From: Cenarchaeum sp.
GTDB lineage: Archaea; Thermoproteota; Nitrososphaeria; Nitrososphaerales; Nitrosopumilaceae
DNA length: 64,000 nt
Reading direction: 5' to 3'
NCBI GenBank assembly: GCA_963693095.2
Contig: OY843768.1
Coordinates: 1,856,001-1,920,000, forward strand
Part shown: piece by piece, positions 1 to 64,000 of the stretch
Position numbering within the stretch: position 1 is the stretch's first letter
How the letters are laid out: every line of letters begins with the position of its first letter
Made by a program: the position numbers and the translations under genes
Notes under the pieces: generated by a model
What the model was told of the DNA's origin: nothing
What the model saw: only the letters and a program-made list of their open reading frames with translations
Database searches by the model: none

Positions 1-93
1 GCGCGAGGTCTTGACCGTGCAGGGACACGCAGGGTTCGCGTGGCGCATGGCTCTGCTTAAAGCGTTATATGCGGTATATGCCATAGCGGTGCC

Positions 94-705
94 ATGAACG
101 CTGCGATACAGGCGCTTGAGACAAAGAGCCCGCTAACATGGGGTGAGCTCTATGACAGCATGGGCGTCACGCACGGCGACGAGGCAGCATTTTCTATAAT
201 ATGCGACTCTGTGCATAACGGTCACATCGAGATAAAGTACGATGGGCGCCTCATGCTACCAGTCCCCGAGTCCGAGCGCGAGGAGAACCCACTTGTCGCC
301 ATGCTCAAAAAGGAGAGCCCGCTGACCCGCGAAGAGGTCGCGCGACGCATGGGTCTATCGCCGAACAGCACGCGCTTTAACACCATAGTGAACATGACGC
401 TATACTCTACAGAGCCTGTCCACGAGGACGAGTACAAGAGACTTTGCACCGTAACGCCAATACCCGAGTCCGAGCGCTCCACTCCGTGGGAGATGGAGGG
501 CGTAAAGGCACTGTCCCGGGGACGCGAGCTTGGTGTGGTTAAGCAAGACAATGATGGCGTGTTGGCATTCACGAACCTCAAAGATTCTGGCCTTCTCTCT
601 GATCGCGAGCTGCGAGCAGCCGAGGATTACATGAGAGACGTAAACGACTACAAGTGTGTGGAATCTGGCAAGGCTAAGCTACGTACCGGGACTGGCGCAG
701 AGTAA
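94..705 (+). CDS. hypothetical protein with tandem winged-helix-like repeats (copy 1)
   Basis: Internal repeats 'KSPLTWGEL..MG' / 'ESPLTREEV..MG', each ending in 'PESER'; paralog follows at a 716-bp period; TATA-like cttaaag/ttatat upstream. Confidence 0.7.
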   Translation: MNAAIQALETKSPLTWGELYDSMGVTHGDEAAFSIICDSVHNGHIEIKYDGRLMLPVPESEREENPLVAMLKKESPLTREEVARRMGLSPNSTRFNTIVNMTLYSTEPVHEDEYKRLCTVTPIPESERSTPWEMEGVKALSRGRELGVVKQDNDGVLAFTNLKDSGLLSDRELRAAEDYMRDVNDYKCVESGKAKLRTGTGAE

Positions 706-809
706 GTCTGCTCGTGAGCTGTGCACTCCAGTTGTGGCATATGGTGCCTGAACCGCTCCAAGATGACCCTGCTTAAAGCGTTATATGCGGTATATGCCAT
801 AGCGGTGCC

Positions 810-1421
810 ATGAACGCTGCGATACAGGCGCTTGAGACAAAGAGCCCACTGACATGGGATGAGCTCTATGACAGCATGGGCGTCACGTACGGTGACGAGA
901 AGGCACTCTCCATAATATGCGACTCTGTGTATAACGGCCACATCGAGATAAAGTACGACGGGCGCCTCATGCTACCAGTCCCCGAGTCCGAGCGCGAGGA
1001 GAACCCACTTGTCGCCATGCTCAAAAAGGAGAGCCCGCTGACTCGCGAGGAGGCCGCGCGACGCATGGGTCTATCGCCGAACAGCAACAAGTTTCTGACG
1101 ATCTTTGACAACACGGTATACTCTAAAGAGCCGGTTCACCTTGATGACTATGGCTGGCTCTGCGTACTCGAAGAGATCCCCGAGTCCGAGCGCCCTACCC
1201 AGTGGGACCTTGAGGGCACCATGGCACTGTCTAGGGCACGCAAACTCGGCATGATCAAGCGTGGTGATGACGGCATGCTGGCATTCACCGACCCAGGTGA
1301 TCGCGGACTCCTCTCCGAGCGCGAGCTGCGCGCAGCAAAAGACAGCCTAGACTCGGCCAATGACTATGCGCGCACGCATCCTGAAATGTTCAGGACTCAT
1401 GAGCGCACGGTCACGGCGTGA
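810..1421 (+). CDS. hypothetical protein with tandem winged-helix-like repeats (copy 2)
   Basis: Same length (203 aa) and near-identical upstream region and N-terminal half as 94..705. Confidence 0.7.
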   Translation: MNAAIQALETKSPLTWDELYDSMGVTYGDEKALSIICDSVYNGHIEIKYDGRLMLPVPESEREENPLVAMLKKESPLTREEAARRMGLSPNSNKFLTIFDNTVYSKEPVHLDDYGWLCVLEEIPESERPTQWDLEGTMALSRARKLGMIKRGDDGMLAFTDPGDRGLLSERELRAAKDSLDSANDYARTHPEMFRTHERTVTA

Positions 1422-1507
1422 TTCTGACAATACGTGGCACGCGCCAATTACGGCGCACAGCTAGACACCTGTCACTTGAAAACTGGTTGCGGCTATTGTG
1501 CTGGGCG

Positions 1508-2104
1508 CTATTGCGCAATCTCGGCCTTTGCGTGGCGGTCGAGTATCGAGTTGAGGACCATCGAGACAGGCGCATTGCCCATCTTTTTCTTTTCGGCGAG
1601 GAGCCTTTGGTACGCGTCTAGCGTAATGTACACCGGTATCGAGCCATTGCCCTCTAGGAGGCCGCGAACCTTGTAGAGTGCCGTCTCCATGCCGCGCTCG
1701 GCAGACTTTGCAAACTTTGCCTTGTCGAGTATGCTCCCTAGGGGCCCGAACGGCATGTCATAGTCAACTGTCATTGTGACGCGCGAGCGATCCTCGCCGA
1801 GTGCCTCAAACTCGGTCTTTATCTCCCATTTCTTGAACGGACCCTCTATCTGGCGGGCCGATATGCGCTCCTCGCGCTCAAACTCGGTCGTCTCGCAGTC
1901 CCACTCTAGGCGCTTGCCGCCAAAGTCGCCGATAATCCTAAAGGTCGTGCCGACTCCCATGCCCTCCTTGATGTCCATGGGAATGACTGTCATGCCGACG
2001 CCCTTGTCAGTCATCTGGTCAGAGACGTGCTCGGGGCGCGCAAAGTACGTAAAGACCGTGCTTACGGGCACCTTTACCTCGATCGCGCGAGACACCGTGG
2101 CCAA
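1508..2104 (-). CDS. SRPBCC (START/polyketide cyclase-like) domain protein
   Basis: 'IEVKVPVSTVFTYF...W..E.TEF....RIS..Q.EGPFK.W' SRPBCC pattern. Confidence 0.8.
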   Translation of the reverse strand: MATVSRAIEVKVPVSTVFTYFARPEHVSDQMTDKGVGMTVIPMDIKEGMGVGTTFRIIGDFGGKRLEWDCETTEFEREERISARQIEGPFKKWEIKTEFEALGEDRSRVTMTVDYDMPFGPLGSILDKAKFAKSAERGMETALYKVRGLLEGNGSIPVYITLDAYQRLLAEKKKMGNAPVSMVLNSILDRHAKAEIAQ

Positions 2105-2225
2105 CGGTCACACGCGCCGAATATAGCGGATTTAAAGGTATGGGGAGATCGCAGCGAGCACGCGTCCTCACGCACACTCGTGCTAAACTATTAAATACTA
2201 AACGGCGCGCGCGTGCGCATTAGGG

Positions 2226-2483
2226 ATGACACACCGTGCCCTCTCGCTGATCGCCCTTGCGCTGGTCCTATCGATTCCCGTCCTGCCTGTCATGGCGGCC
2301 ACTGAGCCCGGCGAGTACCTTGACCGCAGGGCCGAGATATGGAACCTCTTCTTTCGCATGATGACAGTCGCCTTTACGATAGGGACAGTCGTCTCGGGAA
2401 CCATAGTCTGGCTCTGCCTGCGGTTCCGCGAGTCAAACCCCAAGGCGACGCCCACAAAGTACGAGGAGGCCGGCGAGTGGTGA
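2226..2483 (+). CDS. small membrane protein resembling the N-terminal part (signal + first TM) of heme-copper oxidase subunit II
   Basis: Signal peptide plus TM ending in 'RFRES'; stop overlaps the coxB start (GTGA at 2480-2483). Confidence 0.7.
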   Translation: MTHRALSLIALALVLSIPVLPVMAATEPGEYLDRRAEIWNLFFRMMTVAFTIGTVVSGTIVWLCLRFRESNPKATPTKYEEAGEW

Positions 2484-2908
2484 GCGGCCACTCGAACATG
2501 CCAGAATGGGTCTATATCGGCGTCGTAGTCGCGCTCCTCTGCTGGGTTGGGGCCGAGGCATGGAACGTCGAGAGGCTCGTAGAGCACATACCCGAGGATG
2601 CCAAGCTCATAAAGGTGACCGGCCAGCAGTGGTTCTGGACATTCGAGCACGAGGACGGCACAAAGGAGATAGGCGAGCTCCACGTCGAGGTCGGCAAGGC
2701 GTACAGGTTTGAGATCACCTCAAAGGACGTCATACACTCGTTCAACATACACGACTATGTCGTGCTACTTGACGCGGTCCCCGGCAGGGTCAACACGGTC
2801 TGGTTTGCTCCGACAGAGGTCGGCGAGCATGACATACAGTGCCGCGAGTATTGCGGGCTCATACACTATAACATGAGGGGCACGCTCATAGTCGAGGAGG
2901 CCGCCTAG
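2480..2908 (+). CDS. coxB: heme-copper oxidase subunit II, CuA domain
   Basis: 'VTGQQWFWTF', 'DVIHSF' and CuA motif 'CREYCGLIHYNM'; GTG start at 2480 chosen from the overlap. Confidence 0.95.
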   Translation: MSGHSNMPEWVYIGVVVALLCWVGAEAWNVERLVEHIPEDAKLIKVTGQQWFWTFEHEDGTKEIGELHVEVGKAYRFEITSKDVIHSFNIHDYVVLLDAVPGRVNTVWFAPTEVGEHDIQCREYCGLIHYNMRGTLIVEEAA

Positions 2909-2909
2909 C

Positions 2910-4439
2910 ATGGTCATGGAGCTTGCGCGCCCGCGCCCCATATGGCAGATAATGTTCTCGACGCACCACACTGATGTCGGCCTCCTCTACCTCATCACGT
3001 CGCTCGCGTTCATGTTCATGGGCGGCGCGCTCGCGCTCTCGATCAGGGCAGAGCTCTTCTTCCCCGGCGCGCAGATAATCACCGATGCGATGACGTTCAA
3101 CCGCATATTCACGGTTCACGGAACGACTCTCATATTCCTCTTTATCCTGCCGTTTGCGTCTGCTGTGGGCAACTATTTCGTGCCCATAATGGTCCGCTAC
3201 AAGGACATGGCATACCCAAAGCTCAACGCGATCGCCTTTTGGATGATACCGCCCGCCGGCGCGCTCATATGGCTCGGCTTTGCGGACTTTACGTGGTATG
3301 CGACTCCACCCTACTCGGTCATCAGCGCGCCCGGACCGGCCGCTGACATGTGGATATTTGGCCTAAAGATACTCGGCATATCATCGATACTCGGCGCGAT
3401 CAACTTTATCGTCACGATACTAAAGTGCAAGCATCCGGACATGCCGATATCCAAGGTTCCTCTCCTTGCGTGGTCATTTCTCTCCTCATCACTCATCATA
3501 CTCGTCGCGCTCCCGACGTTTGCGGCCGCACTCATCATGCTCCTGACTGACCGCCTCGGCGTGTCAGGCTTCTTCAACCCTGCTGTCGGCGGCGACCCGA
3601 TAGCGTATGCGCACCTGTTCTGGTTCACGTTCCACCCCGAGGTCTATGTCCTGGTCATTCCGGCCATTGGCATGATGTACGAGATCATTCCGCGCTTTTC
3701 GCGCAAGCCGATATTCAGCGCATCCTCGGGCATTGCGGCCTTTGTCCTCCTCGCCATCGTCAGCTTTGCGTCATGGGCGCACCACATGTACGCAACGGGC
3801 ATGTCATTTACCGAAAAGACCGTCTTTATGGTCGGCACGCTCGCAGCAGTTCCCGCATCGGCGATGCACGTGTTTAACTTTTTGGCGACAATGTGGGGAG
3901 GGCGAATCCGGTTTGCGACGCCCATGCTCTGGGCAATCGGTGGAATCGCGCTCTTTTTCTCGGCTGGCGCCGGCGGCGTCGTCAACAGCGCAATGCCGCT
4001 GGACTTTGTCACGCACGACTCGTACTGGGTCGTCGGGCACTTCCACCTGTTCGTCATGGGAACCATCCTCTTTGGGTCAGTGGGCTATCTCTACTATATG
4101 TTCCCGTACGTGACGGGCAGAATGTACAGCGAGCGCCTCGGCAACGTCCACTTTGTGCTCGCGTTCATCGGGACAGTCATGGTCTTTTTCACGCAGCACG
4201 TCCTTGGCCTCTTTGGCATGCCGCGCCGCGTCTATGACTATCCGCCGATACCAGAGTGGATCGCGATGAACCAGATAGCGTCAGTCGGCGCGATGATCAT
4301 CGGCGTCTCGATGGTCATATTCCTGGCAAACATGATCCACAGCAGCGCAAAGGGCCGGCCCGCTGACATGGACGACCCATGGGGCCTTGGCGCAAAATAC
4401 TATTACCCATATGAGCGAAAAAACCCCCACCACGAGTGA
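2910..4439 (+). CDS. coxA: heme-copper oxidase subunit I
   Basis: 'HLFWFTFHPEVY', 'WAHHM', 'GHFH', 'GMPRR' motifs; many TM helices. Confidence 0.98.
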   Translation: MVMELARPRPIWQIMFSTHHTDVGLLYLITSLAFMFMGGALALSIRAELFFPGAQIITDAMTFNRIFTVHGTTLIFLFILPFASAVGNYFVPIMVRYKDMAYPKLNAIAFWMIPPAGALIWLGFADFTWYATPPYSVISAPGPAADMWIFGLKILGISSILGAINFIVTILKCKHPDMPISKVPLLAWSFLSSSLIILVALPTFAAALIMLLTDRLGVSGFFNPAVGGDPIAYAHLFWFTFHPEVYVLVIPAIGMMYEIIPRFSRKPIFSASSGIAAFVLLAIVSFASWAHHMYATGMSFTEKTVFMVGTLAAVPASAMHVFNFLATMWGGRIRFATPMLWAIGGIALFFSAGAGGVVNSAMPLDFVTHDSYWVVGHFHLFVMGTILFGSVGYLYYMFPYVTGRMYSERLGNVHFVLAFIGTVMVFFTQHVLGLFGMPRRVYDYPPIPEWIAMNQIASVGAMIIGVSMVIFLANMIHSSAKGRPADMDDPWGLGAKYYYPYERKNPHHE

Positions 4440-4446
4440 TGAAGAG

Positions 4447-5397
4447 TTGAGCCAGAGACCACCCATATACAGGACATCGCCGACAAGAATGGCGCGCATG
4501 ATGGTCATCATGCTCGGCATCTGCATTGCAGGCGGCGGCATATTCTTTGGCATGTGGGACTATTGGATATCAATGCCCGCGCCAGTAGTCGCGCAACAGT
4601 CCGGCGGGACTCCGGCCCCTGCGCCACCTGCGGCGACTGGCAAGAGCATCCCCGTGGACCTTGACTTTGTAGAGTCAGACGACTTTAGGACGCTTGGATT
4701 CAACGGGCTGCCCGGTGAGGAGGGCGCAAACCCGACGATCGAGGCCGCAGTCGGCGATCGCATCGTCTTTGAGGTCGAGAACATCGGCAAGTCGTTCCAC
4801 TCCTTTGGCGTGACGGCCGACGAGGAGGGCTATGTCGGAATCATAGCCGGAAGCGAGGTCGCCGCGCCGACAAACCCGCTAAAGCCCGGCGAGGGCGGTG
4901 ACTCGCAGTTTGTCCCGACCGAGGAGGGCACGTACTATTACATCTGCACCGTGCCCGGCCACCGCGAGCAGGGCATGGTCGGCGAGATCATCGTCGGGCC
5001 CAAAGTCGAGCAAGAGCCGGCACCGCCCCGTGAGACGCGCTCACACGAGTTTGACTTTGACTTTGTAGAGTCAGACGACTTTAGGACGCTTGGATTCAAC
5101 GGGCTGCCCGGTGAGGAGGGCGCAAACCCCGAGATCAGGGTCGGCTCGGGCGACACGGTCACGGTTCGCGCAACGAACGTCGGCGCGTCGTTCCACTCGT
5201 TTGGCGTGGTCACGGATCCCGAGGACTTTAACAGCATTGTGTGGGATTCAGAGATCGCCTCGGCCATTGCGCCGCTTCGCGGAGGCGAGTCCGGAGACGT
5301 GACCTTTATCGCCGGAGCACCCGGCGAGTACCATTACATCTGCACGGTTCCGGGCCATGCGCTGCAGGGCATGCAGGGCAAGTTTATCGTGGAGTGA
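4447..5397 (+). CDS. membrane-anchored protein with two blue-copper (cupredoxin) domains
   Basis: N-terminal TM; two 'HSF...Y.C.VPGH..QGM' type-1 Cu sites; TTG start at 4447 is an estimate. Confidence 0.9.
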   Translation: MSQRPPIYRTSPTRMARMMVIMLGICIAGGGIFFGMWDYWISMPAPVVAQQSGGTPAPAPPAATGKSIPVDLDFVESDDFRTLGFNGLPGEEGANPTIEAAVGDRIVFEVENIGKSFHSFGVTADEEGYVGIIAGSEVAAPTNPLKPGEGGDSQFVPTEEGTYYYICTVPGHREQGMVGEIIVGPKVEQEPAPPRETRSHEFDFDFVESDDFRTLGFNGLPGEEGANPEIRVGSGDTVTVRATNVGASFHSFGVVTDPEDFNSIVWDSEIASAIAPLRGGESGDVTFIAGAPGEYHYICTVPGHALQGMQGKFIVE

Positions 5398-5406
5398 CTG
5401 GTATAC

Positions 5407-5859
5407 ATGCTCGTGCGCTATCTCGCATGCGCGTCACTGGGAATCCTGTACATACTCATGGTCATCGGGGGCTATGTGTCTGCTGCTGGCCTTGGACTGA
5501 CTTGCCCTGACTGGCCCCTCTGCCCGAGCGGCCTGCTGCCGACTGAGCAGTACCTCGTCGAGTGGATTCACAGGGTCATCGCGATGATCACCGGCGCGCT
5601 AGTCATCGCGACCATGGTCTCATGCTGGAAGTCACGCGAGCATGTCGGGCGCGCGACGATAACGAGCACGGCGGCAACGGTCTTTGTAATCACGCAGATA
5701 ACGCTCGGCGCGCTAGTCATTGACCAAAAGCTCCATGCGATACTCGTCACGGTCCACTTTGGAATAGGCATACTCCTCTTTGCGTCAGTTCTCCTCACGG
5801 TTCTTCTTGCGTTTGGCCTGGCGCGCCGGCGCCCCGCTAGTCTTCACGCCGACGCCTGA
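5407..5859 (+). CDS. ctaA: heme A synthase (COX15/CtaA, short form)
   Basis: 'GLTCPDWPLC', 'EWIHR', 'VH' motifs; adjacent to cox genes. Confidence 0.9.
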   Translation: MLVRYLACASLGILYILMVIGGYVSAAGLGLTCPDWPLCPSGLLPTEQYLVEWIHRVIAMITGALVIATMVSCWKSREHVGRATITSTAATVFVITQITLGALVIDQKLHAILVTVHFGIGILLFASVLLTVLLAFGLARRRPASLHADA

Positions 5860-6373
5860 TGATTCCGGGCAGATAGATGTACCCGATAACCATGGCAAAT
5901 ATCGACGCGCCGATCGTAATGCTCACGATGAACACATAGCCAAACGGGCTCTGCGTGCTGATGTTGAACGTGTATGTCGTTATCTCGTTCTGCGCGCCCT
6001 CTAGGTTGTAGAGGTCGACGTACATGATGTGGTTGCCCTGCGTCTCAAAGGCGAACTCTAGTATGTGGTGGGCTCCCTCGATGACGCGCGGCCCGTCAGT
6101 GTAGACCTCGGCCTCGCCCTGCGTTATGCGAACGCGCATGATGACGCCGGGAAGCTCCTCATAGTCCTCGTCAGTCACGCGAAAGAGGACCTGTGAGGGC
6201 TCGCCTATCTGAGGAAACTCGGGAAGCGTGGAGACTTGCACGCGATGGCCTGCGATGGACTGCTCGGATGAGTTAAAGAGCGAGTGAGCGGCGGCCTCGG
6301 GCGCGGCCACGGCAATAATGGCCATGGCGGCGACTAGGACCACGATGGCAGCAGTCGGCATTAGCGCTCCCAA
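5837..6373 (-). CDS. secreted/membrane-anchored hypothetical protein
   Basis: Signal peptide ending 'AAAH', beta-rich body, C-terminal TM plus RRRR. Confidence 0.75.
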   Translation of the reverse strand: MGALMPTAAIVVLVAAMAIIAVAAPEAAAHSLFNSSEQSIAGHRVQVSTLPEFPQIGEPSQVLFRVTDEDYEELPGVIMRVRITQGEAEVYTDGPRVIEGAHHILEFAFETQGNHIMYVDLYNLEGAQNEITTYTFNISTQSPFGYVFIVSITIGASIFAMVIGYIYLPGIIRRRRED

Positions 6374-6515
6374 TTCAGGCGATGCGCGCCGGTCCGGCTA
6401 TATTGGGATTGCGCGTCGGCGCACTATTGCTGCGCCAATATATTTATGCGCGCCATGCGCCATGGCGCCCCATGAGGGCCATGACAGGGCATGCGGCGCG
6501 CAGGGGTGCGGCTCC

Positions 6516-7397
6516 ATGATGCTCAACTATGACTATCCGCTATACAGGCCGCCCTCGGAGGCCAACTCGCTCATCATACAGGCGACGCTGGGCTGCTCGT
6601 ACAATGAGTGCTCGTTTTGCGACATGTACCGCTCAAAGGAATACTCTGAGAGGCCCTGGGAGCAGGTTCGCGCCGAGATCGACATGATGGCCGACTCGCA
6701 TCCCGAGACGCGCCGCGTCTTTATCGCCGACGGCGATGCGCTAAACCTGGACACGCCATACCTCGAAAAGATAGTGCGCCACATCCGCTCGAGATTTCCC
6801 GCACTGGAGCGCATCGCGTGCTATGCGATGCCCATGAACGTCCTCAAAAAGACGCCGGCCGAGCTCGAGTCACTCCGCGCCGCCGGACTCGGAATGCTAT
6901 ACCTTGGAATAGAGAGCGGATCAGACACGGTCCTGAGGCGCGTCACAAAGGGCGCGCTGGCATCTACGATAATACGCGCGTGCAAAAAGGCAAAGTCTGC
7001 CGGATACACGCTCTCGTGCATGGTCATACTCGGCCTCGGCGGCCGCATGCACACAGCCGAGCATGCGCGCGAGACGGCGCGCGTGCTCTCCGAGTCCTCG
7101 CCAGACTATGTCGGCGTGCTCACGCTCTATCTTGAGAACGGGATTCGCGACGAGTTTCTCTCAAAGTATGACGGGACATTTGAGGCCCTCAACGACGAGG
7201 AGGCACTCGACGAGCTCGAGATGCTCGTCTCAGGACTCGACATGCACGACAGCGTCACGTTCAGGGCAACGCACGGATCCAACGCGTACAATGTCGGCGG
7301 GACGCTTCCGGATGACAAGGCGGCGATACTCCAGAGCATATCTACGATGAGGGGACGGCCCGAGGCCATTAGGCCAAAGGGACTGCGCGGATTTTAG
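6516..7397 (+). CDS. radical SAM protein
   Basis: CxxxCxxC 'CSYNECSFC', 'YRPPSEA', 'YLGIESG'. Confidence 0.92.
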   Translation: MMLNYDYPLYRPPSEANSLIIQATLGCSYNECSFCDMYRSKEYSERPWEQVRAEIDMMADSHPETRRVFIADGDALNLDTPYLEKIVRHIRSRFPALERIACYAMPMNVLKKTPAELESLRAAGLGMLYLGIESGSDTVLRRVTKGALASTIIRACKKAKSAGYTLSCMVILGLGGRMHTAEHARETARVLSESSPDYVGVLTLYLENGIRDEFLSKYDGTFEALNDEEALDELEMLVSGLDMHDSVTFRATHGSNAYNVGGTLPDDKAAILQSISTMRGRPEAIRPKGLRGF

Positions 7398-7819
7398 GCG
7401 CGCAGCGCGCCGTCCACATGGACGACCTTGAAGACCGTGACGTCATATGCGCCATCGAGGGCGCGCACCGCAACGCCGTCATCAACGCTAAGGGCGCGCA
7501 TGCGATACTCGTAGGTTCCGTCCTCGGAGAGATCGACTTGCGCAAAGCGCACGGGCTCGCCCCCATTGGCGTGTATCTGTATGATGACCGGATAGCCGTC
7601 AACTGGATTGTCGACCTTGCCCTCGACGAATGCCCACGGGAGCGTGTTAGTAGACGGCACGACGAGCCTTAGCTCTGTCCTCTCCATGGCGATTCCGTCC
7701 CCTAGCGGCACGTACGTCGTCGTGTCTGCGTTCGTGTATGCCGCAGCGCCGCTGACGTGCGCGGCAGACACGCAGGCTGCGGCGACTAGCAGGGCCACGA
7801 GTGCGGGGATGCGCGTCAT
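7394..7819 (-). CDS. secreted hypothetical protein
   Basis: Signal peptide; Ig-like beta pattern; 4-bp overlap with neighbours. Confidence 0.7.
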   Translation of the reverse strand: MTRIPALVALLVAAACVSAAHVSGAAAYTNADTTTYVPLGDGIAMERTELRLVVPSTNTLPWAFVEGKVDNPVDGYPVIIQIHANGGEPVRFAQVDLSEDGTYEYRMRALSVDDGVAVRALDGAYDVTVFKVVHVDGALRA

Positions 7820-8022
7820 GTCCAGGCCTCTGCGTCCTTTTTCCAGACGCGCCTTCCGTCTATTGTAACCTGGTCACTCTCCTCGAGAACCGTGTGCCAC
7901 CGCCCGTTGCTCGGGAATATGCTGTTCATCTCGGCGAGGCGGCCCTGCGTCGGCCTCACGTTGGTGAGCGCACCCCACTTCATGTTGGGGATGCGGGGCA
8001 TGATGTCATTGATGTCCCTCAT
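7816..8022 (-). CDS. small conserved hypothetical protein
   Basis: 'MRDINDIMPRIPNMKWGALTN...' fits between co-oriented genes; start trimmed to ATG at 8022. Confidence 0.65.
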   Translation of the reverse strand: MRDINDIMPRIPNMKWGALTNVRPTQGRLAEMNSIFPSNGRWHTVLEESDQVTIDGRRVWKKDAEAWT

Positions 8023-8033
8023 GGCACAATCGA

Positions 8034-9692
8034 CTACCCTACGGCTATTATACCTTTTTGAATCAAGAACTCTAGACCATTCACAAAGTCGTCGTCTCCC
8101 ACGAGGCCCTCTGCCCACCACCGCGCAGTCTCCTTTACCCACGACGGGATGGTCGCCGCGCCGGCCCCGCCCTCGCGCTCGGCGCTAGCCGAGATTACGC
8201 CGTTCTCGATGAGGTATGCGATACCAGAGGCAAATGTCGCATCATCAATGTCGCCGTCGGCCCACCAGAGCGCGTTGCTGCGTATCCAGTCAGGGACCGC
8301 CTGTGGTGCTGCCCCGCCGAGCTCTATTATGCCCGAGCCGATTCCGGCGTACGCGGGGTCAAAGTCAAGGCCGACGGTTCCCTGTCCGTAGAGGAGGAGG
8401 TCGAGCCTGTACGTGCCGGCGCCGGGAAAGTCAACCTCGACAATGTCGATTCCCTCAGACGCAAACGCGCCGGGGCTCTGGCCCATGGCCGCCTCGCCGA
8501 GGTTGCGCACAAGCTCTGTGCCGGCCACGTGGTCTGCGAGTATGTGGCCGTATCGCGCGTTCTTTAGCAGGTTGCCGGACTCGTCAAAGAATGCGATCTC
8601 GAGCGGGACTGCGCCAGTGGACGCGCGCGCATCCCAGGAGACGCTGACTGTTGCGCCGACTCGCTCATCTGTGTCATCGGGGTTTACCAGAAAGAACTCT
8701 GTCGAGTTTTGGTCGACATTGTCCTCGGGGACGAGCTCAAAGGTCATCATGCCGCTCTGCTCGTGCTCGGCTCCGAGCTCGGCGTTTATGCGCTGGAGCT
8801 CGGCAGTCGTGACGAGAAAGTGTATGACGTTGCGGTCCTCGTACGTGTATGGGTCGACTAGGAGGACGCGCTTGTCGAGCCTGACGCCGTCGACATAGCC
8901 GGCGTATGTCCTGTCAGGCGCGTACGTCGTGAACGACTTTGGGACCTGGATCTCCTCGTGGACTATCTGGACCAGATCGACATACTCGGGACTCCAGTCA
9001 AATGGCATGTCAAAGGAGAGGGACTCGCGCTTTTCATCATAGCGTATGTTGGAGACCTCGTCATAGTATGTCTTTATCGCGGCCGGAACCTCGGCGTGCG
9101 CGGTTCTTATCGTGAACGGCTGCACGTCAGCCACGCTGACGAACGTGTCATAGTTGAGCATCTCAGTTAGGATCGTCCTTGCGCTAGTCGCGCCGGCTAT
9201 GCCGACCTTTACGTTATAGAGGCCGCCGCGGTCAAATATGGGCCCCTGTATGACGACGTTGCTCTGGCCCTGCGCATAGAGCGCGCCGGGTGCCGTGGGG
9301 TGCTCGCTGCCAAAGTATCGCGTGCATTTCCAGAGGAGCGGCTCGGCGCAGCCCTCCCTTGGGCGCAGCGTCACGTCGAGCTTGCCGTCGGTGTCAAAAA
9401 AGAGGTTTCTGGCAATGAGGTCATCTCCGCGCCATATCTCGATCTTGTACGTGACGTCGCCAAAGTCCTCACTCGTGCCAACGTCATAGAACCTGACTGC
9501 CATCGAGGCCTCGGTTATATCCTGCGCCGTGAGGTCTGACGGCGTGAGCTGCGTGCTCACCGTGACGTCACGGCCCCCGAGGTCCAGCGGCGGGGCGACA
9601 TCGCCCCCTAGGCCATGGCCAAACGAGTCTGACATGGCAGGCACTGCGGCGAGGATCGCCGCTACTGCCGCAAGGGCTGCCCATGTCTTCAT
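8034..9692 (-). CDS. secreted thaumarchaeal surface protein with C-terminal 'P.WI...A.WWA.G.I.D..F' repeats
   Basis: Signal peptide; two copies of the 'VPDWIRSNALWWADG' / 'IPSWVKETARWWAEG' motif. Confidence 0.85.
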   Translation of the reverse strand: MKTWAALAAVAAILAAVPAMSDSFGHGLGGDVAPPLDLGGRDVTVSTQLTPSDLTAQDITEASMAVRFYDVGTSEDFGDVTYKIEIWRGDDLIARNLFFDTDGKLDVTLRPREGCAEPLLWKCTRYFGSEHPTAPGALYAQGQSNVVIQGPIFDRGGLYNVKVGIAGATSARTILTEMLNYDTFVSVADVQPFTIRTAHAEVPAAIKTYYDEVSNIRYDEKRESLSFDMPFDWSPEYVDLVQIVHEEIQVPKSFTTYAPDRTYAGYVDGVRLDKRVLLVDPYTYEDRNVIHFLVTTAELQRINAELGAEHEQSGMMTFELVPEDNVDQNSTEFFLVNPDDTDERVGATVSVSWDARASTGAVPLEIAFFDESGNLLKNARYGHILADHVAGTELVRNLGEAAMGQSPGAFASEGIDIVEVDFPGAGTYRLDLLLYGQGTVGLDFDPAYAGIGSGIIELGGAAPQAVPDWIRSNALWWADGDIDDATFASGIAYLIENGVISASAEREGGAGAATIPSWVKETARWWAEGLVGDDDFVNGLEFLIQKGIIAVG

Positions 9693-9836
9693 GCGTTGAA
9701 GGAGACCATTTTTCCTTATTAACCATGGCATTGGGCCACGCGTGGGATCAGGGATCTCCCCAGTGTTTGCGAACAGCCGTCCCTGTTGGGCGTGAGCCTC
9801 TAGCTAGTGTCTCTCTGGGTCGTTGCCATGCCCGCC

Positions 9837-11561
9837 CTAGCGCACTATGACGGCACCAGTCATCCATGGGTGCACTATGCAATAGTACGGATAGTCGCCA
9901 ACATCCTCGAACGTGTGCTCGAATGTGTTGCCTGCCAGCAGCAGGCTGCTGTCAAACTCGCCTGTGATGCCGCCGGCCAGGGATCCGGCCGTGACCGTGT
10001 GCGCCACGGTGTCTATGTTGTCCCACGTTACCGTGGTTCCAGGATCCACTTCGATCGTGGGGGGCAGGTAGCACTCGTCAGTCTCCTCGCATCCGGCCAC
10101 ACCGGTTCCTTCTGGTATCATTACCGTGGGACTCGTGGTCTGCGGAGCGGTCGGCGGGGTCACAGGAACCGTGGGCGGCTCTGGGATGCTGACCGGCGGG
10201 GTCACCGTCGGCGGGGTCACAGGAACCGTGGGCGGCTCTGGGATGCTGACCGGCGGGGTCACTTGAACGGGTGGAGCGGGCGGCTCTGGGATGCTGACCG
10301 GCGGGGTCACTTGAACGGGTGGAGCGGGCGGCTCTGGGATGCTGACCGGCGGGGTCACTTGAACGGGTGGAGCGGGCGGCTCTGTCTCCCCCCGCACCAT
10401 CACAACTCCGGCCTGCCACGGGTGCACTATGCAATAGTACGGGTACTCGCCAACATCCTCGAACGTGTGATTAAAGGTGCTGCCTGCCAGCATCAGGCTG
10501 CTGTCAAACTCGCCTGTGATGCCGTCAGTCAGGGATCCGGCCGTGACCGTGTGAGCCACGTTGTCGATGTTCTCCCACGTCACCGTGGTTCCCGGATCAA
10601 CCTCGATCGTGTGGGGAATGTAGCACTCGTCAGTCGTCTCGCATCCGGCCACACCGGTTCCTTCTGGTATCATTACCGTGGGACTCGTGGTCTGCGGAGC
10701 GGTTGGCGGGGTTACTGGAACCGGAGCGGGCGGCTCTGGCACGCTGACCGGCGGGGTCACTTGAACAGGTGCGGGGGCAGCCGGCTCTGTCTCTCCAGGC
10801 ACCATCACAACCCCGGACATCCATGGGTGGATTATGCAATAGTATGCGTGCTCGTCGGCCTCGTTGAACACGTTCCTGAACCTCTCTCCGGGATAGATCA
10901 ACAGGCTGTCAAACTCGCCGGACGGGCCGGTGGCAACGTTGCCGGCCACAACAGTGTGGCTGACGACGTCATTGTTCTCCCATGTCACTAGGGCCCCGCG
11001 CCCAACCTCCACTGACATGGGCACATAGCACTCGCCGGCCTCTTCGCACCCTGGCACGCCGGCACCGTCGCCTATGCTGATCGTCGTGTCCATGGAATTC
11101 GGCGCCGGCATCCTGGCGTCATCACCACGTTCTGCAACGGTTATCTGCGCAACTGACTTTGGGGCCAGGGCCACAGGGCTCTCCGTGGACTCCCACACGA
11201 GCGCAGTCGCCTCATAGACTCCGGCCTGCGGGGGAATCCACACGACAGAGAGCGTTCTTGACTCGCCGACAGACAGCTCTCCGCCAACCCACATCAGGGC
11301 TCCCGTAATGTCGTCTGCGTCGTTCACCTGCACAATGTACGCGTATTGCTGTTCTACGTTCTGTGAGTTTGTGATCATCGTCGAGATCAGTATCGCCTCG
11401 CCGACGTCACTGCGCACCACTGCCTCGCCGGCCACGTTCGTTATGCGTATGTCACCTATGGTCACAGGCGCATCACGCCATGCAGGCTCGGCCTCTTGCG
11501 CAAACGCGGCCGGAACGGCCACCATGGCTAGCATGACCATTGGCAAGATCCACGCTGACAT
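9837..11561 (-). CDS. secreted protein with three plastocyanin-like domains and Pro-rich linkers
   Basis: Signal peptide; three 'HTV...YYC..HPW(M/Q)' sites. Confidence 0.9.
   Translation of the reverse strand: MSAWILPMVMLAMVAVPAAFAQEAEPAWRDAPVTIGDIRITNVAGEAVVRSDVGEAILISTMITNSQNVEQQYAYIVQVNDADDITGALMWVGGELSVGESRTLSVVWIPPQAGVYEATALVWESTESPVALAPKSVAQITVAERGDDARMPAPNSMDTTISIGDGAGVPGCEEAGECYVPMSVEVGRGALVTWENNDVVSHTVVAGNVATGPSGEFDSLLIYPGERFRNVFNEADEHAYYCIIHPWMSGVVMVPGETEPAAPAPVQVTPPVSVPEPPAPVPVTPPTAPQTTSPTVMIPEGTGVAGCETTDECYIPHTIEVDPGTTVTWENIDNVAHTVTAGSLTDGITGEFDSSLMLAGSTFNHTFEDVGEYPYYCIVHPWQAGVVMVRGETEPPAPPVQVTPPVSIPEPPAPPVQVTPPVSIPEPPAPPVQVTPPVSIPEPPTVPVTPPTVTPPVSIPEPPTVPVTPPTAPQTTSPTVMIPEGTGVAGCEETDECYLPPTIEVDPGTTVTWDNIDTVAHTVTAGSLAGGITGEFDSSLLLAGNTFEHTFEDVGDYPYYCIVHPWMTGAVIVR
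10150..10385. repeat. intragenic tandem repeats (three 48-bp units plus longer variants) encoding a Pro-rich linker
   Basis: ggcggctctg recurs at 10231, 10279, 10327, 10375; encodes PEPPAPPVQVTPPVSI. Confidence 0.95.
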
Positions 11562-11672
11562 CTGTCCGGAGGGCGTGACCCGTCTGAATAAATACCCATC
11601 GTGACCGGTGCGCGCGCACTGACAGGGCACACGCGCCAATGTTTAATTACAGATGGCCAGGGCACGCCCCGC

Positions 11673-12494
11673 ATGGGGCTCGCAGCGGCAATCATTCCGG
11701 CCATGCTGCTCATCGCAGTCGCCGGCACCGCACACGCGCAGATGCAGTCAATGCCGACTGACGGCGGCGCGCTCATAGTCGAGCTCTCGCCGACACCCGA
11801 GATGCCGCAGCCCGGCGAGGTTGTGCTGGGGATCAACTTTGTCAATCCCACAACGCAGGACACGCAGGTTCACATTGATTACGCAATGAACGTCACGATG
11901 GGCGGCATTACGTACGCGAGCGTCGAGCGATCGCACACCGCAGAGGGCAGAGTTCGCATACCCATGACACTCGATGATGCCGGCACGTATGAGGTCACAG
12001 TCATGACTGACGGAATATTCTTCCAGCCGATACCTGCCCAGTTTGCAATGTTCTCACTTGGCGTAGGCGTTGCCTCGGGGACAACGGGCGAGCCGGCGCC
12101 GTCGGAGAACGGAGGGGGATGCCTCGTGGCCACGGCCGCATATGGGACCGAGCTTGCCCCACAGGTCCAGTCACTGCGCGAGCTCCGTGACAGAACCGTC
12201 ATGGGCACCGAGTCGGGCAGGGCGTTTATGGCTTTGTTCAACTCGGCATACTATGCGTTCTCGCCGGCGATCGCCGACATGGAGCGCCAGAACGAGCACC
12301 TTCGCGGGGCTATTGCGCTAGCGATCACGCCGATGGTGGCCACATTGGGCCTCCTCGAGGGCGCCGGAATCGAGGGTGATGCCGAGATGGTCTCATATGG
12401 CCTAGCCGTGATCGCGCTAAACGTGGGCATGTATGTGGGCACGCCTGCGCTGGCAGCCGTGGGAATCAGGCGTTTGGCCGCCTGTCGTGCCTAG
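11673..12494 (+). CDS. secreted CFI-box-CTERM domain protein
   Basis: 'GGGCLVATAAYGTELAPQVQSLRELRD' followed by TM segments. Confidence 0.88.
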   Translation: MGLAAAIIPAMLLIAVAGTAHAQMQSMPTDGGALIVELSPTPEMPQPGEVVLGINFVNPTTQDTQVHIDYAMNVTMGGITYASVERSHTAEGRVRIPMTLDDAGTYEVTVMTDGIFFQPIPAQFAMFSLGVGVASGTTGEPAPSENGGGCLVATAAYGTELAPQVQSLRELRDRTVMGTESGRAFMALFNSAYYAFSPAIADMERQNEHLRGAIALAITPMVATLGLLEGAGIEGDAEMVSYGLAVIALNVGMYVGTPALAAVGIRRLAACRA

Positions 12495-12528
12495 TAGGTA
12501 TTTATTTACCCGTGGTGTCCGTGCGTCA

Positions 12529-13650
12529 ATGAAGACAGCAACGATAGGAACGCTCTTTGCGATTCTAGCCATTGCGACATCAACTATGGCACACGCGCCC
12601 GCGTATGCGGAGCACGCCGACGATCCGACGGTCACTGTACCGGCGGGAACGGGCGTGGCCGGATGCGAACTGACTGACGAGTGCTACCTTCCCCCCCTGA
12701 TCGAGGTGGGTCCGGGAACCACGGTAACGTGGGACAACATAGACACCGTGGCACACACAGTCACGGCCGGATCACTGACTGACGGCATCACAGGCGAGTT
12801 TGACAGCAGCCTACTGCTGGCAGGCAACGTCTTTGAGCACACGTTTGAGGAAGTCGGAGACTATCCGTACTATTGTATAGTGCACCCGTGGATGGCAGGC
12901 ATGGTTCAGGTCACACCGTATGACCACCATGACGACGATGATGCCCATGGAGATGACGCAGACAAGATGATGGGAGACGAGGACAAGATGATGGACGGCG
13001 ACAAGATGAAAGACGAGGACAACATGATGGACGAGAGGGAGAATACTATGCCCCTTACGGACATGATGATGGATGATGACGCAATGATGGAAGGCGACGA
13101 GATGATGCAGAACGGCGACGAGATGATGGACGACGGCATGATGTCAAACGACATGGAGAACATGCAAGAGATGATGCCGAGCACCATGGGAGACATGATG
13201 GGCGGCATGATGATGACGCTTGAAGGCGGCGAGGTCATGGTTCACGTGTCCGCAATGGACGACCCAATGGCCGGTGAGCCACTCGAGCTAGCACTCGCAT
13301 TCACAGACAGCGAAGGCATGATGACACAGCACGTAAACTATGACATCCGCGTGACGCAGGGCAACATGGTCGTGTTCAGTGATAGCAGCGTCCATGACCA
13401 CCAGGCAGGCAGTCCGGCAATGGTAACCACAAGGGTACTAGAGTCAGACGATCCAGTCGACGTTCGCGTGACGTTCCAGGGCTTTGGATTGCCCGGATCG
13501 TCGATAGCCGAGCGCACTGGCCCCACAGGCGAGATGGTCGAGTTTGAGCAAGTTCCAGAGTTTGGCACCATCGCAGTGATGGTGCTCGTTGTGGCAATCG
13601 TAAGCATTGTCGCAGTGACCTCACGGTCAAGCGTGTTCCAGCGAGTCTAG
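12529..13650 (+). CDS. plastocyanin-domain PEFG-CTERM surface protein with Met/Asp-rich linker
   Basis: 'YYCIVHPWM' Cu site; C-terminal 'VPEFG' plus TM sorting signal. Confidence 0.9.
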   Translation: MKTATIGTLFAILAIATSTMAHAPAYAEHADDPTVTVPAGTGVAGCELTDECYLPPLIEVGPGTTVTWDNIDTVAHTVTAGSLTDGITGEFDSSLLLAGNVFEHTFEEVGDYPYYCIVHPWMAGMVQVTPYDHHDDDDAHGDDADKMMGDEDKMMDGDKMKDEDNMMDERENTMPLTDMMMDDDAMMEGDEMMQNGDEMMDDGMMSNDMENMQEMMPSTMGDMMGGMMMTLEGGEVMVHVSAMDDPMAGEPLELALAFTDSEGMMTQHVNYDIRVTQGNMVVFSDSSVHDHQAGSPAMVTTRVLESDDPVDVRVTFQGFGLPGSSIAERTGPTGEMVEFEQVPEFGTIAVMVLVVAIVSIVAVTSRSSVFQRV

Positions 13651-13661
13651 GAAACCACAAC

Positions 13662-14282
13662 TTATCTTCTTTTTATGAGCGCCATAGTGGCGAGTGCGAT
13701 CCCTGCCACGCCAAATGCCGCGCCAAACAGGGCAATGTCGTATGTGACGGGGTCAGCCGCCGGAGCCGCAGGACCGCCTGATGATAACTCGCGCTGCATC
13801 GCCGAGACTGTGCTGCGCAGGGCATCAATGTCGGCGTTGCCCGAGGACTCCCTTGGCGGAAAGTCAAGGGCAGCAGTCCTCTCCACATCCTCTATGCGGA
13901 CAGGCGTGTCGACTGGCGTCTCGCCTATGGTGCCCTCTAGGTGGACAGAGTACGAGCCGGCCCTAGTCGGAATTATCTTTGTGTAATAGTGGCCAGGCTT
14001 TGGGTCATTGAGTATCTCGGCTGTGCGCTCGATGCCGCCAAACTTTAGCGTCACCTCGATGCCCGCAAACGATCCGGCAACGCCGCGCCTGACGCCCTCG
14101 CTCCCGCCGGACTCTGTGACCGAATAGACGACGGTGTTGCGCATCCCCTCGATGGGCGGCTCTATTCCCCAGCCGACCTCGATCTCATAGGGGCCGACCT
14201 CTACTGTCGTGTGTGCACTGGCCATCGGCACGCCGATGGCTAGCGAGGCTGCGATGACCATTGCGACAAAGAGCGCGCGCAC
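13662..14282 (-). CDS. secreted/membrane-anchored hypothetical protein (YtkA/FixH-like)
   Basis: Signal peptide ending 'ASAH', short coiled coil, C-terminal TM plus KRR. Confidence 0.75.
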   Translation of the reverse strand: MRALFVAMVIAASLAIGVPMASAHTTVEVGPYEIEVGWGIEPPIEGMRNTVVYSVTESGGSEGVRRGVAGSFAGIEVTLKFGGIERTAEILNDPKPGHYYTKIIPTRAGSYSVHLEGTIGETPVDTPVRIEDVERTAALDFPPRESSGNADIDALRSTVSAMQRELSSGGPAAPAADPVTYDIALFGAAFGVAGIALATMALIKRR

Positions 14283-14402
14283 TGTGCTGCGGGCAGACGC
14301 CGCAGGCGTTTTAAGCCTTTGGCGCCCACGCGTCGCAGACACGCAAGGCGATCCCATGCCACAGATAGCTATTTAGCAAACTCGAAAGCACGCCAACTCG
14401 CA

Positions 14403-17400
14403 ATGAGGCACGCCGCCGCAGCACTCCTCGCCGTACTCGCCGGAATGGGCGCGGCGTATGCGTTCACCGGCGACACGGTGAGCCTGCCGCAGGAGCGGCC
14501 TGACGTGCAAGCGCTGCTCACGTCTGGCATAATCGAGACCGGAGAGATTCGCGAAGACCTCGCAACGAGATATCTCGTCTTCGGCGAGGGCTCGCGCGGG
14601 TTCTCGACTGTACTTGGCTACTCGGAGATTCCGAGAGCTGCCGCACTGGGGCACCGGATAGCTCCTGACATGCGAACCGAGCTGCACAACAAGACGGCAA
14701 CTGACGTGTCTAGGATTGGTGAGCTCTCCGGCACGCTGCACGTGCGCGAGGAGCACGGACTCGACGGGACTGGCGTGCGCGTTGCCATAGTCGACACGGG
14801 AGTAGACTTTTCAAATCCTGACTTGCGCCATGCCCTCGCGCGAGACCCCGTGACAAACCATCCCGTAATGCTCGATGCTGACGCGCAGGGGATCGTCCTG
14901 ACAAACTCTACGTTCGTCGCGCGAATTGGCGATGACGGGACAATATCCGAGTACGGTTCCGTGCTGCCCGAGTGGGCAACGTCATCAGTCAGGGTCGAGC
15001 CCACGGGCGTGTACCTTGACATCGAGCGCGGGGGCAGCGGGACCAGGGTCGCCGTGTACAACTCGTTCTTTCCAGAGGCCGGACCGGGCACCGGACCAAT
15101 ATTCAACGCGACGATGGATGATGACATGAGGATCGGCCATGGCCCGGACGACTATATCGTCTCAAAGAGCGGCGTCTACCGCCTGGGCGTGATATACCAG
15201 GGGTCCCTCGAGGGCGCGCTAGTCGGCCTGCAAGTCGTCCCAGTCCTCGTGACTGACGCAGTAAAGGCCGGCGTGTATGACACGATAATCCCCGACCTCT
15301 CGACGTCGTGGCTCGACTATACGCGCTCCTCGCTGCCCGCCGGCATGATGCCCGACTATGACTTTGACTTTACCGACGAGGTTCCCGTCGTGCTCGGCTC
15401 GGGCAACGAGACGCTCGTGTACGACTCTGATGATGACGGCCTGGGCGACTATAGCGTCGGGACGATCGGCGCGCACGTGCTCGACGTGTATGGCGCGCTG
15501 CGCGGCAACGCGACAGGCGAGCCGGCCACGGGTCCGGACCTGCGAATGCTCCCGCCGATGGACCCTGGAGGGGAGTTTTTTGGCATAATGGCCGACTCGG
15601 TCGGCCACGGCACGTCTAGTGCCGCAACAGTCGCCGCAGCCGGCACGATCGAGTACGACATTTACAACTCTACATCAAGGCACACGATCACTGGTGCGGC
15701 CCCCGGCGCGTCGATAGTGCCGATAAAGGCCCTCTGGTACGGTGACACGCCGCACGCGTGGATGTGGGCCGCAGGCATGGACCTGCGCGATGACGGGACG
15801 TGGAGGTACACGGGCTCGCCACGGGCCGACATTGTCTCAAACAGCTGGGGCGCGCCGCAGTTTCCGGCCACGGGCGAGGCGCCGGGCCTTGACACAGTCT
15901 CGCTTCTCCTCTCGTACCTCTCGATGCCGGGATCCCTCAGGCCAGACTATCCCGGCGTGCTCTTTGTGGCTAGTGCCGGAAACTCTGGCCACGGGTATGG
16001 CACGATGAGCGCGCCGGGCGCAGCCCCATTCGCGCTGACTGCCGGCGCGACGACGAACAGCGCGTTCATCGGATATGGGAACTTTGAGGGCGAGCCGCGC
16101 TTTGGCAACTCGACGGCCTCGCACGGCCACCTCGTGGACTTTAGCAGCCGCGGACCGACGACTATCGGCGATCCAAAGCCGGACATGCTCTCAACAGGGG
16201 CATACTCTTTTGTGCCGGCTAGCGTCCTGCGCGCCCCGCGAGATGACGGCCCGCACGAGCCGTTCTCGCTCTTTGGCGGGACCAGCATGGCGGCCCCAAT
16301 GGTCTCCGGCGCTGCTGCAGTCACACTCGAGGCACTTCGCACGCAGGACGGGTATGGGCCTGTCAGCCCGCACAGGCTAAAGTCGATACTGGTATCGACT
16401 GCGGCTGACACGGGAAACGACGCGCTGGCGCAGGGCGCAGGCCTGGCCAACGCGACTGGCGCCGTCTCGTTTGCGCGCGGTGAGGCCGGCTCGTTTCTAG
16501 TCACAAACGACGCGACGCACGGCAACGTGCTAGACGCGATGCGTGAGCCGCTGGGCCTCCTCAACGCGACGGCCCTCGGACTGCGCGAGATTCGCATGCC
16601 CGAGGGGACACACGCGCACACGTCGTGGTATGGCGGCAGGGTCATGGCAGGCGAGTCGATGACTGCGACATTTACGATCGAAAACCCGTCTGATGAGCCG
16701 CTCGACGTCTCCGTCAGGCCAGAGTCGACATCACTATTGTCATCCTCGACGTATGCGGGAGTCACCACGCCGCACGAGGTCGACCCAGAGCTAAACGACT
16801 ATGGCGTGTTTGCGCCAAACTATGTCCCCCTCTCCGGCGTTGCGGCCCATGACACGCTAGAGTCGTACTTTGATGAGGCCTCGATACCGCCCGAGTCAAG
16901 CCTCCTGGTCCTGAGCGCAAGCTTTGGCCTCGGCGAGTTTATGAACATGACTCTAAACGAGGAGGCATACGCGTCAGACATCCGCCTCTCCTCGCTGTAC
17001 CTGTATGACTGGGTCGACTCGGACAACAGCACGCGCCCCGAGTCCTCCGAGCTCGCCCTCGTCTCGCGGGCCGGCTCTTGGGGAACGGTCCAGGAGCTGC
17101 GCGTCTCCGAGCCGGCCGCGCAGTTTGAGGGCACGCCGCTCGTCGGGATTTACCCACTGCCGACGCGCTATTCGTACTGGACGGGTGACACGGGGACAAA
17201 CTCTACGTCGATGGAGTACGCGCTGACGGCATCCTATTATGCGCCATCGCGCTGGGACGCAGTCTGGCTTGAGACTGACGAGCTCGTCGTGCCGCCAAAC
17301 TCAAAGGCCCGCCTCCGCGCCACAGTAGTTGTGCCCGAGTCCGCCGAGCCCGGCGTGCATCAGGGGTTCTTGCGCTTTGAGGGCGACTCGCAGGTGACGC

Positions 17401-17918
17401 TAGTGCCCGTGTCGTATGCCGTAAAGGTGCCCGTGGGGGAGCGCACGGTTCCCGTCGAGCGCGTGGCATCGACTACGCCGCGCTCGCCGGGGGAGATTCG
17501 CGGCGCCTTTGACATGGTCAGCACGTACATGGCCGGAGACTGGAGCCAGCACCACTTTGACGTGGATGACCCATCGGCAAGCTCTGCAGTCATCGACGTG
17601 TCATGGGAGGATCCGCAGACTAGCGTCACGGCATTCGTCGTCGAGCCGGGCGGCTCGATAGCCGCATCAAGCGCGCCGCCCGGCGCGTTTGGCGGGATAC
17701 TCGGGTGGCCGTCCTCGGACTGGCTCGGCCCCACGGAGTTCAGCCAGGGCGGCGGGTTTTTCCCCGTGACTGGGCGCAACTCTACATCGACGCTGTTCGT
17801 CGCGCCGGTCAACGCGACTGGCACGTATGGCATCATGGTACACGCCACAGTCTTTGGGGCCGGCGAGCGCGGAGACGCGCTAGCCGAGCCGATATCAGTC
17901 GGCGTGCAGGTTCGCTAG
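14403..17918 (+). CDS. secreted S8 subtilisin-family serine protease
   Basis: Catalytic 'IVDTG', 'HGTSSA', 'GTSMAAP'; oxyanion 'SAGNSG'. Confidence 0.95.
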   Translation: MRHAAAALLAVLAGMGAAYAFTGDTVSLPQERPDVQALLTSGIIETGEIREDLATRYLVFGEGSRGFSTVLGYSEIPRAAALGHRIAPDMRTELHNKTATDVSRIGELSGTLHVREEHGLDGTGVRVAIVDTGVDFSNPDLRHALARDPVTNHPVMLDADAQGIVLTNSTFVARIGDDGTISEYGSVLPEWATSSVRVEPTGVYLDIERGGSGTRVAVYNSFFPEAGPGTGPIFNATMDDDMRIGHGPDDYIVSKSGVYRLGVIYQGSLEGALVGLQVVPVLVTDAVKAGVYDTIIPDLSTSWLDYTRSSLPAGMMPDYDFDFTDEVPVVLGSGNETLVYDSDDDGLGDYSVGTIGAHVLDVYGALRGNATGEPATGPDLRMLPPMDPGGEFFGIMADSVGHGTSSAATVAAAGTIEYDIYNSTSRHTITGAAPGASIVPIKALWYGDTPHAWMWAAGMDLRDDGTWRYTGSPRADIVSNSWGAPQFPATGEAPGLDTVSLLLSYLSMPGSLRPDYPGVLFVASAGNSGHGYGTMSAPGAAPFALTAGATTNSAFIGYGNFEGEPRFGNSTASHGHLVDFSSRGPTTIGDPKPDMLSTGAYSFVPASVLRAPRDDGPHEPFSLFGGTSMAAPMVSGAAAVTLEALRTQDGYGPVSPHRLKSILVSTAADTGNDALAQGAGLANATGAVSFARGEAGSFLVTNDATHGNVLDAMREPLGLLNATALGLREIRMPEGTHAHTSWYGGRVMAGESMTATFTIENPSDEPLDVSVRPESTSLLSSSTYAGVTTPHEVDPELNDYGVFAPNYVPLSGVAAHDTLESYFDEASIPPESSLLVLSASFGLGEFMNMTLNEEAYASDIRLSSLYLYDWVDSDNSTRPESSELALVSRAGSWGTVQELRVSEPAAQFEGTPLVGIYPLPTRYSYWTGDTGTNSTSMEYALTASYYAPSRWDAVWLETDELVVPPNSKARLRATVVVPESAEPGVHQGFLRFEGDSQVTLVPVSYAVKVPVGERTVPVERVASTTPRSPGEIRGAFDMVSTYMAGDWSQHHFDVDDPSASSAVIDVSWEDPQTSVTAFVVEPGGSIAASSAPPGAFGGILGWPSSDWLGPTEFSQGGGFFPVTGRNSTSTLFVAPVNATGTYGIMVHATVFGAGERGDALAEPISVGVQVR

Positions 17919-18262
17919 TGCGGTTTGGTTTTGGCCAGCTCGGCATTGAGGGAGAGCCGCACGGCGATTGGATGCGACGCCAGGTACTGTGATATCGCCT
18001 TGTCATGCTTTTTTGCAAACGCGCGAAGCATGTGGCCGCACTCTAGCTCGTCGCAGCCTGGATAAAGTGCGGCGCACTTGCGCCGGGCCTGCTGCTCAGG
18101 CGAGCATTTTGAGCATATCTTTTCCTTATAGTGCCTGCGATACTCCTGACCCAGTCCCAGTATCCTGTCTCCGTCCTCTAGCCAGTCGACCACACGCTCG
18201 TCCCAGGCCTCGTGCGCAGGTGACCTTGGGACATCCCTGATCTCCAATCCTTCCTTGCCCAC
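17915..18262 (-). CDS. hypothetical protein, Cys-containing
   Basis: 'CSKC...C...C...C' possible metal site; convergent overlap with the subtilase stop. Confidence 0.6.
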   Translation of the reverse strand: MGKEGLEIRDVPRSPAHEAWDERVVDWLEDGDRILGLGQEYRRHYKEKICSKCSPEQQARRKCAALYPGCDELECGHMLRAFAKKHDKAISQYLASHPIAVRLSLNAELAKTKPH

Positions 18263-18345
18263 GGTTCGCCCCTGATCTCATAGATCAAAAGACAGTTTGA
18301 TTGCGCAAATTTGGTTTATAGATCAACCTTTTGTGTCATACTGAT

Positions 18346-19326
18346 CTAAATACTAGATCTATAAAGCTTTGGTACCGTCATGCGTAACCCCTCCTTTTTC
18401 ATACAATAATCTCCAAATGTTGATGCTCTGATCTCATCATGTATGACAGAAAGCTCTTCCTGGATAGAATTAAAAGAATGTAGCTCTGCTAGTTCATGAC
18501 CGTACTCTTCGGGTTTTTCTTGGTAGCACCAGTCGTCCCTGTTAAATAAGTGAACTGTGTTACCTCTTACCGGGGGCCAACTAAAGCAAAACGTGTGTAC
18601 ACCGTACATCAATCCTTTGACTATGTTTGATGTTGTGTTGGGATTGTTTTTACTTCCCTGCGTTCGTCGAGGGAATAATCCTGTCATATTGCACCATTTC
18701 TTTTTAGTGTAGAGTAGCTTTGACAGCATGATCCATTTTTCCACCGCCCCATAACGTGCCCATCGTATGTTGAGACGATTATACCTACTTTCATCCACTA
18801 TATATCTGGCTTTTTCTGTTAACTGTGGCAGCGGACATTCCATATCTATTGTGGGACACTTGATTTGATCAGTGTCGAAATTTTCCAATTCTTCAAGATC
18901 GTTTTTTAATCCATCAACATCTTGCCTCATGTCAGATTCTGGACACGCAATGAATGTGGTGCCGAGATCTTTTTGAAGGTTCAAAATATCAATCCTAGTG
19001 GTGTGCGAGAAAGTAATATTACGTCCAAAACTCATGGATGTCACTTTTGGTTTGTGCCCGTCTTTCATTTTCTGAAACTCCCGCTTTATCTTTTTTTGCG
19101 TATTCAGATCTGTTATTTTCCCACCAGATTTTTCTTCATGATGATAGTTAAACATGTCCGCAGCAATTTTCTTACCAGTACTTGTTGCGTTGCTATAGTC
19201 ATGATTATTTGCACATAATGACGGCAATTTATACTCTTCACCGTTTATTACGACTTTTAGGCAATTTCCCCTTATGCCTCGGGTCTGATCCTCATCTGAT
19301 CGCACTGATTTGATCTCTAGCTGCAT
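18346..19326 (-). CDS. low-GC hypothetical protein, tRNA-guanine transglycosylase (TGT)-fold-like
   Basis: Visibly AT-rich relative to flanks; segments 'ILNLQKDLGTTFIACPE', 'GVHTF', 'LAELHSF...EELSVIHDEI' echo the TGT layout, but DSGG and the Zn cysteines are absent. Confidence 0.55.
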   Translation of the reverse strand: MQLEIKSVRSDEDQTRGIRGNCLKVVINGEEYKLPSLCANNHDYSNATSTGKKIAADMFNYHHEEKSGGKITDLNTQKKIKREFQKMKDGHKPKVTSMSFGRNITFSHTTRIDILNLQKDLGTTFIACPESDMRQDVDGLKNDLEELENFDTDQIKCPTIDMECPLPQLTEKARYIVDESRYNRLNIRWARYGAVEKWIMLSKLLYTKKKWCNMTGLFPRRTQGSKNNPNTTSNIVKGLMYGVHTFCFSWPPVRGNTVHLFNRDDWCYQEKPEEYGHELAELHSFNSIQEELSVIHDEIRASTFGDYCMKKEGLRMTVPKLYRSSI

Positions 19327-19581
19327 GACCCCTCGCTAGTTCACATAATTATTAAATGTAATCATTGACATGGCCCTCGCCGCTGACTGCCCACGGATTG
19401 ACAAGCGCCATGACCCCGTGCGCAGGGCCGAACATGGGCGGATCTCCATGGCCTGATCGCAGCTAGCCCGCCGATCCGCACCGGCCGCAAGGGATCCATG
19501 GCGGCGATCACGTCCATGAGTGGCACCTGCGCAGAAATTCCGAGTAGGTTTATAACCAAACTTGGGCGGCGCGCCCCACAG

Positions 19582-20190
19582 ATGTCCGAGGAGGCAAGGG
19601 CCGGGGGCTCCAGCGGCCTCTCGAGGCGCGACTTTCTCAAGCTTATGGGCGCCGCTGGCACTGGCCTCGCATTTGCTCCGTTCGTGCCGTGGGGCCAGTT
19701 CATGCCAAACCCGTCATCTGCGTCCCTCGAGCGCGTGCCCGTCGAGCTGCCAGACGGGTCGCAGGCCAACGCCGCGACGTTTCCAGTAAACCATTCTGAG
19801 GTCATCACGTACCCGCGGACCGGCGATCGCGTTCTTGATGAGGAGGCGTTTCGCAAGTGGCAGCTCATACGCCTGCCCGAGGAGCTCGGCGGCACGGCCA
19901 ACGACGCAAGCTCGTTTCGCGCATTTAGCATGGTCTGCCTCCACCTGTGGTGCCTCTGGAAGTACTGGCCCGATGCGGGCCGTCGGCGCGGCGAGTGCCC
20001 GTGCCACGGGAGCATGTATGACGCGCGCACGGGAACGTCATTTGCCGGTCCGGCATCACTCCAGGCCCCGCCGTCAGACACGCTTCCAAAGCTCGACCTC
20101 GAGGCCGGCAGTGATGGCCTCTTGTGGATAAAGCCCCCAGTCTGGGGCGTCAATGACAACGGTGTGGTGGGCTATGGCCGCTTTGTATGA
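19582..20190 (+). CDS. petC: Rieske 2Fe-2S protein of complex III, Tat-exported
   Basis: 'SRRDFLK' Tat signal; 'CLHLWC' and 'CPCHGS'. Confidence 0.96.
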   Translation: MSEEARAGGSSGLSRRDFLKLMGAAGTGLAFAPFVPWGQFMPNPSSASLERVPVELPDGSQANAATFPVNHSEVITYPRTGDRVLDEEAFRKWQLIRLPEELGGTANDASSFRAFSMVCLHLWCLWKYWPDAGRRRGECPCHGSMYDARTGTSFAGPASLQAPPSDTLPKLDLEAGSDGLLWIKPPVWGVNDNGVVGYGRFV

Positions 20191-21649
20191 GGGCCGCCAG
20201 ACTGGCGCCGTAGGATTTTTCCACTGGCTCTGGGACGGCTTTGAGCGCACGATATTTGCCGCCGTAAAGTTCTCGTTCCCGTCAAGGTTTGTGAGCCCGT
20301 TTGGGTTTCTTGGAATGCTCACGTTCATCGTGTTCATCATACTTGGCGTCTCTGGCGCGCTCCTCATGTTCTACTATCAGCCGATACTCGATCGCGCATG
20401 GGACAGCGTCCAGTTCATCAATGACGAGGTTCCGTTTGGGTTCCACATACGCAACATACACTATCACGGGTCAAACGCGATGGTTCTCCTGGCCATACTC
20501 CACATGTACTATCAGTATTTCAGCGGCCGCTACAAGATACGCAACGAGCTCCTCTGGGTGACCGGAGTCATACTCGGCACGGTCACGATACTCGAGGCGT
20601 TCACCGGATATGACGTGATATTCAGCGAAAGGGCCGAGCTTGCGATCAGCATTGCCGCATCGCTGACCAACTCTATACCGGTAATAGGGCCGACGATCCG
20701 AGAGTCCGCATTTGGGGCCGGATTTTCGGACTTTGTCCTGCGCTTCTATGCGCAGCACGTCTTTATCCTGCCCGTCGTCATGCTCGGCCTCATGGCGGTC
20801 CACTTTCCTAGGTTTCTCGTCTTTGACGTGCCCATGGTCATGGCGATCTCGGGCGCAATACTCATCACGGGCGGCGTGTTTCCAATAGACCTTGGGTTCA
20901 AGTTCGAACCCACGGTGCCGCCGGGGATCACGGTTCCCGAGTGGTACCTGACTGCGCTCTATGCGTTCTTGCGCACGCAATACGACAAGTTCGTGACCGG
21001 CGTGCTCTGGCCGGGCCTCTTTATACTCGCGCTGCTCCTCGTCCCGTTCATCGACCGCTACAAAAAGTTCTCCTGGAAGGATCGCCCCCTCATCACGGCC
21101 TTTGGCATAACGGGAATCGCGCAGATGATGGTCACGACATACTGGGGGTTCTACATACCCTCTGACACGTCAATACCGCTCGTCGAGCGCCTCGTCATCG
21201 ACCCGATATACCTCTACACGGTGATGATCCTCCTCGTGCCGCTAGGGTTTGGGTTTAGCTATATGATGATCCATATGGCCCGCGAGGCCGAGCGAAAGGC
21301 AAAGCTCGCCAAGGAGACCGGGCCGCGCCAGGTCGCAAAGATAGACCTGTCTGACAAGTGGGTCAACTGGATAATCATCGCGCTCATCGCGTTCCAGGTC
21401 TTCCTCAACATTGCCGCATACAATGCCGCACTCGCCGGAATGAAGAACCTGTCGCTGTTCTGGGTCGGCCTCATACTCGTCGTCTTTGCGGCGTTCTTTC
21501 ACGTGTACCGCTATGGCCTCGGCAAGGCCAAAAAGCTGCCCACGCCGCCGCCGGGCATCGTGGCCCGCGAGAGGCCAAAGGCCATCGAGGCGGCCCCCGA
21601 GACGCCCGAGCTGCCCGAGTCTGGCACGCCTGATGGCGCAAAGGCATAG
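20174..21649 (+). CDS. petB: cytochrome b of complex III
   Basis: 'RNIHYHGSN', 'ILH', 'RFYAQHVF', 'VPEWY'. Confidence 0.96.
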   Translation: MAALYEGRQTGAVGFFHWLWDGFERTIFAAVKFSFPSRFVSPFGFLGMLTFIVFIILGVSGALLMFYYQPILDRAWDSVQFINDEVPFGFHIRNIHYHGSNAMVLLAILHMYYQYFSGRYKIRNELLWVTGVILGTVTILEAFTGYDVIFSERAELAISIAASLTNSIPVIGPTIRESAFGAGFSDFVLRFYAQHVFILPVVMLGLMAVHFPRFLVFDVPMVMAISGAILITGGVFPIDLGFKFEPTVPPGITVPEWYLTALYAFLRTQYDKFVTGVLWPGLFILALLLVPFIDRYKKFSWKDRPLITAFGITGIAQMMVTTYWGFYIPSDTSIPLVERLVIDPIYLYTVMILLVPLGFGFSYMMIHMAREAERKAKLAKETGPRQVAKIDLSDKWVNWIIIALIAFQVFLNIAAYNAALAGMKNLSLFWVGLILVVFAAFFHVYRYGLGKAKKLPTPPPGIVARERPKAIEAAPETPELPESGTPDGAKA

Positions 21650-21708
21650 TGTGCCCGGGAATCTCTACACCCACTCACATCTGCGTCATGCGGTCAATGG
21701 TGTGCCGC

Positions 21709-22455
21709 TCAGTATTCAATGACAACGTCAGGATCAGTGTCTAGCGCCTTTCTGAGATACGGGCTCCCATCGTCCTCTCTTCCAAGACGCACTAGCACAA
21801 CGTACTTTTCATAATTTATCTTGGCGTTATCGGGCTTTATCTCTAGTGCGTAATTTAGCGCCTGCAACGCCTCGTTGTTTCGCCCCATGACGAGCAGCAC
21901 GGTGCCCTTTAGCGCATAAGCCCACTCATGCCTGGCTTCTAGCCCCATGGCGCGCTCTATGGACTCTAGTGCCTCGTTATGGTGTCCCTGCATCGCAAGT
22001 GCCTGTGCCTTGCCCATGTGAAGCCAGGCATATCTCGGGTTTAGCTTCAGTCCACGCTCAAAGCACTCTAGGCCCTCCTCCACCTTGTTCTTGCCTAGCA
22101 GGAGATCACCCAACAGGCGGTATGCGTTCCAGTGGTCCGGATCAAGCCTTGTTGCGTGACGCATCTCCTCTATTGCCATATCGCGCTCCCCAATTGCTGC
22201 CATTACAGCGCCCTTGACAAAGTGCGCGTCTGCGAGATTGGGATCCAGCGATATGGCAGCCTCTGCTCTCTCAAGGGCCTCCTCAACATAATCAAAGTAG
22301 TACAGGGCTGCGGCCACGTCGGCGTGTGCACTGGCGCTGTCGCGGTTCTCCTGCAGCGCGAGCTCTGCCCTGTGAAGCTCCCCGAATGCAGCCTCCATGC
22401 CATCCTTGTCGGCCTCTACGTCCACGACCCCCGGCAGCTCTAGAACTGTCTTCAT
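21709..22455 (-). CDS. TPR repeat protein
   Basis: 34-aa periodic 'A..LDP....AH' motifs; paralog of 23892..24665. Confidence 0.9.
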   Translation of the reverse strand: MKTVLELPGVVDVEADKDGMEAAFGELHRAELALQENRDSASAHADVAAALYYFDYVEEALERAEAAISLDPNLADAHFVKGAVMAAIGERDMAIEEMRHATRLDPDHWNAYRLLGDLLLGKNKVEEGLECFERGLKLNPRYAWLHMGKAQALAMQGHHNEALESIERAMGLEARHEWAYALKGTVLLVMGRNNEALQALNYALEIKPDNAKINYEKYVVLVRLGREDDGSPYLRKALDTDPDVVIEY

Positions 22456-22668
22456 GCAGGGCGAACACTGCCCGTTCCATAAAAATTGAACGTGGTCTGT
22501 CACGCATGAGGTCAGCGCCCATGGCAGTTCATGCCTATGCAGGCGCCGCAGTGGCCAAGTCGATCGACAGGATCACGCCTATTTGGCAAAATGGGCTGGT
22601 GGTGTGCTGACCCTATACGCTCCATCGATCATGTGACTTAATAGTCAGTAGCGCCGCTTCTGGCTCCG

Positions 22669-23805
22669 ATGATTCGGGCAGACGCGTTCAGGAATGCGGC
22701 GATCAGGATACTGCAGAAATCGCGCACGCCGCTCCATTTTGAGCGCATTGCGGACAGGGCGTTGACCCAAAAAATTATTCTGCTGGGCGTGAATGTGCTA
22801 GATGACTATATGGGTGCAGTATTACGCCACGATATGGAACAATACGGCAGCAGATCGGCGTTTGTCGAGACCGCTCCGGGACATTATGGGCTAAACCCGG
22901 ATCGGGCATCAAATATGCCTGTTGAGGAGACGGAAAAATCAATGCCAAAGACCGCCGAGTTCAAAAAAGCCGCAATTCACATACTGCGCGGCTCCCTAGG
23001 CCCGCTTCATTTTGGGCACATCACGGCAAGGGCTGTGTCTGAAGGCATGCTCCGGCCTAACAGGTATACGATTACGGCACTCATGGGAGAGATTCTTCAA
23101 AACGATGTCATGCGCAACGACAAGCAATCCGTGTTTACTGCCACAACTGATGGTTCTTATCGCCTAAACACAAATCATCCACACTCCAAAATGTCTTTTC
23201 CTAAACACATCGTTCCACGGTCTACACAACATGCACATTCTTCCCAAACTGCCGTGTCAACCAATGCTCCTGAGCAAACAGGTAGTATCCAAACCATATT
23301 TGAGTCTCACTCACCTAAACCGCCATTGCCCAGTTCGCGCAACTTGCCTTTTTTGAAAGCGTATGTGGGCAAGGGGGGAGAACACCTAGTGGCTAGCAAA
23401 TTGCTCTTTTTGAGATACAATGTGAGTGTGCCAACAGTGGATATGGGAGCCGATCTATTGGTCACAAAAGATGGCTCTTCCCACTATTACATACAAGTAA
23501 AAACTATAACAGAAGTTGACAATAAATATCGTTTTCACATTACAATCAATTCCTTTTATAGGCAAAATGCTGACAATATGTTCTATGTATTCGTCCTCCG
23601 CCCCACTCACTCCGAGCATGCTGCCGAAGAGACCTTTTTGATCATTCCCCATAATGTGCTGGAACAGGGCATACGTCACAAATACATAAAAACTGGCCAC
23701 AAATACTTTTCTTCTATTTTTCTTCCAACAGGCGGCAATTTTGCCATGGGCTCACCTAAAAACGACATTAGCCGGTTTGTTAATAACTGGAAGTTGATCG
23801 GATAG
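22669..23805 (+). CDS. two HARE-HTH-like domains fused to a PD-(D/E)XK endonuclease domain
   Basis: Two 'F..AA..IL.....PLHF..I...A...F....G.Y.L' repeats; 'GKGGEHLV...DMGADL...IQVKT'. Confidence 0.8.
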   Translation: MIRADAFRNAAIRILQKSRTPLHFERIADRALTQKIILLGVNVLDDYMGAVLRHDMEQYGSRSAFVETAPGHYGLNPDRASNMPVEETEKSMPKTAEFKKAAIHILRGSLGPLHFGHITARAVSEGMLRPNRYTITALMGEILQNDVMRNDKQSVFTATTDGSYRLNTNHPHSKMSFPKHIVPRSTQHAHSSQTAVSTNAPEQTGSIQTIFESHSPKPPLPSSRNLPFLKAYVGKGGEHLVASKLLFLRYNVSVPTVDMGADLLVTKDGSSHYYIQVKTITEVDNKYRFHITINSFYRQNADNMFYVFVLRPTHSEHAAEETFLIIPHNVLEQGIRHKYIKTGHKYFSSIFLPTGGNFAMGSPKNDISRFVNNWKLIG

Positions 23806-23891
23806 TCATGCTCTAACGCATCTGGCACGCTGGATATACAGCTGTCTATTAGTGTGACATGGGATGTTGTTTCCCGCTCAACTCTGACAAT

Positions 23892-24665
23892 CTACACAGT
23901 GCTATTGCCTTCGTCGTCATAATATCCCGTGGAAACGTTGGGATCCAGTTCTAGCGCCTTTCCGAGTGAATCGCTTCCCTCCTCTTCTCGCCCAAGGCGC
24001 TCCAAAGCAAACCATCTGTTAAAATTTGTCTTGGCAACGTTGGGTCTTATCTCTAGCGCACGGTCTAACGCAAGCACGGCTTCCTCGTTGCGCCTCATTA
24101 TGATCAGCACAGCGCCCTTGAGCGCATGAGCCGACTCGTGCCGTGGCTCCAGTTCTATGGCACGCTCTAGGGACTCTAGAGCTTCCTCGTTGTGCCCCTG
24201 TATCGCAAGTGCATACGCCCTGCCCACGTGGAGTCCGGCATATCTAGGGTTTAGCTGCAGTCCTAGCTCATAGCACTCTAGGCTTTCCTCCACCTTGTTC
24301 TTGCCTAGCAAAAGATCGCCCAACAGGCGGTATGCGTTCCAGTGACCCGGATCAAGCCTTGTTGCGCGGCGTACCTCCACTAGTGCCATGTCGCGATCCC
24401 CCATTTCTGCCAATGCCGCACTCCTGACAAAGTGCGCGTCTGCGAGATCGGGATCCAGCAATATGGCGGCCTCTGCGTTCTCGAGGGCCTCCTCGACATA
24501 GTTGAGACGGTACAGGGCTGCGGCCACGTCGATGTGAGCCTTGGCGCTATCGAGGTTATCCTGCAGCGCGATCTCTGCCCAGTGGAGCTCCATGACTGCG
24601 TCGTTTTGGCCATCTGTGCCACCCTCAGTATCCACAACCCCCGGCCGCTCTAGAACCGTCTTCAT
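23892..24665 (-). CDS. TPR repeat protein
   Basis: TPR periodicity; shares sequence and about 55 bp of upstream DNA with 21709..22455. Confidence 0.9.
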   Translation of the reverse strand: MKTVLERPGVVDTEGGTDGQNDAVMELHWAEIALQDNLDSAKAHIDVAAALYRLNYVEEALENAEAAILLDPDLADAHFVRSAALAEMGDRDMALVEVRRATRLDPGHWNAYRLLGDLLLGKNKVEESLECYELGLQLNPRYAGLHVGRAYALAIQGHNEEALESLERAIELEPRHESAHALKGAVLIIMRRNEEAVLALDRALEIRPNVAKTNFNRWFALERLGREEEGSDSLGKALELDPNVSTGYYDDEGNSTV

Positions 24666-24812
24666 GCAGGGCGAACACCGCCCGTTCTATAAAAATTGAA
24701 CGTGGCCTGTCACGCATGATGCTCGCACTGACCACCTCTGTTGCCTTGTGTGCCGTCTAGGGCGCGCCGACCCTGTAAGCTTTATAACGCAATTCCCGGC
24801 GCCTCGCGCCGC

Positions 24813-25271
24813 TTGGCATCACCGCAGAACGCATACGGGATTGGCGTGATGACTGTCATCGTCGCACTAGTCGCCGGCTCGGTCTTTTACCAAGAGTTCT
24901 ACCTGCCCGAGTCCTCGGCAAAGCCGTCTGTTGATGAGCACATCCTCCATCCGACCGGATCGTCGACCATTGACATGATCGACGGCTCGGCCAACCAGGA
25001 CCAGGCCGACAACTTTGTGCCAAAGCTCGTCAATATCCAGCTAGGAATAGACAATATCGTCACGTGGACGAACTCGGATGAGACTGCGCACACCGTGACG
25101 CCTGACCACAGGGTAGCTGACTCGTACAGCGGCACGTTTGGCTCAGTCGGAGTCGTAAAGCCCGGCGAGGCATACGAGTTTGTCTTTACAGAGCCTCACG
25201 AGATAGAGTACCACTGCGAGCCGCACCCGTGGATGACGGGCAAGATTATCGTCACAAAGCAGCGCTTCTAG
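24813..25271 (+). CDS. membrane-anchored plastocyanin-like protein (probable complex III partner)
   Basis: N-terminal TM; 'AHTVT...YHCEPHPWM'. Confidence 0.9.
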   Translation: MASPQNAYGIGVMTVIVALVAGSVFYQEFYLPESSAKPSVDEHILHPTGSSTIDMIDGSANQDQADNFVPKLVNIQLGIDNIVTWTNSDETAHTVTPDHRVADSYSGTFGSVGVVKPGEAYEFVFTEPHEIEYHCEPHPWMTGKIIVTKQRF

Positions 25272-25615
25272 CCGCGCGACACAAAGACGACGCTGCTGTC
25301 GACCTCCTTGTGCTGCTCTATTATCGCCGCGCGCACGCGAATCTCATGCGCCGCCTTGATCGCCGGCTCGACTTTTGCGACAAAGTCCGCAGTCCCATCA
25401 GGCATGTCCGCACTCGGGACAAAGAGCCTGGACTTTGTGCCCGCCTGCGCCTTGCCGTTGCATGACTCGAATGAGACTAGCGAGTTTGACCCCGTGACCT
25501 GCGCGTATATCATGACGCCGTCATGCCTGCCGCCATAAGTGATGGTGACGCGCCCGCGCAGCGTGTCACTCCCGCCCTCGTCGACTGACACGGTGCATGC
25601 GCCCATGGCCGCCAT
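25268..25615 (-). CDS. hypothetical protein
   Basis: ORF fills the gap between the cupredoxin and the tRNA; TATA-like ttaatta upstream. Confidence 0.6.
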   Translation of the reverse strand: MAAMGACTVSVDEGGSDTLRGRVTITYGGRHDGVMIYAQVTGSNSLVSFESCNGKAQAGTKSRLFVPSADMPDGTADFVAKVEPAIKAAHEIRVRAAIIEQHKEVDSSVVFVSRG

Positions 25616-25653
25616 TGCGCGCGCGCCCGATAATTAACCTTGGCGTGTGATCA

Positions 25654-25728
25654 CGGGTCCAGAGGGCTTCGATCCCTCGACCATTGGATTAGAAGTCCAA
25701 CACTCTGTCCATGCTGAGCTATGGACCC
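25654..25728 (-). tRNA. tRNA-Arg (TCT)
   Basis: Minus strand GGGTCCA TAGCTCAGCATGGACAGAGT G TTGGA CT-TCT-AA TCCAA TGGTC GAGGG ATCGAAG CCCTC TGGACCC G folds as a cloverleaf. Confidence 0.95.
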
Positions 25729-25754
25729 GTCGGCGAGTGCGACCCCGTTTCATT

Positions 25755-26639
25755 TTAAGGGTTTACGGCCCAGCGGCCATGCGCGTCATCGCGTCCGGCC
25801 TTGAAGAGAAACTGTTGCGCGTATCCGGCGTACGGGCCATACCTTTTCACAACGGCATCATGCACATTGGCGTACGTGCGCGGCGTGACTCCGGTGATCT
25901 TGCCGGCAAGGGACTCCTCGCCCATCGATGCCAGTATGCGGGCCATCCAGCGGTCCAGGGGAAACGCGTCGAGCCTCTCCAGGGAGAAGAGCATGACACA
26001 GTCGGCCACCTTTGATCCAACGCCGGGCACTGCGAGGAGTGACTCGAGCGCATCGCCGTATGGCGCGCCGCGCAGCGCACCCAGCTCGAGGCGTCCGGAT
26101 GCGACCATGTGGGCGGCCCGCCTGACGTATTTCGCGCGATACCCCAGGCCGCATGAGGCAAGGCCGGCGGCATTTGCGCGCGCAAGCCTAGAGGGCTCTG
26201 GAAAGAGGCAAAACTCGGCGCCCTCGTGCGTCGTGCGCTCGCCGTACCTTGCGCAGATGCGCCGCAGCGAGTCCCTGATCCTCGGTATGCTAGAGTTCGC
26301 CGACGTGATGAACGTGATGAGGCACTGGAACGCGTCCTGGCGCATGAGGCGCAGGCCGGCCAGGCGCCTCACTGCAGCATCCACCCTGCGATCGCGCGAT
26401 ATGTCGCGCAGTATGGCCTCAATGTCATCATCCTGCCTGAATATGTCCGGCGCGACGCCGGCGTGCGAGGAGATGCGCGGCCTCGAGCGCGACGAGTCGA
26501 CCGTTATGGCGTGCGCTCCGTCGACGCCACGCCAGAGGTCACCGTCGCGCTCCCAGAGAAAGACCTGCCCGCTGTTTATGCTCAACTCGACGTCAATGTG
26601 CCGCCTAGACGGTGACTGTCTCGTTGGCGACTGCGGCAT
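25755..26639 (-). CDS. 8-oxoguanine DNA glycosylase (OGG, HhH-GPD)
   Basis: 'SGQVFLW', 'GLGYRAKY', 'VPGVGSKVADC...FPLD'; start uncertain. Confidence 0.9.
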   Translation of the reverse strand: MPQSPTRQSPSRRHIDVELSINSGQVFLWERDGDLWRGVDGAHAITVDSSRSRPRISSHAGVAPDIFRQDDDIEAILRDISRDRRVDAAVRRLAGLRLMRQDAFQCLITFITSANSSIPRIRDSLRRICARYGERTTHEGAEFCLFPEPSRLARANAAGLASCGLGYRAKYVRRAAHMVASGRLELGALRGAPYGDALESLLAVPGVGSKVADCVMLFSLERLDAFPLDRWMARILASMGEESLAGKITGVTPRTYANVHDAVVKRYGPYAGYAQQFLFKAGRDDAHGRWAVNP

Positions 26640-27876
26640 GCGCGTCGAGGCCAAACTTTTCATGGATCTCGCGCGCAAACGTCTCGCACGACTCGGCGTC
26701 ACCATGGACCGTGATGACCTTTGGGCTGCCCTTTATGCGCTTGACCATGTCAAAGAGGTCGGTTCGGCCAGAGTGGCCAGAGAACTCGAACTTGCGAACC
26801 TGTGCGGCTGCCGCGCGCGACCCGCCGCGAATCTGGACCTTGCCGGTCTCGAGGAGCTTGCGGCCCGGCGTGCCCTCGCCCTGGTACGACACTAGCGCGA
26901 TGCCGTTTCGGTCATTAAACGCAATCTCTTGGAGGTAAAAGACGGCGTTGCCCCCGACTAGCATGCCGGCCGGAGATATCACGACGCACGGGCCCTCGAG
27001 GTTTCTCTTGCGGTCCTCGTGGCTCTTTATGGCGATTGCGTGGCCGACTGCGTCCTCAAAGACCTTTGGATCGCGCAGATAGTCCGGATTGTCCATTATA
27101 ATGTCATTGACCTTTAGTGCCATGCCGTCCATGATGACGCGGTGCTCAAAGTTTGCGTTGCGCAGGACGCATGCGATCTCTTGTGACCTCTCGACAGAGA
27201 ATGACGGGATGAACAGTATTCCCTTGCGGTCCATGACCTCGCTCGCAAACTCGAGCAGTCCGGCCTCTGAATCTTTTCTTGGCGGCTGGTCCTTTAGCGC
27301 GTACGTGCTCTCTGTTATCAATAGGTCGATCTCACCGACGTCAAAGTCTGCCTCACGCAGCATCCTCGAGCCGCGCACGTTGACGTCTCCGGTGTAAAAG
27401 AGGCGCCTCTTGTCGGCCTCTACGATCACGGTGCTCCCGCCAACGACGTGGCCGGACTCGCGCAGCTCGACTTGCGCATCGCCAATCCTGAACGGCTCGC
27501 CAAAGGAGTGGTGAGTCGCATTGCTCATCATCGCCTTTACCTCGCGCGACTCGTACTGGTGGCGGCCCCGCTCTATCTTTATCATGTCCTCTATGAGGAG
27601 CCTCGAGAGCTCCATCGTCGGCTTTGTCGCATGGACCCCGACGCCCTCGCCGCCTCCGGCAAAGAGGGCCGGCACGTTGCCCGAGTGGTCAAGGTGCGCG
27701 TGCGTGATCACCGCACCGGCGATGTCCTTTGGCCTGACGTGCGTCGGGTACTGGGGCGGGTCTCCACGCCGGCCAAACATGACGCCATAGTCGAGGAGGA
27801 GCTTTGTCGAGCCTGCCTCGACCATGAATGCCGAGCGACCCACCTCACCGGCGGCGCCCAGAACGCTTACGTTCAC
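26605..27876 (-). CDS. metallo-beta-lactamase / beta-CASP ribonuclease
   Basis: 'THAHLDHSG', 'SGHVVG', 'YTGD', 'FSGH', 'VHGD'. Confidence 0.93.
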   Translation of the reverse strand: MNVSVLGAAGEVGRSAFMVEAGSTKLLLDYGVMFGRRGDPPQYPTHVRPKDIAGAVITHAHLDHSGNVPALFAGGGEGVGVHATKPTMELSRLLIEDMIKIERGRHQYESREVKAMMSNATHHSFGEPFRIGDAQVELRESGHVVGGSTVIVEADKRRLFYTGDVNVRGSRMLREADFDVGEIDLLITESTYALKDQPPRKDSEAGLLEFASEVMDRKGILFIPSFSVERSQEIACVLRNANFEHRVIMDGMALKVNDIIMDNPDYLRDPKVFEDAVGHAIAIKSHEDRKRNLEGPCVVISPAGMLVGGNAVFYLQEIAFNDRNGIALVSYQGEGTPGRKLLETGKVQIRGGSRAAAAQVRKFEFSGHSGRTDLFDMVKRIKGSPKVITVHGDAESCETFAREIHEKFGLDAHAAVANETVTV

Positions 27877-27990
27877 TGCGTGGAGGCCCCCTGATCGTGC
27901 TTTAAAACCCTCTCTATGCGACCCCCTCGGGGGCGCCTGCGCCCACCACTGTCTAAAGCTTTAATTATAGCCAGATCGGCGGCTGCCCCC

Positions 27991-28209
27991 ATGGGCAGAA
28001 GCTACCAAGATTGGCTGAACCAGCAGGATCAGGCACTCGTGGCCAAGGTTAGAGCCGGCGACGAGTCGAACAAGCCTCTCCTGAACCAGATCAACTGGAT
28101 CTGGGTTGCCAATCTTATGAACAAAAAGGCAGAACTGAACCCCTCCTCAGCCGAGCTCCTCGACTGGGTGACATCGGGTCAGATCGAAGCCATGAGAAAG
28201 AACAAGTAG
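27991..28209 (+). CDS. small conserved hypothetical protein
   Basis: TATA-like tttaatta about 25 bp upstream of the ATG; plausible helical protein. Confidence 0.75.
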   Translation: MGRSYQDWLNQQDQALVAKVRAGDESNKPLLNQINWIWVANLMNKKAELNPSSAELLDWVTSGQIEAMRKNK

Positions 28210-28336
28210 GCGTAAACACTATGCGCTCACTATTTTTGAGTACGACAGGCACGCTGTGCGCCGCACGCCTGAAAATAACCCCGTTATAAGACTTCTATTA
28301 TGGTTTAAATACCTATAGGGGTATCCTGATTCAACA

Positions 28337-28639
28337 ATGCCAATAGCAATATTGCCTGATGTGGACGAGCAGAGGTGTATAGGCTGCGCACTATGCGTGG
28401 AGATATGCACTTCACTCGGACCAGACGTACTGCGCGTAAAGCCCGTAGAGGGCTGGAAGAGGGGAAAGGCGTTTGTCTTTTATCCGGAGAGATGCATTTC
28501 TGACGGCGCATGCATAGGTGTGTGCCCGACGAAGTCCATCTTTTGGATGAGGCCAATGAACTACACCGCGGGTCAGCCCGTGCCTCTCCACAAGAACGGC
28601 GTGTTCGTGAAGGGCTGGGCAGAAGACGCTGCAAACTAG
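28337..28639 (+). CDS. 2x[4Fe-4S] ferredoxin
   Basis: 'CIGCALCVEIC' and 'CISDGACIGVCP'. Confidence 0.93.
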   Translation: MPIAILPDVDEQRCIGCALCVEICTSLGPDVLRVKPVEGWKRGKAFVFYPERCISDGACIGVCPTKSIFWMRPMNYTAGQPVPLHKNGVFVKGWAEDAAN

Positions 28640-28650
28640 CGAGCTCCCAG

Positions 28651-30183
28651 CTATATCCTTCTTTTTATCTTGATCCTAGAGCGGCGTATGCCGCGCGGAA
28701 GGCTGCGCACGAGCCTTGCAATGCGCGCATCAGTTGCGTCATAGAGGACCGTCGTGATAGAGTTGCCCTCGATGACCTTTGCGAGCGACTCGGCGGCCTG
28801 TGCCGTCACGCCGCCTCCACACGTTGACGCAAGGTGGTGCGCTGCCGGATAAATGTCGCTCAGCTCTAGCGGGATGATCCCGAGATGGTCATTGAGCAGG
28901 CAGATCTGCGTGTCATCACCGAGCGTCTTTTCGAGTCGCAGCAACTCGGGGTCTAGGTAGGCCGGACGCGCAGACGGCTCGCCGAGTATGCAGAGGCGCG
29001 ACTTGCGTGTCTTGAACCTGCGGACCATTGCGTGATATGCGCGAACCTCAGGTCGTGCGGCGTCTTCGGGCCCAAAGAGGAACGCGGCCCTTGACTTGAA
29101 GCGCGGCGTGCCGTATGCCATGCGGTCGGCGTTTGCGATGAGCGTCGAGAGCGTGTCATAGAGTCGCGGGTGCGCGCGCAGCTTTTGAAACATGTGCTCC
29201 CAGAGCCTGCCGCCGGCTATGGACTCGCGCACGGCATCGACCTCGGACTTTATCGCATACAGGTTGTGCAGCGAGAGGAGCGCGCGCAGCGACTCGGCCG
29301 GCTCGGCGCGCAGCTCTGAGGGCGTGTGCGACGAGCAGACCTCGCACGCGCACGCGAGGTGGTCCATCGAGTCTAGCCTGCGCGTGCCGTCTGGCGTGAT
29401 GTATCGCCCATGCTTTGCGTATAGCGCATAAGACGCCGAGTCAAACGTGTCGCAGCCGAGCGCGACGGAGAAGGGTATCGTGAGGGGGTGGCCAGAGCCA
29501 AAGAGGTGGAGGGGGAGCGAGGGCGGTATGGCGTCACGCGCGGCGACGATCATCTCGGCTAGGCGCGCATACTCGTACTGTTCCATAAACTCCACAGGGC
29601 TGCCAAGGGCCATAAACTCGTATCCCATCGAGACTAGCTCGCGCGCCGAGCGCCTGACTAGGTCAAGGTGCTCGCTGCCCTGTATCGTGCCTGTCCATAC
29701 CTGGCCGGCGACGTCGGCGGCCTCTAGGGCCTGGCGTGCGGCCGCAAGCGTGTCCCTCACGTATGCGTGCGCCGCCCTTCTCGGGAGGCCCAGGCCCGTG
29801 GGCCGGTCAAGGGGGACCGCAATGTCTGAGCGTATGGCGCGCTCATAGCCGGCCATCATCTCGGGCACGACGTCTAGTGCGCCATACTCGAGGACCTGGT
29901 ATCCGCCCGAGTCCGTCATTATCGCGCCGTCGTAGCCGATGATGTCATGTATGCCGCGCCGCTCGGCCTCCTCGCCGTGGTTTCTCATCGTAATGTACGC
30001 GTTTGTTATGACCATCTCAAAGCCCATGCTCTTTAGCTTTGAGGGCGCAATGGCCTGCTTTACGGGGTGGACGACTGGAACGTACGCCGGCGTCATCACG
30101 TCCCCGTGGTTTGTGCGAATCTTTCCAATTCGGGCGCCTAGGTCAGTCTTTAGGACCTCAAAGACTCCGGCTGCGCGGCTCAA
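28651..30183 (-). CDS. tgtA: archaeosine tRNA-guanine(15) transglycosylase
   Basis: 'MTDSGGYQ', 'HLFGSGHP', 'DTFDSASY', Zn 'CACEVC'. Confidence 0.95.
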   Translation of the reverse strand: MSRAAGVFEVLKTDLGARIGKIRTNHGDVMTPAYVPVVHPVKQAIAPSKLKSMGFEMVITNAYITMRNHGEEAERRGIHDIIGYDGAIMTDSGGYQVLEYGALDVVPEMMAGYERAIRSDIAVPLDRPTGLGLPRRAAHAYVRDTLAAARQALEAADVAGQVWTGTIQGSEHLDLVRRSARELVSMGYEFMALGSPVEFMEQYEYARLAEMIVAARDAIPPSLPLHLFGSGHPLTIPFSVALGCDTFDSASYALYAKHGRYITPDGTRRLDSMDHLACACEVCSSHTPSELRAEPAESLRALLSLHNLYAIKSEVDAVRESIAGGRLWEHMFQKLRAHPRLYDTLSTLIANADRMAYGTPRFKSRAAFLFGPEDAARPEVRAYHAMVRRFKTRKSRLCILGEPSARPAYLDPELLRLEKTLGDDTQICLLNDHLGIIPLELSDIYPAAHHLASTCGGGVTAQAAESLAKVIEGNSITTVLYDATDARIARLVRSLPRGIRRSRIKIKRRI

Positions 30184-30722
30184 TACTCAAAGAACCTCCG
30201 CGTGTCCCCGCACCGGCCAATCTCCTCTAGCCAGTCGACCTCGTCGCCGGGATATGTCCCGTCTAGTGCGCCGCGCGCGAGGCGTGCGACCTCTGCGGGG
30301 TTCCTCTTTGTGCTGTCGACCTGCTTTACTGCGCCCTGCCCAAATGCGGCGAGCGTGTCAGAGGCCACAACGCCGAGGGCCTCGGCGCCAAGGTTCTCCA
30401 GGGACTTGCTGCGATCGTATGCGCGCTCTGCATAGACGCGCTCTAGCTCGTACGGGCTGCGGCGCAGGACCACGGCAGCAGCGACTCTTGATGCGCTCAG
30501 CGCGTACGGTGCCAGGTGGCCGACGACGAGCGTGCCCTCGGCGGCCTCGGCGTCAAGTTTCTCGCGCAGCCTCCCTGCATCGACCTCGCCGCCCTCGCCG
30601 ATGAGGCCGGCCCGTTTTGCGACACCATTGGCGTCGATGACGTCGAGTCCGGCCCCCTCGCCGAGGATGGCAGCAACGGTGTGCTTGCCCACCCCAGGGC
30701 TGCCCGTGACCACAAGTGACAT
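30180..30722 (-). CDS. adenylate/nucleotide kinase (Fap7/AK6-like)
   Basis: P-loop 'VTGSPGVGKHT', 'VVGHL'. Confidence 0.85.
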   Translation of the reverse strand: MSLVVTGSPGVGKHTVAAILGEGAGLDVIDANGVAKRAGLIGEGGEVDAGRLREKLDAEAAEGTLVVGHLAPYALSASRVAAAVVLRRSPYELERVYAERAYDRSKSLENLGAEALGVVASDTLAAFGQGAVKQVDSTKRNPAEVARLARGALDGTYPGDEVDWLEEIGRCGDTRRFFEY

Positions 30723-30845
30723 GCCGGCGCCCCAGCACACGCCGCATTAAACAATTTGCTCCTGTGCGCGCGCCGCACGCGAGGGGCCGGCACGGCGCAG
30801 GAGATGATGCAATACTAATATTCAAGCGCGCACACGCCGTGAGCC

Positions 30846-32030
30846 ATGCAGATCGGCCTCCTCGGAAAGGCCAATGTCGGCAAGTCGACCTTTTTCTCGG
30901 CGGCGACGGCGACTCCGGTCCAGACGGGCAACTTTCCGTTCACGACCATCGACCCCAACGTGGGCGTGGCGCACGTCAGGGCACCTTGCGCGTGCGGCCC
31001 GCTAGGCGTCTCCCACGACATGCCCGAGTGCGACAACGGGACGCGCCTCATACCCATAAAGCTCATCGACGTCGCCGGCCTCGTGCCGGGTGCGCACGAG
31101 GGCCGTGGACTAGGCAACAAGTTCCTCGATGAGGCGCGCCAGGCCGATGCGCTCATTCACGTTATCGACATCGCCGGCTCGACAGACCTGCAGGGCCAGC
31201 CCGTGAGCGCCGGCACGCACGATCCGGCCGAGGACGCGAGGTTTGTAGTCGAAGAGTTTGACCTCTGGTTTGGCGGCATACTGTTGCGCGAGTGGCCAAA
31301 GCTGTCAAAAGAGATAGAGCAGAGGCGCTCAAACCTGGCCGCTGCCGTCGCGCAGAGGCTCAGCGGCCTTGGCATAGGCGAGGCCCACGTGTCCGCGGCC
31401 CTCCAGTCCATCGAGCTGCACACAAAAAAGCCCGCCGAGTGGACTGATGATGACGTGGCAAGCCTTGCGCGCGCGCTGCGCGAGGCCTCTAGGCCCATGG
31501 TCATCGCGGCAAACAAGGCCGACCTCCTAGACGGCGAGATTCCCTCCGAGCTTGTTGGCCAAAAGGCGATCCCCTGCAGCTCTGAATCCGAGCTATTGCT
31601 GTGCCGTGCGGCGGCAGCCGGCACAATAGGATACTCGCCGGGCAACGTCTCCTTTGAGGTGACCGGAGACGCGACACCGCAGCAGCGGGCCGCACTCGAC
31701 ACCGTCGCCGGCGTGCTAGAAAAGCTCGGCGGCACGGGCGTTCAGGCGGCCCTTGACAGGGCAGTCTTTGGCGCGCTGGGCATGATAGTGGCGTATCCGG
31801 TCGAGGACGAGGGTCGCATGTGCGACAAGGACGGCCGCGTCCTGCCAAACGCGCTCCTCCTGGAGCGCGGCGCCACGGCACTCGACCTCGCAAGAAAGGT
31901 CCATGCCGATATCGCCGACGGGTTTCTCCACGGTATAGACTGCAAAACGGGCAGGCGCATAGGGGCCGACCACGTCCTCGCCGACGGTGATGTCATCAAG
32001 GTGGTCTCGACAGGGGCCAGGGGCGGCTGA
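30846..32030 (+). CDS. ychF: YchF/Ola1-like OBG-family NTPase with TGS domain
   Basis: 'GKANVGKST', 'FPFTTIDPN', '[17 protein letters not shown]', 'ANKAD'. Confidence 0.93.
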
Positions 32031-33019
32031 TGCGCTGCCTCGGAATCGAGAGCACCGCCCACACGTTCTCGTGCGCGATATTGGAGACGCGCGGGAGGCG
32101 CGGGCGCGTTCTTGCCGACGTGCGGCGCGCGTACAGGCCGCCAGACGGCGAGGGGATACACCCGCGCGAGGCCTCGCGACACCATGTCGAAAAGAGCTCC
32201 ACATGCCTGCGCGAGTGCCTCGAAGAGTCGGGCATGTCGATGCGCGACGTTGACGCAATCGCGTATGCGGCCGGTCCGGGCCTTGGGCCCTGCCTCCGAG
32301 TCGGCGCCGTAGTCGCGCGCGCGCTCTCCTCATACCACAAGATCCCGCTATATCCGGTCCACCACGCGATCGGACATATCGAGCTCGGCAAGATGCTCAC
32401 GCGCACAGGCGACCCCCTCGTCCTACTCGTCTCAGGCGGCCACACGATGATACTCGCATACAGCGCGCCGCACTGGCGCGTCTTCGGCGAGACACTCGAC
32501 ATTACGCTGGGCCAGCTCTTTGACCAGTTTGGCCGCTCCTTGGGCCTGGCCTCGCCATGCGGCCAGGAGATCGAGCGCATCGCGGCGTGGGGTGAGGAGT
32601 ATTGCGACCTACCATACACGGTAAAGGGAAACGACGTCTCGTTCTCGGGGATATGCTCAGCAGCAAAGGAGGCCGTCGCCTCGGGCATTGAGCGCAAGTC
32701 AGTCTGCCACTCGCTGCAAGAGACTGCGTTTGCGATGGTGTGTGAGGCCACCGAGCGCGCACTAGTCCTGACGAAAAAGCGCGAGCTCTTGATAGTCGGC
32801 GGCGTTGCGGCCAATGCGCGACTCTCGCTGATGCTCGATGAGATGTCTAGGAACCACGGATGCCGCGTGGCCGCAGCCCCCATGCGCTATGCGGGCGACT
32901 GTGGATCGCAGATTGCGTGGGCCGGAATGCTAGAGGCCACAGTCTCACAACCGGTAAGGCCCGAGGAGGCCAGCGTTCGCCAGTCCTGGCGCCTAGACGA
33001 GGTTCCAATATCATACTGA
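32030..33019 (+). CDS. kae1: KEOPS t6A threonylcarbamoyltransferase
   Basis: 'GIESTAHT', 'GPGLGPCL', 'HHAIGHIE', 'VSGGHT', 'GETLD'. Confidence 0.95.
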   Translation: MRCLGIESTAHTFSCAILETRGRRGRVLADVRRAYRPPDGEGIHPREASRHHVEKSSTCLRECLEESGMSMRDVDAIAYAAGPGLGPCLRVGAVVARALSSYHKIPLYPVHHAIGHIELGKMLTRTGDPLVLLVSGGHTMILAYSAPHWRVFGETLDITLGQLFDQFGRSLGLASPCGQEIERIAAWGEEYCDLPYTVKGNDVSFSGICSAAKEAVASGIERKSVCHSLQETAFAMVCEATERALVLTKKRELLIVGGVAANARLSLMLDEMSRNHGCRVAAAPMRYAGDCGSQIAWAGMLEATVSQPVRPEEASVRQSWRLDEVPISY

Positions 33020-33328
33020 GTCGAGTGCGCCCGTTATCGACTCTAGCCACGAGCCGGTGCTCATTACGCCAAACTTGAAGGTCTTTTGGCCGCCGTCGAG
33101 GCGGGCAGTGATGCAGACCTTTTTGATGAGCCACCCCTCAGTCCAGGCGTTCTCAATGTCGCCTAGGCCCACGTCGAGGACCGTGTCGCCAAAGCGCTTT
33201 GAGAGGTCGAGCATTCGGGAGCGAGTCTTGTCAAAGGCGACCCTCTTGTTCGTGAGTGTGAGTATGCCGATGCCGAGTGTGTCCTCGTTGCAGTCCTCCT
33301 GCCGGATTGTCTTCTCGCCTGCGTCCAT
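33011..33328 (-). CDS. small PH/GRAM-like hypothetical protein
   Basis: 'GILTLTNKRVAF' motif typical of PH-like folds. Confidence 0.65.
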   Translation of the reverse strand: MDAGEKTIRQEDCNEDTLGIGILTLTNKRVAFDKTRSRMLDLSKRFGDTVLDVGLGDIENAWTEGWLIKKVCITARLDGGQKTFKFGVMSTGSWLESITGALDSV

Positions 33329-33399
33329 CCGTGCGCGTGCGGCGCGTGTGTGGGTATTTTAATGAACGTGGGGGATCGGGCACACAGGCCTGTCATGGA

Positions 33400-33912
33400 C
33401 TAGGCAGTCTCGCTGGATTCTGCATTCTTGACAGAGTTCACAAAGGCATCGCGAACATCGTCTTTTGCCTTTTTGAAATCTTGTTCTAGGCGATCGATAT
33501 AGTCTCTGTACAGTATGACGACTCCTTTTGATGGCAGCACATCCAAGGTTTTTTCTGAACCCCCGCCCTCCTTGGACAGATCGACATAGACTAGGCACAC
33601 GTCGTTCTTCAGCGGTAACTCGTGCTTTGTTGTAACCTTTGCCCAGTTTTCCTTGTCTTTCCACCCTCTAACACGTTGGCGTTTCTTGTTCTGTGCAGGC
33701 GAATCAACATTTTTGCTCACCTCGACAATCCACGTGGTATTTTTTGAGGTGAATATGAGGTCGATCTCGCCCATGGGATTATGATCTGCGTCATAAAAGA
33801 CGGAATTTGTGGCAACGAGATCTAGACCCATGTCGTATAACAGGCGCGCGATTCTTTGCTCTTCGGGGTTTTGTAAGTGACCAATTATGCACTCTGCCTG
33901 CATTGCGTCCAT
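33400..33912 (-). CDS. restriction-endonuclease-fold protein (PD-(D/E)XK-like, E-V-S variant)
   Basis: 'E..IARLL..MG...GEIDLIF......IVEVS'. Confidence 0.65.
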   Translation of the reverse strand: MDAMQAECIIGHLQNPEEQRIARLLYDMGLDLVATNSVFYDADHNPMGEIDLIFTSKNTTWIVEVSKNVDSPAQNKKRQRVRGWKDKENWAKVTTKHELPLKNDVCLVYVDLSKEGGGSEKTLDVLPSKGVVILYRDYIDRLEQDFKKAKDDVRDAFVNSVKNAESSETA

Positions 33913-34064
33913 TACAGACGGCGCGAATGTGGTGGTTTTAATATGTTACGCCCTTGAGAGGTTCTATTGCGTGTATCGACGACTGATTCCTAACAAGCTC
34001 CCAATGCCAAATTGGCCCAAGCACTAGCCCGTGTCCCATGACACAGCCTCGCCCGGCCACAACC

Positions 34065-34535
34065 CTAGAACATTTCACAAGCTGGCCTGATCTTGTCTGA
34101 GAGGCCGCACCATCCCACAAACTGCCCCAGTGCGATTTGGGGCTCGTCCTCGATGAGGTGCTCGATGTGGTTCCAGTGCAGCAGGTACGTGCGCCCGTCC
34201 ATGTCTGGCCAGGAACTGCCTTCTGTGGCTATGGACATGTAGACAACACGCATATGGTTGGTCCGTGAGAGTCCGAGGTCCTCGCACACCCTGTCTATGA
34301 CGTCGCGCGTTTCCCACATTTTGATATCCTTGCGCCTTAGATGCCTCACGTCTAGCATCTCGTTTGCGCTGACCTCGATGAGAATTGTCGCATTTCTGAG
34401 CGTGGTCACAAAGTCGATCTCGATCGCCTTCTCGCCATACCACCTGGGCAGCACATAGCTGTCCCTGACGATATTGATTCCAATGCGCATCAACACCTTG
34501 CCGACCATCACCTCGTATCTGCTCTTTGGCGCCAT
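34065..34535 (-). CDS. restriction-endonuclease-fold protein (E-V-S variant)
   Basis: 'IEIDFV......LIEVS'; paralog of 63402..63872. Confidence 0.65.
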   Translation of the reverse strand: MAPKSRYEVMVGKVLMRIGINIVRDSYVLPRWYGEKAIEIDFVTTLRNATILIEVSANEMLDVRHLRRKDIKMWETRDVIDRVCEDLGLSRTNHMRVVYMSIATEGSSWPDMDGRTYLLHWNHIEHLIEDEPQIALGQFVGWCGLSDKIRPACEMF

Positions 34536-34830
34536 GCTCCCTATGGCCTCCGGCCTGTGCTAGCACCCTGGCGTTTGGTGAAACGCCGTAGTCCTGTGCG
34601 TGGGGCACACACAGTCACACCCATCGGGACTGGTGCCGCATTATCGCCCTATAAAAACCGTTCGCCGTCGGCCGCCTCGTGGGCGTGACAGGGGGGTGGT
34701 GATGCGCCATTGTCGCCCTGGGCGCGCCCTCCGGGGCGACTCCCCTAAAGTCCTCGCATGGACTGCCGTTCCGACCATTGCGCACATGCCCACAATATCC
34801 TTAAATTCTGTTCATGTGGCAGATTGCCCA

Positions 34831-34992
34831 ATGGGCAAGGACGACATTTGCGACATTGTCGACGCGATGGCCCTTGGCTCGACTATCGTGCTTGGGGCAA
34901 AGGTGGCCCGGTACGGCCTGGCAAGCGTGTCGGTCATTGATGTCGCCTGCACACTAGGGCTTGTTGCCCTTAGTGCAGGGTTTCGCCGATAG
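34831..34992 (+). CDS. putative 53-aa hydrophobic peptide
   Basis: TATA-like ttaaat at 34801; degenerate homologue at 57260..57422 keeps the start and stop positions. Confidence 0.45.
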   Translation: MGKDDICDIVDAMALGSTIVLGAKVARYGLASVSVIDVACTLGLVALSAGFRR

Positions 34993-35133
34993 GCCACAAC
35001 TGTTGGCCATATCGCGCACCGCCCAAAAACCCATGGGCGGCAATGTCGCCACACCGGCCTAGATCAATCTTGTCATCCACAGGCCAATCTCGCCCAATAC
35101 GCCCATGACGCGCAACTCACTCGTTTCTTGGAG

Positions 35134-36513
35134 TCATGTCCCTGCTGACCCTTTTGCGGCGTCTAGCTCCTCTAAGATCATCCTTCGGACATCCTGTATT
35201 TTGGGATAGTCAGGATCGATCTCTATTGCGCGATCAAGTGACTTTATGGCATCATGGACATTCCCTGACGCAAACAGGGCACAGGCACGGTTGCGATGGG
35301 CGTCAGAGTTGGCAGGATCCAGCACAATGGCCTCATCAAATGCCGCAATGGCCTCATCAGGATGCCCAAGCAGATTCAGCGTATGGCCGAGACTAGTCTG
35401 CGCATCGGCGCTTGCAGGTGATATCTCGACTGCGCGCCTAAAGGAGTCTAGTGCCTCATCATGGCGCCCGAGTGCGTCGAGTATGTTTCCCCTCCCGATG
35501 CGGATTCGCGCGTCGTGCGGATTTAGCTCGATCGCCGTGCCGATGGACGCTAGCGCCTCGTCATGCCGGCCCATTGAATGCAGGATATGTGCGCGCCTGT
35601 CATGCGAATCGGCACTCTTGGAGTCTAGTGCAATCGCGCGATCTATGGACTCTAGGGCCTCGGCGCCACGGTTCAGCTCGATTAGAGCATGGCTCATGCC
35701 GCTGTGGGCCGCCGCCCTGTCTGGCTCCAAGTCGATCGCCCTGCCTAGCGCACCTAGCGCCTCCTCGTGGCGGCCCAATGCCAATAGCATGTTGCCACGA
35801 ATTATGTGGGCCAGGGCCAGGCTGGAGTCTAGCGCTATTGCGCGATCGAGTGAAGCTAGCGCCTCCTCGTCAGCACCAATGTATGATTGAATGGTGCCCT
35901 TGTCAAGATGGGTCTGTGCCTGGTTGGGCTCTAGTGCGATCGCGCGATCAAGGGAGACGAGCGCCTCATCATGGCGATGGAGGGTCATGAGGCATCGTGC
36001 CCTGTATGCATGCACATTGGCGTCCTCGGCGTTGATCATCGCGGCGTGCTCAAACTCTACGACAGCCTCTGACGGCCGGTTCAGATTGGCGAGCACCGCG
36101 CCTCTGTCAAAGTGCGTAGCCTCGTCATTGTAGCCTAGCGCGATCGCGCGATCAAGGGCGGCGAGCGCCTCCTCATAGCGGCAAAGGCTGTCCATCACCA
36201 TGAAGCGTATCCTGTGCGACTTTGGGTGTGCCGGATCAAGCTCCACTGCGCGCCCTGATGATATCATGGCATCATCATATTGGCAAAGCTCGCACTCGAT
36301 GACGCTCATGTTGTTTAGGACCTCAATGTCAGTCGCGTCAATCTCGTCTGCAAGTCTCAGCTCTGCGAGCGCGTCTGACTTTTTGCCCTGTGTGTGCAGC
36401 TTGTTGGCCCTGATCTTGTGCGGCATGGAATCCCCAATGCCCCGCCTGTTGGCCGGTCCGGTGCTGGCCCTTGATGCCTCCCCATCACGCCTGCCTGCCC
36501 CCTTGCCTGCCAC
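35134..36513 (-). CDS. TPR repeat protein (about 12 repeats)
   Basis: Repeated 'EAL.SLDRAIALD'; GTG start placed about 25 bp after TATA ttataa. Confidence 0.92.
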   Translation of the reverse strand: MAGKGAGRRDGEASRASTGPANRRGIGDSMPHKIRANKLHTQGKKSDALAELRLADEIDATDIEVLNNMSVIECELCQYDDAMISSGRAVELDPAHPKSHRIRFMVMDSLCRYEEALAALDRAIALGYNDEATHFDRGAVLANLNRPSEAVVEFEHAAMINAEDANVHAYRARCLMTLHRHDEALVSLDRAIALEPNQAQTHLDKGTIQSYIGADEEALASLDRAIALDSSLALAHIIRGNMLLALGRHEEALGALGRAIDLEPDRAAAHSGMSHALIELNRGAEALESIDRAIALDSKSADSHDRRAHILHSMGRHDEALASIGTAIELNPHDARIRIGRGNILDALGRHDEALDSFRRAVEISPASADAQTSLGHTLNLLGHPDEAIAAFDEAIVLDPANSDAHRNRACALFASGNVHDAIKSLDRAIEIDPDYPKIQDVRRMILEELDAAKGSAGT

Positions 36514-36650
36514 AGCAGAGTTGGGCAGGTCCGCCTTATAATAATTGCGCATTGCAATATGCGTTAGGGGCAGTCATGGTACGGGCCCACACGTCACACA
36601 CCCGTGATGCGCCAGATATGATTTATTAACACAATGCCCAAAATCCTGCC

Positions 36651-37130
36651 ATGGAGCCCGGCGAGGTCATATTCGAGAACACGTTTGCCCGGGCGTGCAC
36701 CAACCGCAGGCTCACTGTTGACGAAATTATCGAGGGCATGAAATTTGGCGCATTTCACTATGATCTGCTTCCCATCGAGGTTCGTGACGCCGTTGACAGG
36801 GCGCTAGAGCACGAAGATGCGCTGGCAGCAGAGCGCGGAACGCATGATCCTTACCATGATGGCGCATGGGAGCTTGACCTGCTAGATGTGGGGCTAGGAC
36901 CTGCCCAGAAAGGTGCGGCAGGCTCTCCATACCCGGGGTCGGCTCCGGGGGCGCACACAAAAGCCGTCGAAGAAACAATGTCTATGCATAATGACGCTAT
37001 CAATGACACGCTTTCGTACCAATGGTCAAGGGCCATGACTGCGCCTGTGCCTGCTTTTGCGCAACATGCCATGCATGAGACACTGGAGAAGAGCATGCCC
37101 AAAACGAGGCTCGTGGCATTCACGACGTGA
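36651..37130 (+). CDS. uncharacterised 'FENTFA' family protein (subtype A)
   Basis: About 80-aa N-terminal domain shared by four ORFs in the window; TATA tttattaa upstream. Confidence 0.8.
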   Translation: MEPGEVIFENTFARACTNRRLTVDEIIEGMKFGAFHYDLLPIEVRDAVDRALEHEDALAAERGTHDPYHDGAWELDLLDVGLGPAQKGAAGSPYPGSAPGAHTKAVEETMSMHNDAINDTLSYQWSRAMTAPVPAFAQHAMHETLEKSMPKTRLVAFTT

Positions 37131-37885
37131 TGGAGTTGGAGGGACTTTTGCCATATGCGCACACCACGCCAAAACCAGACGACCCGCTGGCGTCTTTCAA
37201 AGAAAGCCTCGCCAACTGGGCGTTCTTGTCCACCGACAGGCTTGAATACCGTGTCCCCGGGCCTAGATTTGCCCGTGCCTCGCAGACTGGCCCAGTAGAA
37301 AAGGATCCGCCAACGCGGTTTCCCTCACCATCTCGCAACTATGACATTTGTGCCCTGTATCCCCGCACACTCCCGACTGCTCCGGCACGAACTCGCACAA
37401 GCCCTGGCGCAGTGATCATCGGGCGCATCAACCACCTGTTTGGCTTTGTTGACTTTATGTACAAGAGCAAAGTGCTCCAGGAGGATGAGACCATAGACTC
37501 GTCAATCACGCAGCGCAAGATCCAAAAATGCGCATACATTGCGCAACAGCTTGGAATTCCGTTTGACTATCGCTTTGGATTCCTGACTAGCGGTGCATTT
37601 TCAGTTGACATGGCAGTAGACCTGTACCGGCGCAGGCTGGTCAACGAGGACATCAACCCGTTTGATGGCCGAGACGCGGCCCGCCAAACATTCCTTGACA
37701 TGGTCATGGGCAAGAGTAATCACTGGCTTCATGTGGCCACGTTTGCCATGCGCAGGATGGACACGATTCTCTCTAGTGATGACTTTGTGGAATACATGGA
37801 ACGAAAAAATTCCCAATATGGCAAGAGGCTAGTCAGAGCAGTATTTGAGCACATGAGACGCCTAGCGGGGTCGACGGGACAATGA
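37127..37885 (+). CDS. SocA/Panacea (DUF4065)/YwgA-like protein
   Basis: 'KIQKCAYIAQ.LG...DY.F.F...GAFS.DM..DLY'; start overlaps the upstream stop. Confidence 0.65.
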   Translation: MMELEGLLPYAHTTPKPDDPLASFKESLANWAFLSTDRLEYRVPGPRFARASQTGPVEKDPPTRFPSPSRNYDICALYPRTLPTAPARTRTSPGAVIIGRINHLFGFVDFMYKSKVLQEDETIDSSITQRKIQKCAYIAQQLGIPFDYRFGFLTSGAFSVDMAVDLYRRRLVNEDINPFDGRDAARQTFLDMVMGKSNHWLHVATFAMRRMDTILSSDDFVEYMERKNSQYGKRLVRAVFEHMRRLAGSTGQ

Positions 37886-38394
37886 CTACCTCGACCACAT
37901 CGGGGCGTGACACGCATGACTCTGGAGCTACTGCAATGCTGGCCAGCCTGATCACGCGCCTGTAGCGGGCCGGCCTCTTGGCCGATAATGTGGCCACCAC
38001 ATTTGAGCCCCTGCACGAGCTGCAAAAGCACGCCTATATTGCAAAGACGCTGGGCGTTGGCCTCGACTATGAGTTTAACTTTTTGGAGAATGGCGCGTTC
38101 TCGCCCATGCTGGGAATTGACGCATGCGATCTTGACGGTGAAGAGGGCACCCTTGACCCGTTTGAGGGGATTCCGTGCGCCTTTGAGACGTTTGTGGCGC
38201 TAGTTGAGGGGCGGGGGAGGCCATGGCTTCAGGCCACGACGTTTGCCCTGCGTGATCTCGAGCTCGACGACACGGATGACGAGTTTGCCGCCCGTATCAT
38301 GCGCGCGAGCCGCATGTATGAAAAAAAGATGCTAAAGAGGGTGTTTGCGCACGTGCGCGAGCATATGGGAAAGCATGTGGCGCGTGCGCGCTGA
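37882..38394 (+). pseudogene. SocA/Panacea-like paralog with a premature TAG
   Basis: ATGA overlap with the upstream gene; in-frame TAG at 37963 where the paralog at 49125..49868 has CAG. Confidence 0.7.
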
Positions 38395-38482
38395 ACTTGC
38401 CCCAAGTGAACACAGGTCTTCGTGCGCGTGCGCTTGCATATGACACTAGGCTTAATAGGCGCAGCACTGCCAATGCGATCCG

Positions 38483-38740
38483 ATGGATCCGATGCGGCTT
38501 GAGGGATTGAGGCTTATCGCCCACGGCCTTCAGTTTTATGGCTCTGCGTCTGCTGCGGAGCTCATGACAAGGCTCATAGGGTTTCTCTCCGAAAAGGAGG
38601 CATGGGACGTAATTGCCGAGGCCGAGAGGATTGGCATAATCGCGCGCGACGAGATGGTCTTTGAGCCGACAAACCCGAAAGAGCAAGAGTGGCGCTTTGT
38701 CGAGGGCTTCGACCTGAAACGGCTAGAAATGCTCGCATAG
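38483..38740 (+). CDS. small hypothetical protein, possibly winged-helix
   Basis: Helical pattern ending 'AERIGII....W'; TATA-like cttaata upstream. Confidence 0.55.
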   Translation: MDPMRLEGLRLIAHGLQFYGSASAAELMTRLIGFLSEKEAWDVIAEAERIGIIARDEMVFEPTNPKEQEWRFVEGFDLKRLEMLA

Positions 38741-39065
38741 GCAGGATCCTCACACTCTGCACCAGCCACCTCTGGTTTTGGGCGACTGCTAGTCGTTTTT
38801 GCCAAGAGATCAAAAACACTAGCTACACCATGGGAAACATGACATTGGGGGACTTGATGGTCGCTCCGGCACGCGCACTGAATCATTGTTGATTCAAGTG
38901 GGGGAGGGGGGCTGACCCTGGTGTCCGGGTGACTATGATCGGATCGCCGGTTGAAAATGCCGCGTGTACCTGGCACGAGATACTGTCCTGCGTTTGTCCC
39001 CAACTGATGACGGCTCACTCGCCTGACGCGGCCAAAACGACTAGTGTGCGCTAATCATGTGCCTA

Positions 39066-40165
39066 TACTGACGAGCAAAAGTTCGTGCCATGATCAAACT
39101 TTCCCGACCCGCATGCTATATGGATCGCCCCTCCCCACGCCCCGCATGGAAGGCCAAGAGCTGGAAGCGTTCCGCAGGGCACTCCGCGACGAGAGGGACG
39201 CCGACGTCAGGTACAGGTTTGCCGCGGTCAACATGCACGAGAACCGGGGGATGACGCGCGAGGAGGTCGCACTTGCGCTCATGCAGTGCCCCAGGTGGGT
39301 CGGCAAGTGGGTCGCGCGCTACCGGAGTGGCGGTGTCGAGGCCCTGCGGGACCGCCCCCGCCCCGGCAGGCCGCCGCTGGTCGCGCGGCAGAGGCTTGGC
39401 CGCCTGATTGGCCGAATGCCCGGGCGCGTCACGCCCGCAGAGGTCATGCTGGAGATCGAGCTGGCCACCGGCGTGAGGTTCCACATGTCGTACGTCAGGA
39501 AAATAATGCGCAGGGCCGGCCTCTCCGCCAAGCGGACGCGCCTGGTGCACGTGAACAGGGCCGACGGGCCGACTGTAGCCAGCTGGCAGCGCAGGGTGCG
39601 GCGCAAGATAAGGCGCCTCAGGCGCGCCGGATTCACCGTCGTGGTGCAGGACGAGACCATCGCCGTGCACGGCGCCGCCGGCGGATCAAAGTACTGGTCG
39701 CTCGTGGGCGTCCCCGTCGTCGCCCCGTACACCGGGGGCCACAGGAGGGTCGTGGTGTACGGCGCGATCTCCACTGACGGGAAGCAGATCTTCCGGGTGC
39801 GCGACAGGTTCGATGCGGAGACGTTTGTCGCGTTCCTGCGCGACATGCGCAGGAGGTTCGGCAGGGTCGCCGTGATCGTCGACAGGGCGCCGCAGCACAG
39901 GGCCGCGGCGGTGAGGGACTATCTTCGCGCCCACAGGGCGGTGAGGCTGATCGAGCTGCCCACCGGCTCGCCGTACCTCAACGCGATCGAGGAGGTGTGG
40001 CGGCAGGCAAAGCGGGCGCTGCTGGTCTCCGAGCACTACCCCACCATGGGGGAGATGCGGACGGCGGTGTCACGGCACTTCAGGCACACGAGGTACCGGC
40101 TCGACGTGATGGCATACCTGGGCCGGACGTCGCTGGAATGCGGCACGGACTTTTGATCGGCAGTA
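39066..40165 (+). mobile_element. IS630-family element, copy 1 (1100 bp; transposase 39113..40156)
   Basis: TIRs TACTGACGAGCAAAAGTTCGTGCC / TACTGCCGATCAAAAGTCCGTGCC; TA duplication; DDE 'QDE..DRAPQH..SPYLNAIE'. Confidence 0.97.
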
Positions 40166-40211
40166 TAGCATATGAGGCAACTTTAAATCTAGTTACTGCC
40201 ACTAATGGCGC

Positions 40212-41600
40212 ATGGCTGTTGGGACACTGTTGGTGGGCGGCGCCCTCGTTGGCCTTATCGCCGCAGTCGCGCCGAACAGGGACGATCCAAAAGCTCGCCA
40301 TGAACGAGGTGTTTCCATGTACAAGCTCGGCCGTCACGCCGAAGCTCTAACAGAGTTTAATCGTGCCATAGAGCTCGACTCTCAAAACGCCGAGATATAC
40401 AGCAACAAAGGCTATGCGCTACGTGCCCTAAAGCGCCATGATGAGGCACTTGGGGCATTCAAGAAGGCCGTCGAGATAACGCCCTACAGCGTGATTGCTC
40501 ATAGCGACTATGGGCGTCTTTTGTACGTGCTTGGCAAATACGTCGATGCGCTTGAGGAGTTTAGGCGAATTACCAAGCTGCAGCCCGAAAATGCAATTGC
40601 GCATAGTAATGCGGGCTATGCCTTATATGCCATGGAGCGATACAACGAGGCACTTGCCGAATTTAACAAAGCTATCGAGCTTCGTCCAGACGACGCCTCC
40701 GCACATGGTTGTGTGGGCTCTATCCTAGGTGCACTGGGTCGTTACGACGATGCTCTCTCTGCCTTTACGCGTGCTACCGAGCTTGATCCTGAGGATATTG
40801 ACACGCATAACAGGAAAAACGACGTCCTGCGCATACTTGGCCGTGACGCCACAGTGTTGTCAACCACCCTGACATCAGAACAGAATTCAGGCAAGACTGC
40901 ACTTCATGGAGGCAACGCGCTGCTTACGCTTGGGCGTGACGGCGAAGCCCTTGGCGCCTTTGATCACGCAATATCACTTGACCCTTCATCCCCATCAGCC
41001 TATTTTGGCCGTGCCCACGCCCTGCTCAACCTCGGTCGTTACGATGAGGCGCTCGACTCGCTTGACACGGTCATAGATCTGGGTCCTGTGGAGGCCAAAG
41101 TGCACATCAGTCGTGGTGCCGCCCTGCTCAACCTCGGCTGCCACGACGATGCCCTTGAGGCCTTTGATCGCGCCATCTCGCTGGATCCTGGCCAACAGTC
41201 GGCTCACTTTGGCCGTGCCCACGCCCTGCTCAACCTCGGCCACGATGATGACGCTATCGAGTCCTTTGACAGGGCAGCAGCTCTGGATCCCAACAACATT
41301 GACTTGCACAGCAGTCGTGGCGCCGCCCTGCTCAACCTTGGCCGCCACGCCGCCGCACTCGACTCGCTTGACAGGGTTGCCGAGCTGGATCCTGACAATG
41401 CTGAAACGCACGGCACTCGTGGCGCCGCCCTGCTCAGCCTCGGCCGCCATGACGATGCCCTTGAGGCCTTTGATCGCGCCATCTCGCTGGATCCTGGCCA
41501 ACAGTCGGCTCACCTTGGCCGTGGCGCCGCCCTGCTCAACCTCGGCGACCATGATGGGGCCAAGAAATCGCTCGATCGCGCAATCAGTCAACCTTCATAG
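40212..41600 (+). CDS. TPR repeat protein with N-terminal hydrophobic anchor
   Basis: 'MAVGTLLVGGALVGLIAAVA' followed by TPRs, with near-identical internal DNA repeats at a 306-bp offset. Confidence 0.92.
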   Translation: MAVGTLLVGGALVGLIAAVAPNRDDPKARHERGVSMYKLGRHAEALTEFNRAIELDSQNAEIYSNKGYALRALKRHDEALGAFKKAVEITPYSVIAHSDYGRLLYVLGKYVDALEEFRRITKLQPENAIAHSNAGYALYAMERYNEALAEFNKAIELRPDDASAHGCVGSILGALGRYDDALSAFTRATELDPEDIDTHNRKNDVLRILGRDATVLSTTLTSEQNSGKTALHGGNALLTLGRDGEALGAFDHAISLDPSSPSAYFGRAHALLNLGRYDEALDSLDTVIDLGPVEAKVHISRGAALLNLGCHDDALEAFDRAISLDPGQQSAHFGRAHALLNLGHDDDAIESFDRAAALDPNNIDLHSSRGAALLNLGRHAAALDSLDRVAELDPDNAETHGTRGAALLSLGRHDDALEAFDRAISLDPGQQSAHLGRGAALLNLGDHDGAKKSLDRAISQPS

Positions 41601-41863
41601 GAGTAAACTTTGCGATGAGTCGAGTCTGCGATCATTTTGTGGTTGCTCACACGCCCCATGTGGATGACCCCGCTCCGTCAGGCACATGATCAACTACTGT
41701 GATATCGGCCCCCGGGCGCACGTCGGGCAAGACTCTCGCGTCATGTTAGGGAGGCGGGAGATGCAACTTGCATAATCTGCCCTGTGCTGTCTCGGGGGCG
41801 CCACTGACCTCGTGCCTAGCCCACGCCATCACATTATTATGGTGCCGCACATTAATCATCTGC

Positions 41864-42985
41864 ATGACAAACGACGGGCGCGCCGTGTGTGCAGACCGCT
41901 ATTCCTATGCGGATCAGACATCGCTGAGCAGGGCAGTCAACCTGCTCCTTGATCACTGTGACTGCCATCGCGAGGCGCAGTTCAGCGACGCAATCCCCCC
42001 AACATGCCCGCAGCACCCACACTCGAGGAGATTCCTAGTCGATAGCGTGCCGTGCTGCGCGTTTGAGCCCTGCTCTACAGTTGAGCTCAGCCCACATGGC
42101 AAGATCACGTATTCGAGCGAAGAGTCTGCCCGCCGGGCCGGTGACCGGGATCAGGCAATGCTCCAGCTTGACTGGCACCTCATAGAGTCCTCTGACGTGC
42201 CGCAGCTTGCCGACACGCGCGCCATGGATCCGGACGGCAATGCGCCGTCTGCCCCGCTTGCCGCCGGATTTAGGATGCGGCGGACATGTCTTGACACGCA
42301 AGAATGTGCCGAATTCCGGGTTCCCTTGCCCAACGGCCGGACAGTCACGTGCGATCAGGCATCTGAGAAAATATCGCGCATGCCGCACTTTGAGCTTACA
42401 GTCAAGAGGCCTGACTTTGTGCGTCACGGCGATTGTGCCTTTTACCATGACATGGCTGAGAGCATATGGTGGCGCGAAGATGCCATGTGCATTGAGCAGC
42501 TGATGGCACTAGACGGCCAGGAGACGTTTGGCTGCCACTGGGACTCTACGCTAGCCGACCTCGAACTCTTTATTGCCAGGCTAAACCGCTCACGTCCGCC
42601 TGGGTTAAAGCTAGACACGGTATTTGTAAACTATGGCCTGTATATTTTGCTCTTTGGACGTGATCCTCAAACACTCGACTGGCCTGAAGAGTTCCCCGAA
42701 TACCGGAACATGGTGCGCCTGAACGGCATCACGTTCCTGCACTCCTCCTCGCTGCCCCTTGACTTCTCATTTGCCACGTCGTCTGCCCAGGGTCCGGTGT
42801 TTGTCCACGGCCCGTCCATACTGCGCTGTACGGACTCTGAGATCAAAGTCGAACGCTATTGTCATCTTGTTGCCCCGCCCCCTGGCATGCCAAGTGTTCC
42901 ATGGGGTGTCAGATTTAACGTGACGATGGAGTGGACAACAAGCAAACGGCAGTCTGTAAAGGAAAGCGTGGATGTTACACTATAA
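41864..42985 (+). CDS. hypothetical protein; Cys/His-rich N-terminus plus possible HK97/encapsulin-fold C-terminus
   Basis: 'MAESIWWREDAMCIEQL', 'DTVFVNYGLY..L', 'LNGITFLHSSSLP' follow the HK97 motif order; the fold call is tentative. Confidence 0.5.
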   Translation: MTNDGRAVCADRYSYADQTSLSRAVNLLLDHCDCHREAQFSDAIPPTCPQHPHSRRFLVDSVPCCAFEPCSTVELSPHGKITYSSEESARRAGDRDQAMLQLDWHLIESSDVPQLADTRAMDPDGNAPSAPLAAGFRMRRTCLDTQECAEFRVPLPNGRTVTCDQASEKISRMPHFELTVKRPDFVRHGDCAFYHDMAESIWWREDAMCIEQLMALDGQETFGCHWDSTLADLELFIARLNRSRPPGLKLDTVFVNYGLYILLFGRDPQTLDWPEEFPEYRNMVRLNGITFLHSSSLPLDFSFATSSAQGPVFVHGPSILRCTDSEIKVERYCHLVAPPPGMPSVPWGVRFNVTMEWTTSKRQSVKESVDVTL

Positions 42986-43081
42986 CAATTGCGCACCCTG
43001 TGTAATTCGGTCCCCTGATGTGGCGCTGACATGGGAATCAGCTGACACAATGGCCATAGCCAACAGGCGCCTGTCTATCTA

Positions 43082-44181
43082 TACTGACGAGCAAAAGTTC
43101 GTGCCATGATCAAACTTTCCCGACCCGCATGCTATATGGATCGCCCCTCCCCACGCCCCGCATGGAAGGCCAAGAGCTGGAAGCGTTCCGCAGGGCACTC
43201 CGCGACGAGAGGGACGCCGACGTCAGGTACAGGTTTGCCGCGGTCAACATGCACGAGAACCGGGGGATGACGCGCGAGGAGGTCGCACTTGCGCTCATGC
43301 AGTGCCCCAGGTGGGTCGGCAAGTGGGTCGCGCGCTACCGGAGTGGCGGTGTCGAGGCCCTGCGGGACCGCCCCCGCCCCGGCAGGCCGCCGCTGGTCGC
43401 GCGGCAGAGGCTTGGCCGCCTGATTGGCCGAATGCCCGGGCGCGTCACGCCCGCAGAGGTCATGCTGGAGATCGAGCTGGCCACCGGCGTGAGGTTCCAC
43501 ATGTCGTACGTCAGGAAAATAATGCGCAGGGCCGGCCTCTCCGCCAAGCGGACGCGCCTGGTGCACGTGAACAGGGCCGACGGGCCGACTGTAGCCAGCT
43601 GGCAGCGCAGGGTGCGGCGCAAGATAAGGCGCCTCAGGCGCGCCGGATTCACCGTCGTGGTGCAGGACGAGACCATCGCCGTGCACGGCGCCGCCGGCGG
43701 ATCAAAGTACTGGTCGCTCGTGGGCGTCCCCGTCGTCGCCCCGTACACCGGGGGCCACAGGAGGGTCGTGGTGTACGGCGCGATCTCCACTGACGGGAAG
43801 CAGATCTTCCGGGTGCGCGACAGGTTCGATGCGGAGACGTTTGTCGCGTTCCTGCGCGACATGCGCAGGAGGTTCGGCAGGGTCGCCGTGATCGTCGACA
43901 GGGCGCCGCAGCACAGGGCCGCGGCGGTGAGGGACTATCTTCGCGCCCACAGGGCGGTGAGGCTGATCGAGCTGCCCACCGGCTCGCCGTACCTCAACGC
44001 GATCGAGGAGGTGTGGCGGCAGGCAAAGCGGGCGCTGCTGGTCTCCGAGCACTACCCCACCATGGGGGAGATGCGGACGGCGGTGTCACGGCACTTCAGG
44101 CACACGAGGTACCGGCTCGACGTGATGGCATACCTGGGCCGGACGTCGCTGGAATGCGGCACGGACTTTTGATCGGCAGTA
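43082..44181 (+). mobile_element. IS630-family element, copy 2 (transposase 43129..44172)
   Basis: Same TIRs, TA duplication; transposase identical to copy 1. Confidence 0.97.
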
Positions 44182-45250
44182 TAGTTGGTCTAGACATCGC
44201 ACAGACTGCGGCATTTCCACGTATTTGAAGCATAGTTGGTGGATCAAAAAAGAGTCGTCTTGATCATCTTCAATCAATGTATCAAGCCAGTAATCTTGCA
44301 TTAAGGCACCACTCCTAGTGCACATGAGGCATGTTTAGCAGACAGGCAGGCATTGTTCTGTGAACAAGCAGGGGTGAACAAGGCAAGGTTTTTCTGGCAA
44401 GCAATGCGTTGCGAGGGACGCCACGTCTTGATCTCCAGTAGCCTCACAAATAGCGTGATTGTCCTCATGCGCCTGACAAGGCGCTGATTGAGTCTAGGGA
44501 TGCGGCGGCTTTTGGAGCGAGAACACGACGCGTGTTTATGGCAAACACGCCGGATCGTCAGGATGTGCGCGGCTTGCAGACTGTCCAGGTACCCACGTAG
44601 CAGGGTAGCCACTAATGAGGTCAACGAGCCAATGCCGATCAGGCTCTCAAACGCAGCAACATCTCCGTCTTGCATATGTTATCCACCATTCGGACATATT
44701 TAAGGATTGTGCCAAGTGGGCAGCTTAGATTTTGGATCACTAGACAATTTGTTCACAATTCTTAAATTTTAGGCATGGGTACCAGTGTTATGGAGGTGAA
44801 AGTATGACAACGGAACAGTCTGGCAATGACCAGAGATCGGACGTAAAAAATCCGAATAATGCGGCCCACAAGGCTGACATGGCAAATCGGTCAAGTCAAA
44901 AGAAAAAGTAAGTGTGCCTAAAGGCACAGATATGGCGTAATAGTATAGTCCAGTATAAAAATTAGCGTCAATCATCTTAAAATTATTTTTTTATTTTCAT
45001 TTTTTTATAATACTTACCAATCCAAAGTCATTTCAAAAGAGAGGCAGCGCATAAATCGAAGGATTTGATCCAAAGTCCCATATGTATAAAGCCCAATTGA
45101 CAAACCACGCCAACATATTTTAAAACGTAGGCCAGTAGGCCTGGACACATGCAGCGAGGCACAACGCATGGCAGGAGATCCAGTGGCGCATGGACTGCTC
45201 AGGCCTGCCATTCACAGAATGCCCAATCGCACGGGCATGAATGCAGTACC

Positions 45251-45931
45251 ATGCGCATAGGCGCCAAAATGGCCATGATCCTAGCGGCAGGCGTAGTCTT
45301 TGCCTCAATGCCGTTCCAGGAGGCCATTGCCCAGTCCGACGAGGCAGATGCCGGAGGCCGCATCGCAGAGGAGGTTCGACGGCTCGGAGACCAAGTGGAA
45401 AAAGCTAACAGGCATAGCGAATCGCTGTTTAAGCTGTCATTGTATATAGGCGCGGGGATTGCCCTAGTCGCCATAGCAGGAACAGCCATTAACACCATGT
45501 ACTTGCATCGCCACTTCAGCATATTAGAAAAAGACGCAAAAGAGAGGCTTCGTCCTGTGCTTGTCTGGACCGCGTTTGAGAAGAAAATTACAGACAAATA
45601 TAGAGGCATCCCAGGAGACAACATCGCAATCCAGATAGTCAACGCAGGCCATGTTGTTGCAATACGCATTACAAGCGTCACAAGGTATGGCATGGGAAGA
45701 GACTTTGAGTCAGGAAAGGCCAGGAATCAAACCTGCGATCTAGGAGCATTGCCGCCCAATGAGTTCATAGTGATACCCGTACGGATATCCCCAGAACAGA
45801 GAACAGAGATCCAGGAGAGTGAAGAGACATTTCGTGTCGAGATTGACCTAGAATACTATGATGTCGGAGACAAGAAATTCACAAACAAGATAGTTGGAGT
45901 CTATGACGGAAAAGGAATGAGGCTGAAGTGA
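45251..45931 (+). CDS. secreted/membrane hypothetical protein
   Basis: Signal peptide, coiled coil, TM, 'RPVL...I.NAG..VA' Ig-like C-terminus. Confidence 0.7.
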   Translation: MRIGAKMAMILAAGVVFASMPFQEAIAQSDEADAGGRIAEEVRRLGDQVEKANRHSESLFKLSLYIGAGIALVAIAGTAINTMYLHRHFSILEKDAKERLRPVLVWTAFEKKITDKYRGIPGDNIAIQIVNAGHVVAIRITSVTRYGMGRDFESGKARNQTCDLGALPPNEFIVIPVRISPEQRTEIQESEETFRVEIDLEYYDVGDKKFTNKIVGVYDGKGMRLK

Positions 45932-46420
45932 TGAGAACGCGAGGAAAGCACCAGTGGGGCAACAGAGGCAGGGCATGACAAAAAGCGGGCGTATGCAAAC
46001 AAAAAGGCAGAGCAAAGAAATGAGCGCAGGGGCAGGCCCATTCGTGGACAGTGCTGGATTACACCATGGCGTTTAATAAGATCCTGGCTACGCATTGCGC
46101 CGATGGCCAAGGGGGAGGATTTGAAGAGTGGAGACAACACACCAAAGGATGACAACAAACTAGAGGCACTCTATCGGCAATTTGACGCCTCAGACAATGT
46201 CATATACGACAAGGGCAAAAAGGACAAGTCAGACTGAACCCTGGCGAAGATAAAGGGCAGGACGAGCCCTTAATGACATGTTGCGAGAGGGCATATAGTC
46301 CCACAAATAGTCCATAGAGAGCATCTTTGTGAATACAAGCAACGAGCAGCGCCTGCTAGTCACACGCGGCGCCCACATTGCCATTCCCAATCACAATTAC
46401 AAACTATGCGTCAAAAAATG

Positions 46421-46924
46421 TCAAAATGACGTGGTTGTTTCTGACAAACCTTGTCCAAATTGCACGATGGGTCTACCCTCTTTCGAGTTAACTTGTGGAG
46501 GCGCAAAAGTATAGCCACTTTTGTCTATGTTCGGCATCAAGTCTAGCACGTGTGAGTGTGTATTATTCAGGCCGTTATTGTCTTTTATGAGATCATGTTC
46601 GAGGTGTTTGCAATTCTCTAAACTTAGTTTGAGCGGCAAATGAACCGGCGATTGTTCTGTCTTGTGTTGAGAAAACTCTAGTTTTAGATCTAGCACGTCA
46701 AGCTCGTACTCGTTATTGGGATCAGGGTGCGCTGTTCCATATTTTGCTCTTAACTTATCCTCACGCTCCAATTCCCTGTCAACTGCATCTTGAACCTTTG
46801 CAGGCAGCGAGTCATACTTGAAGACGCCAAATTTCATGCATCCGATAATCTCGTTTAGAGTCAGTGTGGAATTGCCACACTCCTTGGCAAAAGTGTTCTC
46901 AAATACTTCTTCCTTGCGCTCCAC
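46421..46924 (-). CDS. uncharacterised 'FENTFA' family protein (subtype B)
   Basis: 'VFENTFAKECGN..LT.NEIIGCMKFGVFKYD.LP'; TATA tttattaa upstream; T-rich tract downstream. Confidence 0.8.
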   Translation of the reverse strand: MERKEEVFENTFAKECGNSTLTLNEIIGCMKFGVFKYDSLPAKVQDAVDRELEREDKLRAKYGTAHPDPNNEYELDVLDLKLEFSQHKTEQSPVHLPLKLSLENCKHLEHDLIKDNNGLNNTHSHVLDLMPNIDKSGYTFAPPQVNSKEGRPIVQFGQGLSETTTSF

Positions 46925-46982
46925 GACCTCATCCCTTGTGGTAGGTTAATAAACTTTGGGCGCATATAGCATAACGAACATA

Positions 46983-48082
46983 TACTGACGAGCAAAAGTT
47001 CGTGCCATGATCAAACTTTCCCGACCCGCATGCTATATGGATCGCCCCTCCCCACGCCCCGCATGGAAGGCCAAGAGCTGGAAGCGTTCCGCAGGGCACT
47101 CCGCGACGAGAGGGACGGCGACGTCAGGTACAGGTTTGCCGCGGTCAACATGCACGAGAACCTGGGTATGACGCGCGAGGAGGTCGCACTTGCGCTCATG
47201 CAGTGCCCCAGGTGGGTCGGCAAGTGGGTCGCGCGCTACCGGAGTGGCGGTGTCGAGGCCCTGCGGGACCGCCCCCGCCCCGGCAGGCCGCCGCTGGTCG
47301 CGCGGCAGAAGCTTGGCCGCCTGATTGGCCGAATGCCCGGGCGCGTCACGCCCGCAGAGGTCATGCTGGAGATCGAGCGGGCCGCCGGCGTGAGGTTCCA
47401 CATGTCGCACGTCAGGAAAATAATGCGCAGGGCCGGCCTCTCCGCCAAGCGGACGCGCCTGGTGCACGTGAACAGGGCCGACGGGCCGACGGTCGCCGGC
47501 TGGCAGCGCGTGGTGCGGCGCGAGATAGGGCGCCTCAGGCGCGCCGGATTCACCGTCGCCGTGCAGGACGAGACCATCGCCGTGCACGGCGCAGCCGACG
47601 GATCAAAGTACTGGTCGCGCGTGGGCGTCCCCGTCGTCGCCCCGTACACCGGGGGACACAGGAGGGTCGTGGTGTACGGCGCGATCTCCACTGACGGGAA
47701 GCAGATCTTCCGGGTGCACGACAGGTTCGATGCGGAGACGTTCGTCGCGTTCCTGCGCGACCTGCACGGGAAGTTCGGCAGGGTCGCCGTGATCGTCGAC
47801 AGGGCGCCGCAGCACAGGGCCGCGGCGGTGAAGGACTATCTTCGCGCCCACAGGGCGGTGAGGCTGATCGAGCTGCCCACCGGCTCGCCGTACCTCAGCG
47901 CGATCGATGGGGCGTGGCGGCAGGCAAAGCGGGCACTGCTGGTCTCCGAGCACTACCCCACCATGGTGGAGATGCGGACGGCGGTGTCACGGCACTTCAG
48001 GCACACGAGGTACCGGCTCGACGTGATGTCCTACCTGGGCCGGACGTCGCTGGAAGGCGGCACGGACTTTTGATCGGCAGTA
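46983..48082 (+). mobile_element. IS630-family element, copy 3 (diverged; transposase 47030..48073)
   Basis: Same TIRs and TA duplication; third catalytic motif reads 'LSAID' instead of 'LNAIE'. Confidence 0.96.
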
Positions 48083-48392
48083 TAGTTGATCTTTCAGGGC
48101 TGATTACAGGGGATGGAGGCGGCGGTTTTCACGTATTGTGGCTTTTGCCGGGATGGGCTCCCCGTTATGGCCTCGTTGGGGGTTCGCTATGATCCCGCTG
48201 GGATCCTGTAACGGGAGATCAACGGAGAACGTGCGGGTGTGGTGCGGGATCCATGCGGGACCCATGCAGGGGGTTATGGGTGTTATTTGCCACTAGTTAC
48301 AATCCATACTAGTGTTACAATACCAACAATGGCGTAGGTGATGAATTTGATGGGTCCTAAACCAAACACGCCCCGACGAGCCCCGAGCGTGA

Positions 48393-49022
48393 TTAAAACT
48401 TTACCGCTCTGGGCTCCCGTCCATCCTTACGCGAGTCGAGCTCGGCGAGAATGCCCTCTCTGGCCTCGCGCAGCCCCTTATCGCGCGGCGCAAGCTCTAT
48501 CGCGCGATCCATCGACGCCAGCGCCCCGTCAAGGTCATCGTTCTCGGCTAGCGTCGCTGCCCTCACCGCGTGCATCTCAAAGTCAGACGGGTCAAGTGCG
48601 ATCGACTCGTCAATAAAGTCAAGGGCCTCGTCGTGGAGACCCGCGGTGAGAAGGACGGTTGCCCTCATATGACGCACGCGCGCATCACCAGAGCCAAACT
48701 CCATTGCGCGATCAACCGAGTCGAGTGCCTCATCAAGCCTTCCGAGCGCGGCAAGTGAGACTCCCCTCATCGCCAGGGCCAGGGCGCGCTTTTTGTGTCC
48801 CCAGTTGCCCATCATCGTCATGTAGTGCGAGCTGTTGTTGCGTTCCTCTTCATCAAACACGTCGAGGACCCTGTCATATGCGGCAACGGCCTCAGCATGC
48901 CGACCCTCCCTGGCCAGCACATGCGCATCATCGATGCGCTCAAGCGGCGTCTTTGAGCGCCAGGCGGCAATCGCGATGATCGCGATTATGGCAAAAAGAC
49001 CCAGCAGGATTGCCTCAATCAT
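48393..49022 (-). CDS. membrane-anchored TPR protein
   Basis: N-terminal TM 'IEAILLGLFAIIAIIAIAAW' followed by TPRs. Confidence 0.88.
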   Translation of the reverse strand: MIEAILLGLFAIIAIIAIAAWRSKTPLERIDDAHVLAREGRHAEAVAAYDRVLDVFDEEERNNSSHYMTMMGNWGHKKRALALAMRGVSLAALGRLDEALDSVDRAMEFGSGDARVRHMRATVLLTAGLHDEALDFIDESIALDPSDFEMHAVRAATLAENDDLDGALASMDRAIELAPRDKGLREAREGILAELDSRKDGREPRAVKF

Positions 49023-49124
49023 AGGATCACGGATCCCGCACTGACGTGCTCAATAACGAGTGTTGGGAGTAGCATGATCCCAAACCACTGCATATGGGGG
49101 TTTGGGGTGTGGCCGGTTAAATGT

Positions 49125-49868
49125 TTAGTGGAAGGGGCGGCTTTGTCCACGAATGCGCACGGGCAGCCATCCCAGGGGATCGCATGGCATGAAATTCCTG
49201 CCCCCGCCTGCCCCTGCCGTGGATCCCGGAGCCCCGGCTTCGGATCCCGCGCCGGGATCGCCGCGGCGTGCGCAGCTCCCGCTGGGCGCACACGCTCCGT
49301 GCTCGCGCATACGGTCACGCACGTGCGCAAATACCCGCTTGAGCATCTTTTTTTCGTACAGACGACTGCCGTGCATGACACGGGCCGCAAACTCATCATC
49401 CGTGTCGTCCAACTCGAGGTCTCGCAGCGCAAATGTTATGGCCTGGAGCCATCGAGATCCCCGCCCCCGGGCCAAGTCCACAAATGTCTCAAATGCTCCA
49501 GGCATTTGCCCAAACGGATCAATGGTGTCCTTTATGCCATCGGTCTCGTAGATGTCAATGCTCATGTCAGTTGAGAACGCGCCATTCTCCAGAAAGTTGA
49601 ACTCATAGTGCAGCGGAACCCCCAATGTCTTGGCAATGTAGGCATGCTTTTGCAACTTGTTCTGCGCCTCAAAGGTGGTGAGGAGATCGCCCTCTAGAAA
49701 GTCGGCCTGCTGCAGGCGCTCGATCAGGCTGGCCAGCATTACAATTTTGCCTGGTTGCTCCAACGCAACGCCTTTGGCAGTCGTTGGCTCTTGCTGCATG
49801 GACGCTTGCGCGTCATTCCCGCCGTTCCTTATCATCGCGAACAGTGACTCGACCTTTTTTTGGTCCAT
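49125..49868 (-). CDS. SocA/Panacea-like protein
   Basis: 'KLQKHAYIAKTLG..L.YEFNFLENGAFS'; start uncertain; C-terminus extended relative to its paralog. Confidence 0.65.
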   Translation of the reverse strand: MDQKKVESLFAMIRNGGNDAQASMQQEPTTAKGVALEQPGKIVMLASLIERLQQADFLEGDLLTTFEAQNKLQKHAYIAKTLGVPLHYEFNFLENGAFSTDMSIDIYETDGIKDTIDPFGQMPGAFETFVDLARGRGSRWLQAITFALRDLELDDTDDEFAARVMHGSRLYEKKMLKRVFAHVRDRMREHGACAPSGSCARRGDPGAGSEAGAPGSTAGAGGGRNFMPCDPLGWLPVRIRGQSRPFH

Positions 49869-50230
49869 TGCGAGGAGCCCCACAATTGGCACGCAAAAGT
49901 CCGCATTGCGTGCCAACGTAATGATATTGGCATACATAAAATTACCCGTGCTGCGCATATTTTCACCATTGTTCAATCGTGCGCCTTTTAGGATGGGGGA
50001 CTTGCAAAAGCGCCGTACGTATTGTTGCCCACTAGACGATCTCCGCCGTATACGCCTGTCCTTGGGAGACATGGGTCAAAATAATGGCCATTTACTATTA
50101 AATATTTGTTGAAAACCGCGGGTATGGAGCCGACACCTAGACCGCACGCATGACCTCCACGGTCCCTCCCGGTGACGGTAAGCCTTGTGACCTGGAGCCC
50201 ACTCTGGAGGTAATCGCAATCAGTGTTGCC

Positions 50231-50497
50231 CTATACCCTGTCTACGGTATATCGGCCGGGGTTGTCCTTTTTCATCTGCTTTTGCCGATCCGAAAGTTGG
50301 GCATCGCCGGTCTTTACCTCGTGATACCCGTCCTTGATGCCGTTCCTGCAGCCCTCGGCATAAAAGTCCGAGCCATCGCCTGTTGGCTCCACGATCTCGC
50401 AATTGTCCCTGAGGCGCTTTTCAACCTGCCTCTCGCCCGCTTTGCCGCGTTCGCTGTTCTCCCTGATGGTGCGTTCCTTATCACGCGCTGATGACAT
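50231..50497 (-). CDS. minimal PD-(D/E)XK endonuclease-fold protein
   Basis: 'GKAGERQV...GSDF...HEVKTG.AQLS..Q'. Confidence 0.7.
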   Translation of the reverse strand: MSSARDKERTIRENSERGKAGERQVEKRLRDNCEIVEPTGDGSDFYAEGCRNGIKDGYHEVKTGDAQLSDRQKQMKKDNPGRYTVDRV

Positions 50498-50601
50498 GGG
50501 CAGACTTGCGACCATTCTATCTATTAACTCACCTCAGATGGCGTGCCTGGCCACGCGCCCAAAACGTGCCCTGCGGGGGAGAATTGATGTGTCTGGCTTG
50601 C

Positions 50602-53600
50602 TCAAGCCGCGATCTGCTCTAGGTCTCTGTCCCGGGCCCGATTTCTGCCCGGCCTGGTTCCTGATGATGCCCCGGTATATTCAAGATATTCTAGCTCGGC
50701 GGCACTCATTCGGGTATACAGTGAATCCTCGATGCGATCAAGATCTTTTAGCGCCCTTGTCCTTGCCTTTTGAACCATTTCGTCCTTGGCATCCGGCCCT
50801 GCTGCGAGGTCAAACTCCTTGCGCGACTCCTCGCCGTGACCAAGCCTGTGCAGCGCAACTCCCCTGTTTTTGTGCATGGTGGGCTCTTTGGGATCAAGCG
50901 CAACTGCGCGATCAAGCGCCTTGAGCGCATCCTTGTGTCGCCCTAGCCTAATTTGCGCGACTCCGATATTGCTGTGAATGATGGCGTCTTTGGGATCCAG
51001 CTCTGCTGCGCGTTCAAGCGCCTCGAGGGCCTTGGCAAAGCGCCCTAGGTGGATTAGCGCGACCCCCCTTCCAAGGTGCGTGACGGCCACATTTGGCTCT
51101 ATGCCAATGGAGCGCTCAAACGCCTCTAGTGCCTCGCTGTGGCGACCAAGCACATGCAGAGAATGCCCCCTGGTGCGGTGCACGATTGCGCTATTGAGAT
51201 CCAGCGCCACTGCCCTGTCAAATGACGACACCGCCTCCTTGGGACGCCCGAGCGAGTCTAGGGCATACCCCTTGAGAAGGTGCGCCTTGCCGTCCTTGGG
51301 GTCAATCTCCATGGCTCGCTCGAGTGCCTCAATGGCCTCCTCGTGCCGTCCAAGCCTGTGGAGAGAGTAGCCAATTCCACCATGGGCCTTTGCGCTCTTT
51401 GGATCAAGCTTTGCTGCATGCCTGAACTCCTCTAGCGCCTCCCTGTGGCGGCCTAGCACGCAAAGGCTGGCTCCACTGTTGTTGTGAGTAAACGGGCTGC
51501 CGGGATACAGCTTTGCTGCATGCCTGAACTCCTCTAGCGCCTCCTTGTGGCGACCCAGTCCCTGCAGGGCCGTGCCAACGTTGAATCTAACTGTGTGGCT
51601 GTACGGCATTCGATCTGCTGCGCGCCTGAACTCCTCTAGCGCCTCCTTGTGGCGACCCAGCTCGGCGAGCGTCAGGCCACGATCATTGCGCGCGTGGGGA
51701 TTATCGGAATTTCGTGCCAGGTCACGCTTAATGTGTGCCAGGACCTCCCTGTGGCGGCCCAGCTTGCGCAGTATGGCGTTGCGGGCTTCGTACTTTCTAT
51801 AGTCTCTGGGATCCAGCTTGATTGCCAGCCCTAGCGCTACGAGTGCGTCCCCGTGACGACCGAGCTTTTGGAGGATCATGCTCTTGCTAAATGGGATCAT
51901 TGCGTTCTTTGAGTCTATCTTGGCTGCAAGCTCTAGCGCTACGAGTGCGTCCCCGTGACGACCGAGATTTTGGAGGATCATGCTCTTGCTAAATGGGATC
52001 ATTGCGTTGCTTGAGTCTATCTTGGCTGCCAGCTCTAGCGATTCTAGCGCCTCCTCGTCTCGTTCAAGAATGGACAATACATGTCCACGGTTGAAATACG
52101 CGTGAACATTTTTGTCGTCTAACCTTATCGTGATGTCTAGCTCTTTCAGGGCTTCGTTGCGGCGCTCAAGATTCATCAAGACAATGCTCTTGCCAAAGTG
52201 TGTTGCCGCATTATCGGACTCTAGCTTGATCGCGTGATCAAACTCTTTTATTGCGTCCTCATACCTGCCGAGCATGGCAAGCGCGCCGGCCTTTTTCCTG
52301 TATGCGTCATGGCTTGGCTCCAGCAAAATCTCGCGATCTATACTGACGAGCAAAAGTTCGTGCCATGATCAAACTTTCCCGACCCGCATGCTATATGGAT
52401 CGCCCCTCCCCACGCCCTGCATGGAAGGCCAAGAGCTGGAAGCGTTCCGCAGGGCACTCCGCGACGAGAGGGACGGCGACGTCAGGTACAGGTTTGCCGC
52501 GGTCAACATGCACGAGAACCTGGGGATGACGCGCGAGGAGGTCGCACTTGCGCTCGTGCAGTGCCCCAGGTGGGTCGGCAAGTGGGTCGCGCGCTACCGG
52601 AGTGGCGGTGTCGAGGCCCTGCGGGACCGCCCCCGCCCCGGCAGGCCGCCGCTGGTCGCGCGGCAGAAGCTTGGCCGCCTGATTGGCCGAATGCCCGGGC
52701 GCGTCACGCCCGCAGAGGTCATGCTGGAGATCGAGCGGGCCACCGGCGTGAGGTTCCACATGTCGCACGTCAGGAAAATAATGCGCAGGGCCGGCCTCTC
52801 CGCCAAGCGGACGCGCCTGGTGCACGTGAACAGGGCCGACGGGCCGACTGTCGCCGGCTGGCGGCGCCGGGTGCGGCGCGAGATAAGGCGCCTCAGGCGC
52901 GCGGGATTCACCATCGTAGTGCAGGACGAGACCATCGCCGTGCACGGCGCAGCCGACGGATCAAAGTACTGGTCGCGCGTGGGCGTCCCCGTCGTCGCCC
53001 CGTACACCGGGGGACACAGGAGGGTCGTGGTGTACGGCGCGATCTCCACTGACGGGAAGCAGATCTTCCGGGTGCACGACAGGTTCGACGCGGGGACGTT
53101 TGTCGCGTTCCTGCGCGACATGCGCAGGAAGTTCGGCAGGGTCGCCGTGATCGTCGACAGGGCGCCGCAGCACAGGGCCGCGGCGGTGAAGGACTATCTT
53201 CGCGCCCACAGGGCGGTGAGGCTGATCGAGCTGCCCACCGGCTCGCCGTACCTCAACGCGATCGAGGAGGTGTGGCGGCAGGCAAAGCGGGCGCTGCTGG
53301 TCTCCGAGCACTACCCCACCATGGTGGATATGCGGACGGCGGTGTCACGGCACTTCAGGCACACGAGGTACCGGCTCGACGTGATGGCATACCTGGGCCG
53401 GACGTCGCTGGAATGCGGCACGGACTTTTGATCGGCAGTATAGCTCCCTGATGGCCGCAGAATTATGGTGAAGTTCTAGGAGACACTGTGCCCTCATTCT
53501 ATGGACTGTCGCGTCAGTTGGGGCAAGCGCGGCTGCCTTTCCAAGCGCGTCGGCCGCCTCGTTGAATCTTTCTAGATCGTACAGTGTCCGGCCCCTGTCA

Positions 53601-54049
53601 AAGTGTGCAGACGAGTCAGTGTCACCAAGGGAGATTGCGCGGTTGATTGCGTCAAGCGCCTCGGCGTGCCGTTCTAGGTGGCGCATCACCATGGACAGCA
53701 CCCTGTGGGATCCGGCGCTGTCTGGATCTAGTTTTAAAGCGCGCCTTGAGGACTCTAGGGCGTCATCATGGCGCCCTAGCTCACACTGGATGGCGCCAAT
53801 GTTGTTTAGGGACGCAATGTCTCCGGGATCAAGCTCAAAGGCGCGCTTGAACTCCTTCAGGGCGTCTGCCTTTCTTCCCTGCCTGTACAGCTCGCCTGCC
53901 CTGGTTGCGTGTTGCGCGGGTTTTGTTGGTTTTTGGTCGATCGTGCGCTCACAGTCATCTGCGGCCTTGTGGATCGCTTTGGCATCGCCGTCCTTTCCCT
54001 CACCGTGTCTGCGCCCTGCCGCCCTTTCCACGTGGCGGTTTACAGACAT
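50602..54049 (-). pseudogene. long TPR gene interrupted by IS630 copy 4
   Basis: Removing the IS and one TA restores the frame: ATC AGG GAG CTA GAT CGC GAG = IRELDRE. Confidence 0.92.
52341..53440 (+). mobile_element. IS630-family element, copy 4 (transposase 52388..53431)
   Basis: Same TIRs; TA duplication within CTAG; intact DDE. Confidence 0.97.
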
Positions 54050-54328
54050 TTTCCTATAATAATGGTACGGGCATGTTTTCGCTATTTGTGGAGATTCCAT
54101 ACCATCTAGACCAGCTTTGTCTAAACTCCCGGCGCATCGACGAGCTGTGGGAGATGACAGGCTATACGCGTGCCACTGCGAACCCAAGGCGGCGTCTTGA
54201 CTGATCTTTGCAGGGGCACAACTTGACGCGTCCAAAACCTGATCTGTGCCTGTGGGGTCTGTGTGCCATGTTTGGTCTGACCCTTGAGGTTTGATCTATG
54301 GATTTCCGCCTCGCCTGCTCTGTCACGC

Positions 54329-55663
54329 TCACCCATACGGCGTCTCCAGCGCCTTTATGACGAGCTCCATCGTGGGCGGATGGACCGGTGACGCGCTTGT
54401 CGGACTCTTTACCAGGGCGCACCTGTAATGACGACCCATGTCCCTTGCGATGAGCACGCCGCCTAGCCTCTCATTTGAGCCAATCCTTGCGCTCAGCTCG
54501 CCCAAAAAGTCGACGTCATCGACATAGTTGCGCGGGTCCTCGATTATGAGCAGCGACTGGCGCGAGCCAAAATACCCTATCTGGCTCTTGGAGAGGACCT
54601 TGCGCAACAGCCTCCTGCGCGAGTTTGTGTGGACCATCTGCCCAAACTCCATGGCCGCCACATCGCGCGACGTGTATGCCTCGATATAGCATCCGCGAAC
54701 CCGAAAGTCGGCCCTCTTGCCGGCCTCCATGGCCGGCCCCAGCTCTATCTCCGGGGTCTGGGCCGCAAGATGGACATAGAGGCGCATCTCTAGGGCAGAC
54801 TGGAGGAACTTTCTTTCGCACAGGCCGTCTCTCCAGGAGGAGAGGTCTTTTTTTGCGTGAACTGTCATGCTCCCTGATTCAATGATATTGACCATCGACT
54901 CTAGGGTGTCTAGCGTGTCTACCTGGGCGTTTTTCTTCTGTTGGGATGACATTGCCGCCGATGCGCAATAGACGATATCTGCCCTCCTTTTTAGCAGGTT
55001 TATGATCTTTTTTGGGGATAGCCCCAGAAATTTATACAGGTGTGGATAGTGGGATTTCAGCCATGGCTCTAGTGTTATGGCGGGCTCTAGGTATCTCTTT
55101 GCGTAAATGTCGCGCGAAATGTCCAGTGCCCTCTGAAACTCGTCGGCCTTGCCCTTGCGCGTGTCAATCTCGATATCGAGTGAACTGGCCCTTTTTTCGA
55201 GGAGGTCTAGGAACTTTGGCGCCAGGCTCCTGTGAGCCCCTGGGTCCTGGCCGGTGATGATTCTGCTGATTGTGCAGTTGATGATATATTCCACGAGAAC
55301 GCTCTTTACTGCTTGCTGCCCTTCTTTCTTGTCAAGGTCTAGCAGGTCACCGCACACCTCGTACATTTCGTCATATCTCTTGCGCTGCATGTATACCCTG
55401 TCGAGTATGGCCATGGCGAGGCTATAGTTTACATGGCGTGTCCTGATCATGCCGATAATGCCTGCCCTGAGTGCCCGCGTTGGGCGGTTTTTTTGGCCGA
55501 TCTGGAGGTTTAGCGTGTCCAGGCCATGCCATGCCGCTGCCAGGCCGTCATTGCCGTTTGCCGCCCTGTCGCATATGAGCTGCAGCTCCTCAAGAATGAC
55601 CCTGTCGTGGGATGTCAAGGCCTTTGGGTTCATCGGTGTTCCGGGACTGGCCTTTGGCTCCAT
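54329..55663 (-). CDS. hypothetical protein, helical N-terminus plus C-terminal PD-(D/E)XK-like domain
   Basis: 'SALEMRLY..L......GKRADFRV....IEAYT'. Confidence 0.6.
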   Translation of the reverse strand: MEPKASPGTPMNPKALTSHDRVILEELQLICDRAANGNDGLAAAWHGLDTLNLQIGQKNRPTRALRAGIIGMIRTRHVNYSLAMAILDRVYMQRKRYDEMYEVCGDLLDLDKKEGQQAVKSVLVEYIINCTISRIITGQDPGAHRSLAPKFLDLLEKRASSLDIEIDTRKGKADEFQRALDISRDIYAKRYLEPAITLEPWLKSHYPHLYKFLGLSPKKIINLLKRRADIVYCASAAMSSQQKKNAQVDTLDTLESMVNIIESGSMTVHAKKDLSSWRDGLCERKFLQSALEMRLYVHLAAQTPEIELGPAMEAGKRADFRVRGCYIEAYTSRDVAAMEFGQMVHTNSRRRLLRKVLSKSQIGYFGSRQSLLIIEDPRNYVDDVDFLGELSARIGSNERLGGVLIARDMGRHYRCALVKSPTSASPVHPPTMELVIKALETPYG

Positions 55664-55956
55664 GTGCCATGGTGGTTATGGGGGCGTATATTGAACGTTG
55701 CAGCGTGAGTGTGGCCGTCAGGCGTGTGGGGCCTGCGACTGGCCTGAGGGGCAGTTCGCCGTGCCATTGTCCTATGGCCTGCGTGACCCTGTGGTGTCAT
55801 TTGCCATGGATCATGGTGTCTCAGATGCAAAAATACAGCATTTTTTTGCAAATACAGGCAACGAGCCCAGCTCTGTGGGTCACGCGTGATGCCTAGACTA
55901 TTATCCCTAATCACAATTATGAACCATGTCTCAAAAAACGTCAAAACATCATATTT

Positions 55957-56436
55957 CTAACAAACTTTGACCTGATTGAATGATATACCTGCCCTCCCCC
56001 GATCAATTTCTTGCTGAAGCATATCATCATAGTCCATCTTGGCCATGTACAGCTCGGAACCTCGCGTGTATTGAAATGCGTCAGTCGAGTCATTCCTGTC
56101 TTTGGGATCCCACAAGGCCTTGAAATTCTCAAAGTGTAGATTGGGCGGCAGATGATCCGGCGGTTGTTCTGTCTTTTGCTGCGCAAACTCGAGTTTTACA
56201 TCCAGCACGTCAAGCTCCCACTCGTTATTGGGATCAGGGTGCGCTGTTCCATATTTTGCTCGTAGCTCATCCTCGCGCTCCCATTCCCTGTCAACTGCGT
56301 CACGAACCCTTGCAGGCAGCGAATCATACTTGAAGACGCCAAACTTCATGCAGCCGATAATCTCGTTTACAGTCAGTGTGGGGTTGCCGCACTCACTGGC
56401 AAAAGTATTCTCAAACACTTCCTCCCCGTGCTCCAT
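55957..56436 (-). CDS. uncharacterised 'FENTFA' family protein (subtype B)
   Basis: N-terminal ~100 aa closely match 46421..46924. Confidence 0.8.
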   Translation of the reverse strand: MEHGEEVFENTFASECGNPTLTVNEIIGCMKFGVFKYDSLPARVRDAVDREWEREDELRAKYGTAHPDPNNEWELDVLDVKLEFAQQKTEQPPDHLPPNLHFENFKALWDPKDRNDSTDAFQYTRGSELYMAKMDYDDMLQQEIDRGRAGISFNQVKVC

Positions 56437-56623
56437 GGCATCACTCTGTGCATCTGGCTAATAAGCCTTGAGCACACGCCACACTTGCATATATGCGCAG
56501 ACGGGCGCCTGCTGTGCACGACCACATGCCGACTGACTCCCCCATGTCAGCTCCATGGCCTATACGGAGACGGAATTTTGCCATGGCGCGCAATTGTTAT
56601 GAGGTGAGGCCTGCGCACGCCCC

Positions 56624-56827
56624 ATGGTGAAAGAGGTGGGACACTTTGAGAACAGTCCCGAATCGGGCAAGGGAGGTGGGGAGTCGACTAGAACCATGGA
56701 CGAGATCGATCATGAAATTGAACCAAACCCCGCAACCCCCGCGTCACATGGGGAAAAGGCGCGCAAGCCATACGATATGAAAAAAAATAAAGCCGCGTTG
56801 GAAGAATTTAAACTGGCATTCAGGCTA
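56624..56827 (+). pseudogene. 5' fragment of a TPR gene truncated at the deleted IS630
   Basis: 'PASHGEKA..YD.KK..AALEEFKLAFRL' matches the first repeat of the 54049 TPR family; ends at the IS TIR. Confidence 0.7.
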
Positions 56828-57188
56828 TACTGCCGATCAAAAGTCCGTGCCGCCTTTCAGCGACGTCCGGTCCAGGCAGGACATCACGCCGGGCCGGCTC
56901 GGTCCCGCAGGGCCTCGACGCCGCCACTCTGGTAGCGCGCGACCCACTTGCCGACCCACTCTGGGCACTGCATGAGCGCAAGGGCGACCTCCTCGCGCGT
57001 CATCCCCAGGTTCTCGTGCATGTTGACGGCGGCAAACCTGTGCTTGACGTAGCCGTCCCTCTCGTCGCGGCGTGCCCTGCGGAACGCTTCGAGCTCTTGG
57101 CCTTCCATGCGCGGCGTTGGGAGGGGCGACCCATATAGCATGCGGGTCGGGAAAGTTTGATCATGGCACGAACCTTTGCCCGTCAGTA
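56828..57188 (-). mobile_element. internally deleted IS630 derivative (361 bp, MITE-like)
   Basis: Both TIRs and flanking TA present; only the 5' ~80 codons and the extreme 3' end of the transposase remain. Confidence 0.92.
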
Positions 57189-57524
57189 TAGATTACCCCA
57201 ATTTGGGACAGAGCCTCCCCACAATGTCCCCAAATCCTGTTCGTGTGATGGATTGCCCAATGGGCAGAGACGACATTTGTGACATTGTCGACGCGCCGGC
57301 CCATGTCTCGACTGTCGTGCCTGGAGCCCAAGGTGGCACGCTACTGCCTCGCAGGCGTGTCAACAACTGATGTCACCTGCACGCCGGCCCCCGTTGCACC
57401 GAGTGCCGGATCTAGACGATAGGCCGCAATTGTTGGCCATATTGGACACTGTCAGCAGGCTTGCCTGACGGCAATGCCGCCTCACCGGCCCTGGACTATT
57501 GCGCAGGTTATGGCCAGGGGCCTG

Positions 57525-59411
57525 CTAGCCCGCTTTGGCCACCGGTGGCGCCTGCGGCCGAAACCGGGGCATTGGAACATGCGCGCCGGGCTCGAGCTTT
57601 ACGGCGCGCCGATACGCGTCTATTGCCTCGTTATGGCGATCCATTCCATCCAGTGCGTGCCCGCGGCCAAGGTGCAAGTTATAGTCTTTGGGCGTGATTT
57701 TCACTGCGCGATCAAATGCGCCAAGCGCCTCGTTGTGGCGGCCAAGCCGGTATAGCGCCACGCCGTGGTTCTTGTGAGTCGCCGCGCTGCCTGGCGCTGC
57801 CTTGATGGCTTGCTCACACGCGGCCAGTGCCTCCTCATTTCGGTCAAGGTGGAGCAGTGCGGCGGCCCTGTTCTTGTGCAGGACGGCCCCGTCATCTCCG
57901 AGCGCGGCAGCCTTTGCAAACGCGTCGATGGCCTCCTCACACATACCAAGATGAATCAGTGCGGTCCCGCGACCCACATGGGCCTCGGCGCTTTTGGGAT
58001 CAAGGGAGACTGCGCGCTCAAAATGCCCGAGTGATGCCTCGGCATGATCTGGTGAGCACGTGGTGCGACCCCTGTTGATGTGGTATGTGATCCTTTTGGT
58101 GTCGCCTCTGGATGCAGATTTCTGCGCGGCGTCTAGTCTCTGCAGGATGATTTTCCTGACAGCTTTGACGCCGGGATCATTGGGTTCTAGCTCTATTGCG
58201 CGATCAAGTGACACGAGTGCGTCAATATCGTGCTCTGCCGTGCACAGGGCATAGGCGCGGCTGCGGTGGGCCTCGGCGTTGTTGGGCTCTAGGGCGATGG
58301 CCACGTCAATGGCCGCAATCGCCTCATCGGGGCGCCCAAGAAGATCCAGCGCATAGCCGAGGCCAATCTGGGCATCGACGTCTGTGGGTGACAGCTCGAC
58401 TGCGCGCTTGAAGGAGCCTAGTGCCTCCCCATGGAGATGGTGCTGAATCAACGCGTGGCCATGACTGACATGCAGGCCGGCATCTGTGGGTGATATGTCG
58501 ACTGCGCGCTTGAAGGAGTCTACTGCCTCAGTATGGCGCCCCACTGCGGTTAATATGGTTCCCCTCCCGACATGGGCGGACGCCATGTGCGGATCCAGCA
58601 CGATCGCCATGTCGACGGACACTAGCGCCTCATCATGGCGATTCATGGAATGCAGGATATATGCGCGCCCATTATGCGCATCTACACTTTTGGAGTCTAG
58701 TGCGATCGCGCGATCCATGCGCTCCAGGGCCTCTGTTCTGCGATTCAGCTTGATTAGAACACGGCCCATGCAGATGTGGCCGACAGGGTTGTTTGGATCC
58801 AAGTCGATCGCCTTGCCTAGCGCATCTAGTGCCTCTTTACGGTGACCATTCGCCGCTAGCACGTTGCCGCGAATCAAGTGGGCTGCGGCCAGCTTGGGAT
58901 CTAGCGCTATTGCGCGATCCAACGAGGCTAGCGCCTCACTGTCCGAGCCAATGTGTGCTCGATAGACGCCCATGTCAAAATGCGTTCTTGCATTATTTGG
59001 CTCTAGTGCGATCGCGCGATCAAGGGCCTTGAGCGCCTCTATATGGCATCCGAGGCCGTCCATCACCACGAACCGTATCTTGTGCGACCTGGGACGCGTC
59101 GGATCCAGATCCACTGCGCGCCCTGATGACACCATGGCATCATCATACTTGCCAAGCTCACACTCGATGACGCTCATGTTGTTTAGCGCCTCAATGTCAG
59201 TCGCATCCAGCTCGACTGCACGCCTCAGCTCCTCGAGCGCCTCTGCCTTCCTGTCCTGCCTGTACAGCTCGTCGGCCTTGATTCTATGTGACGTCGAATC
59301 TCCAGTGTCCTGCCTGCTTGCTGGCCTGGCGTTGAGCGTGACATTTAATGCCTCCCCATCACGTCCTTGCCCTCCCTGGCCGCTCCCTGATCTCCCTGCC
59401 TGCCGTGCCAT
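57525..59411 (-). CDS. TPR repeat protein (paralog of 35134..36513 with extra repeats)
   Basis: TPR periodicity; shared 'DATDIE.LNNMSVIECEL' N-terminal repeat. Confidence 0.92.
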   Translation of the reverse strand: MARQAGRSGSGQGGQGRDGEALNVTLNARPASRQDTGDSTSHRIKADELYRQDRKAEALEELRRAVELDATDIEALNNMSVIECELGKYDDAMVSSGRAVDLDPTRPRSHKIRFVVMDGLGCHIEALKALDRAIALEPNNARTHFDMGVYRAHIGSDSEALASLDRAIALDPKLAAAHLIRGNVLAANGHRKEALDALGKAIDLDPNNPVGHICMGRVLIKLNRRTEALERMDRAIALDSKSVDAHNGRAYILHSMNRHDEALVSVDMAIVLDPHMASAHVGRGTILTAVGRHTEAVDSFKRAVDISPTDAGLHVSHGHALIQHHLHGEALGSFKRAVELSPTDVDAQIGLGYALDLLGRPDEAIAAIDVAIALEPNNAEAHRSRAYALCTAEHDIDALVSLDRAIELEPNDPGVKAVRKIILQRLDAAQKSASRGDTKRITYHINRGRTTCSPDHAEASLGHFERAVSLDPKSAEAHVGRGTALIHLGMCEEAIDAFAKAAALGDDGAVLHKNRAAALLHLDRNEEALAACEQAIKAAPGSAATHKNHGVALYRLGRHNEALGAFDRAVKITPKDYNLHLGRGHALDGMDRHNEAIDAYRRAVKLEPGAHVPMPRFRPQAPPVAKAG

Positions 59412-59576
59412 GGCAGAGTTGGGCATGTCGTGCCTTATAATAATTGCGTATTGTGTTCGCAGCCGTGACGGGCCCATGGGCCCACACCCGTTGGCAATCC
59501 TGCACGCGCATCCCCGCCTCGTTCACGTGCGTGATGCGCACACATGATTTATTAACACAATACGCACAATCCTGCC

Positions 59577-60059
59577 ATGGAGCCCGGCGAGGTGGTATTT
59601 GAGAACACGTTTGCCCGGGCGTGCTCCAACCGCAAGCTTACTGTTGACGAAATTATCGAGGGCATGAAATTTGGCGCATTTCACTATGATCTGCTTCCCA
59701 TCGAGGTTCGTGACGCCGTTGACAGGGCGCTAGAGCACGAAGATGCGTTGGCAGCAGAGCGCGCAACGCGTGATCCTTACCATGATGACGTGTGGGAGCT
59801 TGACCTGCTAGATGTGGAGCTCGAGCCTGTCCATATGGCGCAGGGCCCTCCGGCAACTGACCCGCCCACAGAGACGCACACGGGCAACATTGTAAACAAG
59901 ACGCCAGTGCACCCCGGCAGAATCGCCGCCCTGTACCCTGAAAGATGGCCACTGACCCCTGCCATGTATACTGCCATGCCGCAGGCTATGCGGCAGGTCG
60001 CGTATGTGCCAACACGAAAAAAAATGCCAGGGATTGCCAAAAAAACAGTCACGATGTGA
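59577..60059 (+). CDS. uncharacterised 'FENTFA' family protein (subtype A)
   Basis: First ~80 aa nearly identical to 36651..37130; same promoter sequence. Confidence 0.8.
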   Translation: MEPGEVVFENTFARACSNRKLTVDEIIEGMKFGAFHYDLLPIEVRDAVDRALEHEDALAAERATRDPYHDDVWELDLLDVELEPVHMAQGPPATDPPTETHTGNIVNKTPVHPGRIAALYPERWPLTPAMYTAMPQAMRQVAYVPTRKKMPGIAKKTVTM

Positions 60060-60060
60060 T

Positions 60061-60383
60061 GCCTTTGGCCCGTCGGCGTTCTGGTAGTGCGACAGCGTGC
60101 GCCTCATGGTGTCGTTCTCCGCCTCCGGCTCGGCGATCCTCCCGTCCCGCGCCTCGACGGCCGCCTCCAGCACGGCAACCCCCTTCTGCATCTCCATGAT
60201 CCCCTGGTCGCGCCCCCCGGCCCGCTCCTCTGCGGCCATGAGCCTGCCGCCGGGCTCGGCCGCCACGTGGTCCAGGTTCGCGCCCCGTCGGCCCGCCATG
60301 CCCTGGCGGGCGGCGCCGCGGCAAATGGATCGGCAGGATTGCGCCTATTTGACCAAGTGGGGAGGGGGTGCTGACCTCATACC
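60061..60383 (-). mobile_element. IS66-family remnant: left end plus transposase N-terminal coiled coil
   Basis: 'RIAEPEAEND.MRR.L.HYQNA..P'; terminal GGTATGAGGTCAGCAC on the minus strand at 60383-60368. Confidence 0.7.
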
Positions 60384-60572
60384 TAGTCATTGCAGTAATG
60401 TTTAATACTGGCCTTCCGGCCGAGGGTGGCGATGGCGGAAGAGTCTGAACAAGACAGCGCATGGCAGGATAGCCAAAAGTCTATGGCTCCGCTTACCTCA
60501 AAGCCTCTTGGCACCAAAGCCTACATGGCATCTGTCCAAAATGATAAAGACGAATCTGACTGAGGTGGTATC

Positions 60573-61214
60573 TTGGATAACGACAAGTCCCCCACACCTC
60601 CGGAACCTACAAGCTCACCAGACAGTCCCACGTCTAACAATAACGAGCTTTTGGCCAACACCCTGCAACACGAGATCGACATCCACTTTTGGGCCATAGA
60701 TGACCTCAACTCCAAGTCCAAGTCTGCTCTTGCTGCCGGATCATTTGCCTTGAGCGTCATGATTGCAGGTCTAGTGGGATTTATTAACCTGCTGCACCAA
60801 AACGACCATGAATATTTCATCACACTCGTGTCGCTCTTTGGAGATTATGCTGCTCTTGCACTATGTTGTGCAATTGCCGGACTCTTGGCAATACTGGCTT
60901 CCATCACACTGTCCGTCATCTCTCTCCGGCAACGTCCGGTTTACCAAATATTAAATTCTGCTGACTTTGAGGTTAAAGCCGGAAAGACCGACCCTGCGAC
61001 ACTGAAAGAATTTTCCACCAAGCGACAAGACTGGCTCTATATGCAAATCTTTGACTCGTATATTCGTGTTCTGCGCTCTCTAGAAGAGTACAATACATAT
61101 ATAACAAAATTTGTGACTGTTGGCCAGTGGGCACTTTTGTTTGGCCTTGCTGCAGGATCCATTCCAATCCTTATTGTACTGTTTGGTTTAATTAATTCAT
61201 ACCTGTCATCTTGA
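60573..61214 (+). CDS. multi-pass membrane protein, Pycsar-effector (PycTM)-like layout
   Basis: 'DDLNSK...TM..TM-SL..R...N....TM' pattern; lower GC. Confidence 0.55.
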   Translation: MDNDKSPTPPEPTSSPDSPTSNNNELLANTLQHEIDIHFWAIDDLNSKSKSALAAGSFALSVMIAGLVGFINLLHQNDHEYFITLVSLFGDYAALALCCAIAGLLAILASITLSVISLRQRPVYQILNSADFEVKAGKTDPATLKEFSTKRQDWLYMQIFDSYIRVLRSLEEYNTYITKFVTVGQWALLFGLAAGSIPILIVLFGLINSYLSS

Positions 61215-61314
61215 GTGTCCCTATGCGGAGCCTGTATTCTCCTTGGATCATCCGGCAAGTGTGTGTTCAGCCTATTTTTTGTAGAGCAATGCAAAAACTG
61301 ACGAGATTACAAAC

Positions 61315-61791
61315 TTAGACTGGGCTTTTGGGAGCTTTTGTGTCGGGGAATTTCTGCTTGAACTTTTCAGCCTGTGTCTCATAACGCTTTGGAATAACAA
61401 AGAAATGTTGGAACAATTCGTTCAACATCTCAAGCATCCATTCGGCCTCGCCAGGCTCGACATTTACAATAAGGCCGGTGTGCAGATCACGTTCTCCATG
61501 GGCGCCACGATTCCCCGCCATTCTAATTTTGCCGACTCCCTCGTGAAGGTGAGCAGGAAGCTCTTTTGACTCTAACAGTTTTTTAATGTCGTCAGACAGC
61601 CGCTCTTTCTTGATCGAAAGACAATGGCGAATGAGCGTCTGCAGGCATCGTCGAGCCAATGCGGCACTAGCATTGGGGCTAATCGGCAACACCTCCATGG
61701 CCTCTATATAGTCTGCCATGATCTCCTCGGGCACATATTTAACAGCATGCACTGCCTTACGGTATGAGGTCAGCACCTGGACCGCACGCAT
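61315..61791 (-). CDS. DUF4145 (HEPN-like) protein, 5' end replaced by an IS66 terminus
   Basis: 'DY.EA..V...SP.ASA.LARRCLQ...IR..GN.GAH'. Confidence 0.8.
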   Translation of the reverse strand: MRAVQVLTSYRKAVHAVKYVPEEIMADYIEAMEVLPISPNASAALARRCLQTLIRHCLSIKKERLSDDIKKLLESKELPAHLHEGVGKIRMAGNRGAHGERDLHTGLIVNVEPGEAEWMLEMLNELFQHFFVIPKRYETQAEKFKQKFPDTKAPKSPV

Positions 61792-62022
61792 GACCCTTGG
61801 CCACCACGCCCTTCTCCATGCCCCCCCACGTCAGGAGGCACGTCAGGAGGATCGACATGCGCCTGGCCGCCGCCGCGCCGCCCTTGAGCCGGGCCGCTCA
61901 CCCTGCGGCGCACGACCACGTCGCGCAGCTCCCTCTCTGCGGCGTTGTTTGTGGGCGCGACGCCGGCGTGCTCGAAGGCGAACAGCCGCGGCAGGGCGCG
62001 GCAGAGCCTGGCCGACGCGCGC
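61761..62022 (-). mobile_element. IS66-family remnant: transposase C-terminus plus right end
   Basis: Minus strand translates 'LFAFEHAGVAPTNNAAERELRDVVVRRRVSG'; TIR GGTATGAGGTCAGCAC at 61761-61776. Confidence 0.82.
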
Positions 62023-62023
62023 C

Positions 62024-62959
62024 CTACCCCTCCACGATGACCCTTGCAGACCTCTTTGGGTCTATGGAGGCGCCCGCGCTAAACTGCGCGCCAATCCTGC
62101 ACACGTGCTCGGCCTGCTCCATGCGAACCTCCAGTCCGCTCAGTGCCACGCTGACTGAATCCCTTGCGGCCACTAGTGCGCTGCCCCCTCCAATGTCCAT
62201 GCCTCCCCAAAATGCGGGGCTCACCACGACGTCCATGCCATTGACGTCCATGCTGCCTGCTCGCAGGTCACCGCCCTCCAGGAGCTGAATGGCGTGCCTG
62301 GGCGTCATTACGCAAAACACCCCGCCCGGAAACTCGACGCCCACGCTATTGTCCACTATGGTCCGCGCAACTTCTAGCAGGTCATTGCCTCCCAGCATGT
62401 TCTTTCCGTCAACTGTGCGCGAATTCGCCTGGTTTTGAATGTACAGTGTGCGTGCAAGGGCCGAATCATTCGTATTGATCAGGCTGGTGTGGACTAGATT
62501 TTCCACGACTGCGATCACCCCGTCACGTATGGAGGCGAGCAGGTCGCGCGCCACGTTCTGGGGATTTCCTGCCATGTCATTCCGGCTCACCTGGTGCCAC
62601 ATTGACCAATGCCTGGGGGCGCCCGTCATTATCGTATAGCATGATCTCGCATCCTGTGGGCCACCCTGTAGCGCCTGTGCCGGGCGTGGGGCATCAGCCA
62701 CGATGCGCCTCCATGGCTCGCCAGGGCGCGGCCTTGCCACCCTTGCATAATCCAGCACGGAGCGGTGTGGCCTTGGCATTATGCGTGAAATGTCCAAATG
62801 CCAGACGCTGTCGCCTTTTGGCTGATGGTCAATCTCTCCCACAATGTCGCCGCCCCGCTGTTCTAGTTCTGGCCAGACAGGTTTACCGCTGCTAAACGCG
62901 TCAGTTATCACCTGGCAGGTATCATCCCACTCTTGATCCCTTGCGCCCCGCGTCTTCAT
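62024..62959 (-). CDS. putative HK97-fold major-capsid-like protein (orphan)
   Basis: 'SVLDYARV', spine-helix-like 'VSRNDMAGNPQNVARDLLASIRDGVIAVVE', 'CVMTPRHAIQLL', 'GMDVVVS', terminal 'IDPKRSARV'. Confidence 0.55.
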   Translation of the reverse strand: MKTRGARDQEWDDTCQVITDAFSSGKPVWPELEQRGGDIVGEIDHQPKGDSVWHLDISRIMPRPHRSVLDYARVARPRPGEPWRRIVADAPRPAQALQGGPQDARSCYTIMTGAPRHWSMWHQVSRNDMAGNPQNVARDLLASIRDGVIAVVENLVHTSLINTNDSALARTLYIQNQANSRTVDGKNMLGGNDLLEVARTIVDNSVGVEFPGGVFCVMTPRHAIQLLEGGDLRAGSMDVNGMDVVVSPAFWGGMDIGGGSALVAARDSVSVALSGLEVRMEQAEHVCRIGAQFSAGASIDPKRSARVIVEG

Positions 62960-63401
62960 TGTGGGGTTATGAGGGTGGCACGTATATGAATTGTTGCTGT
63001 GCCCTGGCCAATTGACAAAGAATACACCGACTCTTGTGAACATGTCCTATCGCCGCTAGTTGAGGAGAAACCACGTTCACGCTGCCCTGACTGTGGAGAG
63101 TCTTTTCGCTGGAATCATGCGACAGACCCCCGTTGTGACAAGCACATCCTTGGCCTCGTCCGTGAACTCATCTCCTGATCTTTGATCAACGTGTGGCCTG
63201 ACATGTCCTGCTGGCGACGGATCTGCTCGCAGTGACTGCGGGGAGGACCCCACAGGCGCCCCCGGAACTGCCCAGGGAACCCGGGCGCCAGACTCTTTTA
63301 ATGTGGCACCATACTGCGCCCTCGCCGATGAGCGCGATTATGCGTGCCTTGCAGGCAGGGCGCCATGGGCAGGATGCGCCATGCCGGGGGCCGACGTGGG
63401 C

Positions 63402-63872
63402 ATGACTCCACGGAGCGGGTTAGAGGACGAGGTCGGGGGTCTGCTGGAGCGCATAGGCCTAGATCTAGTGAAGGCAAACCACATACTGTACAGGAAGGAC
63501 GGGAGCGAGGAGGCCGAGATCGACCTCGTCTTTAGTCTCGGAAACGCGACGTTTATCGTCGAGGTCACCGAAAGCGCACAAGAGGAGACGAGGCGCAAAA
63601 AGCGCAAAGAGCTCAGGGAGTGGACGGGGCGAGGCATGATAGGCAGGATATCTGGGGAGCTCGGGCTGCGATCAGACAACCACACTAGGATCGTTTACGT
63701 GTCTCTTGCCACAGAGGGTCGGGTGCGACCCGTCATTGACGGGAATGTTGTCCTGCTTCACTCTGACCATATGAAAGATCTTTCAGACTGTGTCGATGCT
63801 GATCCCTGGCACGCGCTAGAGATTTTTGTAGAGTTTTGCGGCCTAGGGGACGTGTTCAACCCGAACGCATGA
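63402..63872 (+). CDS. restriction-endonuclease-fold protein (E-V-T variant)
   Basis: 'AEIDLVF......FIVEVT'; full-length paralog of 34065..34535. Confidence 0.65.
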   Translation: MTPRSGLEDEVGGLLERIGLDLVKANHILYRKDGSEEAEIDLVFSLGNATFIVEVTESAQEETRRKKRKELREWTGRGMIGRISGELGLRSDNHTRIVYVSLATEGRVRPVIDGNVVLLHSDHMKDLSDCVDADPWHALEIFVEFCGLGDVFNPNA

Positions 63873-64000
63873 GGCCGGACTGCTTGACCAGTAATTCCAC
63901 ACTGCCATTCACTAACGGTGATGTATGTGAGTTAGGGGCGTCAAAAATCCATGCCAAGCAAGTCGGTGATATGCCATATTTCTGCCAGCAAGGGCACGCC

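Follow-up and report, generated by a model that had tools for sequence, protein, structure and literature searches.

HK97-fold capsid proteins have found second uses in cells, namely as encapsulins and within gene transfer agents (GTAs), and NCBIfam includes encapsulin models. To our knowledge, no described defence system uses a capsid-protein decoy or a capsid-homologue effector, and a full-text literature search found no capsid-decoy defence system. In a survey of encapsulins, the Pfam family PF04454 was used for Family 1, and the name Thaumarchaeota is absent from the main text of that survey (PMC8346489). Two-component shells are described for Family 2B encapsulins (PMC11071501). Among the tailed proviruses of the Thaumarchaeota, Nvie-Pro1 encodes a capsid protein that is fused to a protease (PMC6563490).

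Here we report the analysis of a capsid-like gene from an archaeal genome, whose 311-aa product (P0001, family A) shares features with each of four described systems and differs from each. Like the capsids of thaumarchaeal tailed viruses and proviruses, it has the HK97 fold by structure prediction, full-length profile homology to such a capsid, and a host of the same order; however, the viral capsid compared here, from genome G021, carries an N-terminal part of about 360 aa and lies between portal-like and tail genes, whereas P0001 corresponds to the 311-aa core only and has no virion genes nearby or detected in its genome. Encapsulins are likewise cellular, free of a virus, HK97-fold and about 300 aa long, and the shells of M. 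xanthus and P. furiosus align with the P0001 model at Z 13.8. The presence of two paralogues per genome recalls the two-component Family 2B shells, as these are described in PMC11071501. Unlike encapsulins, P0001 has no family match and a patchy spread in a variable island, and no conserved enzyme gene was found beside it. The capsids of the capsid-forming satellite (cf-PICI) EcCI2 and of a GTA are among its best structural matches (Z 15.3 and 14.7, respectively), and their genes, like that of P0001, belong to non-viral or semi-autonomous elements in cell chromosomes, but those elements keep portal, head-completion and packaging genes beside the capsid gene and none was found around P0001. Finally, P0001 resembles candidate defence genes of the PADLOC type in its island setting and in its variability between close genomes, and differs from them in matching no model.

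Host genome and the capsid-like gene

The window, i.e. the whole stretch of 64,000 nucleotides that was analysed, is C1:1856001-1920000 of a Cenarchaeum genome (G000) of 2.0 Mb in 2 contigs, with 60% G+C and 99.55% completeness. The host is an ammonia-oxidising archaeon, since the genome has an archaeal 16S rRNA (1,457.6 bits) and archaeal amoA (E 3e-117) and no mcrA; its identification as a methanogen was ruled out by the absence of mcrA and the presence of archaeal amoA. The high G+C content and the many TPR genes are like those of the sponge-associated Thaumarchaeota as reported in PMC6697440. The gene and its immediate surroundings comprise the following features:

62024..62959, minus strand: capsid-like coding sequence of family A (P0001), 311 aa, stop codon included, given by the ORF and its translation
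62983..62990, minus strand: TATA-like box TTCATATA, read from the sequence
62960..63043, minus strand: in-frame upstream extension of 28 codons, probably untranslated
61762..62023, no strand assigned: repeat of about 265 bp directly 3' of the stop codon, a remnant of the 3' end of an IS-like multi-copy gene of 472 aa
61315..61791, minus strand: DUF4145 protein of 158 aa, PD-T7-4-like, the downstream neighbour
63303..63872, plus strand: ORF of 189 aa, upstream and divergent

The original prediction described an intact 311-aa ORF with a TATA-like box of its own, and both hold: the ORF can be read throughout, and the box is retained upstream of the orthologue in G058, the other complete genome that carries the gene. 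The centre of TTCATATA lies about 27 nt 5' of the ATG at 62959, a spacing that fits a leaderless archaeal transcript, and the box may be the promoter of such an mRNA. An alternative in-frame ATG at 63043 would give a protein of 339 aa. Because the 28-codon extension is changed at 6 of its 28 residues against the G058 orthologue, which is otherwise 90% identical, and because the family A alignment begins at the inner methionine of P0001, translation is likely to start at 62959.

The two flanks differ in character. BLAST with the 265-bp repeat found 14 other copies in the genome, full or partial and 68-89% identical, plus one match of 42 bp, and four of nine other copies examined overlap the 3' end of a 472- or 523-aa ORF. 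The repeat shows raised contig depth and loose ends in the reads, and belongs to a 1.4-kb block in common with G058. The DUF4145 protein matches PF13643 (E 3.7e-13), the PADLOC model PD-T7-4 (E 5e-16) and phrog_1305, annotated as a DNA binding protein (E 4.5e-21), and is not retained beside the G058 orthologue. The divergent 189-aa ORF belongs to a family with three copies in the genome (self-BLAST) and has no match in Pfam, PADLOC or PHROGs.

Predicted fold and self-association

Searches by sequence returned nothing for P0001: no Pfam family at E<=1, no PHROGs match, no PADLOC-DB 2.0 model, and no meaningful match to the PDB by sequence profile (HMM). The 15 members of family A had no match in Pfam or NCBIfam, hence none to a capsid model, and none of them is placed in an encapsulin family by PF04454 or NCBIfam. 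A tblastn search with families A and B against 50,697 phage records was also empty.

Structure-based comparison gave a different outcome. An AlphaFold2 model of P0001 built from the 15-row family alignment reached a pLDDT of 82.2 and a pTM of 0.83, as compared with a pLDDT of 41.9 when 3 sequences were used. In the PDB, Foldseek found 375 matches at E<=1e-3, of which the strongest (8.9e-11) spans 283 columns, and among the matches listed all were tailed-virus capsids, a GTA particle or encapsulins; in BFVD it found 273 matches at the same threshold, which were capsids (best 2.2e-13). Re-alignment with VIA gave a Z of at least 8 in 537 of 988 chains, with a top value of 15.8. The best 50 rows (Z 15.8 to 12.3) were all capsids, GTA or encapsulins and mostly covered the model from positions 9-65 to 311. 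Representative VIA scores were:

Z 15.8: LME-1 phage capsid
Z 15.3: cf-PICI capsid
Z 14.7: GTA capsid
Z 14.1: Haloferax virus HFTV1
Z 13.9: HK97
Z 13.8: encapsulins

On the predicted model, the assignment of P0001 as a full-length HK97-fold capsid protein can be regarded as settled, and structure prediction with fold search thus bears out the HK97 fold originally proposed from motif order. P0001 belongs to the HK97-fold class, which is defined by an N-terminal arm or helices, E-loop strands, a P-domain spine helix and an A-domain that agree with solved capsids over most of the protein, by its predicted structure and by homology to a capsid in a virion gene module. The scores of the model cannot separate virus, satellite, GTA and encapsulin, and since the encapsulin Z of 13.8 lies within about 2 of the best capsid (15.8), the fold alone gives no preference between a viral and a compartment role.

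Self-association was also predicted. The median score of a three-copy prediction was 0.71 (runs 0.78, 0.71 and 0.71), as compared with 0.01 for the highest-scoring of three controls, with a partner pLDDT of at least 80 and at least 87% of contacts in common between runs. In the calibration of the tool, the same mark was reached by 20 of 30 proteins whose solved structure is a pair of one chain and by 1 of 23 whose solved structure is a single chain, counts that are only a rough guide because three copies and a custom alignment were used here. The predicted interface is head-to-tail, the surface formed by residues 64-66, 116-151 and 220-248 meeting that of residues 75-109, 192-213 and 238-242, so that copies of P0001 are predicted to bind via P-domain, spine-helix and A-domain surfaces in the manner of capsomer subunits. 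The score may reflect likeness only, because many capsomers have already been solved.

Relatives and viral ancestry

When 1.84 billion representative proteins were searched exhaustively with an HMM, family A proved very small, with 22 relatives at E<=1e-3, of which 13 reached E<=1e-30. The 14 full-length relatives of P0001 are 23-91% identical to it, keep its length and share 10 invariant columns. The family tree has two types; G058 carries one of each and the Cenarchaeum window genome two of type I. One member bears the source name 'Thaumarchaeota archaeon S15', and S15 appears in PMC6697440 as a metagenome-assembled genome (MAG) from a sponge.

The link to viruses came from a search of 201 genomes at the order level, in which the single informative weak match was a 709-aa protein of genome G021. 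Profile comparison by hhalign joined it to family A (97.7%, E 2.4e-12, 307 columns), family A positions 8-315 being aligned with residues 365-708 of the G021 protein, and phmmer with the G021 protein found P0001 at E 4.7e-4. The 709-aa protein matches the PHROGs major head protein (E 6.2e-10) and is encoded in a head-tail virus module on an 18.5-kb contig (C27), together with a portal-like protein (a weak match, 6.7e-5), a tail terminator, a minor tail protein (2.1e-22) and a neck protein (1.3e-8). By analogy with the fused capsid of Nvie-Pro1, the N-terminal part of the G021 protein may be a protease, which no library names. Because family A aligns by hhalign with a capsid that lies in a head-tail module, we conclude that it descends from, or has common ancestry with, the tailed-virus capsids of archaea of the same order.

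Whether homologues of P0001 are always viral was raised by the original prediction, and this received a partial test: neither a search for three members in viral contigs nor the tblastn search of phage records gave a match. P0010, P0015 and P0006 were not found in a collection of viral contigs, P0006 and P0015 were not found in metagenome contigs, and P0028 was not found in genome contigs; these scans detect near-identical sequence only, so that they carry little weight.

Search for a virus around the gene and in the genome

A portal, terminase, prohead protease, tail protein or integrase was found neither by Pfam, with 61 ORFs scanned, nor by PHROGs among the window ORFs covered, nor did either library reveal one in the 20 kb past the window end. 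The first 33 kb of the window hold ordinary core genes by Pfam. For the last 25 kb of the window and the 20 kb beyond it, a Pfam scan of 39 ORFs gave no virion, terminase, portal, protease or integrase family; the same ORFs encode TPR proteins, IS630-like transposases, a DUF4145 protein and OLD-type nucleases. The 30 ORFs around the second paralogue and the B-C-B' locus (families B and C are described below) contain no head-module genes, and within about 20-25 kb on each side of either capsid copy no scanned neighbour matches a virion family. Of the 34 uncharacterised neighbours of the four family A loci, two loci in each genome, PHROGs recognises just one, the DUF4145 protein, through a DNA-binding family; the other 33 are without a match.

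Genome-wide, Phage_capsid (PF05065), Terminase_6N, TerL_ATPase and Phage_portal had no match, and the control genomes responded. When the other 18 ORFs of the G021 contig were searched against the genome by phmmer at E<=1e-3, no virion-related match appeared; the few matches were to unrelated genes such as IS transposases. Contig C2 was considered as a plasmid or virus and ruled out as such, being a 95% variant copy of a chromosomal region.

A functional provirus or tailed-virus head module was thus not found around P0001. The original prediction had noted that none of these virus genes was recognisable in the window, and this agrees with the ORFs scanned by Pfam and PHROGs; the provirus head module that might have lain just past the window end is missing from the next 20 kb and, by the families searched, from the whole genome. 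These results support the view of P0001 as a capsid gene without a virus.

The variable island and family B

The gene lies in an island that extends from about 33,000 in the window to about C1:1,957,500. It contains many TPR proteins and IS630 elements, the latter a family present 17 times in the genome. The defence-type genes of the island or its vicinity include three OLD/GajA-like nucleases and the PD-T7-4-like DUF4145 protein; in G058, AbiJ/PDC-S32-like and GmrSD/HEC-06-like proteins are encoded near the second paralogue. PADLOC matches among the neighbours are to Old/GajA/AriA, PD-T7-4, HEC-06 and PDC-S32. TPR genes, nucleases and IS elements are thus all present by Pfam, PADLOC and self-BLAST, in accordance with the TPR/nuclease-rich island first described. 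A second gene of this island had been taken as 'shell-like':

41864..42985, plus strand: family B copy, the second supposed shell gene
39044..40156, plus strand: IS630-like transposase with Pfam DDE_3 and HTH domains; a twin with an identical protein lies at 43129..44172

The two transposase twins bracket a TPR gene and this family B copy. Family B has five matches in the window genome, five in G058 and 16 clusters in a large protein database. One paralogue starts 1.6 kb upstream of the capsid gene in divergent orientation, just beyond the end of the window, another abuts the second capsid paralogue of G058, and a 54-aa remnant (E 1.2e-4) lies beside the G058 capsid orthologue; family B is therefore upstream of and divergent to family A in two clear cases and one weak case among four loci. 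Its profile has no likeness to that of family A (hhalign probability 0.3%). No match to family B was found in the sequence libraries or the PDB, and no model in the Atlas, and its language-model leads to capsid clusters scored 0.86, below threshold. The presence of two shell genes in the island, one of family A and one of family B, is therefore not established.

Families B, C, D and E are each present more than once and recur as fixed pairs, for example B-C, in which family C regularly follows family B. Family C looks HEPN-like, if weakly, from one Pfam match (E 0.007) and motifs seen by eye. By profile, families B, C and D do not resemble any protein of the G021 virus module, and PADLOC-DB has no family that matches them.

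Distribution and cassette-like behaviour

Family A was found in two of 401 genomes sampled from the taxonomic family of the host, and in the same two of 401 sampled from its phylum. Among the 201 genomes at the order level, six gave matches at E<=1e-3, and these were strong only in two members of a single genus; three further genomes of the genus, which are fragmented (72-91% complete), gave none. The two complete genomes, the window genome and G058, carry two paralogues each; those of the window genome are 42% identical and both are intact.

The capsid gene is part of the 1.4-kb block in common with G058, which is 91.6% identical between the two genomes, as compared with 98% over 8.4 kb of flanking core sequence. 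The genes adjoining it differ between the window genome and G058, the island being a mosaic of rearranged cassettes. The second paralogue, C1:156454-157392, lies within a 2.1-kb indel between ordinary genes, and this indel is absent at the corresponding site of G058. Given the divergent block, the mosaic neighbours and the second copy as an indel, the capsid gene behaves as a mobile single-gene cassette. A placement of the second paralogue in a sulfur-type encapsulin operon, suggested by a rhodanese/metallo-beta-lactamase gene upstream, was rejected because the 2.1-kb indel is absent in G058 and the rhodanese gene is 97% conserved.

Selection and maintenance

Between P0001 and its G058 orthologue, 14.5 synonymous and 33.5 non-synonymous changes were counted, with a dN/dS of 0.71, the highest of nine measurable gene pairs of the region (0.23-0.52 for the others). 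Of the 29 amino-acid changes, 14 fall in residues 4-39, the N-terminal helices, and outside these residues there are 15 non-synonymous and 11 synonymous changes. With 48 substitutions, a dN/dS of 0.71 is equally compatible with an arms race and with relaxed constraint.

No insertion or deletion inside the capsid coding sequence is listed in the contigs of four public sequencing runs, where indels are listed at 61794-61891 and 63127, and two alleles of the gene co-occur in runs X1 and X2. Decay of this copy, one of the outcomes against which the gene was to be checked, is not visible, since the coding sequence is intact and none of the four runs lists an indel in it. In the alignment, the protein has kept its length over the long term, with conserved residues from end to end, which speaks for a function.

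Discussion

Interference with the assembly of related tailed viruses is, in our view, the likeliest role of P0001, a tentative reading whose chance we place somewhat below even; it is drawn from the island setting, the patchy spread, the fast-changing N-terminus and the viral kinship of the protein. In such a mechanism, the protein would have been maintained by the cell since it still assembles. When a related tailed virus enters the cell, P0001 would co-assemble with the viral capsid protein or vie with it for assembly partners; the heads would then be malformed and infection would fail, and the fast-changing N-terminal helices would track the scaffold of the virus or the interior of its capsid. 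On the defence-island setting and the fast evolution of the N-terminus, we lean towards a role in conflict with viruses. A more specific form of the idea, in which archaeal cells have recruited a virus capsid protein as a single-gene, fast-evolving poison subunit that joins the capsid protein, or captures the scaffold or portal, of incoming tailed viruses and wrecks head assembly, and in which the cassette moves from genome to genome inside defence islands, possibly with family B and its HEPN-like partner, seems to us rather unlikely.

Several observations weigh against interference. P0001 matches no PADLOC model, the second copy at C1:156454-157392 lies away from defence genes, between ordinary ones, and the closeness of the first to defence genes is an association in an island that is chiefly rich in TPR genes and IS elements. 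The dN/dS equally fits relaxed constraint, the predicted self-binding may mirror solved capsomers, and the VIA Z of encapsulins is near that of the best capsid, so that the fold expresses no preference. An HK97-fold gene that stands alone in a virus-free cellular genome and the predicted self-association are compatible with a new encapsulin-like nanocompartment shell, with cargo encoded elsewhere or by an uncharacterised neighbour such as family B and with the paralogues forming a two-component shell. In keeping with this, VIA places the N-terminal helices on the corresponding helix region of encapsulins (model 16-27 onwards, Z 13.8), two paralogues occur in each of two complete genomes, two pairs of metagenomic members are on contigs of equal size (23,670 and 17,706 bp), which from their size may be shared contigs, and family B recurs upstream and divergent at two of four loci, plus the weak 54-aa remnant. 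Such a shell is nonetheless unlikely, though it is our second choice: there is no Pfam or NCBIfam match and hence neither PF04454 nor any encapsulin model, the spread is patchy and cassette-like and not vertical, and by sequence the protein stands closest to a virus capsid and not to an encapsulin. The four loci have no enzyme gene in common, with family B alone recurring nearby; no enzyme gene was found to be retained beside them, and neighbours differ even between the 90%-identical orthologues. A classical encapsulin is less favoured because no conserved neighbouring enzyme was found.

The viral ancestry of P0001 also agrees with a leftover of a degraded provirus, still unbroken and without a present function, as do the IS-rich mosaic island with an IS remnant directly downstream and a dN/dS that is the highest among the measured neighbours. 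We hold this improbable, since the gene is unbroken both in two species and among about a dozen divergent full-length relatives, which match it in length and share invariant columns from end to end, the 42%-identical paralogues are both intact, no other provirus remnant lies nearby, no indel in the coding sequence is listed in four runs, and outside residues 4-39 the counts are 15 non-synonymous against 11 synonymous changes. Most improbable among the readings is that P0001 is the capsid of an unrecognised mobile element or GTA-like system whose partners are the island families B, C, D and E. A capsid that escapes every sequence library could have partners that do so too, these families are multi-copy and form fixed pairs such as B-C, and the top VIA rows include the cf-PICI capsid and the GTA capsid. 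Large terminases and portals are usually detectable, however, and the genome has no match to the three terminase and portal families searched; B, C and D resemble no protein of the G021 virus module by profile; the HEPN-like appearance of family C (weak, E 0.007) suggests defence or a toxin, not a virion; gene order is not kept between the window genome and G058; and the second copy is a lone 2.1-kb indel.

As for the original prediction as a whole, the orphan HK97-fold gene stood, and the proposed roles as nanocompartment, antiviral decoy or host-interaction particle are at the level of what we infer. Structure-based searches found capsid relatives that had been missed by every sequence library. 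With no cargo operon or packaging genes found, single-gene movement and defence neighbours, family A fits neither the encapsulin nor the GTA pattern of capsid reuse. Should P0001 form shells, family A would be a new compartment family in the ammonia-oxidising archaea, a group of importance to nitrogen cycling in the sea; should it block virus assembly, it would represent a novel type of defence.

Multi-copy gene families and nucleases of the island

In the Cenarchaeum sp. genome and in its sister genome G058, family B (about 370 aa), to which the window gene at 41864..42985 belongs, has family C (about 339 aa) as its downstream neighbour on the same strand at these loci:

Cenarchaeum sp. contig C1, 1324530-1327988 (L032:8530-11988)
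Stretch past the window end (L003), 593-2825
G058, C1:1123052-1126525
G058, 615459-617680

Two loci have the order B-C-B', in which a divergent B-like gene follows family C, and families B and C are a recurrent module that none of the PADLOC models matches. Family C looks HEPN-like, judging from one weak Pfam match and inspection by eye.

Three paralogous OLD-family nucleases (AAA_15 plus TOPRIM) share a 25-kb span:

L003:5679-7724
L003:10667-12457
C1:1946590-1948275

The two that were scanned, both in L003, matched the Old, GajA, and AriA models. Families D (444 aa) and E (160 aa) recur beside the OLD-family nucleases. Immediately ahead of the island, among copper-protein and cytochrome genes, window 14319-17918 encodes a protein of 1,199 aa that contains a subtilase (Peptidase_S8) domain.

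Mobile elements and repeats

The window copy of family B, together with a 462-aa TPR gene, is enclosed by two IS630-like transposase genes, an arrangement that looks like a composite transposon (window 39044-44172); a further copy lies beyond them:

39044-40156, IS630-like transposase gene
43129-44172, IS630-like transposase gene, identical in protein sequence to the preceding copy
47030-48073, third copy

Next to the capsid-like gene is a 265-bp repeat (window 61762-62023). C1 contains another 15 matches, among them 397612-397876 and 45799-46069; the copies are 68-89% identical. Nine of the other copies were examined, and four of these overlap an ORF of 472 or 523 aa, probably a transposase, at its 3' end. 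At C1:780-786 kb and 1656-1659 kb the repeat recurs in tandem about every 1.2 kb.

Strain variation and related capsid loci

Contig C2 (27,705 bp) is a 95-97% identical variant of the chromosomal region C1:1076604-1108349, and therefore a second strain's version of this region is present in the assembly. Two alleles of the capsid-like gene are also visible in reads of public runs.

In G058, the gene immediately downstream of the second capsid paralogue is a 393-aa ORF with CxxC pairs (L024:16667-17848), which had no match in any of the libraries searched; a GmrSD/HEC-06-like nuclease comes after it.

In G021, an archaeon of the same order, the 18,494-bp contig C27 (L033), on the examined part of which no terminase was seen, is a head-tail virus or provirus module that carries portal-like, tail-terminator, minor-tail, and neck genes and encodes a protein of 709 aa with the capsid protein as its C-terminal half.
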